Below, piece by piece: positions 1-64,000 of a stretch of 64,000 nucleotides of DNA. A program made the translations under genes and the position numbers. The first letter of the stretch is position 1. Every line of letters starts with the position of its first letter. Origin of the DNA: an uncultured Chloroflexia bacterium. Its GTDB lineage: Bacteria > Chloroflexota > Limnocylindria > Limnocylindrales > CSP1-4. The stretch is from NCBI GenBank assembly GCA_963743795.1, contig CAVUQZ010000003.1, positions 80,065-144,064 of the forward strand, given 5' to 3'. A model generated the notes under the pieces. That model did no database searches. It saw only the letters and a list, made by a program, of their open reading frames with translations, and was not told the origin of the DNA.

Positions 1-472
1 CGACCTCGCAGCGATGCTGCCGCACCGCGCGGGCGCCGCGCCGATCGCCTGGGCCGACGCGCTCGTCGAACTCGGCGCCGCCGTTGCGGTCGTAACGGCC
101 GGAGCCGGCGGGCTGTACGTTCGGACCGCGTCGGGCGCTCGGATTCGGGCCGCGGCGCAGCCCCTTCGAGAGGCCCTTTCGGACTGGGTCGATCGCGAGC
201 TCTGGGCGCCGCCCTTCACGACCCGCATTCTCACGACGACCGGCGCGGGCGATGCCGCAGCCGCCGGGTTTGTGGCCGGCCTCGCCCTCGGCCGCGGCCC
301 GGAGGAGTCCGCGGTGCTCGCCGCGGCCGCAGCCGCGGCCCGCATCTCCGGCCACCCGGTCGGCGACGCTTACGACCTCGCGGTATCGGTCGAAACTGGA
401 CGAGAGCCGCAAGCCGGGTGGTCGCCTGGCCGCGGTGGCGTCCACCACGGACCGCGTGACAGGGAGGTTTGA
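1..472 (+). CDS. PfkB/ribokinase-family sugar kinase, C-terminal part (gene starts upstream of the window)
   Basis: The frame of ORF 14..472 is open to the window edge. It contains the PfkB signature region 'TTTGAGDAAAAGFVAGLALG'. Confidence 0.7.
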   Translation, partial: DLAAMLPHRAGAAPIAWADALVELGAAVAVVTAGAGGLYVRTASGARIRAAAQPLREALSDWVDRELWAPPFTTRILTTTGAGDAAAAGFVAGLALGRGPEESAVLAAAAAAARISGHPVGDAYDLAVSVETGREPQAGWSPGRGGVHHGPRDREV

Positions 473-475
473 TGA

Positions 476-1027
<552 letters not shown>

Positions 1028-1101
1028 TGTCCGCCAGGGTGCCGAAATGGCAGCGTGTGGACCGGAGCTGCCACGCGCCCGCAGCGTGGTAGCTTGACCA
1101 A

Positions 1102-1864
1102 GTGCCGACTCCGCGCCTGTACGTGACCGATGCCATCGTCCTGACCCGATTCGACTACGGCGAGGCGGATCGGATCATGACGCTCTTCACGCCGGCATAC
1201 GGCAAGCTCAAGGCGATCGCCAAGGGCGTGCGGCGGACGAAGAGCCGGCTGGGCGGCTCCCTGGAGCCGCTGGCCGAGCTGCGGGTGGCGCTCGCTCGCG
1301 GTCGAACCTTCGACGTCGTGACCCAGGTGCAGGTCAGCCACGCGTGGTTGCGTCTGCGCGACTCGCTCGAAGTCGACGGCCACGGCCTGGTACCTCGCCG
1401 AACTCGCGGATCGCTCTATGGAGGAGCGCCACGAGGCGGAGGGACTGTACGCCCTGCTGCGTCATGCGTACGAGCTCCTGGACGCCGGAATGGATGCGGG
1501 CCGGGTGGCTCGCTGGTACGAGATGCATCTTGCCGACGAGCTGGGTGTCCGGCCGGAGGTGGACCGCTGCGTGGAGTGCGACCGAATGCTCGAGGCCGAC
1601 GAGTCGTTCCGATGGGTCCCACCGCTGGGCGGCGTTCTGTGCTCGCGCTGCCCGGGACCGCCGGCCGATCGGGCCGGCCTGTCTCTCGAGGCGCTCAAGC
1701 TGCTGAAGGCGTACCAGCGCCTGGACGTCGAGGCGTTGGCAGGCCTGCGCCTCCCGGCCGGCGTAGAGGCCGAAGTGGAGCAGGCGATGCGCGACTTCCT
1801 ACGCGTCTCGCTCGAACGTGACGCCCGCTCGTTGCCATTCCTGGACGAGGTCCGCCGGACCTAG
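1102..1864 (+). CDS. recO: DNA repair protein RecO, reading frame broken around 1365-1385
   Basis: The N-terminal OB-fold part is in ORF 1102.. ('LYVTDAIVLTRFDYGEADRIMTLFTPAYGKLKAIAKGVRR'). The C-terminal zinc-finger part is in ORF ..1864, one frame over ('AWYLAELADRSMEERHE', 'CVECDR...LCSRC'). Confidence 0.8.
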
Positions 1865-1888
1865 GTCCGACGCGCTGAGCGACCCGGC

Positions 1889-2533
1889 CTATCGACGTCG
1901 CGGTGGGCGGCGCCCCCTGGGCGCCCGAGTGCGCGGTGAGCTCGCCGGTGCCGCGACCGGGTCGGGTCCCCCCCGGCGGAATTCGGCAAGCCGTTTGTTC
2001 ATCATGGCCTGGACGGCGGCTACCGACATTCTGGTGCCGTTGCCGAGATACAGATCGTTGCGGTGGACCCGGAGCAAGATGTCGTCGACTGGCGACAGCG
2101 CGTGCCGGTGGACGTAGTTCTGGGGATCGGCCAGCTGGACTCTCAGCATTCTCGGTTTGGCGGGGGGAGCCGCCGGGTCGCCGATGGTCGCGACCTCCTC
2201 CCAGCCAACCGGCCCGTTGCCGCGGGCGTACTCGAACCCGTCCCTGCCGACCACGAGCGCGATCGGCTGCCCAAGGCGACGGGTGGCGATGAAGGCCGCT
2301 CGAACGCTGTACAGGCTCAGGAATGCTCCGCCGGCAACCTCCGCCCATCCGAGCGCGGCACTCCCACCGTGGAGATCGCCCTGGCCCAGTAGCACGCCCA
2401 GGATGCCAAGGAAGAAGAACGCTACGTAGAGGAAGAGACTCGCCCTGGCCTGGCGGCGGTCGTCGTAAATCGATACCGCCGGACCCAGGACAGGGTGCTC
2501 CACGGGGGTCGAAGTCTCCTGGCCAGAGGCCAC
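1889..2533 (-). CDS. Hypothetical membrane protein (two TM helices plus a PH-like cytoplasmic domain)
   Basis: 214-aa ORF with a GTG start preceded by GAGGAG. Hydrophobic segments 'LFLYVAFFFLGILGVLLG' and 'GGAFLSLYSVRAAFIA'. Confidence 0.5.
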   Translation of the reverse strand: MASGQETSTPVEHPVLGPAVSIYDDRRQARASLFLYVAFFFLGILGVLLGQGDLHGGSAALGWAEVAGGAFLSLYSVRAAFIATRRLGQPIALVVGRDGFEYARGNGPVGWEEVATIGDPAAPPAKPRMLRVQLADPQNYVHRHALSPVDDILLRVHRNDLYLGNGTRMSVAAVQAMMNKRLAEFRRGGPDPVAAPASSPRTRAPRGRRPPRRR

Positions 2534-2640
2534 GGGCTCTCCTCTTCGTCAGCCGGCGCCGTCTCCTGTGCTGACTGACATGATGACGTCTCGAAGCTAT
2601 GCGCGCCGCGGCGCCCGCTCGTGCGAGAACTGCTGCCCGA

Positions 2641-2670
2641 ACGTTCGATCGCCGTCGACGTTCGATCGCC
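2641..2670. repeat. Direct repeat: 13 nt 'ACGTTCGATCGCC' twice, 4 nt apart
   Basis: Read directly: 2641-2653 and 2658-2670, inside a roughly 320-nt stretch (2534-2855) with no convincing ORF. Confidence 0.8.
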
Positions 2671-2855
2671 AGCAGTCCGACGAGCCGTTCTCCGTCGGGA
2701 TCTAGCGTTGAGGTCCTCGGAGATCGAAGCCCGGGCCCGGGTGGGGCGTTGCCGCCGCAGAGACTCGGCGCTGGACGCGCTGCGCGACTGCCGGATCGCC
2801 TCGCTCGAGCGAGACGATCGCTCGACTTTCTCGGTGAGGTCCGGCGGGGTTCAGT

Positions 2856-3473
2856 TCAGACTGCGGGCGCGGGTATCGCGGCCATCAGGAAGTGGCCGGT
2901 CTGATAGTCCACGACGACGAGTTCGCTGGTGGCCGGCCAGGGACATGGCGTCGGCGAAGCCGACTCAGTCCCCGTTGCCGCGGGTGGACACCAGTTGCGG
3001 CCCATGGGTCCGCCGAAGTTGCCCGTGACGACCAGGGACCATACCCACTCGTCGGGATTCGGCGCGTCAGAGACAACCTGGCCGTAACGTACGACGCGAG
3101 CGGAGATGACCGCCGATGGAACGGCGCCGATCCTCGCGTTCGCCATCGCATCGAGGGCCTGCTCAAGGGTGAGTCCGGCCGGCGGCGGGGCTTCGAGGGC
3201 GACGGCGGTTGGGCCGACCACAGACACCGCCGACGCGTCCGGCCCGAACGACTGGGCCGGAGACGCGAGCGGCGCGGTGCCGGCCTGGCTCGCGGACGGG
3301 GCGGGAGATGGGCCGGGCTTCTGGGCCAGGCCGTATCCGGCGCCGAGTCCGGTGAGGATGGCGAAGACCGCAACCAGCGGGATCACCGGCGGCACCGGCA
3401 GGCCGCGGCCGGCGGCCCGCGGCTTGATCGCGGTCCTGGTAAGAGGTTCGCTATCTTCGGTAAAGCGATCCAT
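2856..3473 (-). CDS. Hypothetical membrane-anchored protein (N-terminal TM, Pro/Ala/Ser linker, small globular domain)
   Basis: 205-aa ORF with an ATG start and GGAG upstream. TM segment 'VIPLVAVFAILTGLGAGYGL'. Confidence 0.5.
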   Translation of the reverse strand: MDRFTEDSEPLTRTAIKPRAAGRGLPVPPVIPLVAVFAILTGLGAGYGLAQKPGPSPAPSASQAGTAPLASPAQSFGPDASAVSVVGPTAVALEAPPPAGLTLEQALDAMANARIGAVPSAVISARVVRYGQVVSDAPNPDEWVWSLVVTGNFGGPMGRNWCPPAATGTESASPTPCPWPATSELVVVDYQTGHFLMAAIPAPAV

Positions 3474-3745
3474 GTGGTTCGCTCCGGCTGACGATCGCCG
3501 ATGACGCGACGCTCTTGGCCCAGCGTATCCTCGTTCGCGCTCGCCGTCGGTCCCAGGGCCCGCTCGTCCCGCCCGTCCGAACGGCCGCCGGGAGTCCTGT
3601 TGCCTCTACCGCGGTGACCGCTCTCGCCGCAGCACGTTCCCCGCGTCCCCTGGGCGTGCGAGAATTGCGGCCCAAGCCGCCCCAGAAGCCGATCGCAGAA
3701 GCTCCACCGCGTGCCAGCGGCCCGCCCCTGCCCGAGGAGACCAGA

Positions 3746-5158
3746 GTGACCGCCGCCAAGCCGAATTCCCCGGCCGACGATCCCGGACCAGCCGTAGCCA
3801 ATCTGGAAACGATCGTCTCGCTGTCCAAACGGCGCGGCTTCATCTTCCCGAGCTCGGAGATCTACGGCGGCATCAACGCCGTGTGGGACTACGGGCCACT
3901 GGGGGTTGAGCTCAAGAACAATGTCAAGCGGGCGTGGTGGCGGGCGATGGTCCAGGAACGCGACGACATCGTCGGCCTGGATGCAGGAATCATCATGGCG
4001 CCCCAGGTCTGGGTTACGTCGGGCCACGTAGCCAGCTTCAGCGACCCGCTCGTGGAGTGTCAGACGTGCGGCCGGCGCTATCGCCTCGACGAGCTGCCCG
4101 GCGCCGAGAACCTGACGAATACGGAGCTGGCCGACCCCACCGTGGTGGACCGTCTCGGGCTCAAGTGCCCCGCGGATGGCGGCCCGCTCTCGGCCCCGCG
4201 CCGCTTCAACCTGATGTTCAAGACTCATATGGGCCCGGTCGAGGAGGAGGGAAACGAAGTCTACCTGCGTCCCGAGACGGCTCAGGGCATCTACGTCAAC
4301 TTCCGCAACGTCCGCGAGACGAGCCGAAAGAAGCTGCCCTTCGGCATCGCCCAGATCGGCAAGGCCTTCCGCAACGAGATCAGCCCGGGCAACTTCGTCT
4401 TCCGAATGCGCGAGTTCGAGCAGATGGAGATGCAGTACTTCGTCAAACCGGAGACGGCGGCCGCCACGTTCGAGGAGTGGATGCCGCGCCGGAGAGCCTG
4501 GTACGAGCGGTACGGCGTAACGCCGGCCCGGCTGCGCTTCCGCGAGCACCGGCCGGACGAGCTGGCCCACTACGCCAAGAAGGCCGTCGATATCGAGTAT
4601 CGCTTCCCGTTCGGCTGGAAGGAGCTCGAGGGGATCCACAACCGCGGCGACTGGGACCTGGGCCGGCACCAGCAGGCCACCGGCGAGAACCTCGAGTACT
4701 TCGACCCGGCGACCGAGGAGCGTTACGTGCCCTGGATCGTCGAGACTTCGGCCGGCGGCGACCGCGCGGCCTTCACGTTCCTCATCGACGCGTACCGTGA
4801 GGAAGAGGTCCGCGGAGAGAAACGCGTCGTCCTCGGGTTCAATCCGGATCTGGCGCCGTACAAGGTGGCGGTCCTGCCGCTGCTGAAGAAGCGGGACGAG
4901 ATCGTGGACCTGTGCCACAAGCTCCGCGACGACCTGGCCAAGGATCTGCTCGCCGTCTACGACGACACGGCGGCGATCGGCAAGCTGTACCGTCGCCAGG
5001 ACGAGATCGGCACCCCGTGGTGCGTCACCATCGACGTCGACTCGCTCGAAGACGGCAAGGCCACCATCCGTGACCGCGACTCGATGGAGCAGATCAGGGT
5101 GGACGTCTCGCAGGTGAAGCCGATCGTTCTCGAGCGGCTGGCCGGGGCGCGAGGATAA
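3746..5158 (+). CDS. glyQS: Glycine--tRNA ligase (dimeric class II GlyQS type)
   Basis: 'LETIVSLSKRRGFIFPSSEIYGGINAVWDYGPLGVELKNNVKRAWW' and class II motifs. The ORF is open from 3515, but GTG 3746 with GAGGAGA 6 nt upstream fits the usual N-terminus. Confidence 0.9.
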   Translation: MTAAKPNSPADDPGPAVANLETIVSLSKRRGFIFPSSEIYGGINAVWDYGPLGVELKNNVKRAWWRAMVQERDDIVGLDAGIIMAPQVWVTSGHVASFSDPLVECQTCGRRYRLDELPGAENLTNTELADPTVVDRLGLKCPADGGPLSAPRRFNLMFKTHMGPVEEEGNEVYLRPETAQGIYVNFRNVRETSRKKLPFGIAQIGKAFRNEISPGNFVFRMREFEQMEMQYFVKPETAAATFEEWMPRRRAWYERYGVTPARLRFREHRPDELAHYAKKAVDIEYRFPFGWKELEGIHNRGDWDLGRHQQATGENLEYFDPATEERYVPWIVETSAGGDRAAFTFLIDAYREEEVRGEKRVVLGFNPDLAPYKVAVLPLLKKRDEIVDLCHKLRDDLAKDLLAVYDDTAAIGKLYRRQDEIGTPWCVTIDVDSLEDGKATIRDRDSMEQIRVDVSQVKPIVLERLAGARG

Positions 5159-5194
5159 GGGCCGGAGCACTCATGGAGAGTCGAGCGCAGGTGG

Positions 5195-6394
5195 TTGCGG
5201 AGGGCGGGCGCTCGGAGTCACGGGATGCCGTGTCCGAGCGCGGCGGCGTACCACGCGGCGCGAACCTCGGTCTGGCCCTTCCGCACGAAACTTGGGCCGC
5301 TCTCGCTCTCGCCGAAGCGAGTCCGCCTTGCGTGGTTTGCGCTGGCGGTGATCGGCCTCCTTCCGATCCTCTCCGCTCCGAGCAACGGGTGGGCCGATTG
5401 GCCGTCGTTCTGGTCGGCGGGAGGAACGGTTGGGACCTCGAGTCTCATGGACTCACACCTCCATATGGCCTGGCAGACGGCCCGTGGCCTCCTTGGAGAC
5501 CCGTGGCGCTATCCGCCTGCTTTTGCGTACGTGTACTGGCCCGCCTCGTTTCTCCCTATCGGCGTCAGCTTTGCGGTCAACGCGATGGTGATGCTGGCGC
5601 TGGTGGCGCTGACTGGTTGGCTGCTTTCCAGGATCTTCGATCTGCCGGAGAACATGATGGTCCGGCTGGCTTTTGCCTGGACGCCCGTCCTGGCGGCTGT
5701 CGACATGGGCCAGAACGCTCCGCTATCCGTCGTCTTGGCACTTTGGGCGATCGACGCGTTGCGTCGGGACAGCGATATGGAGGCCGGCCTGGCGGCCGGC
5801 CTGCTGATGTACAAGCCTTCGCTGGGCGTTCCCTTGCTGTGCTTCCTCCTGCTCCGACGGCGCTGGCGATCGGCGTCCGTAGCGTCACTGGTCACTGCGG
5901 CGGGCTATCTCCTGAGCGTCGGCGCAACGGCAGGCGATTGGCTTTGGCCGGTGGCCTGGTGGAACGGCATGCAGCCCCTGCTCGCCGCCGACCTTGCGTT
6001 CAACGCGGACAAGGCCATCAGCATCCCAGGGTTGCTCGGCCGAGTTCAGGGCCTGCCGTACTGGCTTCCCTACGCCTGCGGCGGCGTCATCGTGCTGGCC
6101 GCATTGCGCGGGCTGGCTCGTGCTCCGCTAGTCGAGGCCGCAAGTGCGGCGTGCCTTGTCGGACTGGTCGCAGGGCCCCGCGTATGGAGCTACGAGGCGG
6201 GCCTGCTGCTGCCGATACTGGCGTGGGCCGTCGCAGGCGGTCTCGCCGAGCCGTGGCGAACGCGCCTCGTCTTCCTGGCGGTGCTGGGAGCCATCCTCTG
6301 GATGGTCTCGCCCGTCACCGTCGTGAGCGGCGTCGCCGTAGTCGCCGGCGCAGCGATGATCCTCTGGTTGCGGCGATGGCCGCCATTCCGTTGA
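5195..6394 (+). CDS. Polytopic membrane glycosyltransferase-like protein (DUF2029/GT87-like)
   Basis: 399 aa with many TM helices. Motifs 'WRYPPAFAYVYWP' and 'LLMYKPSLGVPLLCFLLL' resemble GT87/DUF2029 proteins. The start may be M11 (5225). Confidence 0.55.
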   Translation: MRRAGARSHGMPCPSAAAYHAARTSVWPFRTKLGPLSLSPKRVRLAWFALAVIGLLPILSAPSNGWADWPSFWSAGGTVGTSSLMDSHLHMAWQTARGLLGDPWRYPPAFAYVYWPASFLPIGVSFAVNAMVMLALVALTGWLLSRIFDLPENMMVRLAFAWTPVLAAVDMGQNAPLSVVLALWAIDALRRDSDMEAGLAAGLLMYKPSLGVPLLCFLLLRRRWRSASVASLVTAAGYLLSVGATAGDWLWPVAWWNGMQPLLAADLAFNADKAISIPGLLGRVQGLPYWLPYACGGVIVLAALRGLARAPLVEAASAACLVGLVAGPRVWSYEAGLLLPILAWAVAGGLAEPWRTRLVFLAVLGAILWMVSPVTVVSGVAVVAGAAMILWLRRWPPFR

Positions 6395-6674
6395 GCCGAC
6401 CGGGCCGCGTGGCCACAGGACCGGTCTGAGCGCCGCGCGTCGAGCCAGGCGCGACCCCGTCCAGGCGGTCGTTGCCGAGTGTCGGTCGCGTCCCGGGCAG
6501 GCTGACATGGAGGCCGCCGCAGGCGCTGGTCGCCGGAGCAGCCTGAGGGCACCTGATCCGCGGACCACTCCGCACGGTGGGTAGAATGGCCTCGCGCGAC
6601 GGGCGCGAGCGGGATGTCGTTGGTCCGCCCGGTCGTCGGTGCTCGTTTGTCCCGTCGCGAAGGAGGGCGCCGGC

Positions 6675-7442
6675 ATGAGCGAGGTACTGTTCTGTCCCAA
6701 CTGCGGATCTCGACAGGGTGCGCAGGCCCGGTTCTGTTTCGCCTGCGGCCAGGACCTGATGTCGTCAGTCCCCGCAGGGACAGTCGAGCCTGATCAGCCG
6801 GCCGCACCGCCGCCACCGCCGGTAGCGCCCTCGCCGGCACCGGTCGCACCGCCGTTAGTGGCTCCGGTCGCGCCGCCCGTGACAGCCGCTGCACCAAACC
6901 TGCCTGCTGCGCCGGTCGCTCCGCCCGCATGGTCCATTCCCAAGGACGAGCCGCAATTCGGCCAGGCCGGTGCCTACGGGGTTCCGGCGGCCGGCGGTCA
7001 TTTTGCCGTCCAGCCCGGCGTGGGAGCGACGCGGCCGACGGGGATAGCCGTCCTGGCGATCCTGGAGATCGCGGGCGGCGTACTGGGGCTCTGGGCCGCG
7101 AAGGTACTCTTCGATGTCGCCGACTTTCGCAACTACTGGTACGCGGACGGCGGGAGCTACCAGTTCCTGGGACTGGCGTCCGCCGCCGGCGCGATCGCGG
7201 CCTTCGTTCTGGCCTGGGGACTGTGGTCTGTTCGCCCGTGGGCGTGGATGCTCGGTTGCGCCCTGTGCATAGTGACCGCGGCGTTCGCCGTTCTCGGCCT
7301 GGTCGGCGGCGGGAACGCAGCCTCTTCGGTCATCAACATCGGAGTCAGCGCGGCCGTTCTGTACTACCTGAACACGAACGGCGTTCGAGCACTCTTCGGC
7401 CGGCCGCCGACGACCTTCATGCAGCTCCAGAGCCCGCACTGA
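6675..7442 (+). CDS. Zinc-ribbon protein with Pro/Ala-rich linker and C-terminal multi-TM domain
   Basis: 'MSEVLFCPNCGSRQGAQARFCFACGQDL' (CxxC..CxxC), then a PPPPPVAPSPAPVAPP linker, then four hydrophobic helices. Confidence 0.65.
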   Translation: MSEVLFCPNCGSRQGAQARFCFACGQDLMSSVPAGTVEPDQPAAPPPPPVAPSPAPVAPPLVAPVAPPVTAAAPNLPAAPVAPPAWSIPKDEPQFGQAGAYGVPAAGGHFAVQPGVGATRPTGIAVLAILEIAGGVLGLWAAKVLFDVADFRNYWYADGGSYQFLGLASAAGAIAAFVLAWGLWSVRPWAWMLGCALCIVTAAFAVLGLVGGGNAASSVINIGVSAAVLYYLNTNGVRALFGRPPTTFMQLQSPH

Positions 7443-7489
7443 CGAAGGCCGGACCCGCCCTGGGTGATTTGCTTGGGGAGCCGCCCAGC

Positions 7490-8992
7490 TCAGTGAGCCA
7501 GGGCCGCCTCTGACTTCGCCGCCTCGGCGTCCGGGGCTGTGAGCTGGCCGCGCAGGTAGCGGTCTATGTTGGCCGCCGCCTTCTTGCCGTCGCCCATGGC
7601 CAGGATGACCGTGGCCGCGCCGCGGACGATGTCGCCGCCGGCGAAGACCCCGTCCATCGAGGTCTGGAGGTTGTCGTCGATCTCGATGTAGCCCCACTTG
7701 TTGATCCGCAGGTCAGGTGAGGTGGAGGTCAGGAGCGGGTTGGACCTGGTCCCGATCGCAACGACGACCATCTCGCACGGGAAGACGAACTCGGACCCGG
7801 GGATCTCGACGGGGCGGCGGCGGCCGGAGGCGTCGGGCTCGCCGAGCTCCATGCGGATGCACCGCAGTCCCGAAACCCAGCCCTTCTCGTCGCCCAGGAC
7901 TTCCACCGGCGCGGTCAGGAACTCGAAGCGGACGCCTTCCTGCTCGGCGTGGTGGACCTCCTCGATCCGGGCGGGAAGCTCGGTCCGGGAGCGGCGGTAG
8001 ACGCACACCGATTCATCGGCCCCGAGGCGGCGGGCCGTCCGAACCGAGTCCATGGCCACGTTGCCACCGCCGACGACAGCGACGCGCCTGCCGTGGAGCA
8101 CGGGCGTGTCGGAGTCGGAGCTGTAGGCGCCCATGAGATTGACCCGGGTCAGGTACTCGTTGGCGGAGTAGACGCCCTTGAGGTTCTCGCCCGGGACGTT
8201 CATGAAGACGGGCAGGCCCGCGCCAACGGCCACGAAGACGGCATCGAACCTCTCGCGCAGCTCAGGCAGCGTGTAGGTCTTGCCGATGATCGAGTTGGGC
8301 TCGATCTCGACGCCGTCCGCGACGAGCCGGTCCACCTCTTTCTGGACGATGTCCTTGGGCAGCCGGAACTCCGGGATGCCGTAGATGAGGACGCCGCCGG
8401 CGGCGTGAAAGGCCTCGAAGATCGTGACGGCATGGCCGCGCTTGACCAGCTCGCCGGCCGCTGTCAGGCCGGCCGGGCCCGAACCGACGATCGCCACCGA
8501 CTTACCCGAAGGCGCGGGCCGGGCATGGCCGAAGACGTCCCGATGCTCGATTGCCCAGTCGGCGACGAAGCGCTCGAGGTAGCCGATCGCGACGGGCGTC
8601 CCGGTCTTGGCACGCAGGCAGACCAGCTCGCACTGAGTCTCCTGTGGGCAGACCCTGCCGGTGACGCACGGTAGCGCGTTGTCGCCGAGCAGCGAGTCGG
8701 CGGCGCCCTTGACGTTCCCTTCGCCGAGCAGGCGGATGAAGTTCGGTATGTTCACCGCAACGGGGCAGCCGTCGATGCAGTATGGCTTGGGGCACTGCAG
8801 GCAGCGGTCGGCCTCGAGGATCGCAAGCTGCTCGGTGTAGCCGAGGTTCACCTCGGCGAAGTTGCGCGCCCGAACCATGGCGTCCTGCTCGGGCATGGCG
8901 CCCCGCAGCAGCTTCATCCGCTCCTTCTTGGGGAGCGGCTCACGCCCCGAGGCGGCGCGGCCGTCCAGGGTCAGGTCGGACGGGTCGCTCAT
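7490..8992 (-). CDS. GltD-like NADPH-dependent oxidoreductase large subunit (NfnB/SudA type: two [4Fe-4S] plus FAD/NAD(P))
   Basis: 'CLQCPKPYCIDGCPVAVNIPNF', 'VAIVGSGPAGLTAAGEL', 'VAVVGGGNVAMD' and 'VFAGGDIVRGAATV'. The ATG at 8992 overlaps the upstream gene's TGA (ATGA). Confidence 0.85.
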   Translation of the reverse strand: MSDPSDLTLDGRAASGREPLPKKERMKLLRGAMPEQDAMVRARNFAEVNLGYTEQLAILEADRCLQCPKPYCIDGCPVAVNIPNFIRLLGEGNVKGAADSLLGDNALPCVTGRVCPQETQCELVCLRAKTGTPVAIGYLERFVADWAIEHRDVFGHARPAPSGKSVAIVGSGPAGLTAAGELVKRGHAVTIFEAFHAAGGVLIYGIPEFRLPKDIVQKEVDRLVADGVEIEPNSIIGKTYTLPELRERFDAVFVAVGAGLPVFMNVPGENLKGVYSANEYLTRVNLMGAYSSDSDTPVLHGRRVAVVGGGNVAMDSVRTARRLGADESVCVYRRSRTELPARIEEVHHAEQEGVRFEFLTAPVEVLGDEKGWVSGLRCIRMELGEPDASGRRRPVEIPGSEFVFPCEMVVVAIGTRSNPLLTSTSPDLRINKWGYIEIDDNLQTSMDGVFAGGDIVRGAATVILAMGDGKKAAANIDRYLRGQLTAPDAEAAKSEAALAH

Positions 8993-9826
8993 GCGTGGGC
9001 CTCCGCGTGCGAGGCCTGCCATCGCTCCAGGGCGGCCTGTTCGAACTCTCGGTAGGTGTTGAGTCGATCGGCGAGCAGGCGGAAGTCCACCTTGTGGCCG
9101 TCGAACTCGGGGCCGTCGCAGCAGGCATACTCGGTCTTGCCGTCGATCGAGACGCGGCAGCCGCCGCACATGCCCGTGCCGTCGATCATGATCGAGTTCA
9201 GCGAAACGGTGGTCTTGACGCCGTACGGGCGGGTCAGCTCGGAGCAGGCCCGCATCATCGGCACAGGGCCGACGGCGAATACCTCGTCGATCCCTCCGGC
9301 CTCGCACAGGTCCTTCAGTGCTTCGGTCACGAAGCCCTGGCCGGCCGTAGCTGCCGTCGTCGGTGCAGACGACCACGTCGCCCGTCGCGCGCAACTCGTC
9401 CTCGTAGATGACCCATTCCTTCGAGCGGCCACCGATGACGCTGGTGACTTTCACGCCACGCTTTGCGAGGGCCTGGGCAATCGGATAGACGACGGCCGTG
9501 CCAACGCCGCCGCCGACGCAAACGGCGTGGCCGCTCTCGAGCAGCTCGGTAGGCTTGCCGAGCGGTCCGGCGATGTCAGTGATGGCGTCGCCCACCTCCA
9601 GGGCGGTCAGATCGTGGGTGCTCTTGCCGATCGCCTGGATGACCAGGCTGATGGTGCCGGCGGCCCGATCGACGTCGGCGATGGTCAGCGGGATGCGCTC
9701 CGCCCCGGGTCCGCGCCGAACGATCACGAACTGTCCGGGCTGGCGGATCTCGGCGATCCGAGGGGCCTGGACGACGAGGCGGGTTACGTTCGGCGACAGC
9801 TGCGTCTTGCTGACTATGGGGTGCAT
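8989..9826 (-). CDS. Ferredoxin-NADP reductase-like small subunit (NfnA/SudB type: FAD plus [2Fe-2S]), frame broken around 9338-9346
   Basis: The N-terminal part 'QFVIVRRGPGAERIPLTIADVD..VGGGVGTAVVYPIAQAL' is in the 7490..9826 frame. The C-terminal part 'GFVTEALKDL..MIDGTGMCGGCRV' is in ORF 8989..9432. The junction lies in 'CTGGCCGGCC'. Confidence 0.75.
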
Positions 9827-9983
9827 GTCACTCCGCTGGCGTGGATCGACCTAATGTATGGTAAGCCACTATGCATTACTGCCAATAGTGCCCGTCGAGA
9901 AGGTCCCCGACACGCCCGGTCTGGACCCTGGCGTGGGGCCGAAGGTCACATCCTGGACCCTCGAAGGGGTGGTAGGACCTCGC

Positions 9984-11693
9984 TTACCAGCCTAGCAGCG
10001 ACTGAGAGGTCGTGCGGACCTGGCCGAGCACCGTCCGGCCGTCCCCATTGGCGTCGAGCAGGTTGGGCTGGCCGTCGATCATGAAGACCGGGTGCAGGTC
10101 CACCTGGACGAGATTGCGGCCGACGAACGTGAGGTCCACCACCGCGCTCTCCTGAGCGCGCTCGTCGTGAGTCCAGTCGAACACGAGGTCGCCGAGCGAA
10201 TAGAAGGCCAGGTTGGAGGGGCCCAGCTGCTGGACCGGCCCGAACCAGTGGGAGTGGCTGCCCAGGATGAGGTCGGCCCCGGCGTCGATCATCCTCCGCG
10301 CGTCGTACTGCAGCCCCGGCACGAGCGAGTCGGTGTATTCGTTGCCCCAGTGAGGCATGACGACGACGTAGTCGGCCCCGGCCGCTTTGGCCGCCGCTAT
10401 GTCGGCCGTGACGGCTCCGATGGAGTACGCGGCCGAACCAGGCGAACTGGCCGTGGCCCAGTAGTCGACGGGCTGGATGTAGCTGTAGGCGAGCACTGCC
10501 ACCCTCAAACCGCCGGCGCTGAGCCAGGCGGCCTTGCGCGCTTCCGATCGATTGGCGCCGGCGCCGGCATGGGCGATCCCGAGCTGGTCGAGGTGGCTGA
10601 CGGTGTCGGTCACGCCGTGGCTGCCCCCGTCACCCACGTGGTTGTTGGCAAGGGAAACGGCGTCGATACCGGCAAACTGGAGGCCCTTGAGCAGGTCCGG
10701 ATCGCCGGTGAACCGGAAGCCCGTGGCGTGGTATGAGAAGTCGTTCGGCTCCGGCGATTCCAGGTTGACGAGCGCCAGGTCCGCCTGCTGGAAGAGCGAC
10801 CAGAAGGCTCCCGTGCCGCCCGTTCGGTGGCCAGACGCGAGCGTTCCACCGCCCCATCCGCAGCAGTAGCGCTGGTCGATGACGGCGTAGCCGCCATCCC
10901 AGGCGTAATCCACGCCTCGGCCCTCGAGGACGGACTGCGCATAGACGGCCCTGTCGAGCATCACGTCGCCGCCCGCGGCCATCGTCCACGCGGTCGCCGT
11001 GGTGAACCCGGAGACAACCCCAGGCTCCGAGGCGAGAAGCGGCCAGTCCGCCAGGACCGTCGTCCGGCCGATTCCGAAGAGCGCCACGCCGTCGACCGAA
11101 AGGGCGCGGACTCCGATCGTCACGTCGTCCGCTCGGACGATGCCGAGCGCACCGGGCATCGCCCTGACGAATGCGCGAACGTCTGCCGGGGACATCGTCC
11201 GAACGCCCTGCGGCCGGATGCCGAGGGCGGCGGCTAGGGCGGGAAGGTCGGCGGCACTGACGGCCGACAGCCTGGAGCCGGCCGTTGGCTCCGGTTCGCC
11301 GCCGGCGAGGCGACGGCCCAGCTCAGCCCGCGTGATCGAGCGCTCCGTCGACCAGAAGCTCACGATTGGCACGAGCGGAACCAGGGACAGGCTGGGCTCG
11401 GGCGTGGGTGACTCGAGGGTTGCCGTAGGCGAGTGTGGTGGAGCGGGGGAGGGCGCCGTGGATGCCGGCGTCCAGGACGGCGTCCACGGGGAGGCTGTCG
11501 AGTCCGGGCTCGCGGCGCCGATGGGTGAGCCTTCGGTGAGGGTGGTGTGGGTCCCGTCTGCGCCCAACTCACCGAACGCGGCCGTGGCCAGTAGCGCGAT
11601 GCTCAGGATCACCATCGTCAGGGCCGTGGATCGCGATGGCCGGCGGGAGTGAATCACACCCCGAAGACTAGCGTACGACGTGAGAGGGTCCAC
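9984..11693 (-). CDS. CapA-family (poly-gamma-glutamate synthesis/metallophosphatase-like) membrane-anchored protein
   Basis: 'AAGGDVMLDRAVY', 'ALVNLESP', 'SLANNHVGDGG', 'MPHWGNEY' and 'LGSHSHW', with an N-terminal TM and a Pro/Ser/Thr linker. The start is uncertain (GTG 11693 or ATG 11615). Confidence 0.75.
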   Translation of the reverse strand: MDPLTSYASLRGVIHSRRPSRSTALTMVILSIALLATAAFGELGADGTHTTLTEGSPIGAASPDSTASPWTPSWTPASTAPSPAPPHSPTATLESPTPEPSLSLVPLVPIVSFWSTERSITRAELGRRLAGGEPEPTAGSRLSAVSAADLPALAAALGIRPQGVRTMSPADVRAFVRAMPGALGIVRADDVTIGVRALSVDGVALFGIGRTTVLADWPLLASEPGVVSGFTTATAWTMAAGGDVMLDRAVYAQSVLEGRGVDYAWDGGYAVIDQRYCCGWGGGTLASGHRTGGTGAFWSLFQQADLALVNLESPEPNDFSYHATGFRFTGDPDLLKGLQFAGIDAVSLANNHVGDGGSHGVTDTVSHLDQLGIAHAGAGANRSEARKAAWLSAGGLRVAVLAYSYIQPVDYWATASSPGSAAYSIGAVTADIAAAKAAGADYVVVMPHWGNEYTDSLVPGLQYDARRMIDAGADLILGSHSHWFGPVQQLGPSNLAFYSLGDLVFDWTHDERAQESAVVDLTFVGRNLVQVDLHPVFMIDGQPNLLDANGDGRTVLGQVRTTSQSLLGW

Positions 11694-11928
11694 GCTGCGG
11701 CTGGCCGGTGGGCGATGGTCGGCGGCCCGCTGCTCACTCTGGGAGTCCCGCTAATCCGGGCCGAATGGCCGGCCCGCGCGGGACCCGAATACCTGTCCGC
11801 GGTGCCGGTCGGCAGAAAGTCCTGCCGGCCGCCGCCTGTACAATCAGCGGGACGTAATGAGATTTCCGTCGCTCGGGCGCCCCGCCGCCCGCAGCGCCAA
11901 AAGCCCATCCAAGGAGAGTGACACCCCC

Positions 11929-14732
<2,804 letters not shown>

Positions 14733-15022
14733 CCCTCCTTCGTCCATAGTTGGAACGCCCGTCGGTTTCCGTGCCGAGCGTTTCCATGTCCGGGGCCGGG
14801 CGGAGGGGGGCCTGGCAGGGGGCCGGGCGAGGCCGGGCGAGGCGTGCCGCGGCCGCGCTAGCACGGCTGGTTCGGGGGCCGCTTGACTCTCGGCAGTCTC
14901 GCTTCCGCGCGGGCCGCTCGGGACCGCCGGCCGGGCCGCCTGCCGGTCGGCCGTTTCGGCCGATCCCGACCTGGCCGGCTCCGGCCTCTTGCTGCCGAGA
15001 GCGGTTGGCGGCGCTGACCGGC

Positions 15023-15031
15023 TGCTATTCT
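15023..15031 (+). promoter_or_regulatory. Candidate extended -10 element TGCTATTCT upstream of the galactanase gene
   Basis: The same 10-mer TGCTATTCTG also occurs upstream of tRNA-Asn (47076). It lies about 100 nt before ATG 15134. Confidence 0.25.
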
Positions 15032-15133
15032 GGGTGGACCGGCGGCGACGGTACGCGGGGCGGGGGCCCGAGCGCATCGTGCGCGGTTCCGTGACGGCTG
15101 GGTTGGCTTGGACCCCAGGACAGGGAGCTAACC

Positions 15134-17161
15134 ATGAAGAACAGGAAGGCGTTCGCGCTTGTCGCGATCGTCATCGTCGCCGCGGTCGTTGCGCCGCTGG
15201 CCCTATTCGGCGTCGTGCTTCGGCCGGCGGCTACACCTCAACCGACGACGAGCGTCGGGGCCACTCAGCAGCCGACGCAGGTGGCCACGCTGGGTCCAAC
15301 GCTCCAGCCCACGCCGGCACCGACGCTGCCGCCACTCCCGACCGATCTGGCGATTCACGTGAACCCGATCGCCGGCCTCAGCCCGGACTTCATCATGGGC
15401 GCCGACGTATCGATGCTCAAAGAGATGCAGGACAACGGCGCCCGCTTCTTCGTGAACGGCGTGCCCGAGGAGGCCCTACAGATCCTGAGGGACCATGGCG
15501 TCAACTGGATCAGGCTGCGCCTCTGGAACGATCCGACCGACGCGAAGGGTCAGCCGATGGGCGGCGGCGACAACGATCTGAAGACGACCGCCGCCATTGC
15601 CTCGCGGGCCAAGGCCATGGGGTTCAGGTTCCTCCTCGACTTCCACTACAGCGACTGGTGGGCCGACCCCGGCAAGCAGAACATGCCCAAAGCGTGGGTC
15701 GGGATGAATCTCGGCGAGCTGCAGACGGCCCTCTACGACTACACGTCCGGGGCCATCAAGACCCTTGCCAAAGCGGGCGCCATGCCGGATATGGTCCAGA
15801 TCGGCAATGAGATCAACGGCGGCATGATGTGGCCGGTTGGCGCGCTCTACGCCCAGGGAGACGCCCAGATCGGCGGCTACGACGCCCTTGGGGCGCTCCT
15901 CAAGGCCGGCGTCAAGGCGGTCCGGGACGCGGATCCGAACGGCGCCGATCCGAAGACCCGGGCCCGGATCGTGATCCATCTCGCGAACGGCGGCGACAAC
16001 GGCCTGTACCGCACCGTATTCGACGCTCTGACGGCGCGCGGCGTCGACTTCGACGTCATCGGGTTGTCCTACTACAGCTACTGGCACGGGGCTCTGGCCA
16101 GCCTGCAGGCCAACATGAACGACATCAGCCAGCGTTATCACAAGGACGTGGCGGTCGTCGAGACCGCCTATGCCTACACCCTCGCCGACGCTGACCTGAC
16201 GACCAATCTCTTCGGGTCGAACCAGGTCAAGGACGGGGGCTACCTGCCGACGGTGCAAGGCCAGGCGACGTCGGTCCACGACGTCATGGCGGCCGTGGCC
16301 CAGGTGCCCGACGGCAAGGGCCTCGGCGTCTTCTACTGGGAGCCGGACTGGTACGCCCTCAAAGGCGCCGGCTGGCAAACGGGCGCGGGCGACGAGTGGG
16401 ACAACCAGGCCATGTTCGATGGCCAGGGCGAGGCCCTGAGCTCGATGTACGTCTTCCGACTCGCCAGGCCAGACAGCGGCAGCGCTCCGGTCGCCGCGAC
16501 GGTGACGGCCATCGAACCGATCACGATGAAGGTGCCGGTGAAGGCCACGCCGCAACTGCCGGCGACCGTCAAGGCCACTTTCAGCGACGATTCGATCCGG
16601 GACACGCCGGTGATCTGGACAATGCCCGCCATCTCGGCCTTTGCCAAACCCGGGCTCGTGGCCGTCAAGGGCAAGCTGACCGGCACGACGCTCCAGGCGA
16701 CGGCCAGCCTGACGGTCAGCAGCCAGATCAACTACGTGGCCAATCCCGGCCTCGAGACCGGCGACCTGACCTCCTGGACGATCGCCGGCGACACTTCCGC
16801 GGTCAACGCCAGCAAGGAGACCGGCAACATCCACAGCGGTGTCTGGGCCCTTCACTACTGGCTTGACAAGCCCTTCGCCTTCACCGCCTCCCAGACATTC
16901 ACTGGCCTGACCAGTGGCACCTATCGCTTCGATGCCTGGTCACAGGGCGGCGGCGGCGAGAAGACGATGCAGCTGTCTGTGACCTGCGGCGACGCGACCC
17001 AGACCGTCGACATAGTCAACAAGGGCTGGCAGCAGTACACCCAGCCCACGATCGACGGCATCGTCGTCACGGGCGGCACGTGCACGGTCGGGCTCAAGCT
17101 CGACGCCCCGGCCGGAGTCTGGGGCTTCCTCGACGACTTCGAGTTCGTCAGGGTCAAGTAG
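15134..17161 (+). CDS. Secreted arabinogalactan endo-beta-1,4-galactanase (GH53) with C-terminal Ig-like/carbohydrate-binding modules
   Basis: 'FIMGADVSMLKEMQDNGARF', 'NWIRLRLWNDP', 'FLLDFHYSDWWADPGKQNMPKAW' and 'VQIGNEINGGMMWP'. It has an N-terminal signal/TM and a roughly 270-aa C-terminal extension. Confidence 0.85.
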   Translation: MKNRKAFALVAIVIVAAVVAPLALFGVVLRPAATPQPTTSVGATQQPTQVATLGPTLQPTPAPTLPPLPTDLAIHVNPIAGLSPDFIMGADVSMLKEMQDNGARFFVNGVPEEALQILRDHGVNWIRLRLWNDPTDAKGQPMGGGDNDLKTTAAIASRAKAMGFRFLLDFHYSDWWADPGKQNMPKAWVGMNLGELQTALYDYTSGAIKTLAKAGAMPDMVQIGNEINGGMMWPVGALYAQGDAQIGGYDALGALLKAGVKAVRDADPNGADPKTRARIVIHLANGGDNGLYRTVFDALTARGVDFDVIGLSYYSYWHGALASLQANMNDISQRYHKDVAVVETAYAYTLADADLTTNLFGSNQVKDGGYLPTVQGQATSVHDVMAAVAQVPDGKGLGVFYWEPDWYALKGAGWQTGAGDEWDNQAMFDGQGEALSSMYVFRLARPDSGSAPVAATVTAIEPITMKVPVKATPQLPATVKATFSDDSIRDTPVIWTMPAISAFAKPGLVAVKGKLTGTTLQATASLTVSSQINYVANPGLETGDLTSWTIAGDTSAVNASKETGNIHSGVWALHYWLDKPFAFTASQTFTGLTSGTYRFDAWSQGGGGEKTMQLSVTCGDATQTVDIVNKGWQQYTQPTIDGIVVTGGTCTVGLKLDAPAGVWGFLDDFEFVRVK

Positions 17162-17184
17162 ACCCGGGCGGCGCTCGGCGTCGC

Positions 17185-17775
17185 TCAACCCGAGAGCAGC
17201 AGGCTCCAGCACGACCCGCATGGTGCCCGTGGCGGTGGTCATGGTCACCTGGTAGGCGCCGTATGGCCAAGACCAGGGATTCGACCGCCAGGCGTCGGTG
17301 AGCGGGCGCGGAACGGCGGGCCAGGCCGCGGTCGTCGGCGCGACCAGGAACTTGCCGCATCGAATCTGGCCGGCGGTGGCTTTCGCGGGCGCCGATGAGA
17401 GCACGCTCATCGCCGGCAGCGGCGTGACGAACGTTTTCGGCAGGAAACCGGCCCGCGGCAGGTAGGACGGATGCTCCGGGCGGCCCAGGTACAGGCCACG
17501 ATCAGTGACTTGACACGGCCGCCGTCCGACTGACCGCCGGGTGCGCCTGCCGTCAGCCCCGACCAGGCCGTGTTGGCCGCACCCGGGCGGGCTTGATCCG
17601 CCCGATGCAACCACGAGGTTGCCCCCGCAACTGTCCGCGCCGGGAGACCTACGATGCGCTCGAATTTCCAACGGGCGCGAGTGACGGCGCGCTCCTCGCA
17701 AACGGCTCGGGACCCCCTCCCCGGGCCGTTTGCTCTGCCTGGGCCGTGTCCCGTATCCCGGGCAGTGCGAGGGCG
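17185..17775 (-). pseudogene. Degenerate, start-less paralogue of the upstream gene 17776..18867 (at least 3 frame changes)
   Basis: Pieces in three frames align to the C-terminal half of the neighbour. 'NTAWSGLTAG' matches 'VTAWVAAGSP'. 'QVTDRGLYLGRPEHPSYLPRAGF' matches 'KVTAVTVGYMGDLDHPTHLPQTGF'. 'TDAWRSNPWSWPYGAYQVTMTTATG' matches 'RDAWRSLPWPWPTGTYTVTITSTTG'. 'WSLLLSG*' matches 'YLLTLLTT*'. Confidence 0.4.
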
Positions 17776-18867
17776 TCAGGTGGTCAGGAGAGTGAGGAGG
17801 TACCTGATCGCGCCAGTGGTCGAGGTGATGGTCACCGTGTAGGTGCCCGTGGGCCATGGCCATGGCAGCGAGCGCCAGGCATCCCGCACCGTTGAGACGG
17901 CGCCGGCCGAGGTGACAGAGGGCGGGATCCAGAACTGCCCTGGCAGGAGGGTGCCGGCCTGCGCAGCCGCCTTTGCGGCAAAGGCCAAACCAGGGCTCCG
18001 GCCAGTTCCGACTCCCAGGGAGCCCGGTATCACCTGCGCGGCCGGAAGCGGGCTCACCTGCGCGTTGGCCGGGAACCCAGTCTGAGGGAGATGCGTCGGG
18101 TGATCGAGGTCGCCCATGTATCCGACCGTCACGGCCGTGACTTTCATGCTGTGCGGCCACGTGACAGCCAGGCCGAAGACCTCGCTGCCCGGGCTGACCT
18201 TGATGATCGTGTAGTTCGGTGATCCGGCGGCGACCCAGGCAGTGACCGGCGAAGGGGTGGCGCTGCTCGTGGGCACCTGGGCCAGGTCGGGCATGGTAGC
18301 CGTGCTGTATCCCCAGCGGTCGTGTGGATCGGTGGTGCCCAGGACGGTCCAGTCCACCGCCGCCCAGCGAGGATCGGGCGTTGCTCCAAAGTTGCCCGGC
18401 TGTGGCGTGGACCCATTTCCACCGGAGAACGGCCAGCGGTAGTCCCCCGGCGGTACGTCCGGCCATCCAATCGGGGTCTTCCGGGCCGTGGCCTCGGGCG
18501 TCGGGGCATCTGCCACCAGGATGGCCGCCGCACCGGTCGGTCCGGCGGTCGATGAGGCGTCCGGTCCGCGGGCGATAGGAGCAGATGACCAGGGCTTCAC
18601 CAGCGCCGCGGCCAGGAAGATGAATCCGGCAATGATGAGCAATAGCTCGGCACGGACACGGCGCCGCCCGCCAACACGCCCGAACTCGGTCTCGTCGCGT
18701 TCCCGCCCGCCCAACCGTACCCCGGCGTCATACTCGGCCGGTCGCGGGCCCCGCTTGCGGGTCCGCGGCGATTCGACTCTGGCCTCGGGCAAGTCGATCA
18801 ACCGGCCCGAAGATCGGTTCCCCGGCTCCGAATAGATGCCCTCGTCTCGCGGGGTTCGGCCGCCCAT
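17776..18867 (-). CDS. Hypothetical membrane-anchored extracytoplasmic protein
   Basis: 363-aa ORF with an Arg-rich N-terminus, the TM 'LLLIIAGFIFLAAALV' and a Trp/Pro-rich ectodomain. I recognise no family. The true start is uncertain; an SD-preceded ATG at 19006 lies in another frame. Confidence 0.5.
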   Translation of the reverse strand: MGGRTPRDEGIYSEPGNRSSGRLIDLPEARVESPRTRKRGPRPAEYDAGVRLGGRERDETEFGRVGGRRRVRAELLLIIAGFIFLAAALVKPWSSAPIARGPDASSTAGPTGAAAILVADAPTPEATARKTPIGWPDVPPGDYRWPFSGGNGSTPQPGNFGATPDPRWAAVDWTVLGTTDPHDRWGYSTATMPDLAQVPTSSATPSPVTAWVAAGSPNYTIIKVSPGSEVFGLAVTWPHSMKVTAVTVGYMGDLDHPTHLPQTGFPANAQVSPLPAAQVIPGSLGVGTGRSPGLAFAAKAAAQAGTLLPGQFWIPPSVTSAGAVSTVRDAWRSLPWPWPTGTYTVTITSTTGAIRYLLTLLTT

Positions 18868-19183
18868 CGCGATTGCTCCGCGCTCGAGCTATGGGTTGGG
18901 CGTCCTTGTCTCGAAAGATGACGGCCGCCTGGGCGCTGGCCGCCGCGGCGTGATCGTCTTCTTCTCTGGGGACGCAACCCGTGACGTGCTCGATGGTACT
19001 GTGCATTCGGGTGGCTTCCTTCCGCCCCTGCCGGCGTCCCGCGTGACGCACTGGTCGGCGTATCGACGCGGTGGGCGACCAGCCGAGCCTCACGGCCCGC
19101 CCGGCGGGATGGGCGCCTGTTCCGGCGAGCCGGCCGACGCTGGCGCTCGTGCCGCCGCCTGCGCCGGCCATCGCCGATGCACG

Positions 19184-20227
19184 CTACAGCTCCGCCTCCA
19201 GCATCGCCGCCAACTCACGGGCGTTGGTCGATCCGTAATTGGCGTAGCAGTTGTTCATCAGGACGTGCATCTCGCGGGCCTCATCCGCCGCCTCTCGAAT
19301 GCGTGGCACCCATTCCGCCAGCTCTTCCTTGCTGTACAGGTAGCGGAACCGCTCCACGACGGGAATCCCCGGCGCCTCCCATGTCTCGCGCCTCCGGCCA
19401 TGGAACCGGACAAGGGCCAGCTCGGGCGAGGTCACGGCCACGATCGGCGGCACGCTGCTGCGCAAGCCCTGCGGTCCGTCGACCATGACGAACGGGATCG
19501 CGTTGTCGGTCAGGAAGCGGAAGGTCCGCTCGCGGTTCTTGTCGTTGAACCAGGTCTCGCTGCGAAACTCGACGGCCGATCGAGCGCCCGCGAGTCTCTC
19601 ACGTGCGTGGAGGATTGCCTCCCGACTCTCGCCGGTTGGGAAGAACCAGCGCGGGAATTGGAGCAGCACGGAGCCCAGCTGGCCGCTGGCCCGGAGAGGT
19701 TCGAGGCCAGCCAGGAATAGTCGCCAGACTTCGTCGCTCAGCTCGACCGGCAGCTCGCGGGCATATACCCGGACCTTTGCGGCCAGCGCCTCCGGCAGGG
19801 CCGTGCGGATGTCCTTTGGCAGCCGCTTCGTCTCAGTAGGCTGGCCGGTCATCAGCGCGTAGGCCTTGACGTCGAAGACGAAGTCCGGCGGCGTGCGCGC
19901 CACCCATGTCTCTGCGACCCGCGCGGCTGGGAGGGCGTAGTAGGTGGCGTCGACCTCTACCACCGGGAATGTGCCGGCGTAGTAGGCGAGACGCTCCTCG
20001 GCCGTGTCCGTTCCGCGCGGGTAGAACACGCCCGGGGCGGTCATCGTCGGGTCGGTCCAGGAGGCGGTGCCGATGCGGATCGTGGCTCCGCCGGTGGTGG
20101 TGAGAGGCGTACTGGCCGCTTGCTCGACGGTCAGGGCGCGCTCGCCAGCCGCGTCCGATCCAGGATCGTGCTCGTTGGACCCTGGAGTCTCCAGCGGCAA
20201 GGTCGGCATCGCCCCAGGTTGCCTCAT
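19184..20227 (-). CDS. DUF72 (YecE/UPF0759) family protein
   Basis: 'IRIGTASWTDP', 'YYAGTFPVVEVDATYYALP', 'LLQFPRWF' and 'VEFRSETWF' are typical DUF72 blocks. Confidence 0.75.
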   Translation of the reverse strand: MRQPGAMPTLPLETPGSNEHDPGSDAAGERALTVEQAASTPLTTTGGATIRIGTASWTDPTMTAPGVFYPRGTDTAEERLAYYAGTFPVVEVDATYYALPAARVAETWVARTPPDFVFDVKAYALMTGQPTETKRLPKDIRTALPEALAAKVRVYARELPVELSDEVWRLFLAGLEPLRASGQLGSVLLQFPRWFFPTGESREAILHARERLAGARSAVEFRSETWFNDKNRERTFRFLTDNAIPFVMVDGPQGLRSSVPPIVAVTSPELALVRFHGRRRETWEAPGIPVVERFRYLYSKEELAEWVPRIREAADEAREMHVLMNNCYANYGSTNARELAAMLEAEL

Positions 20228-20275
20228 TCGGGACGGACGCGCCAGTCCGCTGGTACGTCCGTCCCCTTCGGCGCT

Positions 20276-20503
20276 CTATTGACAGGGATCGTCGGAGGCC
20301 AGTCTGCGCCGCGCGGCCAGCGCCGCGACCAGCCGGGTCAACCGCGCAAGCATCCTGCCGTCCGCATCACCACGACCGGCGCCGGCCTGGCCCGTCCGTT
20401 CGAGACCTGGACCGTTCGCGATCATCCAGTCATTTCGGAGCTCGGCCGCATGCTCTCGAGTCAGGCGGAGCCGCGTTACAGGATCAATCCAGTTGGGGTA
20501 CAT
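20276..20503 (-). CDS. Small hypothetical protein (75 aa from ATG 20503)
   Basis: ORF 20276..20545. The internal ATG is preceded by GAAGGA. It is divergent from the WYL regulator and has no recognisable family. Confidence 0.3.
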   Translation of the reverse strand: MYPNWIDPVTRLRLTREHAAELRNDWMIANGPGLERTGQAGAGRGDADGRMLARLTRLVAALAARRRLASDDPCQ

Positions 20504-20637
20504 GACATCCTTCGATTCCCGGGTCGACCAGCATGGGTTCGACACCGCTGCTTCTCATTCCTACAGTCCGAACCTTAGCTCAGATACATGACGAAACCTG
20601 GCAGGAATGCGGACCGACAATCGGGTACTCTGCTGGC

Positions 20638-21612
20638 ATGCGAGCCAGCCGACTGATCACCCTCTTGCTCATGCTGCAGACCCGAGGTCGTGTAACGGCC
20701 CGGCAGCTGGCAGACGAGCTGGAGGTCTCTATTCGGACCGTCTATCGGGACATCGACGAGCTGAGCGCCTCCGGAATACCGGTCTTCGCGGACCGCGGAA
20801 CACATGGCGGGTACCAGCTCGTGGAGGGCTATCGCACGAGACTCACCGGCTTGACGCCCGAAGAAGCGGAATCCCTCTTCCTGTCCGGCTATCCGGGTCC
20901 GGCAGCGCAGCTCGGTTTGGGGACGGTTCTCGCAGCAGCGCAGCTGAAGGTGCTTGCGGCGCTCCCGCCCGAGCTGCGGGGCAGGGCTGCGCGGCTGAGG
21001 CAGCGCTTCCATCTCGATGCGCCGGGCTGGTTTCAAGAGCCGGACTCGGCGCCCAGGCTGCAACAGCTTGCCGAGGCTGTCTGGTCGGACCGTCGCCTCG
21101 AGATTCGGTACCGGCGGGGGAGCGACGATGGACCGATCGTCGAACGCGTCGTCGACCCGATCGGCCTGGTCCTGAAGGCCGGGATCTGGTACCTGGTTGG
21201 GCGGGCCGACGATTCGATGCGCACCTACCGCGTCTCGCGCATCCTCGATCTGGTAGTGCTGCCGGATCGCTTCGAGCGGCCCGAGGAGTTCGACCTGGCC
21301 GACTATTGGGGGAAGGCGGTGGCAGCCTACGAGGAAAGCTTGCCCGCGTTTACCGCAATGGTTCGTGTGCGCGGTGACGGCCTCGAGCGCGTCGTCGAGG
21401 CACTCGGCCCGGCATCGGTGGGGCAACCGACGTCGGACTCGACCGGCCCGAACCCGGAGGGCTGGCAGACGGTGTCGCTAAAGCTCGAAGACCTGTCGCA
21501 TGCAGAACCTATCCTTCTGCGGCTCGGTGCCGAGCTTCAGGTGCTCGAACCGGCCGATCTGCGAGAAAGGATTGCCGCGACGACGAGCGCAATGGCCGCT
21601 CTGTACCGATGA
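20638..21612 (+). CDS. HTH-WYL (YafY-like) transcriptional regulator
   Basis: 'MRASRLITLLLMLQTRGRVTARQLADELEVSIRTVYRDIDELSASGIPV', then the WYL region 'DPIGLVLKAGIWYLVG'. Confidence 0.8.
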   Translation: MRASRLITLLLMLQTRGRVTARQLADELEVSIRTVYRDIDELSASGIPVFADRGTHGGYQLVEGYRTRLTGLTPEEAESLFLSGYPGPAAQLGLGTVLAAAQLKVLAALPPELRGRAARLRQRFHLDAPGWFQEPDSAPRLQQLAEAVWSDRRLEIRYRRGSDDGPIVERVVDPIGLVLKAGIWYLVGRADDSMRTYRVSRILDLVVLPDRFERPEEFDLADYWGKAVAAYEESLPAFTAMVRVRGDGLERVVEALGPASVGQPTSDSTGPNPEGWQTVSLKLEDLSHAEPILLRLGAELQVLEPADLRERIAATTSAMAALYR

Positions 21613-21679
21613 ATTCCGGGCCGAGGATCGTCGGGTCGCGGCGTTCCCCCCAAGGAGGCCCCGGCCCGACGATACCCTG

Positions 21680-21973
21680 TCAGCGGCCGCTGGCGATGTC
21701 CACGTACACCACCGAGCGATCTGTCACGTCCTGCTCCAGGTGGGCGACATAGCCGAGTGGCCATAGCTCCCGGTTGAGCGCCCTCTCGAGACCGGCGATG
21801 TGCCCGCATCCGAGCGCGCCTCTGGCCAGGGCGCCGCGAATCATCGGGTCGTCAAACGAAGGAACGTCCGAGCCGGCGCGCGCGGTCAATCCCCGACAAC
21901 CATCCTGATACCACGGCACCGGGCCGAGCTTCCTCAGGCCGGACGCACGTCGGGGCATAGACACCACAGCCAT
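21680..21973 (-). CDS. Hypothetical protein (97 aa)
   Basis: ORF with GC3-rich codons and a weak AGGAA SD. I recognise no family. Confidence 0.35.
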   Translation of the reverse strand: MAVVSMPRRASGLRKLGPVPWYQDGCRGLTARAGSDVPSFDDPMIRGALARGALGCGHIAGLERALNRELWPLGYVAHLEQDVTDRSVVYVDIASGR

Positions 21974-22154
21974 TCGATTCCTGTCTACTCGGGGCAGAAG
22001 TCAAGCGCTATTGTACATGCGGCCTATCGGCGCACAAGTGCCGACCATGCGCAGGGCGCTATCAGCCCCGGGCGAGGCGCGCCGCGGACGCTGCAACGGC
22101 GGAGTTCACCTGCCCGCCGACCCACTCGCTGTCCTCGGTCACAGACGCGAGGCG

Positions 22155-23450
22155 TCAGGCACCCGCCAGGGCTTCTCGCATGACGGCAAATGCCTGCTCG
22201 TGCTGGCCGGCGGCAGCGAGCGAGTCGGCCCATTCGCGCAGGGCTCTTCGAAGGAGGCTCGCGTTGCCGAGCTGCCGCGCGAGCTCGCCGGCGCGACGGT
22301 TCGACTCCAGAGCCGCCTCACGCTCACCGAGCCCCGCCTGGGCGTGGGCCAGAGTAAGCAGGGCGTCGACTGAGGCCTTGGCATTTCCGGCATGTTCGGC
22401 GAGAGCCAGGGCCTCCTGCGCAAGCGCCGCGGCACGATCCGCGGCGCCGCCAGCCAGCGCGATCCGTGCCTGGGTGTCGACGACGTGTGAAAGCAGCCAT
22501 TCGTCGCCCAGGGACTCGAGCCTGCCTCGGGAGGAGGCAGCGAGTTCGGAGGCCTTGCCGGTATTGCCAAGGGCGAGATACGAGAGGGCCAGGTCGTTCT
22601 CCAGGTTCGCCGAATCGCGGTCGGCCTCGACCTTCCGGAACAGCTCCAGGCTGGCGATGCCGGAACGCACGGCGCCCTCGAAGTCGCCGGTCTCGCGATA
22701 GCTGTAGGCGAGGTCGTGCAGATAGTTGGCCCGTCGGCGGTCGTCGAGAGAGCCGGCCAGGTCGCGAACTTCTTCGAGATATGCCAGGGCGGCCGCGTGG
22801 TTGTCCTCACGCGATTCGTTGCTCGACAACGCCATGACCAGGCGCAGCTCGAAATCCGGCTCGACCCGAACGCCCGACCGGACGCGCGCCAGGATGGACT
22901 GAAGGATTGCCTTTGACTCGGCGCAATTCTCTTGCTGGTACTGTGCCGCGGCCAACCAGTACTCGGCCAGAGCTGCCTCCGCCTCCCTGTTCGCGGCGTG
23001 GAGGATCCGGGCTGCCTCGGCGGCGAAGGCGGTAGCCTCGCGACCCCTGCCCTGGCGAACCATCGCCTCAGCCAGCCCGCTCATCAACTCCGCCCGGGAC
23101 TCGCGTGTGACGGCGGCCTCCAGGAGCCCGCGGTACGCGTCGATCGCATCGTTCCAGCGACCCGATGCCAGGGCCAGGTCCGCCTCGAGCCGGGCCCAGG
23201 CAGCGGGCTGGTCGTTGATAAGGCTGCTGGCGGGAATGCCGAGCCGGGTCGAGAGGTAGTTGAGCGCGGCCATGGACGGCCTGCTGAGGCCGTTCTCCAG
23301 GGCGCTGACGTAGGCCTTCGTATACCGGCCCTCGGCCAGCTGCTGCTGGGTGAGACCCGCGGCCAGGCGCGCCCGGCGAAGCCGTTCGCCGATCTGGCGG
23401 GCCAACGGTGAATCGTCTACTCGGGGACGGGTTCGACTTACTCGTGCCAT
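22155..23450 (-). CDS. XRE-family HTH transcriptional regulator with a roughly 350-aa TPR domain
   Basis: N-terminus 'IGERLRRARLAAGLTQQQLAEGRYTKAYVSALENGLSRPSMAALNYLSTRLGI'. The rest is repeated Ala/Leu-rich helical pairs (TPR-like). Confidence 0.8.
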   Translation of the reverse strand: MARVSRTRPRVDDSPLARQIGERLRRARLAAGLTQQQLAEGRYTKAYVSALENGLSRPSMAALNYLSTRLGIPASSLINDQPAAWARLEADLALASGRWNDAIDAYRGLLEAAVTRESRAELMSGLAEAMVRQGRGREATAFAAEAARILHAANREAEAALAEYWLAAAQYQQENCAESKAILQSILARVRSGVRVEPDFELRLVMALSSNESREDNHAAALAYLEEVRDLAGSLDDRRRANYLHDLAYSYRETGDFEGAVRSGIASLELFRKVEADRDSANLENDLALSYLALGNTGKASELAASSRGRLESLGDEWLLSHVVDTQARIALAGGAADRAAALAQEALALAEHAGNAKASVDALLTLAHAQAGLGEREAALESNRRAGELARQLGNASLLRRALREWADSLAAAGQHEQAFAVMREALAGA

Positions 23451-23524
23451 GGCGTGAAGTCTAGCGCCAAGCCGGCGCGTGTAACACGGCAGTGGTGCGC
23501 CCGCGCCCTCAGGTTTACAAATAC

Positions 23525-23553
23525 TTGACCAGGCTCCAGGCCGCTCATACGAT
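23525..23553 (+). promoter_or_regulatory. Candidate sigma-70-type promoter TTGACC-17 nt-TACGAT
   Basis: Read directly: -35 at 23525-23530 and -10 at 23548-23553. It points away from the regulator, toward the mini-ORF. Confidence 0.4.
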
Positions 23554-23617
23554 CTCCATGCCGATTGGCCGCACTGGCCCGGGCCTCGGGCGGGCGATTC
23601 CCGAAAGGAGTCGCTCG

Positions 23618-23741
23618 ATGTTCGCTCGCCTTATTAGCCTTCGCTACCCTCGTTGTCGCCTCGATTCTGAGTCTGGCCCTGGGTCTGGTCTCAGCGGCCT
23701 CGGCTCTGGCTGGTGGAGGTGGAACCTCCTTCCCTCACTGA
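23618..23741 (+). CDS. Mini-ORF encoding a signal-peptide-like or small hydrophobic peptide (needs a 1-nt frame correction near 23627-23636, or a TTG 23565 start)
   Basis: AAAGGAG lies 7 nt upstream of ATG 23618. The +1 frame from 23619 reads 'CSLALLAFATLVVASILSLALGLVSAASALAGGGGTSFPH*' (stop 23739-23741). The ATG frame itself gives an implausible Arg/Trp-rich peptide. Confidence 0.4.
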
Positions 23742-24112
23742 GTCGATCCCTGTTGCGCCGATGAGCGAAGCCGGCCCGCGGCCGGCCCGTTCACAGGTAG
23801 GTTACGAGCCCGTTCGCGTCCCGGGCCGGGGCGGCCGTCGACAGATCCACAGTTGTGCCCGTCCGAAGTCGACCCCCGCATGGGTAGCACGCGGGAATCG
23901 TCCCGCGTCGCAGTTTTCGGTGCCTGTCCGCACCGGCAGGTTCGCGGAGTCATTGCGTCGAGTAGGTCTGTCTGTCAGCCTCTACCTGTTGGCGGGTCCA
24001 GTCGATCGGAGGCCAAGTAGGCCATTCGGTCCACTCGTCCCAACCGTCCCTGACGGCGCCCAAGGGGGTTGTCCTTGGGCCGCAGACTCCTTGTCAGGGC
24101 CAGGAGCGAGAC

Positions 24113-24505
24113 ATGTTGTGGTCGCGGTCCGATCGTGATGCGCGGCGCCAGAAGGTGCTCGACGAACTCCTCGAGATGGATGCCGAGCATCGGCGTCGGA
24201 GACTCGATCTTGCGGTGGCATCCGGAGAAGTGCATTCGGACGAGATGACGGCGACGATGCAGCTCGTCACTCGTCTGGACGCTCTGCGGTTGATGAGCGT
24301 TCCCGCCGGGGGCAGGCTGCCAGGGGCGCGGAATTCCGTTCATCCGGCGCCGGTCGCTGTGGCCGTGGTCGAAGAGGAAGGCGCCTCGGGCCTCGCGGAG
24401 AACCTGGTAGCGCTCGAGATTGCTCTCCCGGCCGAGTCGGCCTCGGTGTCGAGCAGCGTCCTGACCGATGAGGGCGGGCCGAGCATCTCCTGGTTGAGAC
24501 CCTAG
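24113..24505 (+). CDS. Hypothetical acidic protein (130 aa)
   Basis: AGGAG lies 6 nt upstream of the ATG and the codons are GC3-rich. No recognisable family. Confidence 0.45.
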   Translation: MLWSRSDRDARRQKVLDELLEMDAEHRRRRLDLAVASGEVHSDEMTATMQLVTRLDALRLMSVPAGGRLPGARNSVHPAPVAVAVVEEEGASGLAENLVALEIALPAESASVSSSVLTDEGGPSISWLRP

Positions 24506-24578
24506 CCGACCTGCCGGCTGCGTCAGGGGGCGGTGCGAGGCCGTATTCGGTCGAGCCTCGTAGTCCGATCCTGGGGCT

Positions 24579-25082
24579 TCACGGCCTGCTCTCCGGGACC
24601 GAGGACGAATCGACCAGGCCCAATGCCTCCTCCAGCCGCTCGAGGAACGGAATCTGAGCCTCCTTGATGCGCTGACGGGCTTCTCCGGGGTTGAACCAGG
24701 CCACCCGGTCTATCTCCGGAAAGCTTTTGACGCGGCCGGTGAACGGCGGCCACGGTATCTCGATCATGTTGCTGGTCGCGTTGGCCGGATCGAGATCGCC
24801 CTCGACTGCCCAGGCATAGACGACTTTGCCGCCCTTCTGCCGCACCGAACCGAGGTCGAGCAAGGGGCCCGCTGGTACCGGATGGCCGGTCTCCTCCCCG
24901 AATTCGCGCCGGGCGGTCGCCTCGATCGCCCCGTCGTTGGGACCGCGCTCTCCTTTGGGAATCGACCAGTTGCCGAAGTCTTTGCGGCCGAAGAACGGGC
25001 CGCCGGGGTGGCCGAGCAGGACTTCGAGACGCCCGTCGCGAAGTCGATAGAGGAGGATGCCAGCGCTCGTTCGAGTCGTCAT
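24579..25082 (-). CDS. NUDIX hydrolase
   Basis: Nudix box 'GERGPNDGAIEATARREFGEETG' and N-terminus 'SAGILLYR...LEVLLGHPGGPF'. Confidence 0.85.
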   Translation of the reverse strand: MTTRTSAGILLYRLRDGRLEVLLGHPGGPFFGRKDFGNWSIPKGERGPNDGAIEATARREFGEETGHPVPAGPLLDLGSVRQKGGKVVYAWAVEGDLDPANATSNMIEIPWPPFTGRVKSFPEIDRVAWFNPGEARQRIKEAQIPFLERLEEALGLVDSSSVPESRP

Positions 25083-25337
25083 GGGGTCCTAGCGTAGGCG
25101 AGGCGCGAGGCCGATGGGGCTGGAGGTTCCCGGGGATCCTGTTCGAGGCCAGGCTGGACCCGGGTAGCCGGGGTGACGTTCGCCGAGGGAGTGGCCCAAT
25201 AGTACGTCTCGGCGTTCGGTAGCCGATTACTACGATGAGCGGGTCACAGGCCGGAGCTGGTGCAACGTGACAACCCGAACGGGCAGCCCGGCTGACCTCG
25301 CCGTCGCACGGAGAACGGCACGTCGGAGGGTTCCACA

Positions 25338-26450
25338 ATGGCCACCGGATTCGGCTTCTGCTCCAACTGCGGAGCCGCGCTAACTGAGGCAGGGCAGAGG
25401 TTCTGCGCCGCCTGCGGCTTCACCCTCCCGGTCGCCGCCGCCCCGGCCGCGGCGGCCAGCCCAGCTGCGGCAATGCCCCCGCACCCGCCGGCAGTCGTCC
25501 CCACGCCTCCTGCGGCCGCCCCGGCGCCCGTGGCGGCGCCGGTGCCCGCGCCGCCTCCCGCCTGGGCGATGCCGCCGGTGGCGCCGGTAGGTGCCGCGCC
25601 GACGAAGACCACTGTCAACCCCGCCTTTCTCGTCGGCGGCCTCGTCATCGCGGCCATCGTAGTGGCGGCCGCCTTCGCGATGAACAACTCCAAGGGCACG
25701 CCGAACCCCAGCCCCGGCAAGAGCGGGAGTCTCTTCGGCAGCGCCGTCCCGACGGGAACCATGGTCGCGGCGACCAGGACGCCGGCGGGCAACACCCTGG
25801 GCGCGGTGACATTCGAGCCGTCGAGCTTCAGCTGTGCGGACACGAAGGCCCAGATCACGATGTCCGTCTGGCTGCCGGCCTCGGTCCCCTCCACGGAGAA
25901 GGTCACGGCCAAGCTCGATGACACGGACCTCACCGCGAAATCAGTGGCGACGGACTTCGAGAAGCAGGGTGATGGCCGCTGGCTTACGACCGGAACCGAT
26001 TCGACTTCGACCCTGTGCGACATCGTCGGTGAAGGCAAGCACATTCTCAGGGTCCTCGACTCGCAGGGCGCCCTGCTGGCCCAGGGGTCGTTCACCGTCA
26101 CGGCATCGGCAACTCCGACGCCGCCGCCGGTCGCCGCCGGCACCATAACGATCGAGCCGTCGAGCTTGAGCTGCTCGACTGCGGGGCTCGAGGTCACGGT
26201 GTCCGCATGGTTGCCGGCATCGCTCTCCGCGTCGGATCAGGTCACGGGCCTGGTTGACGGCAGCAATGCCAACACGGAGGCAGTCGGCGACGGCTTCGAG
26301 AAGCAGGCGGACGGCCGCTGGCTGTCCAGCTCGACCGAGGAGGCGTCCGCGCTGTGCAGCCAGCTCGATGCCGGCAAGCACACCCTCAGCATCGTCCAAG
26401 ACTCGACGAAGACGGTGCTGGCCTCCGGCTCGTTCACGCTGCTGCCGTAG
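25338..26450 (+). CDS. Zinc-ribbon protein, Pro/Ala linker, one TM, two tandem roughly 98-aa extracytoplasmic repeats
   Basis: 'FCSNCGAALTEAGQRFCAACG', TM 'FLVGGLVIAAIVVAAAFA', and repeats at nt 25806-26099 and 26145-26441 ('FEPSSFSC..WLPAS..DFEKQGDGRWL..LC..GKH..GSFT'). Confidence 0.7.
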   Translation: MATGFGFCSNCGAALTEAGQRFCAACGFTLPVAAAPAAAASPAAAMPPHPPAVVPTPPAAAPAPVAAPVPAPPPAWAMPPVAPVGAAPTKTTVNPAFLVGGLVIAAIVVAAAFAMNNSKGTPNPSPGKSGSLFGSAVPTGTMVAATRTPAGNTLGAVTFEPSSFSCADTKAQITMSVWLPASVPSTEKVTAKLDDTDLTAKSVATDFEKQGDGRWLTTGTDSTSTLCDIVGEGKHILRVLDSQGALLAQGSFTVTASATPTPPPVAAGTITIEPSSLSCSTAGLEVTVSAWLPASLSASDQVTGLVDGSNANTEAVGDGFEKQADGRWLSSSTEEASALCSQLDAGKHTLSIVQDSTKTVLASGSFTLLP

Positions 26451-26459
26451 TCCGGGCGG

Positions 26460-27350
26460 TCAGTCCGCGGCGAGCTTGACGCGAGCCGCGGCGCAGTCCG
26501 CCGCGAAGCTCGCCTGGGCTTCGCGGGTGGGGTCCCAGCGCGTTGGGAACGCTACGAGCCTGCTAAGGCCGAGTTCCGCGCACTGGCCGATGAAGTCGAT
26601 TCGCGCCTGGCCGGGCTGCTTGACGTCCTCGTCGCGAGCGTAGAGGGATACCTTGAGTGAGGCTGGATCGCGTCCAATCTCCTCGCATCGCGATCTGACC
26701 GTGGGCAGATCGTCTGCGATCTGCTCGGGACTGCGGAAGACGAGATTCAATTCGTCGGCGTATCGGGCCGCCAGACGCCACGTGACGTCCCGGCCATTGC
26801 CGCCAACGATGATCGGCGGCCTCGGCTGCTGGATTCCCTTCGGTACGTTGACCGCATCCTGGACGCGGGCGTACCTGCCCTCATATGTGGCCCGGCCCGG
26901 ACCGAGCATGCGCGTGATCACCTCGAGGCCGTCGTGGAGCGATCGGAGGCGGTCGGCAAGCGGGGGGAAGCCGTAGCCGTAGGCGATCCATTCGTCTTCT
27001 TTCCAGCCGCCGCCGATGCCGAGCTCGAACCGGCCTCCGCTCGCGACGTCGAGGGTCGAGGCGAGCTTCGCGACGAGGGCGGGGTTTCGGAACCCGTTGC
27101 AGATGACCATGTGACCCAGCCGCACTCGCGAGGTTACGCCGGCGATCGCCGCAAGGGTGGTGAACGACTCGAACGTGATCTCGTCGGTCACATCGGGGAC
27201 CGTGTGGAAGTGGTCGAAGACCCATTCGGATTCGAAGCCCAGGGTCTCGGCGTCCCTCGCCAGCTCCAACGTCCGCGCCCAGGCAATGGCGGGGTCCCAA
27301 CCGTTGTACTCGTACTTCCAGCCCTGCGGGATCATGAGGCCTACCTGCAT
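26460..27350 (-). CDS. LLM-class (luciferase-like) F420-dependent oxidoreductase
   Basis: 'MQVGLMIPQGW', 'GFESEWVFDHFHTVP' and 'FELGIGGGWKEDEW'. An AGGAGG SD is present. Confidence 0.8.
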   Translation of the reverse strand: MQVGLMIPQGWKYEYNGWDPAIAWARTLELARDAETLGFESEWVFDHFHTVPDVTDEITFESFTTLAAIAGVTSRVRLGHMVICNGFRNPALVAKLASTLDVASGGRFELGIGGGWKEDEWIAYGYGFPPLADRLRSLHDGLEVITRMLGPGRATYEGRYARVQDAVNVPKGIQQPRPPIIVGGNGRDVTWRLAARYADELNLVFRSPEQIADDLPTVRSRCEEIGRDPASLKVSLYARDEDVKQPGQARIDFIGQCAELGLSRLVAFPTRWDPTREAQASFAADCAAARVKLAAD

Positions 27351-27426
27351 TCTCCGCCTCCTGTTCGTTTGTCTCTGTCAGAAGCTGTACGCGCCCAAGC
27401 CGGTCGAATGGAGCCGTCTGTCGTCT

Positions 27427-28392
27427 TCAGGAACCAGGCACGGACGCCCGCAGGAGAGTTACCGGTCCCTCGATCGCGCGAATCGCGTAAGGCCCCGCCA
27501 CGGCCGTCGCGACGACGGTCTCAAAGCGATTGAGGCGGGCGGTCTCGTTCTGGCAAGTCACCTCAGCGGAACCGTCGATCGCCGTCAGGACGTGGAATGA
27601 ACGGCCGTCCGTGTCTCCCGCCAGTGGCTGAGCGGCCGCGACCCTGGCCAGCTCCAGGTCGAAGTACGCGGAGGCCACAGCTGGGGCCGTGCCCGTTGTC
27701 TTTCCCGGAGCCGGGTGCGTTCGTTCGGCCGGCTCGAGGGGGCGCGCCACCGCTGCCGACTCCTCGATATGGAGCTTGCGGCCGGCCGACTGCGGTCTGC
27801 CCCAGTCGTAGGCGCGATACGTGGTGTCGCTGGCTTGCTGTATCTCGTAGAGGAACAGGCCGGGGCCGAGAGCGTGAAGCGTTCCGGCCGGGATCAAGAT
27901 CGCCTCGCCGGCCTGGACCGGAACCTCGGCCGCGACGTCGAGGACGGTGCCCTCCCGAATCGCGGCGGAAAGCTCCTCCTGACCGATCCCCGGCTTTACG
28001 CCGGCAATGATCCGGGCTTCGGGGCTGGTGTCGATGAAGTACCAGGCCTCGGTCTTGCCCACCTCGTCTGGTCCGACCATCGCCTTCGCCTGAGCGTCGT
28101 CAGGGTGGACCTGGACCGAAAGCCAATCGGCGCAGTCGAGCAGTTTGACGAGAAGCGGGAACCGGACGCCGAACCGCGCTGCCACGACCGTCCCGAGAAG
28201 ATCAGCGCCGACCTGTTGGGACAGCTCGTCGAGAGTGCGGCCCGCCAGCGGCCCTGTCGCAACCACGCTGGAGCCAAAGGCGATCCACGCCTCTCCCACG
28301 GGCGGATCGGCCGGGTGCAGCCTCTGACCGCCCCAGACGCGCTCGCGGTACTGGGGCTCCAGGACGAGCAGGTGCTGATCGAGCGACTCCAC
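27427..28392 (-). CDS. manA: Mannose-6-phosphate isomerase, class I
   Basis: 'YRERVWGGQRL', 'LSVQVHPDD', 'KTEAWYFI' and 'PAGTLHALGPG'. Confidence 0.8.
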   Translation of the reverse strand: MESLDQHLLVLEPQYRERVWGGQRLHPADPPVGEAWIAFGSSVVATGPLAGRTLDELSQQVGADLLGTVVAARFGVRFPLLVKLLDCADWLSVQVHPDDAQAKAMVGPDEVGKTEAWYFIDTSPEARIIAGVKPGIGQEELSAAIREGTVLDVAAEVPVQAGEAILIPAGTLHALGPGLFLYEIQQASDTTYRAYDWGRPQSAGRKLHIEESAAVARPLEPAERTHPAPGKTTGTAPAVASAYFDLELARVAAAQPLAGDTDGRSFHVLTAIDGSAEVTCQNETARLNRFETVVATAVAGPYAIRAIEGPVTLLRASVPGS

Positions 28393-28541
28393 TTGCCTTC
28401 TCCACCTACGCGGAGGAGAGGGTACACGCTGCCCCGGGAGAAGGCTGGCCGCCGGTTTCGCTTACGGCGCCGTGCGGCCCAGAACGCGTGGAGGCTCGCG
28501 GCCAGGCGGCAGGCCCCGGCCTGCCGGGGAGCCTGCAAACT

Positions 28542-29978
28542 CTAGGTGGCGGCGCGGGCCGGGGCCAGGTCACCGTCCCGGCGGCGCTCCACCACCGGGC
28601 GGAGCAGCAGGGCGCCCACGATGTAGCAGCCCACCCCCAGGAGGAGAGCCGCCCGCGGCCCCGCGCCGTAGCCGAGCCAGCGATTCACGGTGTCCATCAC
28701 CGCCGCGCCGCCCAGGGCCAGCCCGATCGTGCCGGCCGAGGCGGTGGCCACGTTCGAAAGGCCCATGTACCTTCCGGTCGATGACTTCGGGACGATGTCG
28801 CTCATGAGTGCCCAGTCGACGGCCAGGAAGGCGCCGGCGGAGAGGGCGAACATGGCGGCCCCAATTAGCGCCACGGGCAGAATCGGCGCCACCGCGCCAA
28901 GGCTCAGTCCTGTCGCACCGATGACGCAGGATCCGTAGATGATCTTCTTGCGGCCCATCCGGTCCGATAGTCTGGCGGCCGGGATTATGGCCAGGGTCAG
29001 GCAGGCGGCGACGATCCCGAGCAGAACGATCTTGGTGTCGCCCGTCTGCTTGGCGTCCAGCCCAAAGACCTGGGCGAGGTAGAAGGTGCTCAGGACGGGA
29101 TAGAGCGAGGCGCCGATCAGGATGAAGAGCCGCGAGCCGACGAGCCACAGGAAGCTCCGCTCGCGCGCCATGTCGGTGCCCCAGGCTTCCCGCGCGATCG
29201 AGAGCCACGACCGCCCGTGCCGCTCCTTGACGCGCTTGCCCTCGTCCACGCCGAATATGACGCCCAACATCGAGATGAACTCGATCACGCCGATGGCCAT
29301 CGTTCCATAGAAGAACGCGTCTGGGTTGTTGCCGCTCTCTCGCACAGCCAGGGCCGCCGCTCCATAGCCGAGCAGGTTGCCGAGAGCGGAAAACAGTCCC
29401 AGCAAGCCGGAAGCGAGCCCAACCTGGCGGGCCGGCACGAGATCCGGCACGTAGCCCTGGAACGGTCCCTGGGCGAAGTTGGAGCTGAATTGGAGGAGCG
29501 CCACGAAGGCCCCAATCGCCGCCACGCTGTTGGAACTGGCGATCCCGTACAGAAAGACGACATCCAGGGACGCACCGATGAAGATGTAGGGCTTACGCCT
29601 GCCCCAGCGCGTGATCGTGTAGTCGCTGATCGAGCCGACGGTCGGCTGGACAACGATGGCGATGACCGTCCCGACCAGGGCGATCTGAAGAGCCCCGATC
29701 CCCTCGGACCCCTTCTCGGCCAGACCGGCGAACTGCAGCCGGCCGTTGACTATGTCGAGAATGCCGCTCCAGACCGTCGAGATGCCAAGCCAGTACAGAG
29801 AAATCCGAACCAGCTGCGAGATCGGGAGCTTCGCCGTCGGGCGACCGTGCTCATCGTGTGTGGGCTGCTGGTCCGAGGGAGACGGTGGCGGCGCCAGCGA
29901 TCGGTTCAGCTCCTTTGACGGCATCGAGCACCGGCCTGCGCCTCCGGTCTTCCGCCCGATCCGCTGAGTCCTGGCCAC
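28542..29978 (-). CDS. MFS transporter
   Basis: About 12 TM helices and an 'RWGRRKPYIF' loop motif. The start is ambiguous (GTG 29978 or ATG 29924). Confidence 0.7.
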   Translation of the reverse strand: MARTQRIGRKTGGAGRCSMPSKELNRSLAPPPSPSDQQPTHDEHGRPTAKLPISQLVRISLYWLGISTVWSGILDIVNGRLQFAGLAEKGSEGIGALQIALVGTVIAIVVQPTVGSISDYTITRWGRRKPYIFIGASLDVVFLYGIASSNSVAAIGAFVALLQFSSNFAQGPFQGYVPDLVPARQVGLASGLLGLFSALGNLLGYGAAALAVRESGNNPDAFFYGTMAIGVIEFISMLGVIFGVDEGKRVKERHGRSWLSIAREAWGTDMARERSFLWLVGSRLFILIGASLYPVLSTFYLAQVFGLDAKQTGDTKIVLLGIVAACLTLAIIPAARLSDRMGRKKIIYGSCVIGATGLSLGAVAPILPVALIGAAMFALSAGAFLAVDWALMSDIVPKSSTGRYMGLSNVATASAGTIGLALGGAAVMDTVNRWLGYGAGPRAALLLGVGCYIVGALLLRPVVERRRDGDLAPARAAT

Positions 29979-30173
29979 CCGGCGCTCGGTTCGGGTTCGC
30001 GCCCGGTCGGATTGGCTCGTGTACGGAGTCAGTATCGCCCGTTCGGGCTATGTCTGCGAGCCGACACCAGCGGGGTGGGACTGCTGATAGGCTGAAATCG
30101 TGGCGGCTCCCGACCCTGGATCCTAACGGTCGACGGGCCCGACCAAGGCTGTCGAGGCACAGGAGGGCAGGTC

Positions 30174-30980
30174 GTGGCCGGCTCGAGCACGGAACCCGAC
30201 GCCGTGGCGGCTGGAGGCTACTACCTGTCGCTCGGCGACTCGCTGGCCACCGGTGTCCAGCCCATAGGTCTTGAGCAGCAGCAGTTCCGGACGAACGAAG
30301 GCTATGCGGACCAGTTGGCCTCCATCGGCCGGTCGCGTCTGCCGGGGCTCAAGGCCGTCAAGCTGGGTAATCCGGGAGAGTCGACGGCCACGATGATCGA
30401 GGGGGGTCTGACCCCGTATCCGAACGGCAGCCAGCTCCGTGAAGCCATCGCTTTCCTGGGGCGCCACCGCGGAGACCTTGCCTTCGTCACGCTCGACATT
30501 GGCTTCAACGACTTCCCGACTCACTCCGTGGATGCCATTCCGCTCGGGCTGGCCAGCATTAGGCAGAACCTGCCGGGCATCCTGGACTCGCTCCGGGAAG
30601 CCGCCGGTCCGAACGTACCCATCGTAGGGATGACCATCTACGACCCCTTCCTCGTTCGCTGGCTCGAAGGTGCGGAGGGCCGGGATGCGGCCCGAACCTC
30701 GGTCTGGGACGCGGTAGTGCCGGTCAATGCCCGCTTCAGGGAGATCTACCGGGCCGCGGGGCTTCGAGTCGCGGACGTCGAGGGCGCCTTTGCCACGACC
30801 GACTTCGAGACCGTCGTCGAGGTCGAGCCATTCGGCCTCGTGCCGATCAACGTGGCCCGGGCCTGCCAGTGGACCTGGGCCGGCACGCCACCTCCCCTCG
30901 GCCCGGACATGCACGCTAACGCTCAGGGCTACCGGGTCATCGCCGAGGCTTTCGCGCGGGTCCTTCTCCCCGACGTCTAG
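30174..30980 (+). CDS. SGNH/GDSL-family hydrolase
   Basis: Block I 'YYLSLGDSLATG', later 'TLDIGFND'. GTG start with AGGAGGG upstream. Confidence 0.75.
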   Translation: MAGSSTEPDAVAAGGYYLSLGDSLATGVQPIGLEQQQFRTNEGYADQLASIGRSRLPGLKAVKLGNPGESTATMIEGGLTPYPNGSQLREAIAFLGRHRGDLAFVTLDIGFNDFPTHSVDAIPLGLASIRQNLPGILDSLREAAGPNVPIVGMTIYDPFLVRWLEGAEGRDAARTSVWDAVVPVNARFREIYRAAGLRVADVEGAFATTDFETVVEVEPFGLVPINVARACQWTWAGTPPPLGPDMHANAQGYRVIAEAFARVLLPDV

Positions 30981-31029
30981 CGCGACCGCGGGTCGGCTCC
31001 GCGCGCCGCCGGCCACGCCCGCCGCAAAC

Positions 31030-31065
31030 GAGAAACCCGCCGGCTGAGCTGCCGGCGGGTTTCTC
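31030..31065. terminator. Bidirectional terminator hairpin between convergent genes
   Basis: A perfect 15-bp stem, GAGAAACCCGCCGGC / GCCGGCGGGTTTCTC, with a 6-nt loop. Confidence 0.55.
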
Positions 31066-31100
31066 AGTCTTGGGCGGGTGTCGCGGGCCGCCCGAAGGGG

Positions 31101-31673
31101 TCAGTAGCCAGCCTGGGTTGGTGCGGGGGTCGCGGCTGGGGCCGCAACGCTCGGCGCGGCAGCACTGGGAAGCGCGCCGCTGAGCGGAGCGACGAACCAA
31201 ACGCCGTTCTTGCCCTGGCCGTTGGTGTCACCCGCGGCCGAGTCCCCGGCGAAGTAGTAGAGCGGCATGTGGTTGTACGTCACTTGCATGGTCCCGTCGG
31301 CGCGGGCGACCGTGGCGAAGGTGCCCATGGCTTCGCTGGGACCCTGGATCATGGCTCCGCTGGCAGCGACCAGAGGCGGCCAGTTCGTGGCGCAGGTTCC
31401 CGTGCAGGTGCTCGTGTCGGCGGTGTCCTTCGTCAGGATGTAAAGGGTCATGCCATTCGCACCGGTGAGATACGCCCCCAGGGTCGGGCTGTTGGAGACG
31501 CCAAGGGTGACACTCGCCGTCACGTTCATTGCCGAGCCGGCTGCGACGGGGGTGGCCGTTGCGCCCAAGAGTGTAGACGCGGCAGTGCTGCCCGCAGACG
31601 AACAGGCGGCGGCGACGACTACGGCGCCGACCGCGAGGCTCGCCAGCGAGAACAGACGTGAAATGGGACGCAT
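31101..31673 (-). CDS. Lipoprotein with 'secreted repeat of unknown function' (COG4315/PF03640-like)
   Basis: Lipobox 'VVAAAC'. Two repeats of the type 'LYxxxxDxxxxSxCxGxCAxxWPP' ('MTLYILTKDTADTSTCTGTCATNWPPL', 'MPLYYFAGD'). Confidence 0.7.
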   Translation of the reverse strand: MRPISRLFSLASLAVGAVVVAAACSSAGSTAASTLLGATATPVAAGSAMNVTASVTLGVSNSPTLGAYLTGANGMTLYILTKDTADTSTCTGTCATNWPPLVAASGAMIQGPSEAMGTFATVARADGTMQVTYNHMPLYYFAGDSAAGDTNGQGKNGVWFVAPLSGALPSAAAPSVAAPAATPAPTQAGY

Positions 31674-31824
31674 TTTGCTTTCTCCTGGATCCGGAGGTCG
31701 CTGGATCCTGCTTCGAGCGGCCCCGTTGTCTGGAAGGGGGCGTAGGGTGTACGGGCCATCTCTCGGGCCGGTTCTTGCCGGCCTCAGCCGTTGCGGCTCG
31801 TGCGCCCAAGCGGTTCTCCGCGGC

Positions 31825-33235
31825 TCACGGGACGGAACGGGAGCCTGGGTCCTCGGCTGGGCGTCCCTGGGTCGTCTGGGGATCTCTCGGAATCTCGCGC
31901 AGCGACCGAACGGGAGAGAAGAGCACCCAGAGGAAGGCGACGGCCGACACCGCCGCGCCGATCAGGATCGTCGTGCGAAGCGGCAGGACGGACGCAACCA
32001 GGCCGCCGATCAGGCTTCCCACCGGCATCGTGCCCCAGACGATGAAGCGCATCGTGGCGTTCATCCGGCCCTGCATCTCCAGCGGCGTGATGGCCTGCCG
32101 GAAGCTGACCTGGTTGACGTTGTAGACCACGGCCGTGAAGCCGCTCAGGAAGACCGATCCGAACAGCAGCGCTGCGGCGATCGGGACGTCGGACGGCATC
32201 AAGCGCGTACAGGAACGTCGCCGGTCCAGTCAAGAACATCGACCCGACTATGGCAGGCCCGACGCCGATACGCCTCGACAGCCCCTCCGAGACGAGCGCG
32301 CCCAGGAGGATGCCAAAGCCGCCTGCCCCACCGATGATTCCGACGAGGAGAGCGCTCAGGCCCAGTTCGCGGTACGCGAAGACCGCGAAGATGGAGAAGG
32401 CCATGCTAGTCCCCAGGTTGCAGGTTGCCGTCGTCCCGGCGATCATCCGCAGATAGCGGTTGCCGAGTACGTAGCCGAGACCTTCGGCGATCTCCTGGCG
32501 CATGCCCATATGCGAGCCGCTCTCTGTGACGCGACGTTGCGGTCTCGGTTCGGGCTTTCGGATCAGCGAGATCAATCCGCCCGAGGCGAAGAAGCTGATG
32601 GCGTCGGCGACGATCGCGTAGGGTGCGCCTGCGAATCCGATGAGACCGCCTCCGATTCCCGGACCCAGGATTGTTGCGGCGGATTGCGGCAGCTGCAGCT
32701 TGGCGTTGCCCTCGACCAGATCTTCGCGCTCGATCAGCGCCGGCAGGTACGACTGGTCCCCGACATCGAAAAGGACAGTCAGGCATCCGGTAGTAAAGCC
32801 GACCGCGTAGAGCTGCCAGATCGTCAGGACGCCCGCCGCATACGCGATCGGAATGCTGAGGAGAGCCAGGCCGCGGCCGAAGTCACCGGCGACGAGCACG
32901 GGCCGGCGGCGGACCCGGTCCAGCCACGCCCCGGCGGGGAGCGCGAACAGGATGAACGGCGTCATCTCCACTGCGCCGAGCAGGGCAACCTCAAGAGGGC
33001 TCGACTTCAGGATGATCGCGGCGATGAAGGGGATCGCGAGCAGGCTCACCTGGCTGCCCATCAGGCTGATCGTGGCGGCGGACCAGAGCTTCATATAGTC
33101 GGCGTGGCGCCACAGAGAGTGGCGATCGGACCGCGCCGGCCCGGATTCCAAGGCTGCCGTCGCCGCCGTCTCCGCCAGAGACCCGGTGGCGGCCGGATCC
33201 CCCGTGGGGGTCGTCATTTCGGACATGGGCGCCAT
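31825..33235 (-). CDS. MFS transporter (EntS/enterobactin-exporter-like), frame broken around 32203-32210
   Basis: The N-terminal 10 TM helices are in ORF 31784..33343 ('LWRHADYMKLWSAATISLMGSQV'). The last two TM helices are in ORF 31825..32202 ('PIAAALLFGSVFLSGFTAVVYNVNQVSFRQAITP'). Confidence 0.7.
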
Positions 33236-33413
33236 GGTAACGGGGGCACTCCCGAAGGTCCGCCAAGTGGCACCGCTACGTCGGGAGCTACAGTTGGTGC
33301 GATCAGATGCCGGGCGCTGGGCCCACGCGGATTCTTCGCCCAATGGCGATGTTGCGGCCTGGGCAGCCCGATCGCTTTCCTAAGAGCCGTGCTCGGCACG
33401 GGAGGTACGTCGG

Positions 33414-34807
33414 ATGTTAGGTTCCAGCCATCGCCACCGGCATCAAGCCGAGCATCTGTCGGTCAACCCGCTCTTCGCCCAGGGCTCCGTCCTCGCTCCG
33501 ATTCCGGCCAGGAGGCTACCCGATGGCGAGATGTCATCCGCGGCTGCCTACCAGATCATCCACGACGAGCTGATGTTGGACGGCAACGCTCGCCAGAACC
33601 TGGCCACATTCGTCACGACCTGGATGGAGCCGGAGGTGGGCCGGTTGATGATCGAGTGCCTGCCCAAGAACATGATCAACAAGGACGAGTATCCCCAGAC
33701 GGCCGAGATGGAGCATCGCTGCGTCTCCATGCTGGCTGACCTCTGGCACGCGCCGGACCCGAGCAAGGCGCCCGGCTGTTCGACCGTCGGTTCGTCCGAG
33801 GCCTGCATGCTCGGCGAGGCCTGGCACTGAAGCGGCGCTGGCAGAAGAGGCGCAGGGCCGCCGGCGAGCCGGCGGACAAGCCGAACATCGTCATGGGCGT
33901 CAACGTCCAGGTCTGCTGGGACAAGTTCGCCAACTACTTCGAGGTCGAGCCGCGCCTCGTGCCGATGGAGGGGGACCGCTTCCACCTTTCGGCCGAGGAG
34001 GCGGTGAAGCTGGTCGACCAGAACACCATCGGTGTCGTGGCGGTCCTGGGCTCCACCTTCGACGGCAGCTACGAGCCGATCGCGGAGATCGCCGCGGCGC
34101 TTGACCGGCTCCAGGCCGCGACCGGCCTCGACGTCCCAATTCACGTGGATGGGGCATCGGGCGGGATGATCGCGCCGTTCCTCGATCCGGACCTGCCCTG
34201 GGACTTCCGGATTCCGCGCGTCGCGAGCATCAACACCTCGGGCCACAAGTACGGCCTGGTCTTTCCTGGGGTCGGCTGGGTCCTCTGGCGCGACCAGGCG
34301 GCCCTGCCCGAGGAGCTGGTCTATCACGTCAACTACCTGGGCGGCGACATGCCGACCTTCGCGCTCAACTTCTCCCGGCCGGGCGCTCAGATCGTGGCCC
34401 AGTACTACATGTTCCTGCGCCTCGGCCGGGAGGGGTATAGCCTCGTGCACTCCGTGTGCCGGGATGTCGCCCTCGCCCTGGCGGCGCGCCTTGCCGAGAT
34501 CGGCCCGTTCGAGCTGATCACGGACGGCAGCCAGCTGCCCGTCGTGGCCTTCCGCGTCAAGGCCGGGATCGACAACTTCACCGTCTTCGATGTCTCGCGG
34601 CGGCTGCGCGAGCGCGGCTGGCAGGTACCCGCGTACACGTTCCCCGCCCATCGCGAGGATCTGGCGGTGCTGCGCATCGTCGTCCGCAACGGGTTCTCAC
34701 ACGATCTGGCGGCCCTGTTCCTGGCCGACCTCGAGCGCCTGCTGCCCGAGCTCGAGCGCCAGGCGGAACCCATCGATAAGGAACTTGCGAACTCGTTCCG
34801 CCATTGA
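33414..34807 (+). CDS. gadB: Glutamate decarboxylase (PLP-dependent), frame broken around 33818-33824
   Basis: '[30 protein letters not shown]', 'GSSEACMLG' then a shift into '[10 protein letters not shown]', and the PLP-Lys region '[18 protein letters not shown]'. Confidence 0.85.
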
Positions 34808-34861
34808 GTACTGCCCGGTCGGGTCTCGCCGAGATGGCTCGCCAGGGAACCGCCAGCCGTC

Positions 34862-35524
34862 TCAGACGAGAGTCAGGACTGCCACGACGCCGGCGCCGCC
34901 GGCCATCGCACACGCGCCGATCAGTGAGATCCAACCTGAGCGACCTTCGCGCAGGACCGCCGCCAGGCCCGTCAAGACGCCGGCCAGCGCGAGGAACGAA
35001 AGCCCAAGAACAGCTCTCTGTTCACGCGAGCTGGCTTCGTTCGCCAGGTCCACCTGGTGGTTCTGTTCGGCCAGCTCGTGCTGGAGGTCGGCTACCGTAG
35101 CCTTCAGGAGCCCGGCCGTGTAGGCGTCCACGGGTGCGCCCCCCGTGGTGGCAGAGGTGGCCGCGATAGCTTCCTGTAGCTTGCCGAACGCCTGATCCTC
35201 GGCCGCTCCAATAGCCTGGGCGCTCTCATTGTTGCTGCGGATAGCTTCCAGTTGGCGGCTGGCTGACTCGATCCCAAGCATCAAGGCGAGCTGTTGGGCT
35301 CCCAGCGAAGAGTCGAGCGCCTGCCCGCTCACGGCAACACGAGTGGAGAGGTCGGCTGCCAGTCGCGCGGCCTCCACGTCGGCGCGGGTTGCGGAATGAC
35401 TTGCGGCTGTCTGAGTCGCCGCCAGGATCGCCGCGAGAACCGCGATGAGCCCGATCAGGACGGCCGCGATCACGTCGAACCGCCGCTCTGCTCGGAGCTC
35501 TGCTGCGGTGTCGGGCGCGATCAT
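34862..35524 (-). CDS. Hypothetical helical membrane protein (TM, long helical region, two C-terminal TM helices)
   Basis: 220 aa. Its ATG overlaps the upstream gene's stop (ATGA at 35521-35524). The architecture mirrors the upstream gene. Confidence 0.5.
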   Translation of the reverse strand: MIAPDTAAELRAERRFDVIAAVLIGLIAVLAAILAATQTAASHSATRADVEAARLAADLSTRVAVSGQALDSSLGAQQLALMLGIESASRQLEAIRSNNESAQAIGAAEDQAFGKLQEAIAATSATTGGAPVDAYTAGLLKATVADLQHELAEQNHQVDLANEASSREQRAVLGLSFLALAGVLTGLAAVLREGRSGWISLIGACAMAGGAGVVAVLTLV

Positions 35525-36246
35525 GCGAGCACCTCAACGCCCAGACCCATCAGCGCGCCCAGGGCGAGGGCAGCGGCCCCGGCCGTCAGCAGGAGTGCGC
35601 GGCGCCGTCTGAAGGGCTGGGCCAGCACCCCCAGGAAGGCGGCGATGCTCGTTGGAAGAAGAGCCAGGGTGAGTAGCTGAGCCTTGTGAGAGAGGCTGTC
35701 GCCGGCCGACTGCAGGCTATCCGGGTCCAATGCGATCAGCTCTGGGTTCTGTGCCCGCAGGTCGGCCAGCCGCTTCCCCAGGTCGAAGCCGCCGGACGGG
35801 AGCTCGTATACGGGCTTCCCGGCCAGGTTCGAGCTCGAGGTGAGACCCTCGACGATCCCGGCCTGGACGTCCGCCTCCAACCGGAGCGTCTCGGCGGCCG
35901 GTCCGGTCGTCTTGGCAGCGGCAGCCTGGAACTCGCTCTGGAGGATGCGAGCTTGGAGTATCCGGATCGCAACCGGCAGCTCGGACCCGTACAGGTAGTG
36001 GACGTCCTCCATCGCCCCGGCCGAGCGTTTTACCTCCGTCCTCAGCGCGGATTGCCAGTCCGCGGACGCAGCCTGGGAGATCATCGAGACGCGAGTCCCG
36101 ATCAGCGCCGCCAGGACCGCGGCCGTCGTGAGCAGGATGGCCACGCCGACGTGTCCGTGCTCCGCGGAAACGACTCCCATCTCCGAGGCGGCCTGGGCCG
36201 ACGTTTCGGACTCTGCGGATTCGAACAGCTCTCCGTACGTCGGCAT
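35521..36246 (-). CDS. Hypothetical helical membrane protein (possibly DUF4337-like)
   Basis: ATG 36246. 'AEHGHVGVAILLTTAAVLAALIG', then a helical region and C-terminal TM helices. The DUF4337 assignment is from memory only. Confidence 0.45.
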   Translation of the reverse strand: MPTYGELFESAESETSAQAASEMGVVSAEHGHVGVAILLTTAAVLAALIGTRVSMISQAASADWQSALRTEVKRSAGAMEDVHYLYGSELPVAIRILQARILQSEFQAAAAKTTGPAAETLRLEADVQAGIVEGLTSSSNLAGKPVYELPSGGFDLGKRLADLRAQNPELIALDPDSLQSAGDSLSHKAQLLTLALLPTSIAAFLGVLAQPFRRRRALLLTAGAAALALGALMGLGVEVLA

Positions 36247-36380
36247 CTCGCGACGGCTCCGCCAGCTGGTTGAGGTATCAATGTAGCTCCCGCAGTAGGC
36301 CCGCGCCGGCACTTGCGACGGGACAGCCGGCCCGTCGGGGCTACGAGTTTGGCCGCGAAGGCCCGAGTCTCAGGCCACCG

Positions 36381-38774
36381 CTAGTAGGGAATCACGTAGA
36401 CGTACATTCCCTCCTCGCCCTCGATCACCTTGCCCTGATGCCAGGGCACGTAATCCTGGGGGAGCTCGGCTATGGGAGCGGTCGCGTCTGGCGGTCGCGA
36501 CATCCCGCCTCTGGCCTGGTTGTTGAGATTCGAGATGCGCGGGTACCAGACATCCTCGATCTGCAGCGACAACACCTTGAAGTTGTCAGTCGTGGCGGGA
36601 TCGGCGGACGCCGAGAATCCCGAAACGACCCATGAGTGCCAGCCCTTCCAGACGAGCAGGCCCGCCGGGCGCTGGGTCAAGCGGATCTGCTTGACCACGA
36701 GATGGATCGCGTCATCCATCTTCGCCTTGGCCCCAACCTTGAAATGGCCGTACCCGAGCTGGGTGAGTCCCTGGGCCCACCCCTCCGGAGTGGCGCCGCC
36801 GTAGCTGCCTCCGCCGAGCGAAACAGCCAGATCGAAGAGCTTGGCCTGCGTGTCACGGGTCACGTCTGGGTAGGCGTTCATGATGTTCATGGAGGTTTGC
36901 ATCGCTGCCGGCACGCACCATGTGTCCTTGAACTCGTCGACGAAGTCGCCTTCCTTGTAGAGGTCCATGGCGAAGACGCCGGCGGTGGGAGATGGTGCGG
37001 GCGTCGCCGTTGCAGAACTCGTCGCAGACGCAGAACTCGTCGCAGACGGTGCCGGAGTGGGCACGAACGGGGTGGGCGTAATAACCGGCGGCCGAGTCGG
37101 CTGAACCCGCGCCCACGGCGTCACCACCGGATCTACGGCCAGCGTCGCGTGGTCGAGAGCCTGGGTCGTAGCCAGGAAAGCTCCACCGGTCAGCGCCACG
37201 AGCAACACCGCCGTTACCGCGCTGGTCACTGGCGACGACCGCCGCGGCCGCGGCAGGAACGCTCGCGAGCGATCCGTGACGAGAGCCCGTGACCATTGCG
37301 AAGCGGGGCCGATACGCGCCATTCGCGGCCGAAGGGCGACTGCCAGCACCGCCAGCTTCGTGGCCATGCCGATCGCGTAGCCTGTCGGAATTGCCGCCAG
37401 CCCGAGTTGTCCGGAGAGGGCGGTGGCGGCCAGAACCGTCGCCACGAACCCGGCAATTGCGGCTGCCGTCGGCTCGAGGGTGTTGCGGGTGGAGTAGATG
37501 GCCCGGGCGAACAGCTCCGTCAAGCTTTCGAAGGGGATCGACACGGCGAAGATGAGGGCCACCATGGTGGTCTGCGAGACGTCCGTTGCGTCGAAGGCTC
37601 CGCCACCAAGGAAGACACGGATCGCGAACGGGCCGAAGACCAGCAGGGCGATGGCGGCGGCAATGGACAGGACGGCGATCGTGGCGAAGTTGGTAGTGAA
37701 GACGCGCCTGAAGCTTCTCCTGTCGCCAGCCGCCACAGCGGACGAGAGAGCGGGAAACGCGGCGGTGGCGAAGGCGACACCGATCAGGCTCTCGGGCAGG
37801 CTCTGGAAGTGTTGGGCAAACGTGAACGAGGTGACCGACCCCGGCGCCAGGTTGGACGCCAGGCTGGTGAAGTAGAGAGCCGTGAGTGCCAGGAGTGGCT
37901 GGCTGAGCATCTTGGGGGCCATGAGCTTGAAGAACTCGCCCAGCCCATCGGTCCTCAGTCTCAGCGTGGGCCACGGCCGCAGACCCGTTCGGTATATCCC
38001 CACCAATCTGATGCCGAGGTGCGCGCAGGCTCCGACGACGGCCCCGACGGCGGCTCCGTAGATGCCCAGAGGTCCGCTCAGAAGCACGGCGCCCGTGGCG
38101 ATGCCGCCGTAGTACATCGGCTCGGCCAGGCCGTAGGTGACGAAGCGCCGTTCCGCAACCAGGACCTCGCCAAGCACCCAGGAGGCGGCGAAGACGACCT
38201 GGGCGAAGGCCAGGATGCGGAAGAGGCCGATGTAGAACTCGCGCTGGGTTGCGTTGAAGCCGGGCGCCACGATCGACATCGTCTGCTCGGCGAAGATGAA
38301 CATGACGGTCATGGCGATGGCCATCACCACGATCGCCAGGGTAAGGATCGTGCGCGCGAACTCCCGCGCCTTGTCCGCGTCCTCGCCCTTGAGCCCTATG
38401 AAGAGCGGCAGAAACGGCCCGACGACGCCGCCCACGACCAGGAAGTCGAGGGCTAGCTGAGGCAGGCGCATGGCCGCCGACCACGCATCCAGCTCCGCTC
38501 CACCCCCGTAGATGTGGCCGAGGACTCGGAGGTTGAAGAACGACATCCCGGCGCCGACAAGCAACAGGATGGCGAGGATCACCGCGTTCTTCGGCAGTGC
38601 CGTTCGCGTCAGGTTCTTGAGCCGGTCAAAGAGGGGCGCCCGGTTCTTCGCTGCGTCGCCGTAGAGCGCGGCCTCGGCAGCCCCGATCCTGCCCGCTGCG
38701 CGATCGCGGCGCGTCTCTTCTGTCGAGGGCAAGCGCCCAGCCTCCAAGTTCGATCGACCCGTTCGAGCCGCCAA
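36381..38774 (-). CDS. murJ: Lipid II flippase MurJ fused to a C-terminal extracytoplasmic papain-like domain
   Basis: About 530 aa of MurJ/MviN core (14 TM helices), an extra TM 'VTAVLLVALTGGAFLATT', a Pro/Thr/Ser linker, then about 199 aa containing 'DTWCVPAAMQTSMN' and 'KGWHSWVVSGF'. Confidence 0.8.
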   Translation of the reverse strand: MAARTGRSNLEAGRLPSTEETRRDRAAGRIGAAEAALYGDAAKNRAPLFDRLKNLTRTALPKNAVILAILLLVGAGMSFFNLRVLGHIYGGGAELDAWSAAMRLPQLALDFLVVGGVVGPFLPLFIGLKGEDADKAREFARTILTLAIVVMAIAMTVMFIFAEQTMSIVAPGFNATQREFYIGLFRILAFAQVVFAASWVLGEVLVAERRFVTYGLAEPMYYGGIATGAVLLSGPLGIYGAAVGAVVGACAHLGIRLVGIYRTGLRPWPTLRLRTDGLGEFFKLMAPKMLSQPLLALTALYFTSLASNLAPGSVTSFTFAQHFQSLPESLIGVAFATAAFPALSSAVAAGDRRSFRRVFTTNFATIAVLSIAAAIALLVFGPFAIRVFLGGGAFDATDVSQTTMVALIFAVSIPFESLTELFARAIYSTRNTLEPTAAAIAGFVATVLAATALSGQLGLAAIPTGYAIGMATKLAVLAVALRPRMARIGPASQWSRALVTDRSRAFLPRPRRSSPVTSAVTAVLLVALTGGAFLATTQALDHATLAVDPVVTPWARVQPTRPPVITPTPFVPTPAPSATSSASATSSATATPAPSPTAGVFAMDLYKEGDFVDEFKDTWCVPAAMQTSMNIMNAYPDVTRDTQAKLFDLAVSLGGGSYGGATPEGWAQGLTQLGYGHFKVGAKAKMDDAIHLVVKQIRLTQRPAGLLVWKGWHSWVVSGFSASADPATTDNFKVLSLQIEDVWYPRISNLNNQARGGMSRPPDATAPIAELPQDYVPWHQGKVIEGEEGMYVYVIPY

Positions 38775-38927
38775 TATTAGACTTCCGCCGACGAGTGGGC
38801 CGGACGCGATGTGGCGGCGAGCCCTCCGAACATGTCCCGGAACCGTGCGATCGGCGCTGGCCGTCGCGATCGCCCCGCAGGTTCCGAGAGACCCGAGACC
38901 GGGTCGATCGCTTGTCCGTCAGCCCGG

Positions 38928-40175
38928 CTATCGGCGGCTCAACCGGAATGTAGGTGCGGGCGGCGCCGGGATCGCGGCGAGGACGATGGGGTCGCCGGCG
39001 GCATGACGACGTGCTAGTTCGAGACGGAGCGACTCCTCGCCGCGGGCCATGGCCCAGCGGTGGTTTGCCGCGAAGACCGGCTTCATCAGGAACGACAGCC
39101 GCTTGAGAAGGCCCTTCTCGGCTGCGATCCGCCAGTCGTAGTCGACGCGGGTACGGGGACCGTCTGGTTCGCCGGCAGCCGCTTCGGGCGTCAGCGTCCA
39201 AATCCCTCGGCCCACGAAGTCGCCGGACGCTTCGATCGCGAAGCCGCGCGGCGGATCGCTTTCGGTCACCCGGAACCGCCAGCGCAGCGTGTATGGCAGC
39301 CAACCCTTCGTGTACAGGTCGACGACGCGCCCGGTTCCGCGCTCATCGCCGGGCTCCAGGACCGCTACCTCCAGGTAGACCGAAGGCCACCATCGTGCGA
39401 GGGCCTCTGCGTCGCCCAGCACTTCGGCGATCTCGTCCGGTGTTGCCGGCACCAGCCAGGTGGTGAGGAACGCGTACTCGTTGGCTGCGGGTCGGGTCGA
39501 CATTGCCGGCGTGGGCTCCGGCGCTACCGCGGCTCGGAGAGAGCGGTACGAGGCCGCGAGCATTCGACCGACCTCGGGCCAGTAGGCCGCTCCGCGCCCC
39601 GTGGGACCTTCGGGATCGGCGGTCGCCCCGCGATCGCGCACCTCGGCGGCGACGCCTCGCAACCGGCCCGCCTCGGCGACCGCGGACACCGGAACGCCGT
39701 ACAGGACCGAGTAGAGTTCGGCGATTGCCATACCGGCCGTCTCGCCTGCAGCGAGCCCGATATCCCGGCGCACCGTCCACCAGCGAAGCTCCCGGCGCGC
39801 CACCTCGACCGCATCCACCCCGTCGGGGAGACCCAGCACCCGGTAGCCGCGGGCTATGTCCCGAAGGTACGCGCCATCGTCGCGCTCGGCAGCGGTGGTT
39901 CCGGCGGCAGGATCGCCGGGAGCGCTCCAGCCAGTCCGTCCGAACGCCGCCGCTCCACGGGCCAGGAAGGCCGCGGCAGCGACCGCTCGCGGCCACGAGA
40001 CGGCTGCCTGCTCGCGGTTGGCCTGCACGAGCAGCTCGAATAGCCGGGCAGGCTGGCGCCGGTAGTACGCCTTCCACATCTTCAGCTCGAGCAGGGCGAG
40101 TCGATCCGGGTCGAAGCCCCGCCCCCAGGACACACGGGAGCTGCTCACCGGCCGATTGTTGCCGAAGCCGACCAT
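38928..40175 (-). CDS. Two-domain protein: unknown N-terminal domain plus C-terminal SRPBCC (START/polyketide-cyclase-like) domain
   Basis: C-terminal 'WWPSVYLEVAVLEPGDERGTGRVVDLYTKGWLPYTLRWRFRVTE..FAIEASGDFVGRGIW'. Confidence 0.6.
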   Translation of the reverse strand: MVGFGNNRPVSSSRVSWGRGFDPDRLALLELKMWKAYYRRQPARLFELLVQANREQAAVSWPRAVAAAAFLARGAAAFGRTGWSAPGDPAAGTTAAERDDGAYLRDIARGYRVLGLPDGVDAVEVARRELRWWTVRRDIGLAAGETAGMAIAELYSVLYGVPVSAVAEAGRLRGVAAEVRDRGATADPEGPTGRGAAYWPEVGRMLAASYRSLRAAVAPEPTPAMSTRPAANEYAFLTTWLVPATPDEIAEVLGDAEALARWWPSVYLEVAVLEPGDERGTGRVVDLYTKGWLPYTLRWRFRVTESDPPRGFAIEASGDFVGRGIWTLTPEAAAGEPDGPRTRVDYDWRIAAEKGLLKRLSFLMKPVFAANHRWAMARGEESLRLELARRHAAGDPIVLAAIPAPPAPTFRLSRR

Positions 40176-40347
40176 GCCGCGCGAGCGCCTCCGAGATGTC
40201 CCGCCAAGTGGTGTAGATCGCCAGCCTTTCGCGAGGATCGTTCGTCAATCCCGCCACTTGGGAGACTCGGGCCGCCGGTCACGGAGCGAGGCCCAGGGTG
40301 AGAACATGGTCGAGTTCTCGCCTCAGTTCTGGAGGTGCCCGATCGCC

Positions 40348-41052
40348 ATGGCAGCGCAGTTCACCGGGTTTTCCCGAGACGCAGTCCAGTTCCTGGTGGA
40401 CCTGGCCCTGCACAACGAGCGATCCTGGTTCCAGGCACGCAAAGGCGAATACGAACGGCTGCTGAAGGAGCCACTTGAGGCCTTGTGCGTAGCCCTCGGG
40501 GAGCGCTTCGAGGCAACCCGCGTGCCCCTTCGAGCGGACCCCTCCCGGTCACCGTTCCGGATCTACCGCGACGTCCGTTTCTCGGCCGACAAATCGCCCT
40601 ACAAGACCCACGTGTCGGCGAGCTTCCCGTGGGCCGGCGAGGGTGGCGGCGTCGGTGCCTACTTCCACTTTCAGCCGGGCGAGATGTATGCCGGCGGCGG
40701 GATGTGGCATCCGGAACCGGCCCAGCTGGCGGCGTGGCGACAGACCGTCGACCGAGACCTCGAGTCCGTAGAGGCCGTGCTGCGGAGCCCAGGCTTCGTC
40801 GGCACATTCGGGGAAGTGAGTGGCGATCGCCTCAAGCGCGTCCCAACCGGGTTCGCGGCGGACCATCCTGGCGCGGAGCTGCTGAAGCTGAAAGACGTCA
40901 CTTTCGGTCGCCGGCTGTCCGACGACGAAGCTCTTTCGTCCAACCTTCCGGACTTGCTGGTAGAGACATTCGCTGCCGCGATTCCCTTGCTCCAGTTACT
41001 GGCGCGCCTCTCTCCGGATGAGGCTCGAGCCGGCTGGCTCAGGGGCGGGTAA
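40348..41052 (+). CDS. DUF2461 (TIGR02453) family protein
   Basis: 'FTGFSRDAVQFLVDLALHNERSWFQARKGEYERLLKEP', with GGAGG upstream of ATG 40348. Confidence 0.7.
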   Translation: MAAQFTGFSRDAVQFLVDLALHNERSWFQARKGEYERLLKEPLEALCVALGERFEATRVPLRADPSRSPFRIYRDVRFSADKSPYKTHVSASFPWAGEGGGVGAYFHFQPGEMYAGGGMWHPEPAQLAAWRQTVDRDLESVEAVLRSPGFVGTFGEVSGDRLKRVPTGFAADHPGAELLKLKDVTFGRRLSDDEALSSNLPDLLVETFAAAIPLLQLLARLSPDEARAGWLRGG

Positions 41053-41063
41053 ATTCCGCGGTC

Positions 41064-42008
41064 ATGACCCGGCGCGCGCTAGTCATGTTCGGCTTGATGT
41101 CTCTGATCTGGGGCATCCCGTACATGTTCATTCGAATCGCGGTCGCTGAGATCTCTCCGGCGACTCTGGTCTTTGCGCGCACCTCGATCGCGGCACTGAT
41201 CCTGCTTCCGATCGCGTTCCTGCGCTTCGACCTCCGGCCGGTGCTCGAACGCTGGCGCTGGGTGGTCGCCTTTGCCGTGGTGGAGGTCGGCTTGCCCTGG
41301 GTCCTCCTGGGCGCCGCTGAACAGCACGTCACGAGCTCTCTTGCTGGCTTGCTGGTAGCGGGAGTGCCTCTGGTTGGAACGGTTGTCGCGGCCACTACTG
41401 GCAGTCGTGACCACCTGGGCCGAAGTGGACTTCTAGGGCTGGTGGTTGGGCTGGTCGGGGTCGCCGCGGTGGTCGGTTCCAACGTAGGCGTGTCGGATCC
41501 GGTGGCGTTTCTCGAGATTGCGTTGGTGGTCGTGGGCTACGCCGTAGGGCCGGCAATTCTGGCCCGCCGGCTCGGCGGTCTGCCGTCCGTAGGGGTGATG
41601 GCGCTGTCGCTTTCGCTCTGTGCCCTGGTCTACGCTCCGATCGCCGCCGTACAGCGACCTGCGGTCGTGCCCAGCGCGGGCGCGCTGGCCGCCATCGCCA
41701 TCCTGGGGGTCGTCTGCACCGCGGTCGCGTTCGTCCTGTTCTCGGCGCTGATCGCGGAGATCGGTCCGGTTCGAGCCACCGTGATCACCTACATCAACCC
41801 CGCGGTGGCGTCCGTGCTCGGCGTCCTCGTGCTCAACGAGTCTGTCACGGCCTGGATGGCCATCGGGCTCGGGCTCGTGATCCTGGGCTCGACTCTTGCC
41901 ACCCGTGGCGCCGCCACGAGAACGACAGACGCGAGTTCGGCGCTCGGTGACGGCCGCGAGCTCGAAACCGCTGCGGGCGGGATCGGCCGCTCAGAGTTGT
42001 CAGGCTAG
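41064..42008 (+). CDS. DMT-superfamily (EamA) transporter
   Basis: Ten TM helices with two EamA-like halves ('LIWGIPYMFIRIAV'). Confidence 0.8.
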   Translation: MTRRALVMFGLMSLIWGIPYMFIRIAVAEISPATLVFARTSIAALILLPIAFLRFDLRPVLERWRWVVAFAVVEVGLPWVLLGAAEQHVTSSLAGLLVAGVPLVGTVVAATTGSRDHLGRSGLLGLVVGLVGVAAVVGSNVGVSDPVAFLEIALVVVGYAVGPAILARRLGGLPSVGVMALSLSLCALVYAPIAAVQRPAVVPSAGALAAIAILGVVCTAVAFVLFSALIAEIGPVRATVITYINPAVASVLGVLVLNESVTAWMAIGLGLVILGSTLATRGAATRTTDASSALGDGRELETAAGGIGRSELSG

Positions 42009-42162
42009 CCGGAGGAGCCGTCGGTCACCGGCTGGCAGACGGCTGCAGAGCAGCATGGTACGTGTGGACGACGGCGCCGTTGGGAAACGTGACGCTGTCG
42101 ACTAGCTCGAGTTCGCGCCTTGGTACTGCGTTGAACGAGGCCGCCCTGGCGCTTCTCTCCCC

Positions 42163-42174
42163 TTGACATGTCAA
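42163..42174. promoter_or_regulatory. Perfect 12-bp palindrome TTGACATGTCAA
   Basis: Read directly. It is part of a TTGACA/TGTCAA half-site cluster upstream of dnaG. Confidence 0.5.
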
Positions 42175-42189
42175 TACCCCCAGGCAGTA

Positions 42190-42217
42190 TTGACAATCCC
42201 GCTTCGGGTGTATGATT
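42190..42217 (+). promoter_or_regulatory. Candidate promoter TTGACA-(15/16 nt)-TATGAT/ATGATT for dnaG-rpoD
   Basis: -35 at 42190-42195, and a -10-like 'GTGTATGATT' at 42208-42217. Confidence 0.4.
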
Positions 42218-42229
42218 CCGGTCGCAAAA

Positions 42230-42252
42230 GGCCTGTCAAGACTTGACAGGCC
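42230..42252. promoter_or_regulatory. Perfect 23-bp palindrome GGCCTGTCAAG-A-CTTGACAGGCC (operator or 5'-UTR hairpin)
   Basis: Read directly. It has 11-bp arms and lies just downstream of the candidate promoter. Confidence 0.5.
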
Positions 42253-42397
42253 CTTAGTCGTGTCAGGGTGGTTGGGCGAGCGGCTTGGGAGCGCGGTCGA
42301 CTGATCCTTTTGGCCTTCTGGACCGCATCATCGTTCGCTCCGTCGACCGGCGAACGCTTCGGGCTCCCCGGTCGTCTGATATGGCAGGAGAAAGCAT

Positions 42398-44371
42398 TTG
42401 ACCGTAGGTGTTGCCGCGGAAGTGAAGAGCAAGCTTTCGATCGTCGACGTCGTCGGCGAGGCGGTAACGCTCAAGAAGGCCGGCACGACGTACAAAGGGC
42501 TCTGCCCGTTCCACGGCGAGAAGACCCCGAGCTTCGTCGTGACCCCGTCCCGCGAGAGCTGGCACTGTTTCGGCTGCGGCGAGGGAGGGGACATCTTCAG
42601 CTTCGTCATGCGCCGCGAGGGATTGACCTTTCCCGAGGCTCTCAAGCGACTGGCCGCGAAGGCAGGGATCGAGGTCGACGAGCGGACGACCCGCGAGGAC
42701 GCCCGAAAGGCCCGGCTGCGCGAGGTTCTCGAGCAGGCGATCGCGTTCTACCACGCCGTCCTGACCCAGTCGAAAGTGGGCGCGCCCGCGCTCGACTACC
42801 TGCGCGGTCGGGGCTTCACGGACGAAACGATCGGACGCTTCCAGCTTGGGTGGGCCCCGGACGGCTGGGACCAGATGATCAAGATGCTCCAGAGCCGCCG
42901 CAACGCGACCCTGGCGGAGCTGGCCGAAGTGGGCCTCACGAGCCAGCGCTCGAGCGGGCGGGGCGCCTACGACAAGTTCCGCTCGCGCGTCATCTTTCCG
43001 ATTCGCGACGCGTCGGGGAACGCAGTGGGGATCGGTGGCCGGATCCTGCCGGCGACTGGCGCAACGGCGACGGTCCCGGATCCGAGCGCGCCCAAATACC
43101 TGAACTCGCCCGCGACTGCGCTCTTCGACAAGAGCCGGACGTTGTACCTGATCGAGCGAGCCCGCAATGAGATGCGCCGTCGCGAAGAGGCTGTCCTCGT
43201 GGAGGGCTACACCGACGCGCTGATGGCCCACCAGGCCGGCTTCGAGAACGTGGTGGCCAGCCTGGGCACGGCCCTCACGCCGGCCCAGGTCGCCCTTATC
43301 GCCCGCTACACGAACCGCATCGTCCTGGCCTACGACGTTGACCCGGCCGGCCAGCACGCTGGCTCGATCGGCGGGGCGGAGCTGTTCCACCTGATCGGGG
43401 CCCTGGCCGCGGAGGAGACAGGCGTCGAGATCACGCGGGTCCAGGTCGCCCGACTGCCCGAGGGCAAGGACCCGGACGAAGTGATCCGCGAGTCGCCCGA
43501 TCTCTGGCGGGAGGCGATCCGTACCGCCCAGCCGATCATGGAGTTCCTTATCGACTACTACGCCAACGCTTTTCCGGCGCGCACCGCCGAGGGCCGGCGC
43601 CATGCCGTGGGGGCACTGATTCCGCTGCTGCGCGAGATCCGGGATCCGGTAGTGCGAGACAGCTACCTTCAGGCCCTGGCTCGCCGGACCGGCGTGGAGG
43701 AGAGGGTTCTCCTGGAGGCGATGCGCGCCCCCACGCCTGCCGGAGGGTCGGCCCAGGACGGGCGATCGGGTCGCGGGGGATCCGGCGGCGGCCGCTTCAC
43801 GGCCGATGCGGTCATCTCCGCCCCGGACGCCCTGGATACGAAGGCCGAGCTGAGGGCGATCTCGAGCCACGAGCGCGACCTGCTGCGCTACCTGCTGCTT
43901 GTTCCGGAGCAGCAGGAACGCGTCGCCCAGATGCTCGCGGCCCAGGGAGCGCAACTCCCCAGCACCCCGGCGCGGGAGCTGCTGGCGGCGATGCTCGCCG
44001 ATCGCGAAATGGACCGCGAAGCGGGCGGAGGCGGTCGTTTCGAGCGTATGCGCTTTCTCGACGCGCTGCCGGCGGAGCTCCACGGTCTGGCGATCGCGCT
44101 CTACGCGGAACGGGGTCCGGATCCGAACGAGTTGAGCGGCGATCGCGTCCGTATAGGTGTTGATCAGTGCCTGCTGGCCCTCGAGGCGGACAGGCTCGAA
44201 GAAGAGATCCGATTCAATGCCGGTGAGCTCGTGGAGGCGCAGGCTGCCTCGGACACGCCGGCGGTCGCCCGACTGCTCGAACTACAACGCAATTTGAACG
44301 AGGCTCGCCGATCGCTCGATCGACGCAAGCAGGACGCGAGCCTTCTTGCTTCCGCTGGAGGACACCGATGA
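42398..44371 (+). CDS. dnaG: DNA primase
   Basis: Zinc finger '[30 protein letters not shown]' and TOPRIM '[16 protein letters not shown]'. TTG start with GGAG 7 nt upstream. Confidence 0.9.
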
Positions 44372-46092
44372 CAGACCCCCTTGACAAGCAGCTCGTTGAG
44401 GTTGCCCTCTCCGGCGGCGGCCGCCGCAAGGCGGACCTGGAAGAGGCCAAGCTCGCGGGCGTGCGCACGCCTCGAGGCCTCGCCGACGACGAGGCGCTCG
44501 ACGACGAGCTCATCTCGGACGACGACGAGGATGAAGTGGCGCCTGTTGACGCGCTCGATGACGACGCGGTCGACCTGGGCGTCGAGGTTGTCGAGGAGGA
44601 CATCCTCGTAGAACCGCACGTCCCCGGCGACGCTCCGGCCAAGCTGGACGCGGAAGCCCTGGAGGAGCCGACCCAAGAGGAACTGGAAGCCCTCTCCGCC
44701 GACATGATCGGGATCGACGACCCGGTCCGGATGTACCTCAAGGAAATCGGCAAGGTTGCGCTGCTGACCGCCGAGGAAGAGGTCGTCCTGGCGAAGGCCA
44801 TCGAGCTCGGCGAGCAGATGGTCGAAGACCCGGCGAAGGGCATCGTCTCGCTCCACGAATGGACGCACCACGAGACGGAGCGCAAGACCCGAACCATCAA
44901 GCCGCAGTACCAGCTGCCCTTCGGTCCAGAAGCCGCTCGAATGGTCGCCGACGCGGTCTCCTCCGAGGATGCCTCCGACCTGCTCGTTCCCACGCTCGAC
45001 TTCCACCTGATCAAGGCGGGCAAGGAAGCCACTACCGACGGTACCAAGGACCTGATCAAGGAAGGCCGCCACCTGGTCACGGCCTACAACGAATCGCTCA
45101 CAGCCGAGTCGTTCCTGAAGCTGCTCGACTGGGCCTACTTCGCCGTTCACAACGGGGACCTGGACTCGCGAGACAACACGGGCCTGCGGGCGATCTACGA
45201 CTGGACGCGCGACGCGGTGGCATACCCGGCCCTGCGGCGTTGGATCCAGACCGACCACGACGCGGATCTGTTGAAGCGCCTTGGCTTCGACCCGGAGGTC
45301 CCGCTCAACACCAAGCTGGCCCATCGCAGGGGCGAATTGGTGCGCATCGGCCGCGACGCTCGCGAGCAGCTGACGTCGGCCAACCTGCGGCTCGTGGTGT
45401 CGATCGCGAAGAAGTACATCGGCCGCGGCATGAGCTTCCTGGACCTCATCCAGGAGGGCAACATCGGCCTCATCCGAGCAGTCGAGAAGTTCGACTACGA
45501 GAAGGGCTACAAGTTCAGCACGTACGCCACGTGGTGGATCCGGCAGGCCATCACTCGCGCCATCGCGGACCAGGCCCGCACCATCCGCATCCCCGTCCAC
45601 ATGGTCGAGACGATCAACCGCCTGATCCGAGTCTCGCGAACTCTCCTGCAGGAGTTGGGCCGCGAACCGACGGTCGATGAGATCGCCGAGGCAATGAGCA
45701 AGGGCCAGGAGCAGGTCGTCACGCCCGAGAAGGTCCGCGAGATCATCAAGGTCTCCCAGGAACCCGTATCGCTCGAGACGCCGATCGGCGAGGAAGAGGA
45801 TTCGCACCTTGGCGACTTCATCGAGGACCGTGGCGCGCTGGCCCCGGCCGAAGCCGCATCCCACCAGCTTCTGAAGGAACAGGTCGAGGCGGTCCTCGAC
45901 TCGCTGACCGGGCGAGAGCGGCGGGTGCTTCAGCTCCGGTTCGGGCTGGAGGATGGGCGAGCTCGGACCCTGGAGGAAGTCGGCAAGGAGTTCAACGTCA
46001 CTCGCGAGCGCATCCGCCAGATCGAGGCGAAGGCTCTGCGCAAGCTGCGCCACCCCTCCCGCTCCCGCAAGCTGAAGGACTACCTGGAGTAG
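44368..46092 (+). CDS. rpoD: Primary RNA polymerase sigma factor (sigma-70/SigA) with an acidic N-terminus and a roughly 175-aa insertion between regions 1.2 and 2.1
   Basis: '[21 protein letters not shown]', '[60 protein letters not shown]' and '[14 protein letters not shown]'. The ATG overlaps the dnaG stop. Confidence 0.95.
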
Positions 46093-46157
46093 AAAGCAAC
46101 GCTTTCAAGGTCGGGAACGCGGGTACGCTAGCCGGGACGCCACCAAGCCGGAGGAAC

Positions 46158-47030
46158 ATGACCGCGAAACCTGGGCCGCTCGTCTCGGGAGAGTGGCTGG
46201 CCTCGCACCTGGGCGACGCCGATCTGCGGCTCGTCCACGTCTCGCTTGACCGCAAGACGTTCGACCAGGGGCACCTGCCGGGGGCGATCTTCGTCGACCT
46301 GCACGCAGACCTGGCGAAGAGCGGCAGGCGCCGCGAGACCGGCTCGGCCGAGCGCCAGTACATGGTCCCCACCCGCCGCGACGTGACGGAGGCACTCGTC
46401 AGGTGGGGAGTCACGGCGGGCAGCCGGATCGTGTTCTACGACGATGCGGGCCAGAATCGTCACGCCATCCGGGGCTACTGGCTGCTGCGTCTGTACGGGT
46501 TCCCGCGCGAACGGTTGCACGTCCTCGACGGGGGTCTGACCGTATGGCAGGCTCTCGGGCGGCGGACGACCGCCGAAACCGTCGAGCTGGTCCCGGCCGG
46601 GGCCACGGAGCCACTCGAGGACCTGGACCAGTCGCTGATAGCCACGGCCGATGAGGTCCTGGCGTGGAGCCGGGAGGCGGCTGTGCCAGGCGGCCCCACA
46701 CGGTTGCTCGACGTCAGGTCGGTCGATGAGTTCCTCGGCCGAGACGTCAGGGCGGCCCGGGGCGGCCGGATCGCAGGCTCGCGGCACCGCCTCTTCAGCG
46801 ATTTCGTGGCGGCCGACGGGCAACTCCGGCCGGCAGCGGACGCTCTGGCGATCCTGCGGGGCGGCGGCGTGAAGCCTGAGGAGCTGCGCGCCACCTACTG
46901 CCAGGGCGGCGTTCGGGCAGCGTTGGCCTGGTTCGTGCTGCACGAGCTGGCGGGACTGACCGAGGTCCGCAACTACGCGGAGTCCTGGGAGGAGTGGGGG
47001 AACCGGCCAGATCTCCCCGTCGAGAACTAG
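46158..47030 (+). CDS. Two-domain rhodanese sulfurtransferase (thiosulfate/3-mercaptopyruvate type)
   Basis: 'HLPGAIFVD' and the active-site loop 'YCQGGVRAALAWF'. Confidence 0.8.
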   Translation: MTAKPGPLVSGEWLASHLGDADLRLVHVSLDRKTFDQGHLPGAIFVDLHADLAKSGRRRETGSAERQYMVPTRRDVTEALVRWGVTAGSRIVFYDDAGQNRHAIRGYWLLRLYGFPRERLHVLDGGLTVWQALGRRTTAETVELVPAGATEPLEDLDQSLIATADEVLAWSREAAVPGGPTRLLDVRSVDEFLGRDVRAARGGRIAGSRHRLFSDFVAADGQLRPAADALAILRGGGVKPEELRATYCQGGVRAALAWFVLHELAGLTEVRNYAESWEEWGNRPDLPVEN

Positions 47031-47075
47031 CCGGGCGACGACATCGAGCGCTTGCCGTCGCGCGTCGGCGAGGCC

Positions 47076-47084
47076 GTGCTATTC
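47076..47084 (+). promoter_or_regulatory. Candidate extended -10 element TGCTATTCT upstream of tRNA-Asn
   Basis: It lies 53 nt before the tRNA 5' end. The same 10-mer occurs at 15023. Confidence 0.3.
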
Positions 47085-47136
47085 TGTCGCGCGGCGTCGC
47101 GACGGCGCCACCCGGTCGCTCAGGCGATCGACTCGC

Positions 47137-47211
47137 TCCGGCGTAGCTCAGTGGTAGAGCGGGCGGCTGTTAACCGCTTGGTCGTAGGTTCGAATCCTAC
47201 CGCCGGAGCCA
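47137..47211 (+). tRNA. tRNA-Asn (anticodon GTT), CCA encoded
   Basis: Manual cloverleaf: acceptor TCCGGCG/CGCCGGA, D arm GCTC-AGTGGTA-GAGC, anticodon arm GGCGG-CTGTTAA-CCGCT, T arm GTAGG-TTCGAAT-CCTAC, then discriminator G and CCA. Confidence 0.95.
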
Positions 47212-47433
47212 TTCCTCAGGCGCGTGTCCCGGCTGTACCGCTCCAACCGTCGGGGCGGCCCGTGCCCGGCTGACGCCCGGGCTCCGGCCCTCGCAGGCTT
47301 CCCCATTGCGACGCAGGTGTAATGCGGCCGATGCGAAGTTCCTTGTCGATGTCAGCCCTATTGGCGGATGCTGCGGCAAGATCTGGCTGGTTAGCCGCGC
47401 CTCGGACGCCGCAGTTGCCATCAGGAGTAGTGA

Positions 47434-48120
47434 GTGAGCGCCAAGCCCCTGGTGCTGGTCGCCGACGACGAGCCCCGGATAGCCAGGCTCGTGTCGATTG
47501 CCCTCCAGGAGGAAGGCTTCAGCGTCGTCACGGCCACGGACGGGGAAGACGCGCTGCGGTGCGCGGAAGAGTACTGTCCGGACGTCATCGTGCTCGACAT
47601 CGTGATGCCTGATCTTGACGGCATCGAGGTCATAGAGCGACTGCGGGAGCGGCGTGCGGTGCCCGTAGTTGTCCTGACCGCCAGGGGTTCGGTCGCGGAC
47701 AAAGCCGAGAGGCTCGAATTCCGGGCGGACGACTACATCGCCAAGCCATTCCACCCGGACGAGCTGGCGGCTCGGGTGCGCGCGGTCCTCCGACGATCAT
47801 CCGGCGCAACACCCGGCCGAGGAATTGTCGCCTGCGACGACGTGGAGATCGACCTCGAGCGCCGGTTGGTGACGCGGGGCGGCCAGCCGGTGCAGCTCTC
47901 GAGGACGGAGTGGCTCCTGCTGCAGCATCTCGCTGTCAATGCCGGCAAGGTCGTCCTTCACGCAGAGCTCCTCACGAAGGTCTGGGGGCCCGAGTATCGA
48001 GACGAGTCCAGTATCTGCGGATCTGGGTGAGCAGGGTCCGCCGAAAGCTCGGTGCCGCACCCGGAGAGCCAGGTCGGATTAGGACGTTAGCCGGAATTCG
48101 GCTACAGGCTCGATGTCGAG
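47434..48120 (+). pseudogene. OmpR/KdpE-like response regulator, two frame breaks near the 3' end (around 48005-48010 and 48096-48100); 3' end undefined
   Basis: The receiver 'LVLVADDEPRI...DVIVLDIVMPDLDG...VVVLTARG..DDYIAKPF' is intact. The winged-helix 'YLRIWVSRVRRKL' and 'GYRL' are each one frame over. Confidence 0.7.
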
Positions 48121-48214
48121 ATGGCCGGCGCAGGCGCTCCAGCTCCGGCCGGTCCGGCCGAATTGCCCTCATCTCGCCTGGGATCACGATGTCGGCCTGT
48201 CGCGGGGCCAGCAA

Positions 48215-49258
48215 TCAGGCGTCGATCTGATAGTCGCCGAACAGGCGGCAATGGTCGCCCGGCAGCGAGCAGTCCAGGGACGTAGAAGCGGGGCGAATCG
48301 GTCCCGCGGTCAGCTGCAGGTCGATCCGCAGGAAGGCCACGTTCAAGAAGGCCAGGCGGCCTGGGCGCCAGGTCCACCCGGGGCCCTCGCCGACCTCGAC
48401 GTGGGTGTCGCGCAGACCCGCCGTGAGGACCTTGTACTCCGATTCCGAGGGAGTCGTGTTGAAGTCGCCCAGGACCAGCAGCCGCTCGCCGCCGGCCAGC
48501 GCCGGGTCGATCCACTCGCGGATCTTCGCGATGGCGGCATCGCGGCCCGACGGATTGAAGTCGGGCAGCAGCGGGAGCAGCGTTGATGTGCCAAACGATG
48601 CCAGCATGGGATGACCGTTGATAACCCGAATCGGCCCTCGCGGCGTGGCCGCGACCAGTTCGAGACGGGCCGGATTGTCAGCCGAATCCACCTTCTCGAT
48701 CGGGTAGCGGCTCAGGATCGCCAGCCCGCGCGCACCCGGTCGGGGGGCCATCGCCCGGTAGGGGTAGCGAGACGCTATCGCCGCGTCCGCTGCGACAGCC
48801 TCGGAGACATCCGGCTCGATCTCCTGCAACGCAATCAGATCGACGTTCACGGCCTCCAGGGCGGAGACCGTCTCGGCCGGCGTGCGCGTCCCGTACTCCA
48901 GGTTCCAGGTCATCGCCGCGAGATCGTGGCGTGCGGCTCCGCTGCCCGGCAACGAGACCCACTCCGAGCCGAAGAAACCACAGCCGGCGATGAGGGTCAC
49001 GGCCAACGCCACGCCGAGGAGTCGTGACCGGGCCAGCAGGGCGAAGGGAGTGAGCGTGAGCAGGACGGCGATGAAGATCTGGGGTTCCAGGACGAGCACC
49101 AGCGCCAGCGGGCCGGAGCGGGGCGGAACAGCGATTGCCACCACCGCGAAACCCACCAGCACGGCCGGAACGACCGCCAGCAGGTCCACAGCCGAAAGGC
49201 GACCTGATCGAAGGCTGGAATTCCGGAAGGCTTTCATACGGTCGTGACGGCTCGGCAC
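48215..49258 (-). CDS. Endonuclease/exonuclease/phosphatase (EEP) family protein with N-terminal TM helices
   Basis: 'AAMTWNLEYG', 'DLIALQEI' and 'LLVLGDFNTTPSESEY'. Confidence 0.75.
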   Translation of the reverse strand: MPSRHDRMKAFRNSSLRSGRLSAVDLLAVVPAVLVGFAVVAIAVPPRSGPLALVLVLEPQIFIAVLLTLTPFALLARSRLLGVALAVTLIAGCGFFGSEWVSLPGSGAARHDLAAMTWNLEYGTRTPAETVSALEAVNVDLIALQEIEPDVSEAVAADAAIASRYPYRAMAPRPGARGLAILSRYPIEKVDSADNPARLELVAATPRGPIRVINGHPMLASFGTSTLLPLLPDFNPSGRDAAIAKIREWIDPALAGGERLLVLGDFNTTPSESEYKVLTAGLRDTHVEVGEGPGWTWRPGRLAFLNVAFLRIDLQLTAGPIRPASTSLDCSLPGDHCRLFGDYQIDA

Positions 49259-49312
49259 TTGCAGTTGGGTCGTCAGAGGTGGCGCCCGACTTTCTTCCTA
49301 TGCACGGGGCGG

Positions 49313-49341
49313 TTACCAGATGCGGCGCAGCAGGCTAGACT
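49313..49341 (+). promoter_or_regulatory. Candidate promoter TTACCA-17 nt-TAGACT for the leuA leader
   Basis: Read directly. The predicted TSS (about 49348) lies a few nt before the leader GTG. Confidence 0.4.
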
Positions 49342-49351
49342 ATGCGGCATC

Positions 49352-49393
49352 GTGACCAGAGACCACTTCGCCAGCAGCCTGCTCCTTACCTGA
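49352..49393 (+). CDS. Candidate leaderless leuA leader peptide (13 aa: V/M-TRDHFASSLLLT)
   Basis: GTG 49352 to TGA 49391-49393, with three consecutive Leu codons CTG-CTC-CTT at 49379-49387, immediately upstream of the competing hairpins and the terminator. Confidence 0.45.
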   Translation: MTRDHFASSLLLT

Positions 49394-51235
<1,842 letters not shown>

Positions 51236-51311
51236 GAGCCTCCGAGTGGTCACGGCGCCTGGCGGCTTCGCGGCCAGCCGCGCGAGCACGGCCGGGTATA
51301 GATTCCGTGCC

Positions 51312-52337
51312 GTGAGCGTATGGATCGATCGCGTCAAGGCGGACCCGATGCCGTGGCTGCTCGAAGAGTCGACGCCCGCAGTACGGCACCTTGCACTGCG
51401 CGGCCTGCTGGACCGCGCCGCCGACGACTTGGAGGTGGTCGAAGCGCACGCGGCAGCGATGCGCACCGACCCAATCGCGTCGATCCTGGGGGCACAGAAC
51501 CCCGAGGGCTGGTGGGCGAAGCCGGGTCACGGCTACGGGCCCAAGTACAGCTCGACCGTCTGGCAGGTCATCTTCCTCGACCAGCTCGGCGCCGACGGCG
51601 ACGATCGGCGCGTCCGCGCGGCCTGCGAGTACATCCTGGAGCACTCCCAGTCGAGCAGCGGCGGCTTCGGTGCATTAGGCTCCAAGATGACCAGGCCGGC
51701 ACCCTCGGGCGTGGTGCACTGCCTCAACGGCAACCTCCTCCGCGCCCTGATCGGCTTGGGCCTGCTTGACGATCCGCGGGTCCAGCACGCGCTGGCCTAT
51801 CAGGTGGCCTCGATCACCGGAGAGGGCGTCGAGCGGTGGTACTCGCTGACGCCGGGACCCGGGTTCCGCTGCGGTGTCAACTACGGCGACCCCTGCGCCT
51901 GGGGAGCCACGAAGGCCGTCCTGGCACTGGCCCGCGTACCGGCCGAGCGGCGAACGCCGGATGTCGCGCGGGCCCTGGAACAGGGCGCGGCTTTCCTGCT
52001 CAGCCGCGACCCTTCGGTCGCGGATTACCCAATGGGTCCCAACACCAAGCCCAACAGCTCGTGGTTCAAGCTGGGCTTCCCGTCGGGCTACGTTGCCGAT
52101 GTCCTGCAGACGCTCGAGGCGCTGTGCGAGACCGGTCTGGCCGCGGATCCACGCCTCGATCGCGCGGTGGACTGGGTCGTCGCCCAGCAGGACGCGCAGG
52201 GCCGCTGGCCGAACCGCTATGCCTACGCGGGCAAGATGGTGATAGACATCGACCGTCCCGGCCAGCCGAGCAAGTGGGTGACCCTGCGAGCCTGCCGCGT
52301 CCTCAAGGCAGTCGCCGAGTCAAGGCCCAACGCCTGA
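51312..52337 (+). CDS. Prenyltransferase/squalene-oxidase-repeat (terpenoid-cyclase-fold) protein
   Basis: Repeated 'GGF/GGW'-type alpha/alpha-toroid motifs ('QNPEGWWAK', 'SSSGGFGALG', 'QDAQGRWPN'). The start is GTG 51312 or ATG 51348. Confidence 0.55.
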   Translation: MSVWIDRVKADPMPWLLEESTPAVRHLALRGLLDRAADDLEVVEAHAAAMRTDPIASILGAQNPEGWWAKPGHGYGPKYSSTVWQVIFLDQLGADGDDRRVRAACEYILEHSQSSSGGFGALGSKMTRPAPSGVVHCLNGNLLRALIGLGLLDDPRVQHALAYQVASITGEGVERWYSLTPGPGFRCGVNYGDPCAWGATKAVLALARVPAERRTPDVARALEQGAAFLLSRDPSVADYPMGPNTKPNSSWFKLGFPSGYVADVLQTLEALCETGLAADPRLDRAVDWVVAQQDAQGRWPNRYAYAGKMVIDIDRPGQPSKWVTLRACRVLKAVAESRPNA

Positions 52338-52476
52338 GGGCCGCCCCGCGGCATCCCGTGCGGCGGCGACCTCACCTGTCCGCGGGCCGGACGGCTGATG
52401 CCCGGGGAGCCAGAGGAACCGCAGAGAGTGCAACTCGGCCCTCCGGATTGGTCAGCTGTTTCGTTATGTTTCCTTT

Positions 52477-53748
52477 GTGACAATCCAGGAGGGCATCCGC
52501 TCCATCGCCGGGATCGTGCGCACGCCGGCCTTCTCGCGCTGGCTAAGGGTAGTCGGCCCGGCCTGGGTGGTGATGCTCGCCGATGTCGACGCCCCGAGTG
52601 TCGTCACCGCGGGTACCGGAGGAACGGAATCCGGATACGCCCTCCTGCTGCCCCTGTTCGCCCTTGTGCCCGTCCTGTTCCTGGTGCAGGAGATGACCGC
52701 GCGACTGGCTCTGGCTACGGGCAAGGGCCACGCGGAGCTGGTTCGGTCGCGCTATGGGGGGCGCTGGGCCGCGGTTTCGGTCGGCGGGATGACCGTCATC
52801 AATTTCGTTGCCTACGTCGCCGAGTTCGCCGGGATCGCCCTCGGCGCGTCCATATTCGGCATCTCCGGGCCGGTCGCGATCGTTGCGGCCCTGACAGTAC
52901 ATGCCGCCATCGTCTTGACCGGCGGATACACGGCCTTCGAGCGGCTTGCCCTGGTCCTGTCGCTGGCCCTGTTCAGCTTCGTCGTACTTGCGGTGATCGG
53001 CAATCCTGATCTGGGGCATCTCACCTCCGACTTGAATCCCATACCAGGCGATCTCCCGCACGACTACTTCGCGCTGGTCGTCGCGATGGTCGGGGCTTCG
53101 ATCATGCCCTGGATGCTCTTCTATCAGCAGTCCGCCAGCGTGGACAAGAAGCTGGTCCGCGCCGACCTGCGGGGATCCCGCCTCGAGACCCTGCTCGGGG
53201 CGTTTGCCAGCCAGGCTCTGATGGCGGCGATCGTCGTCGCCTCGGCCGCGGCGATGGAGTCGGCTCCGCCGCTGGCCCCGCTGCCGGCCAACGTGGCGGA
53301 GTTGCCCGAAGGGCTCGCCCGACTGGCATCTGGCCCCGCCGCCTTGCTCATCGCCGTCGGCCTGATCGGGTCGGCGTTGCTCGCGTTGATCGTCATCTCG
53401 CTCTCGGCGGCCTGGGGAATCGGCGAGCTCATGGGCTGGCCGCATAGCCTGGACCTGAAGCCGAACGAGGCTCGGCGCTTCTACGCCGTCTACTTCGCCG
53501 AGGTCATTCCGGCAGCCTTCGTGGCGCTGGTCTCGCCCGATCTGGTGCGGCTCTGCATCGGAGCCATGGTCTTCAATGTCATCGTGCTGGCTCTGCCGTT
53601 GACGTTCCTCGTGCGCCTCACGAGCGACCGCGAGCTGCTTGGGGACCTGGCCAACTCACGCCGCCATACGGTGGTTCTGTGGAGCCTGACTGTCGTCCTG
53701 CTGGCCGCCGGCGTCGTGGGCATGGTCCAGTTCCTGATGGGAGGCTGA
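52477..53748 (+). CDS. mntH: NRAMP-family divalent metal (Mn2+/Fe2+) transporter
   Basis: 'GPAWVVMLADVDAPSVVTAGTGG', 'ASIMPWMLFYQQS' and about 11 TM helices. The GTG start is uncertain. Confidence 0.85.
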   Translation: MTIQEGIRSIAGIVRTPAFSRWLRVVGPAWVVMLADVDAPSVVTAGTGGTESGYALLLPLFALVPVLFLVQEMTARLALATGKGHAELVRSRYGGRWAAVSVGGMTVINFVAYVAEFAGIALGASIFGISGPVAIVAALTVHAAIVLTGGYTAFERLALVLSLALFSFVVLAVIGNPDLGHLTSDLNPIPGDLPHDYFALVVAMVGASIMPWMLFYQQSASVDKKLVRADLRGSRLETLLGAFASQALMAAIVVASAAAMESAPPLAPLPANVAELPEGLARLASGPAALLIAVGLIGSALLALIVISLSAAWGIGELMGWPHSLDLKPNEARRFYAVYFAEVIPAAFVALVSPDLVRLCIGAMVFNVIVLALPLTFLVRLTSDRELLGDLANSRRHTVVLWSLTVVLLAAGVVGMVQFLMGG

Positions 53749-53992
53749 GCCCGCGCCCTCCGCCCGGGCCCGGTGAGTTGCGGCGCCGCAATTCCAACGT
53801 CGCCGGCCCCTCTCAAATCGGACCGCCTGATGGGCGGCGGAGCTTCCCGTCAGGTCGGGGATTGCGCGGGAGCCTGCCGGCGGAGACACTACCGTTCGCT
53901 GGACGACCGCTGGACCAGAGGCGGAACCGGCTCGTCGGCTCCAGGTTCGCCGTGGGTAGACTGCGGCGCGCCGCGGAAGGGCCGGAAACACC

Positions 53993-55354
53993 ATGGATCG
54001 CATTCGGGTCGTGATCATGGGAGCCGCTGGTCGCGACTTCCACGACTTCAACGTCGTCTACCGGAACGACCCCCAATACGAGGTCGTCGCCTTCACCGCC
54101 TCCACGCAGATCCCGGGCATCGCCGGACGGCGCTACCCGGCAGAGCTGGCCGGGCCGCTCTACGAGGACGGCATCCAGATCGTGCCCGAGTCGGAGCTCG
54201 AGCAGCTCCTCGCGGCGGAGAAGGTCGATCGCGTCGTCTTTGCCTACAGCGACGTGGCCCACGAGCACGTGATGCACTCCGCCAGCCGGGTGCTTGCCTG
54301 CGGGGCGGACTTCGAGCTTCTCGGACCAGCCCGGACGATGCTGCCGAGCATCAGGCCGGTGGTTGCGACCGGAGCCACCAGGACGGGCGCCGGGAAGAGC
54401 CAGACCACGCGGTACCTCGCGGCGCTGATGGAGAAGCAGGGTCTCAAGGTGGTGGTCGTACGACACCCGATGCCGTACGGTGACCTCGTTGCCCAGCGGG
54501 TCCAGCGCTACGCGACCTATGCGGACCTCGACCGGTACGAGACCACGATCGAGGAACGGGAAGAGTACGAGCCGCATCTCGACGCCGGCCGGGTCCTCTA
54601 CGCCGGGGTCGACTACGAGGCGATCCTTCGCCAGGCCGAAGCCGAGGCGGACGTCGTCCTGTGGGATGGCGGCAACAACGACTTCCCGTTCTACCGGCCC
54701 AACCTGTTCGTGGTCGTTGCGGACCCGTTGCGGGCCGGGCACGAGCTCCACTACCACCCCGGCGAGACGAACATCCGCATGGCCGACGTGGTGGTGATCA
54801 ACAAGGTGGACTCGGCTACGCCGGCGCAGGTGGCCGAGGTTCGCGAAGACGTATCCGCGATGAATCCGCGAGCCCGGGTCATCCCTGCCCGATCCGCTCT
54901 GACGCTGGTCGGTGGCGAGATCGCAGGGAAGCGCGTGGCCGTGGTGGAGGACGGGCCGACCCTGACCCACGGCGGCATGACCTACGGCGCGGGAGTGGTG
55001 GCGGCGCGGCGATATGGAGCGGCGGAGATCGTCGACCCGGTGCCATATGCCGTCGGACAGCTGGCCGAGACTCTGGCCCGCTATCCGGCCCTGGAGCACC
55101 TGGTGCCGGCAATGGGGTACGGCCAGGGGCAGATGCACGAGCTCGAGACGACGCTCAACGCCATGCCCGCCGACCTGGTCCTCTCGGCAACGCCGATCGA
55201 TCTGACCCGGGTCCTGCATCTCACCAAGCCGGTAGTCCGAGTACGCTACGAGCTAGAGGAGATTCCCCAGGCCGGCGCACCCAGCCTGACGGATCTTCTC
55301 GGCCCGATCGTCGAGCGGGCGCGCGCAGGCCTTACGCCCCGCTCGAACCGCTAG
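53993..55354 (+). CDS. COG2403 / cyclic 2,3-diphosphoglycerate synthetase-like P-loop protein ('predicted GTPase')
   Basis: 'IRVVIMGAAGRDFHDFNVVYRNDPQYEVVAFTASTQIPGI', 'VVFAYSDVAHEHVMH' and the P-loop 'ATRTGAGKSQTTRYL'. The family is recalled from memory. Confidence 0.65.
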   Translation: MDRIRVVIMGAAGRDFHDFNVVYRNDPQYEVVAFTASTQIPGIAGRRYPAELAGPLYEDGIQIVPESELEQLLAAEKVDRVVFAYSDVAHEHVMHSASRVLACGADFELLGPARTMLPSIRPVVATGATRTGAGKSQTTRYLAALMEKQGLKVVVVRHPMPYGDLVAQRVQRYATYADLDRYETTIEEREEYEPHLDAGRVLYAGVDYEAILRQAEAEADVVLWDGGNNDFPFYRPNLFVVVADPLRAGHELHYHPGETNIRMADVVVINKVDSATPAQVAEVREDVSAMNPRARVIPARSALTLVGGEIAGKRVAVVEDGPTLTHGGMTYGAGVVAARRYGAAEIVDPVPYAVGQLAETLARYPALEHLVPAMGYGQGQMHELETTLNAMPADLVLSATPIDLTRVLHLTKPVVRVRYELEEIPQAGAPSLTDLLGPIVERARAGLTPRSNR

Positions 55355-55368
55355 AGGAGGGTCCGGCG

Positions 55369-56310
55369 ATGGCAAAGCACATGCTGACTCTGGATTCCCT
55401 GGGCAGCGACGGGATCCGTCGCGTCCTCGAACTCGCGGTCCGTATCAAGAACCTCAAGGGCATGACGCCCGACTGGCTGCCGGGTGGCCGCGTCGGTCTC
55501 ATCTTCGACAAGCCCTCGACACGCACGCGCGTGAGCTTCGAGGCGGCGATCTGGGGCCTGGGGATGCTGCCGATCGCGCTCCGCTCGGACGAGCTTCAGC
55601 TCGGTCGTGGCGAGACCATCGCCGATACGGCTCGGGTGTTGTCGCGCTACCTCTCCGCGCTCGTGATTCGCACTTTCGACGACGCCAGGGTCGAGGAGCT
55701 GGCGCGACATGCCACGATCCCGATCATCAACGCCCTGACCGACGACCACCATCCTTGCCAGGCTCTGGCTGACGTCATGACTCTTCAGGAGGAGTTCGGT
55801 GCATTCGACGGGTTGCGGGTCGCGTTCGTCGGCGACGGCAACAACGTCTGCCACTCCCTGATACAGGCGGCAGGGCACCTGGGCTTCACCCTGGCGGTTT
55901 CGACGCCCGAGGGTTACGAGCCGAAGGCCGGGATCGTCGAGGCCGCCCGCGCGAACTGCCGGGTGAACGGTGGGGGCATCGAGTTGGGTCACGATCCGAG
56001 GGCTGCGGTCGCCCGCTCCGACGCCGTCTACACGGACGTCTGGGCCAGCATGGGCCAGGAGAAGGAGCGCGAGGATCGGGCCCGGGTGTTTGCCGGCTAC
56101 CGCGTGGACGGCGACCTGATGGCGCAGGCGTCTCCGCGCGCAATCTTTCTCCACTGCCTGCCGGCCCATCGCGGTGACGAGGTCACAGACGAGGTGATGG
56201 ACGGCCCGCGGTCGCGGGTCTGGGACGAGGCTGAGAACCGCTGGTACACGGAGCAGGCGCTCTTGTACCTGCTGATCAGGGGCGGAGAAGAGCCGGAGCG
56301 TCTCGGGTGA
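55369..56310 (+). CDS. argF: Ornithine carbamoyltransferase
   Basis: 'KPSTRTRVSFE', 'HPCQALAD', 'DVWASMG' and 'HCLPAHRGDEV', with GAGGAGG upstream. Confidence 0.9.
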   Translation: MAKHMLTLDSLGSDGIRRVLELAVRIKNLKGMTPDWLPGGRVGLIFDKPSTRTRVSFEAAIWGLGMLPIALRSDELQLGRGETIADTARVLSRYLSALVIRTFDDARVEELARHATIPIINALTDDHHPCQALADVMTLQEEFGAFDGLRVAFVGDGNNVCHSLIQAAGHLGFTLAVSTPEGYEPKAGIVEAARANCRVNGGGIELGHDPRAAVARSDAVYTDVWASMGQEKEREDRARVFAGYRVDGDLMAQASPRAIFLHCLPAHRGDEVTDEVMDGPRSRVWDEAENRWYTEQALLYLLIRGGEEPERLG

Positions 56311-57275
56311 CACGCCTGGCGATCGCACTCGGCGGCAACGCCCTGATAAGGCGCGGAGAGCCGGGCTCGACCGAGGGTCAGCGCCACAATCTGCTGGCCG
56401 CGGCGCGGGGCCTGGTCACCCTCGCCGAGGGCAGCCGGGCGGAGATCGTGATCACCCACGGCAACGGTCCTCAGGTCGGCTTCCTGGCCATCGGGGCGGA
56501 GATGGCCGCGTCGGTCGTGCCGGCGCCGCCGCTGGACGTGCTGGGAGCCGAGACGCAGGGACAGATCGGCTACCTGCTGGCCAACGCCCTGAACGACGCA
56601 TTCATCGAGCGCGGCAGGCACCGTGAGATCGCCGTGGTCGTGACCCGGACGGTGGTGCGGGCAGACGATCCGGCCTTCGCCAATCCCACCAAACCGGTTG
56701 GGCCCATCTACGACGAGGAGACGGCCCGCGAGCACGCCCGGACGCGAGGCTGGGACATCGCACCAGACGGTAAGAGCTGGCGGCGCGTAGTGCCCTCACC
56801 CTACCCGGTACGGATTCTCGAGGCCGCCGCGATCCGTTCGCTGGTGAACTCCGGAGCGCTTGTGGTTGCGTCAGGGGGTGGGGGAGTGCCCGTGGTGGAA
56901 CTGCCGGACGGCCGGCTGGAGGGCCGCGAGGCGGTCATCGACAAAGACCTGGCGGCCGTCGTGCTGGCGCGTGCGGTCGAGGCGGACGGCCTGGTCCTGC
57001 TGAGCGATGTGGATGCCGTCTACCGGCGCTGGGGAACGCCGCGACAGGAGCCGATCCTGCGCCTCTCCGTGGACGAGGCGTTCGAGGGGCTGACTGCCGG
57101 AGCCTGGCCCTCGGGGTCGATGGCGCCGAAGGTTCGAGCGTGCGCGGAGTTCGTCCAGGGCGGCGGCCGCTTTGCCGCCATAGGCGCACTCGAGAACGCG
57201 GTGGCGATCGTCAAGGGCAGCTCCGGGACCTGGTTCGGCACCGACCCTGTCGGATTGCCCCGACGCGCCGCGTGA
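56307..57275 (+). CDS. arcC: Carbamate kinase
   Basis: 'LAIALGGNAL', 'VITHGNGPQVG' and 'VVASGGGGVPV'. The GTG overlaps the OTCase stop (GTGA). Confidence 0.9.
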   Translation: MTRLAIALGGNALIRRGEPGSTEGQRHNLLAAARGLVTLAEGSRAEIVITHGNGPQVGFLAIGAEMAASVVPAPPLDVLGAETQGQIGYLLANALNDAFIERGRHREIAVVVTRTVVRADDPAFANPTKPVGPIYDEETAREHARTRGWDIAPDGKSWRRVVPSPYPVRILEAAAIRSLVNSGALVVASGGGGVPVVELPDGRLEGREAVIDKDLAAVVLARAVEADGLVLLSDVDAVYRRWGTPRQEPILRLSVDEAFEGLTAGAWPSGSMAPKVRACAEFVQGGGRFAAIGALENAVAIVKGSSGTWFGTDPVGLPRRAA

Positions 57276-57354
57276 CTCGGTCACGGCCTCATCAGGCGCC
57301 ACGGGGCGCTGCCGGGCGCGTCTCGGCCCGCGGGTGGCGATCGTTTCGCCCGAG

Positions 57355-57909
57355 CTAGCTCTGGTCGCCGGAGAACGTCCCAAATCCCAGCCGAGCGGAG
57401 ATCTTGTCGGCGAACTCTGCCCGGATCGCCGAAGCCTCCTCGCGTGTCACGTCCAGCTCACTTGCGATCTCGTCCAGCGTGGCGCTCTCCGTCCCGCTCA
57501 CGGCGTCGTCGGCGGCGCAGACGCGATAGCACGCCCGCAGCACGGTCAGGCGCTGTTCCGGGGTCGACAACTCGCGGAACTCACGCGTCACGAGGTAGTC
57601 GCTCGTCCCGCCCGAGGTCTTCTCCTGGAGCTTGGCCATCTCCACGACCAGCACTGACTGAGACTCGTCCAGACCGGAGTCAGCGAGCTCGTGCTCCATT
57701 GCGGCCGTTTCCGCGTCGCTGATCGCCAAGTCGGCGTAGGCGGCCCGGGCCAGGACGTATGCCATGCCGGCCAGCAGGCGGGCCTGCTCCGGGGGCAACG
57801 CCTCGAGCCTGGTCACGATTCGGCGGACGGCCTCGGTCTCAGCGGCCGAAGCGGGTTGCACGGGCATGCCCTGAGCTGTATGGCCGCCGAGGAAACGCAT
57901 GAAGGACAT
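57355..57909 (-). CDS. TerB-like (tellurite-resistance/DjlA N-domain fold) protein
   Basis: Two helical repeats of the type 'AYADLAISDAETAAM' and 'CAADDAVSGTESATLDEIASELDV'. Confidence 0.6.
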   Translation of the reverse strand: MSFMRFLGGHTAQGMPVQPASAAETEAVRRIVTRLEALPPEQARLLAGMAYVLARAAYADLAISDAETAAMEHELADSGLDESQSVLVVEMAKLQEKTSGGTSDYLVTREFRELSTPEQRLTVLRACYRVCAADDAVSGTESATLDEIASELDVTREEASAIRAEFADKISARLGFGTFSGDQS

Positions 57910-58418
57910 CGCCTCTCCCTGGATGCGCCCGGCAGCTCCGTCGTGCCGCCGGGCTGGTGTCAGACGTCCGTTGGGCGCGGACCCGCCACGAAGTTAGGAT
58001 GCCTGCCTGAAGAACGGTTGAAAAGGGCCTGGGTCGCCCGCCTGACGGTCCTCACCAAGGCGTAGTGCGGCCAAAGGCACGCGACCCATTCAACGGGCCA
58101 GCCCGAGTCGCCGGTGAAGGAACCGCTGTGAACGGGTTGGGTTTTCTTCAATCTTCGGGTTGGGCCCGAGGAAGCCCTTCCGAGCCAAGCGCCGCCGGCA
58201 ACGGCCGAAAGCTGCTCGGACGACCTGGCGAAGCCCGCAAGAGGAGCGTGGGACAGACTCGCGAGACTACCTGAACGGGTGGTTGTCAGCGCGCCGAGAC
58301 TGTGCCCCGTAGCCTCAGGCCCACCATCGTCATGTGATGGAGCGTCACTTCCCCCGTCCGTTGTGGATCGTCGACGGACCTCGACGCGTCAGGCTCTACC
58401 CGTCCGGAGGAGACCATC

Positions 58419-59537
58419 GTGCGGATATCGCACCGGCCCCGCCTCAGAGGATTCGCCTCCGCGCTGGCAATCGCGCTGTCACTGCTTGCGACCTCACTGG
58501 CGTGGCAGGTCCCGGCCGTTGCAGCCGGGTCTTCTCTCAACGCGCAGGCCACCGAGCTGGTTCGACTGATCAACGGCGACCGCGCGGCCGCGGGCAAGCC
58601 GGCTCTGGCGGTGGACCCCTTCCTCGCGAGCAAGGCCACCAACGGTGCCATTCCCTGTCCGGACGATCCCACCCGCTCTATAAACGGGCGCACCCTGGAC
58701 TTCGCAACCTGGGGCAACATGTCCCACCTCCTCAGGTTGTGCCTGTCGGCGACCTACGCCCTCTCGACGACCCCCTTCGTCTCGGTTCTCCAGACTGCCT
58801 GGGGTTACGGGAACGTAGGCGAGATCGACCTGGTCAACGGCGGCTTTGGAAATGGGCAGTTCCTGTATACGTTCGCGGGCGGCCAGACCTGGACGACCTG
58901 GACCTACGCCACGACCGGCCACGCGCTCATGGGATGGAGCTCCAGCCCCTCTCACTGGGCCATAGTCATGGGTTCGTACGACCGAGTCGGGTGCGGCGGC
59001 TGGTCGAGCGGCGCCACCTACTACTACGACTGCGTGTTCTCCCGGGGCGGGCCTTCGCCCGACGGACTGACCTCACCGCCGACTCGGTCGCCGTTCTCAG
59101 ATCCGGTCCCCACGCCTCCACCGCCTCCGCCGGCTACGCCTGCACCGCCGACTCGCGCTCCGGCGCCAGTGCCGAAGCCCGTCGCGACCTCGCAGGCACC
59201 ACAGCCTGCCGTGGGCGCCGAGGCAACAGCCGGCTCCAGCTCCGGTGCGGGGACCAGCGCCTCCCCCTTGGCCACTGATGCGACGGCATCGCCGGCGGCC
59301 TCGGGCCGAGGCACCAGCACCGGCGCAGTCGGCGGCTCCGGTCCGGGCGCGGGGGTGCTCGTGGGCCAGCTGCGCGGCGACTCCTTTGAGGCGCCCGATT
59401 CGGTCCCGGCCGTTCCGCCGCAGCTGACGGGTGGCATGGCAGTGGCGGCCGGCTCGGCCGCTGCATTGCTCAGCGCCGCCTACGCGCTGTTGGTGTTCGT
59501 GCGCAGGCGGCGCCGAAGGGTCGACCTCGTGGCTTAG
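58419..59537 (+). CDS. Secreted CAP/SCP (YkwD-like) domain protein with Pro-rich region and C-terminal TM anchor
   Basis: Signal peptide, 'LVRLINGDRAAAGKPAL', 'GWSSSPSHWAIVMGSYDRVGCG', a PPPPPPATPAPP linker, and the terminal 'AALLSAAYALLVFVRRRRRR'. Confidence 0.7.
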   Translation: MRISHRPRLRGFASALAIALSLLATSLAWQVPAVAAGSSLNAQATELVRLINGDRAAAGKPALAVDPFLASKATNGAIPCPDDPTRSINGRTLDFATWGNMSHLLRLCLSATYALSTTPFVSVLQTAWGYGNVGEIDLVNGGFGNGQFLYTFAGGQTWTTWTYATTGHALMGWSSSPSHWAIVMGSYDRVGCGGWSSGATYYYDCVFSRGGPSPDGLTSPPTRSPFSDPVPTPPPPPPATPAPPTRAPAPVPKPVATSQAPQPAVGAEATAGSSSGAGTSASPLATDATASPAASGRGTSTGAVGGSGPGAGVLVGQLRGDSFEAPDSVPAVPPQLTGGMAVAAGSAAALLSAAYALLVFVRRRRRRVDLVA

Positions 59538-59564
59538 GACCGTGCGTTTGGGCTTCGATAGGCT

Positions 59565-60206
59565 TCAGTCGCCCTTGCGCCACTGCAGCGACGTCAATAC
59601 CAGGATGGCCCCAAAGGCCATGATCACCACCGGCCACAAGAGCGAGAGGTCTACGTCGGGGACCACCTGATGCCAGGCCAGGGCCCCGCCAACGAGGATC
59701 AGCAGCAGTCCGAAGATGAGGCCGGGACCACGATCATTGCGGCGCTCGGCCCGCCGTTGCCAGCGATCTTGACGTCGCGCCGACCGCCAGTCGTTCGGCC
59801 ATTGGCCGCCCGGTGCGGTGGGTTGGGTCGGTGCGCCAGGGGAGGCGGGAGCCGCGCCCGGCGCCGGAGTCCCTTCGCCCGATGCCGCTCCGAAGGCCGG
59901 GCCCCCCGCTCCACCGGCCGGCGCCGTTCCCTCAGGCCCGGTCGAAGGCGCGTAGTTGGCGGCAAAGCCAACCGGGGCTCCGCCCGGAGCCCATGGAGAC
60001 TGGGGCGGCCACTGGGCCGGTTCGAGCGGGACCACGATGATCATGATCAGGTAGGCCCAGAAGGTCAGCGTGCCGGTGAAGAAGACGGAGAGAAACCAGA
60101 TGATCCGGACGATGACCGGGTCCACGTCGAAGTAGGCCGCGACTCCGCCGCAAACTCCGGCGAGGATGCGGTCATCGGTAGAACGGTAGAGACGTCGAGG
60201 GTTCAC
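59565..60206 (-). CDS. pspC: PspC-domain membrane protein
   Basis: 'LYRSTDDRILAGVCGGVAAYFDVDPVIVRIIWFL'. The GTG overlaps the upstream gene's stop. Confidence 0.85.
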   Translation of the reverse strand: MNPRRLYRSTDDRILAGVCGGVAAYFDVDPVIVRIIWFLSVFFTGTLTFWAYLIMIIVVPLEPAQWPPQSPWAPGGAPVGFAANYAPSTGPEGTAPAGGAGGPAFGAASGEGTPAPGAAPASPGAPTQPTAPGGQWPNDWRSARRQDRWQRRAERRNDRGPGLIFGLLLILVGGALAWHQVVPDVDLSLLWPVVIMAFGAILVLTSLQWRKGD

Positions 60207-61201
60207 TTGCAGCCTCCCGCAGGATGTACTTTCAGAGAGCCGAGGCTCGTGTTGACGGTCAGGTTCGCTTTGTGCGTCGCGGTCGCGTAGTTGCCCGTCT
60301 GCCAGGCGTCGCCCACGCGGGTCATGCCCAGAGCCGAGAAGTCGCTCGAGGACAGGCTATCGGTCGAAACGATTCGGAGGCCCAGATCTGACGGCACGCA
60401 GACGTCGAGCGACCCCAGGTTCGTCTTGAGATTGCCGGCCAGATCGGACGTACTGTCCAGCTCGACCCATGCGGCCCCCAGGTTCGTCGACACGGTCAGG
60501 CTGCCAACTGTGGCGCCCGTCAGATCCACGTGAAGAGAGCCCAGATTGAGGGTGAACGCGGCAGAGGATAAGTTCGTATCCGAGAGACGGAAGCGAGCAT
60601 CCCCGACATCGAGCGTGGAGGAGATGCTTGTCTGTCCGGAACGAGGAAGTGCGATCTGCCAGTCATCCTTGCCCCGGTCGGTCCACCAGCCATTGCCGGC
60701 GGTCGAGTCCACGGTCAGTGACGTCGAATTGGAAGTGACTCGGGCGGGGTGCCCGCCGTCGTTGGAGGCGGTCACGTGCCAGCTCGCGTCCGAGGATGCG
60801 GTGATGGTCGCCGACCCACACTGCAGATGCAGATTCACCGACGAGGGACCCTGGAAGGAGCCGTTCTCACTAACGGACGCGGGGTTGCCACCACCGCCAC
60901 CGCAGCCGACATTCGGGGCGACGGCAAAGACGCTGCCGAGGACCAGCCCCATGAAGGCCGCCACGACCAGGCCGCCGACGAAGGCTGCAGGTGTCCGAGA
61001 CAGCACCAAGCCAAGCCCGATTCCCACGAGGATGAGCGGCCACAGCCGCCAGGCATCGCCGAGGACGGAACTCGAGACAACCCCCTGGTGGTAGGCCAGC
61101 GGCACGGCCCCAAGGACGATGAAGAAGATTCCCCAGTTGAGTCGACCCCGGTCAACTCTCATTTCCACCACCTTCTCGAAGACGTCGCGCGGCGCCGGCA
61201 C
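60203..61201 (-). CDS. LiaF/DUF4097-like membrane protein (beta-rich extracytoplasmic domain)
   Basis: Three N-terminal TM helices, then repetitive 'L..G.L.V.L' strands ('NLGSLHVDLTG..SLTVSTNLGAAWVEL..LKTNLGSLDV'). It is co-oriented and overlapping with pspC. Confidence 0.55.
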   Translation of the reverse strand: MPAPRDVFEKVVEMRVDRGRLNWGIFFIVLGAVPLAYHQGVVSSSVLGDAWRLWPLILVGIGLGLVLSRTPAAFVGGLVVAAFMGLVLGSVFAVAPNVGCGGGGGNPASVSENGSFQGPSSVNLHLQCGSATITASSDASWHVTASNDGGHPARVTSNSTSLTVDSTAGNGWWTDRGKDDWQIALPRSGQTSISSTLDVGDARFRLSDTNLSSAAFTLNLGSLHVDLTGATVGSLTVSTNLGAAWVELDSTSDLAGNLKTNLGSLDVCVPSDLGLRIVSTDSLSSSDFSALGMTRVGDAWQTGNYATATHKANLTVNTSLGSLKVHPAGGCK

Positions 61202-61412
61202 AGGGCGTCGCGCGGAGGCTTGCGCCGGCTCCGGCGAGGCCGGCCGGCGGGCCGCCGCGGTCAGAATACGCGCTCGGATTCGGGCCCCGCGTCATTCGCG
61301 AGGCTGCCTTCGAGTCCTTCGCTAGATCGAATCGCTCTCGTCCCGGAGCCCTGCCGTGATAGCCTGAGGAGGACGGCGGGAACGGCGCCCGCGTCGTTTG
61401 GGAGGCGATCCT

Positions 61413-62357
61413 ATGCGGCTGAGCGAGTGGCAGAAGGCGGCCCCAACTCGAGACTCGATGAACAATCGGGTCGTGGCCGTCCTCAGGCCGGTCCTGACCA
61501 ACCTCGGGGCAAATGCCGACCCTGAATGCTGGGTCGCGTGGGGCGAGGATCCGGGACTTCGCTATTCGGTTCTCGCTCCGACTGTGATCGGGCTGATCAC
61601 GGCGGCCGTCAGGCCCTCGAGTCCGAACGAGGGACCGCGAGCCACCGCCAAGCTGATCCGATGGTCCAAGCTTTCGGTCAGCGAGCTTGGCATCGAAGCC
61701 AGCGGCGGCCACCGGCTGGTAGCCGTCCAGGTGGAATCGCACGTCCTGAAGGGAGTGGACGAGGAGGCCGACCGGATCTGCGAGTTCGTTCGGGGTCTGA
61801 TTGCGGCCGTAGACGGTCGCAGTCCTCAGCCGATCCCGACCGTTCTGGTCTCAGCCGCGGCCCCAAAGGCCGCTGCCGCGGAGGCGATCGCTCCGTCCGG
61901 TGCCAGAGCCGCGGCCGGGCCGAAGTCGAGAAAGCTACCCGGTGCTGCAGTCCCCAGGCGACTGCCAGCCGCTCCCTCCGCTGGGGCGGCCGTCGCGGGT
62001 CGGGTCGCCTCCGGGTCGAGCCGTGCCGGCGGACGGGCTTCGGGCAGGCCAGCCCGTGCGCCATCGATCAAGCGCGTCGCGACGCCCGTCAGCGGAGCCG
62101 TGGCCGTCGCGTCTGCGCCCCAGGCCGCCGCAAGCGCGGCGCCTCCGAAAATGATCCCTGCCCGGGTGCCAACTCACCGGCGCCGCTTGCATCCGGACAA
62201 GGGAGCCGGCCCGGCCGCTCCGAGCGTCGCGAAAGAGGTTCCGGCTCGACGCGAGCAGCCCGAGCCCGAGCCGGCTCGCTCCGAGTGGATCAGTCCACAC
62301 CCTATCGAGGAGGCGCCCTCTCGCGAGGAGAAACGGCCGCGCCCCTGGACGCCGTGA
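61413..62357 (+). CDS. Hypothetical protein: roughly 140-aa globular N-domain plus a long Ala/Pro/Arg-rich disordered tail
   Basis: GGAGG lies 7 nt before ATG 61413. I recognise no family. Confidence 0.45.
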   Translation: MRLSEWQKAAPTRDSMNNRVVAVLRPVLTNLGANADPECWVAWGEDPGLRYSVLAPTVIGLITAAVRPSSPNEGPRATAKLIRWSKLSVSELGIEASGGHRLVAVQVESHVLKGVDEEADRICEFVRGLIAAVDGRSPQPIPTVLVSAAAPKAAAAEAIAPSGARAAAGPKSRKLPGAAVPRRLPAAPSAGAAVAGRVASGSSRAGGRASGRPARAPSIKRVATPVSGAVAVASAPQAAASAAPPKMIPARVPTHRRRLHPDKGAGPAAPSVAKEVPARREQPEPEPARSEWISPHPIEEAPSREEKRPRPWTP

Positions 62358-62560
62358 CGCCGCATTCGGAGGGAGCGGTGGCGCGGCGGACGCGATCGCG
62401 CTCGAGCGGACGGTGACATAGAGGGCCCTCCCGAAGGTCGGGCCTCTGACTTGTCCGGGGCCTATCCAGCAGGCGATTGGCGCGTCGGAACGCCTGGTCG
62501 GATGGGGCGAACGGCCAATCTGGTCAGCCCATCCGACTTGCGCGTGCCGGCAGCGCCCGG

Positions 62561-63548
62561 CTATCTCTTCGAAGCGAGACCCAGCAACCCTCCAACGGCG
62601 GCCGCGACGCCCGCGCCGGCGCCAACGTAGAGGCCGTAGCCCATGGACACGATTGAGAAGCCGGTGGTCAGATCGTTGACGTGGTTGTAGGCGACGAACT
62701 CGACGCCCAGTACGACCGCTCCGCCGGCGACGGCGCCCAGGCTCATCAGCATTCTGGAGCTGGACGTCTTGACCAGTCCGAGCAGCACGACGAGCCCGCA
62801 GACTGCGGCCACTGCACCCGCGGCGATCAGGTAGTAGCCGTTCGCGAGATCGCTGGTGTCCGACGTCTGCTCGATCGGCTTGATCAACGAGTCGCCGCTG
62901 GTGGTGACGGCCCAGGGCAGCCACGCTGAACCGATGGCAACGGCGCCGCCGGCGAGGGCGAGGAGAGGCGCCAGCATCCCGGCGCCGGTGGCCGCAGGTG
63001 CCGCGACGGCGGGAGCCGCCAGCGGAGCCGCGTACGGCTGAGTTCCGTATTGCGGTGGGTACTGCCCCGGGTATTGCCCCGGGTATTGCGGTGGGTACTG
63101 CCCTGGAGCCGGGTACTGCGGAGCCGGGTACTGCGGAGCCGGGTACTGCGGACCGCCCGCGGGTGGCGTGTGGCGGAGCCTGCATGGCAGGTGCCTGAGG
63201 CCAGGCCGGTGCGGCGGCCGGCGGTACTGGAGTTGCCGACCACGCGGGTGCTGCGGCTGGAGGAGCTGCAGGCGTCTGGGCCCAGGCAGGTGCGGCCGGC
63301 GCTTCGACCGGGGCGACCGGCGCTTCGACCGGGGCGACCGGCGCTTCGACCGGGGCGGTCGGGGCAGGCGCTGCGGCCGTCTGGTCCCAGGGCGGCGGGG
63401 CAGGCGGCTCCTCCTGCGGCGGTGGCGGCACTGCCGCAAAGTCGTTGCTAGGCTGGACGGGCGCCTGGGCCTCGGGAAGCTGCGCTCCGCATTTGGCGCA
63501 GAACTTGCCGGGACTGTCGATCTGGGCGCCGCAACTAGGGCAGACCAT
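62561..63548 (-). CDS. Zinc-ribbon protein, repeat-rich Pro/Gln/Tyr linker, C-terminal multi-TM domain; frame broken around 63176-63182
   Basis: 'MVCPSCGAQIDSPGKFCAKCG' (GGAGG SD), 'APVEAPVAPVEAPVAPVEAP', then a shift into 'GPQYPAPQYPAPQYPAPGQYPPQYPGQYPGQYPPQY', followed by four TM helices (ORF 62561..63439). Confidence 0.65.
63065..63150. repeat. Short tandem repeats: 2 x 12 nt (63065-63088) and 3 x 15 nt 'GAGCCGGGTACTGCG' (63106-63150)
   Basis: Read directly. They encode the QYP(A/G)P repeats on the minus strand. Confidence 0.85.
63296..63358. repeat. Tandem repeat, 3 x 21 nt 'CCGGCGCTTCGACCGGGGCGA'
   Basis: Read directly. It encodes (APVEAPV)x3 on the minus strand. Confidence 0.85.
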
Positions 63549-63830
63549 GACGACCTCCGCTTCTCGAATAGTGCGTATGAAGGCGGTGTCTCGCGGACCG
63601 TGCCTCAAGACGATACGGGACCCCACGAGTACCTGCAGGGCCATTTGGCACTTCCGGTGAGCGGGTCGCACAGGTATTCGAGCGGCTAGTATTCGCCGCG
63701 GGGGAGCGTGGCCGGAATTCGGCCCAGTCTCAAGCCCGGCGGGCCCGTCAGCCAGGAGCAAGTGCACGTGGTTGCGTCGGATCGCGGTGGAGCCGAATCC
63801 TCCCAGCCAGCGCCGGACGGGGCTGGGCAC

Positions 63831-64000
63831 ATGAGATGGCGCTACTGGCTTGGGCCCGGACGAAGGCCCGATTCGCGGCAGCTCGCATTGGCGGCGGCGG
63901 CCCTGATCATTGCCGTCGCAATCGCGGCTCTCGCGGGCTGGGGGCTGGGCCTGCCGCTCCTCGCCAGCTGGCTGCCCGGCCTGGTGCAGACCAAGGTCAA
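63831..64000 (+). CDS. N-terminus of a membrane protein, possibly a sensor (runs off the window)
   Basis: From ATG 63831: 'MRWRYWLGPGRRPDSRQLALAAAALIIAVAIAALAGWGLGLPLLASWLPGLVQTKV'. This resembles N-termini of sensor kinases/cyclases. It is not in the ORF track because there is no stop in the window. Confidence 0.3.
   Translation, partial: MRWRYWLGPGRRPDSRQLALAAAALIIAVAIAALAGWGLGLPLLASWLPGLVQTKV

What the first reader, a model, noticed from the sequence alone, without database searches (positions are those of the whole stretch)
22155..24505. XRE-HTH/TPR regulator divergent from a promoter- and SD-equipped mini-ORF encoding a signal-peptide-like pro-peptide (candidate RRNPP/Rgg-style peptide signalling cassette)
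**What the sequence shows.**
- The 431-aa regulator (22155-23450, minus strand) is an N-terminal XRE helix-turn-helix followed by about 350 aa of TPR-like helical repeats.
- The 167-bp divergent spacer holds a good TTGACC-17-TACGAT promoter (23525-23553).
- AAAGGAG sits 7 nt before ATG 23618.
- Read in the ATG frame, the ORF gives Arg/Trp-rich nonsense.
- One nucleotide over, it reads 'LALLAFATLVVASILSLALGLVSAASALA|GGGGTSFPH*'. That is a hydrophobic h-region, an AxA-type cleavage context and a 9-11-aa tail.
- Joining the ATG to that frame needs a 1-nt indel, of the kind seen at least 9 other times in this window. Alternatively the peptide starts at TTG 23565.
- Downstream lie about 370 nt with poor coding signal, containing the hairpin CGCGGGA-ATCG-TCCCGCG at 23890-23907. 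After that comes a 130-aa acidic ORF with its own AGGAG SD.

**Why it is interesting.**
- The size and architecture of the regulator match cytoplasmic peptide receptors such as NprR, PlcR and Rgg.
- A receptor next to a short exported pro-peptide gene, divergently arranged as in Rgg/SHP and PrgX/PrgQ, is the hallmark of RRNPP-type quorum sensing.
- As far as I know, characterised systems of this type are from Bacillota, not high-GC lineages.

**Alternatives.** The mini-ORF could instead be a small single-TM membrane protein or a type-I-toxin-like peptide.
Basis: partly seen in the sequence, partly recalled or inferred. Interest (0 to 1): 0.7.

Follow-up and report, generated by a model that had tools for sequence, protein, structure and literature searches.

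The report
Peptide-signal and receptor gene pair
A DNA-binding regulator with a peptide-binding-type repeat domain sits back-to-back with a 40-residue exported mini-protein gene, and the pair is conserved across a whole class of soil and peat Chloroflexota, which looks like Bacillus-style peptide cell-to-cell signalling in a phylum where it has not been described.

Summary
The regulator at 22155-23450(-) has an XRE helix-turn-helix domain followed by 18 helices, about 9 TPR repeats.

Relatives settle the reading frame. In 69 of 75 related loci from Candidatus Limnocylindria (Chloroflexota), a 37-41-aa ORF lies divergent from the regulator. It nearly always starts at ATG and has a strong Shine-Dalgarno site. 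It encodes a basic N-terminus, a hydrophobic core and an invariant A-x-A site. After that comes a conserved tail, [GD]GGG[TPG]x[FYW]P[HRK].

The window's copy carries one extra base (A23646) compared with its 96%-identical relative, whose 40-aa ORF is intact. TTG 23565 is not the conserved start.

The pair meets all five operational criteria for RRNPP-type quorum sensing. The regulator matches only generic TPR and HTH profiles, so homology to known RRNPP receptors is not shown. Peptide binding and peptide import were not tested.

The 130-aa ORF is an accessory neighbour, not part of the pair. Other clades carry a third gene, a small stand-alone HTH protein, between the peptide gene and the regulator.

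Verdict: a well-supported candidate for an RRNPP-like cassette outside Bacillota, judged from genome sequence alone.

The parts
22155..23450 (-). Receptor/regulator gene, 431 aa: XRE-type HTH (about residues 15-78) followed by 18 helices, about 9 TPR-like repeats.
   Evidence: ORF. Pfam HTH_31, HTH_3 and TPR_12. The AF2 model has mean pLDDT 89.4, with helices listed. Orthologues keep a constant 431-aa length in Limnocylindrales MAGs. The HTH recognition helix K45-E52 is at least 95% conserved across 58 regulators of 43-100% identity.
23458..23463 (-). Possible -10 box (TAGACT on the minus strand) 7 nt upstream of the regulator's ATG. This would make the regulator mRNA leaderless. No Shine-Dalgarno site precedes the ATG.
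   Evidence: The TAnACT positions are invariant in 7 aligned orthologues (columns 8-13). This is inferred from sequence; the promoter scan did not call it.
23513..23530 (+). Conserved AT-rich box GTTTACAAATACTTGACC, which includes the -35 hexamer (23525-23530) of the peptide promoter. It is a candidate operator.
   Evidence: The box is unique in the 64-kb window even with 3 mismatches allowed. It is conserved as GTTTA(C/G)nAATACTTGAC(C/T/A) in most loci of all clades. Clades without the small HTH gene keep it at the DNA level, so coding on the opposite strand does not explain it.
23548..23553 (+). -10 hexamer TACGAT of the peptide promoter. The inferred transcription start is near 23560.
   Evidence: Found by the promoter scan. 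TA(C/G)nnT is conserved 17-18 nt after the -35 across loci.
23604..23610 (+). Shine-Dalgarno site AAAGGAG, 7 nt before ATG 23618.
   Evidence: AAGGAG or GGAGG lies 6-9 nt upstream of the start in the relatives.
23618..23741 (+). Pro-peptide gene, 40 codons in relatives. In the window it is interrupted by one extra base at 23646. Corrected product: MFARLISLR(S/T)LVVASILSLALGLVSAASALA|GGGGTSFPH.
   Evidence: Orthologue alignments. Indel list. Corrected translation. Family table. Coding selection. The protein database holds 202 clusters of 38-69 aa (nearly all 39-41), all unnamed or 'hypothetical'.
23646..23646 (+). Extra A, the frameshifting insertion relative to orthologues. It is either an assembly error or a real mutation that abolishes the peptide.
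   Evidence: It is the only frame-breaking indel in coding sequence within the 7.3 kb shared with L081.
23712..23738 (+). Predicted mature peptide GGGGTSFPH, the nine residues after the invariant A-x-A site (A31 is codon 23709-23711).
   Evidence: A31 is invariant, and position -3 is A or V in all 27 clade-A members analysed. P39 is invariant. All carry synonymous changes. The tail motif is conserved in all clades. Cleavage itself is inferred.
23770..23786 (+). GC-rich hairpin GCCGGCC-CGC-GGCCGGC about 30 nt after the stop codon. It is the likely end of the peptide transcript; it has no U-tract.
   Evidence: Consensus fold of 15 loci. The stem is nearly invariant (G-C to G-U changes only), so there is no covariation support.
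23808..23835 (+). Second conserved GC-rich stem, GCCCGyyCG...CGGGGCGGC.
   Evidence: The sequence is conserved but no compensatory changes were seen.
21680..21973 (-). 97-aa ORF of unknown function about 180 nt downstream of the regulator on the same strand. It is conserved only in the window's clade and is a possible co-transcribed or target gene.
   Evidence: tblastn hits in 28 related loci at 47-97% identity. GC by codon position is 0.70/0.54/0.78, like the regulator. No Pfam or NCBIfam match.
24113..24505 (+). 130-aa ORF, an accessory neighbour rather than a core part.
   Evidence: Its N-terminal ~65 aa is conserved in 14 loci and in L081. It is absent from L001-L005 and L080, where a convergent NUDIX-HAD gene fills the space. 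No Pfam match.

Best explanation
This is a receptor/pro-peptide signalling pair that works like the RRNPP quorum-sensing systems of Bacillota.

**Shown here**
- The 40-aa gene is real and under selection as a protein.
- It has its own conserved promoter and Shine-Dalgarno site.
- It is almost always paired, divergently, with the HTH + 9-TPR regulator.
- Its C-terminal tail differs between regulator clades.

**Inferred**
- The pre-peptide is exported by Sec. Signal peptidase I cuts after the invariant A-x-A site and releases a 6-10-residue peptide. In the window this would be GGGGTSFPH. The active core may be the last five residues, [TPG]-x-[FYW]-P-[HRK].
- The peptide accumulates outside the cell and is re-imported by an oligopeptide permease.
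- It binds the concave face of the TPR superhelix of the regulator.
- Binding changes how the invariant HTH engages the conserved AT-rich box at the peptide promoter (autoinduction) and unknown further targets.

In this particular genome the peptide gene is either mis-assembled by one base or truly broken. If it is broken, the cell would be a listener that makes no signal.
For: - **Architecture.** The regulator matches HTH_31, HTH_3 and TPR_12. The AF2 model (pLDDT 89.4) shows an HTH plus 18 helices.
- **Conserved adjacency.** 69 of 75 loci carry a 37-41-aa ORF divergent from the regulator; 62 start at ATG and 7 at GTG, each with a Shine-Dalgarno site. The reverse test held in 3 of 3 look-ups.
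- **Coding selection.** The codon-position pattern is 12.4/9.2/19.6 and pN/pS is 0.47. R9, A27, A31 and P39 are invariant with synonymous turnover.
- **Signal-peptide anatomy.** The basic N-terminus, a hydrophobic stretch of about 15-20 residues, A or V at -3 and A at -1 are conserved in every clade.
- **Clade-specific tails.** The tails are T-x-[FY]-P-[HR], G-G-P-P-[FWLI]-P-[RHK], G-G-[SP]-[FY]-P-[RHK], Q-T-P-Y-S-H and G-G-G-[TD]-W-P-x-x-x. Two different types occur in one MAG, SPRUCE 351 (L008 and L038).
- **Dedicated promoter box.** It is conserved across clades and unique in the window. The HTH recognition helix is invariant.
- **Structural neighbours.** They include PlcR with its peptide (3u3w, E 5e-7) and the Rap proteins of phage phi3T, pLS20 and RapI (TM 0.51-0.58 normalised by query). 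A sequence profile hits RapH TPRs (5.6e-6) and the PlcR and ComR HTH domains.
- **Operational signature.** All five RRNPP criteria of PMC10075063 are met.
Against: - No RRNPP-specific profile is hit; only generic TPR and HTH families match.
- The best fold matches are eukaryotic LGN/Pins TPR scaffolds, and the viral library gave only generic TPR proteins. Common descent with RRNPP receptors is therefore not shown.
- The tail is unusually conserved across a whole class. Known systems diversify into pherotypes.
- Six related loci lack the mini-ORF: L033, L050, L052, L055, L063 and L064.
- No oligopeptide permease was found, but only ten of the window's roughly 50 ORFs were screened.
- Covariation between peptide and receptor residues was confounded by phylogeny.
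- No signal-peptide predictor or co-folding could be run.
- All evidence comes from uncultured MAGs.
Confidence: 0.55

Rival explanations
1. The mini-protein is a secreted or surface effector with its own function, such as an antimicrobial, adhesive, metal-binding or envelope peptide. The neighbouring regulator only controls its expression in response to some other ligand. The peptide never returns to the cytoplasm.
For: The tail is strongly conserved across a class, with P39 invariant and an aromatic residue at position 38. That fits a fixed molecular target better than private communication. The regulator matches only generic TPR families.
Against: Tail type tracks the regulator clade, and two types coexist in one MAG. 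This is what receptor-ligand pairs do. A mature product of 6-10 residues, mostly glycine, is very small for an effector. No modification or export genes are linked.
Confidence: 0.2
2. The mini-protein is not cleaved. It is a single-pass membrane micro-protein (N-terminus inside, tail outside). It modulates or tethers the regulator through its short basic cytoplasmic N-terminus, or it senses something outside the cell through its tail.
For: The N-terminal residues R4, S7 and R9 and several core positions (W15, L21, P25) are as conserved as the tail. Residues 10-31 form a 22-residue apolar stretch that could span a membrane.
Against: Small residues at -1 and -3 are invariant, and a Pro or Ser lies about 6-7 residues before the site. 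This is the classic signal-peptidase I context and is kept in every clade. A 9-residue cytoplasmic stub is a poor TPR ligand compared with a free peptide.
Confidence: 0.1
3. The mini-ORF is a regulatory leader or secretion-monitoring (arrest) peptide. Its translation or export controls a downstream gene, in the manner of SecM, MifM or TnaC.
For: It has an N-terminal export signal and a C-terminus ending in aromatic-Pro-(basic)-stop. In one clade the tail contains Pro-Pro. Motifs of that kind can slow ribosomes; this last point is from general knowledge and was not tested here.
Against: No conserved co-directional downstream gene exists. The 130-aa ORF is missing in the closest clade members, and convergent genes follow in others. 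A conserved GC hairpin follows the stop codon. This reading does not explain the pairing with a TPR regulator.
Confidence: 0.05
4. The mini-ORF is a small hydrophobic toxin, either type I or the toxin partner of an XRE-type antitoxin.
For: It is a short hydrophobic ORF beside an XRE-family HTH protein. NCBIfam gives a weak HipB-like HTH hit at 27 bits against a cut-off of 72.
Against: The genes are divergent, not co-transcribed. The pair is vertically conserved as a chromosomal gene pair next to housekeeping genes rather than patchy and mobile. The mini-ORF has an A-x-A site and a conserved hydrophilic tail. The 350-aa TPR domain has no role in such systems. Rfam found no antisense RNA family.
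Confidence: 0.03

Closest known systems
NprR-NprX of the Bacillus cereus group (RRNPP; an HTH plus 9 TPR receptor with a Sec-exported pro-peptide)
   Same: The receptor architecture and size are alike: an XRE HTH plus about 9 TPRs in 431 aa, against about 420 aa for NprR (from my own knowledge). The pro-peptide is a small (about 40-aa) product of an adjacent gene with an N-terminal Sec-type signal. The inferred active part is a short unmodified peptide from the C-terminal region.
   Different: No detectable specific sequence homology was found. The genes here are divergent, each with its own promoter, rather than peptide downstream of receptor. The phylum is Chloroflexota. The tail is conserved class-wide. 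Many clades add a stand-alone small HTH gene.
PlcR-PapR (RRNPP)
   Same: PlcR is the only solved structure among the listed fold hits with the full HTH+TPR architecture (3u3w, bound to peptide and DNA, E 5e-7). The PlcR HTH is also the best bacterial sequence hit in the PDB (4e-6). PapR is likewise Sec-exported with a C-terminal active peptide (from my own knowledge).
   Different: PlcR has 5 TPRs and 285 aa. The TM-score is only 0.35-0.40 normalised by query. The PlcR box is a clear palindrome, whereas no conserved palindrome was found here.
Rap-Phr and phage or plasmid Rap proteins
   Same: They give the best global superpositions among bacterial proteins (phi3T Rap TM 0.51-0.58, RapI 0.55, pLS20 Rap 0.52). 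RapH TPRs are a sequence-profile hit (5.6e-6). Phr pro-peptides are Sec-exported and the active form is a C-terminal pentapeptide (from my own knowledge).
   Different: Rap proteins lack the HTH and act on protein partners. The phr gene lies downstream and overlaps rap.
Rgg-SHP and PrgX-PrgQ (divergent RRNPP pairs)
   Same: The receptor and peptide genes are arranged divergently. In clades with the small HTH gene, the peptide promoter lies inside the oppositely transcribed gene. This recalls overlapping divergent transcription at prgQ/prgX (from my own knowledge).
   Different: Rgg and PrgX are about 280-320 aa with 5 degenerate repeats. SHP and PrgQ peptides lack a Sec signal and use PptAB/Eep. 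Here the receptor has 9 canonical TPRs and the peptide has an A-x-A Sec-type signal.

Membership tests
RRNPP-type quorum sensing (operational signature of PMC10075063) | Pro-peptide is small (10-100 aa) | tested here: met
   37-41 aa in the 69 related loci. The window's copy is 40 aa after the one-base correction.
RRNPP-type quorum sensing (operational signature of PMC10075063) | [quoted passage not shown] | tested here: inconclusive
   A check by rule is positive: 2-3 basic residues at the N-terminus, an apolar core, A or V at -3, an invariant A at -1, and G, D or Q at +1. No predictor (SignalP or DeepTMHMM) was available. There is no lipobox Cys and no conserved twin-arginine.
RRNPP-type quorum sensing (operational signature of PMC10075063) | Receptor is 250-500 aa | tested here: met
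   431 aa, and the length is constant in orthologues.
RRNPP-type quorum sensing (operational signature of PMC10075063) | Receptor carries TPRs | tested here: met
   TPR_12 at 1.4e-11, above its cut-off. It is found in 26 of 26 family members. The AF2 model shows 18 helices after the HTH.
RRNPP-type quorum sensing (operational signature of PMC10075063) | Receptor and pro-peptide genes are direct neighbours | tested here: met
   They are 167 nt apart in the window. They are adjacent in 69 of 75 loci. In the clades with the longer gap, one small HTH gene lies between them.
RRNPP(A) receptor superfamily (common descent) | Detectable sequence or fold homology to Rap, Rgg, NprR, PlcR, PrgX or AimR beyond generic TPR/HTH similarity | tested here: inconclusive
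   PDB profile search: PlcR HTH 4e-6, RapH TPR 5.6e-6, ComR HTH 2e-4. Foldseek: PlcR 5e-7 and Rap TM up to 0.58, but LGN/Pins TPRs rank first. Pfam at E<=10 lists only generic TPR_x and HTH_x families. The viral library gave no AimR-like hit.
RRNPP-type quorum sensing (mechanism) | Mature peptide is imported by an oligopeptide permease and binds the receptor's TPR groove | not testable with these tools
   Co-folding was not possible under the tool's input rule. None of the ten window ORFs screened is a permease. A genome-wide search was not possible.
Rgg-SHP | Receptor of about 280 aa with 5 degenerate repeats; hydrophobic peptide without a Sec signal, exported by PptAB | tested here: not met
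   The receptor is 431 aa with about 9 canonical TPRs. The peptide has a Sec-type A-x-A signal and a glycine-rich hydrophilic tail.
Toxin-antitoxin (XRE antitoxin or type I toxin) | Co-transcribed pair, or an antisense RNA; patchy, mobile distribution | tested here: not met
   The pair uses divergent promoters. It is conserved class-wide in a core chromosomal setting that includes dnaG, rpoD and leuA. There was no Rfam hit.
Secretion-monitoring or arrest leader peptides (SecM/MifM type) | A conserved co-directional downstream gene under the ORF's control | tested here: not met
   Downstream content varies. A conserved hairpin follows the stop codon.

The most novel reading that the evidence does not exclude
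This is the first RRNPP-type, cytoplasmic-receptor peptide quorum-sensing system outside Bacillota. It would be vertically inherited across the class Limnocylindria (Chloroflexota), with paralogous clades that each pair a receptor with its own tail variant. As an HTH + 9-TPR receptor with a Sec-exported pro-peptide, it would be one of two things. It could be a distant outgroup able to root the RRNPPA receptor tree and settle whether the 9-TPR or the 5-TPR form is ancestral. PMC12700828 states that this question is open and needs such an outgroup. Alternatively it could be an independent invention of the same logic.
Probability: 0.45. Interest if true: 0.8.

Novelty: new variant of a known kind. 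Interest (0 to 1): 0.7.

Why it matters
Peptide signalling through cytoplasmic TPR receptors is treated in the literature as a trait of Bacillota and their plasmids and phages.

- The largest survey searched only Firmicutes and viruses (PMC10075063).
- A search of 73 RRNPP papers from 2023-2026, and searches pairing RRNPP with Chloroflexi or Actinobacteria, found no report from another phylum.

Limnocylindria are abundant and almost entirely uncultured in peat, fen, soil and freshwater. Many of the MAGs here carry names such as 'fen', 'SPRUCE' and 'MFD'.

A conserved, simple and synthesisable 5-10-residue signal would give a direct experimental handle on the behaviour of these organisms. It would also extend the known range of this signalling logic, and it could supply the missing outgroup for the evolution of the RRNPPA family.

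The unannotated 40-aa family (202 database clusters, all unnamed or 'hypothetical') also shows how such genes escape annotation.

Tried and rejected
- **Rfam scan.** A scan of 23400-24200 at E<=1 found nothing.
- **Terminator scan.** No canonical terminator was found. The post-stop hairpins have no U-tract.
- **Palindromic operator.** A search of five intergenic regions found no conserved inverted repeat in the promoter region, only GC-rich palindromes in the 5'UTR (one search was a syntax error).
- **5'UTR and post-stop consensus folds.** Stems are predicted but show no compensatory changes, so they are neither supported nor refuted.
- **Peptide/receptor covariation.** Mutual information across 58 pairs gave top pairs that mark clades. 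The result is confounded by phylogeny and was not used.
- **Viral fold library.** It returned only generic TPR proteins of giant viruses.
- **Source contig.** A look-up of the window's own regulator found nothing on record, so read support for A23646 cannot be judged.
- **Co-folding.** I considered fusing the tail to the regulator for a structure prediction.
- **TTG 23565 as start.** Rejected. Relatives use the ATG with a Shine-Dalgarno site. The apparent protein-level similarity upstream of it reflects conserved 5'UTR DNA.
- **Tat signal.** Rejected. The second Arg is present in only 10 of 27 clade-A members.
- **Lipoprotein.** Rejected, because there is no Cys after the signal.
- **RiPP precursor.** Rejected, because no modifying enzymes are linked.
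- **The 130-aa ORF as a third component.** Rejected, because it is absent in the closest clade members.


Full report
**1. What is in the sequence**

The minus-strand ORF at 22155-23450 encodes 431 aa. It matches HTH_31 (8e-9), HTH_3 (3e-7) and TPR_12 (1.4e-11, above its cut-off). An AlphaFold2 model built on 79 homologues has mean pLDDT 89.4. It shows a five-helix HTH region (residues 15-78) followed by 18 helices of 13-18 residues, which is about nine TPR-like pairs.

The 167-nt spacer (23451-23617) holds the only promoter-like site in 23300-24700. This is TTGACC-17-TACGAT at 23525-23553, where 0.1 sites are expected by chance. AAAGGAG at 23604-23610 precedes ATG 23618 by 7 nt.

The +1 frame reads ...LALLAFATLVVASILSLALGLVSAASALAGGGGTSFPH*. 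The hairpin at 23890-23907 and the 130-aa ORF at 24113-24505 with its AGGAG are also present.

**2. Origin**

The regulator has 1,719 database relatives at E<1e-5. The top 120 are almost all exactly 431 aa, and the named ones come from Candidatus Limnocylindrales. This order belongs to Chloroflexota, class Candidatus Limnocylindria.

An exhaustive profile search finds only 164 clusters (at 50% identity) with E<1e-30, so the family is compact. A genome scan returned 80 loci from Chloroflexota MAGs, mostly from peat, fen and soil. I added the locus of the 96%-identical relative as L081.

Ten other window ORFs include dnaG, an rpoD-type sigma factor and leuA. The setting is therefore core chromosome, not a mobile element.

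**3. The frame is settled by relatives**

In six orthologues at 83-89% regulator identity, and in L081, the ATG homologous to 23618 opens an uninterrupted 39-40-codon ORF. Examples:
- L081: MFARLISLRSLVVASILSLALGLVSVASALAGGGGTSYPH
- L003: MFARLFSIRTLVVAWILGLALALIPLASALAGGGGTIYPR

The window differs by one extra base at CGCT**A**CCC, position 23646. Removing it gives MFARLISLRSLVVASILSLALGLVSAASALAGGGGTSFPH.

Across the 7.3 kb that aligns to L081 at 96.5% identity, this is the only frame-breaking indel inside coding sequence. It could be a lone assembly error or a real peptide-null allele. I cannot tell which, because the source contig is not on record.

TTG 23565 is not the conserved start.

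**4. The mini-ORF is a real, conserved gene paired with the regulator**

A profile built from the first peptides found a matching ORF in 69 of the 75 related loci that have at least 600 nt upstream of the regulator.
- Lengths are 37-41 aa, with 38 of 70 exactly 40 aa.
- Starts are ATG (62) or GTG (7).
- AAGGAG or GGAGG lies 6-9 nt upstream of the start.

Among 27 clade-A genes of equal length:
- Pairwise differences per codon position are 12.4/9.2/19.6.
- pS is 0.55 and pN is 0.26.
- R9, A27, A31 and P39 are invariant while accumulating 0.5-0.7 synonymous differences per pair.

The reverse test also holds. Three peptide proteins called independently by gene finders (P0289, P0350, P0301) each lie divergent from an HTH_31/TPR_12 gene.

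The protein database holds 202 clusters of this peptide. Nearly all are 39-41 aa. All are unnamed or 'hypothetical', carry no Pfam domain, and where named come from Limnocylindrales. Neither Pfam nor NCBIfam knows the peptide.

**5. Anatomy of the peptide**

All clades share the same plan:
- an N-terminus with 2-3 Arg or Lys;
- an apolar stretch;
- often Pro or Ser about 6-7 residues before the site;
- A or V at -3, a bulky residue at -2, and an invariant Ala at -1;
- a short tail.

Tails differ by clade:
- Clade A (the window's): [GD]GGGTx[FY]P[HR]
- Clade B: G[GS][GS]GPP[FWLI]P[RHK]
- Clade C: [GD]G[GAT]GG[SP][FY]P[RHK]
- Clade D: GGGTWPI(RF/HL) and GGGDWPLRR
- Clade E: DGGGT[PVL][FIL][PA]H
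- Clade F: QTPYSH

The common core is small residue, x, aromatic or aliphatic residue, Pro (or Ser), basic residue. The residue before the aromatic is hypervariable.

Peptide types follow the regulator tree. One MAG, SPRUCE 351, carries both a clade-A and a clade-B cassette, with tails GGGGTDFPR and DGGGPPFPR.

Cleavage after Ala31 is an inference from the (-3,-1) rule. No predictor could be run.

**6. Regulatory DNA**

The peptide promoter is conserved as GTTTA(C/G)nAATACTTGAC(C/T/A), then 17-18 nt, then TA(C/G)nnT. It lies 75-105 nt before the ATG in most loci of all clades. The 18-mer is unique in the 64-kb window even with 3 mismatches allowed.

The HTH recognition helix (K45-E52) is at least 95% conserved across 58 regulators that are only 43-100% identical overall. 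That fits a conserved operator, and the AT-rich box is the obvious candidate. I found no palindrome.

Two GC-rich stems follow the stop codon, at 23770-23786 and 23808-23835. Their sequences are conserved but show no compensatory changes.

The regulator's ATG has no Shine-Dalgarno site. An invariant TAnACT lies 7 nt upstream, which suggests a leaderless mRNA. This is inference only.

**7. A third gene in other clades**

Where the gap between regulator and peptide gene is 331-426 nt (clades B, C, E and F, and some single loci), it contains a stand-alone XRE-HTH protein of about 89-120 aa.
- It is co-oriented with the regulator, and its stop codon overlaps the regulator's start.
- One copy was called by a gene finder with HTH_31 and HTH_3.
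- It is a paralogue of the regulator's own HTH, at 37-44% identity and E 1e-12 to 1e-17.

Its first codons (GKSSIAKQ) are the reverse complement of the conserved promoter box. In those clades the peptide promoter therefore lies inside the oppositely transcribed gene.

The window's clade lacks this gene but keeps the box at the DNA level. The box therefore has a DNA-level function.

**8. Neighbours that are not core**

The 130-aa ORF has a conserved N-terminal domain of about 65 aa in 14 loci and in L081. It is absent from the closest clade members, where a convergent NUDIX-HAD gene occupies the space.

A 97-aa ORF (21680-21973, minus strand) downstream of the regulator is conserved throughout clade A only. 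It looks coding by GC at each codon position but has no family match.

**9. Comparison with known systems**

PMC10075063 defines RRNPP systems operationally by five criteria:
- a pro-peptide of 10-100 aa;
- Sec export of that pro-peptide;
- a receptor of 250-500 aa;
- TPRs in the receptor;
- adjacent genes.

Four are met outright. Sec export is met by rule but not by a predictor.

Homology is another matter.
- The PDB profile search gives PlcR (HTH only, 4e-6), RapH (TPR, 5.6e-6) and ComR (HTH) among generic TPR proteins.
- Foldseek ranks eukaryotic LGN/Pins TPRs first (1e-9). PlcR with peptide and DNA follows at 5e-7. Rap proteins give the best bacterial global superpositions, with TM 0.51-0.58.
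- Pfam at E<=10 shows only generic TPR and HTH families for all 26 members tested.
- The viral library adds nothing.

So the pair works like an RRNPP system by every sequence-level criterion I could test, but membership by descent is unproven.

The nearest analogue in architecture is NprR-NprX: an HTH plus 9 TPRs with a Sec-type pro-peptide. Rgg-SHP does not fit, because its receptor size, repeat number and export route all differ.

**10. Novelty**

The surveys and reviews I could search treat RRNPP(A) systems as belonging to Bacillota and their mobile elements. The large screen covered only Firmicutes and viruses. Searches pairing RRNPP with Chloroflexi, and Limnocylindria with quorum sensing, returned nothing relevant.

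PMC12700828 notes that rooting the RRNPPA tree, and deciding between a 9-TPR and a 5-TPR ancestor, needs a remote outgroup. This family is a candidate.

**11. Verdict**

- The mechanism (export, cleavage, re-import, TPR binding, autoinduction) is inferred. I give it about 0.55.
- The main rival is a secreted effector that the regulator merely controls, at about 0.2.
- The window's own copy is broken by one base, and the cause is unresolved.

Noticed in passing
L038 about 3549-3827, L084 3682-3906, and the 331-426-nt gaps of L028-L031, L034, L035, L037-L049, L051, L053, L056-L058, L066, L070, L073, L075-L079: In most clades other than the window's, an extra stand-alone XRE-HTH gene of about 89-120 aa lies between the regulator and the peptide gene. 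It abuts the regulator, and its 5' codons overlap the peptide promoter box on the other strand. It is a paralogue of the regulator's own HTH (37-44% identity).
   Followed up: partly
window 21680-21973 (-): A 97-aa ORF of unknown function lies about 180 nt downstream of the regulator on the same strand. It is conserved (47-97% identity) in 28 related loci of the window's clade only. Its GC pattern by codon position is typical of coding sequence. It has no Pfam or NCBIfam match.
   Followed up: partly
window 24113-24505 (+): The 130-aa ORF has a conserved helical N-terminal domain of about 65 aa (RRQKVLDELL...RLDALR) and a variable low-complexity tail. It is present in 14 loci and L081 but replaced in the closest clade members. 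It has no family match.
   Followed up: partly
window 23458-23463 (-) and 23448-23450: The regulator's ATG has no Shine-Dalgarno site. An invariant TAnACT lies 7 nt upstream in 7 orthologues, which suggests a leaderless regulator mRNA.
   Followed up: no
window 23770-23786 and 23808-23835 (+): Two GC-rich stems downstream of the peptide stop codon have conserved sequences. Neither has a U-tract and neither shows compensatory changes. Whether they act as terminators or protein-binding sites is unknown.
   Followed up: partly
window 23595-23622 (+): The consensus fold of the 5'UTR pairs GGGCGA(T/C) with GTCG(C/T)(C/T)C around the Shine-Dalgarno site. Only G-C to G-U changes are seen, so the pairing is unproven.
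   Followed up: partly
window 23618-23741: The corrected mini-ORF has much lower GC at third codon positions (0.59) than neighbouring genes (0.77-0.80).
   Followed up: no
L008 and L038 (both from MAG SPRUCE 351): One genome carries two cassettes of different clades with different tails, GGGGTDFPR and DGGGPPFPR. In L008 the start position reads CTG instead of ATG.
   Followed up: partly
L033, L050, L052, L055, L063, L064: Six related regulators (52-59% identity) have no detectable mini-ORF nearby, despite at least 600 nt of flank (1500 nt examined in five of them). In L063 the divergent position holds a 54-aa hydrophobic ORF of a different kind (MLQYLISLIKRDERGQGLAEYALILALIAV...).
   Followed up: partly
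L053 (DATIUS010000113.1): This 9.4-kb contig carries a clade-F cassette typical of Chloroflexota. Its MAG is labelled Candidatus Sulfomarinibacteraceae (Acidobacteriota). It is probably mis-binned.
   Followed up: partly
L084 2367-3906 and L085 2301-3819: In these assemblies the regulator's own precomputed Pfam list shows TPR families but no HTH, while the small upstream ORF carries the HTH hits. The cause could be the small HTH gene, a degenerate HTH in the regulator, or incomplete precomputed hits. I did not resolve this for these two loci.
   Followed up: no
L001 2270-3562 (+): The NUDIX gene that is separate in the window (24579-25082) reads through as a 430-aa ORF joined to a HAD-like hydrolase segment. 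This ORF is convergent on the mini-ORF.
   Followed up: no
window 42398-46092 and 49517-51235: A dnaG primase gene followed by an rpoD-type sigma factor gene, and a leuA gene, mark the window as core chromosome. The long ORFs across the window look intact.
   Followed up: partly
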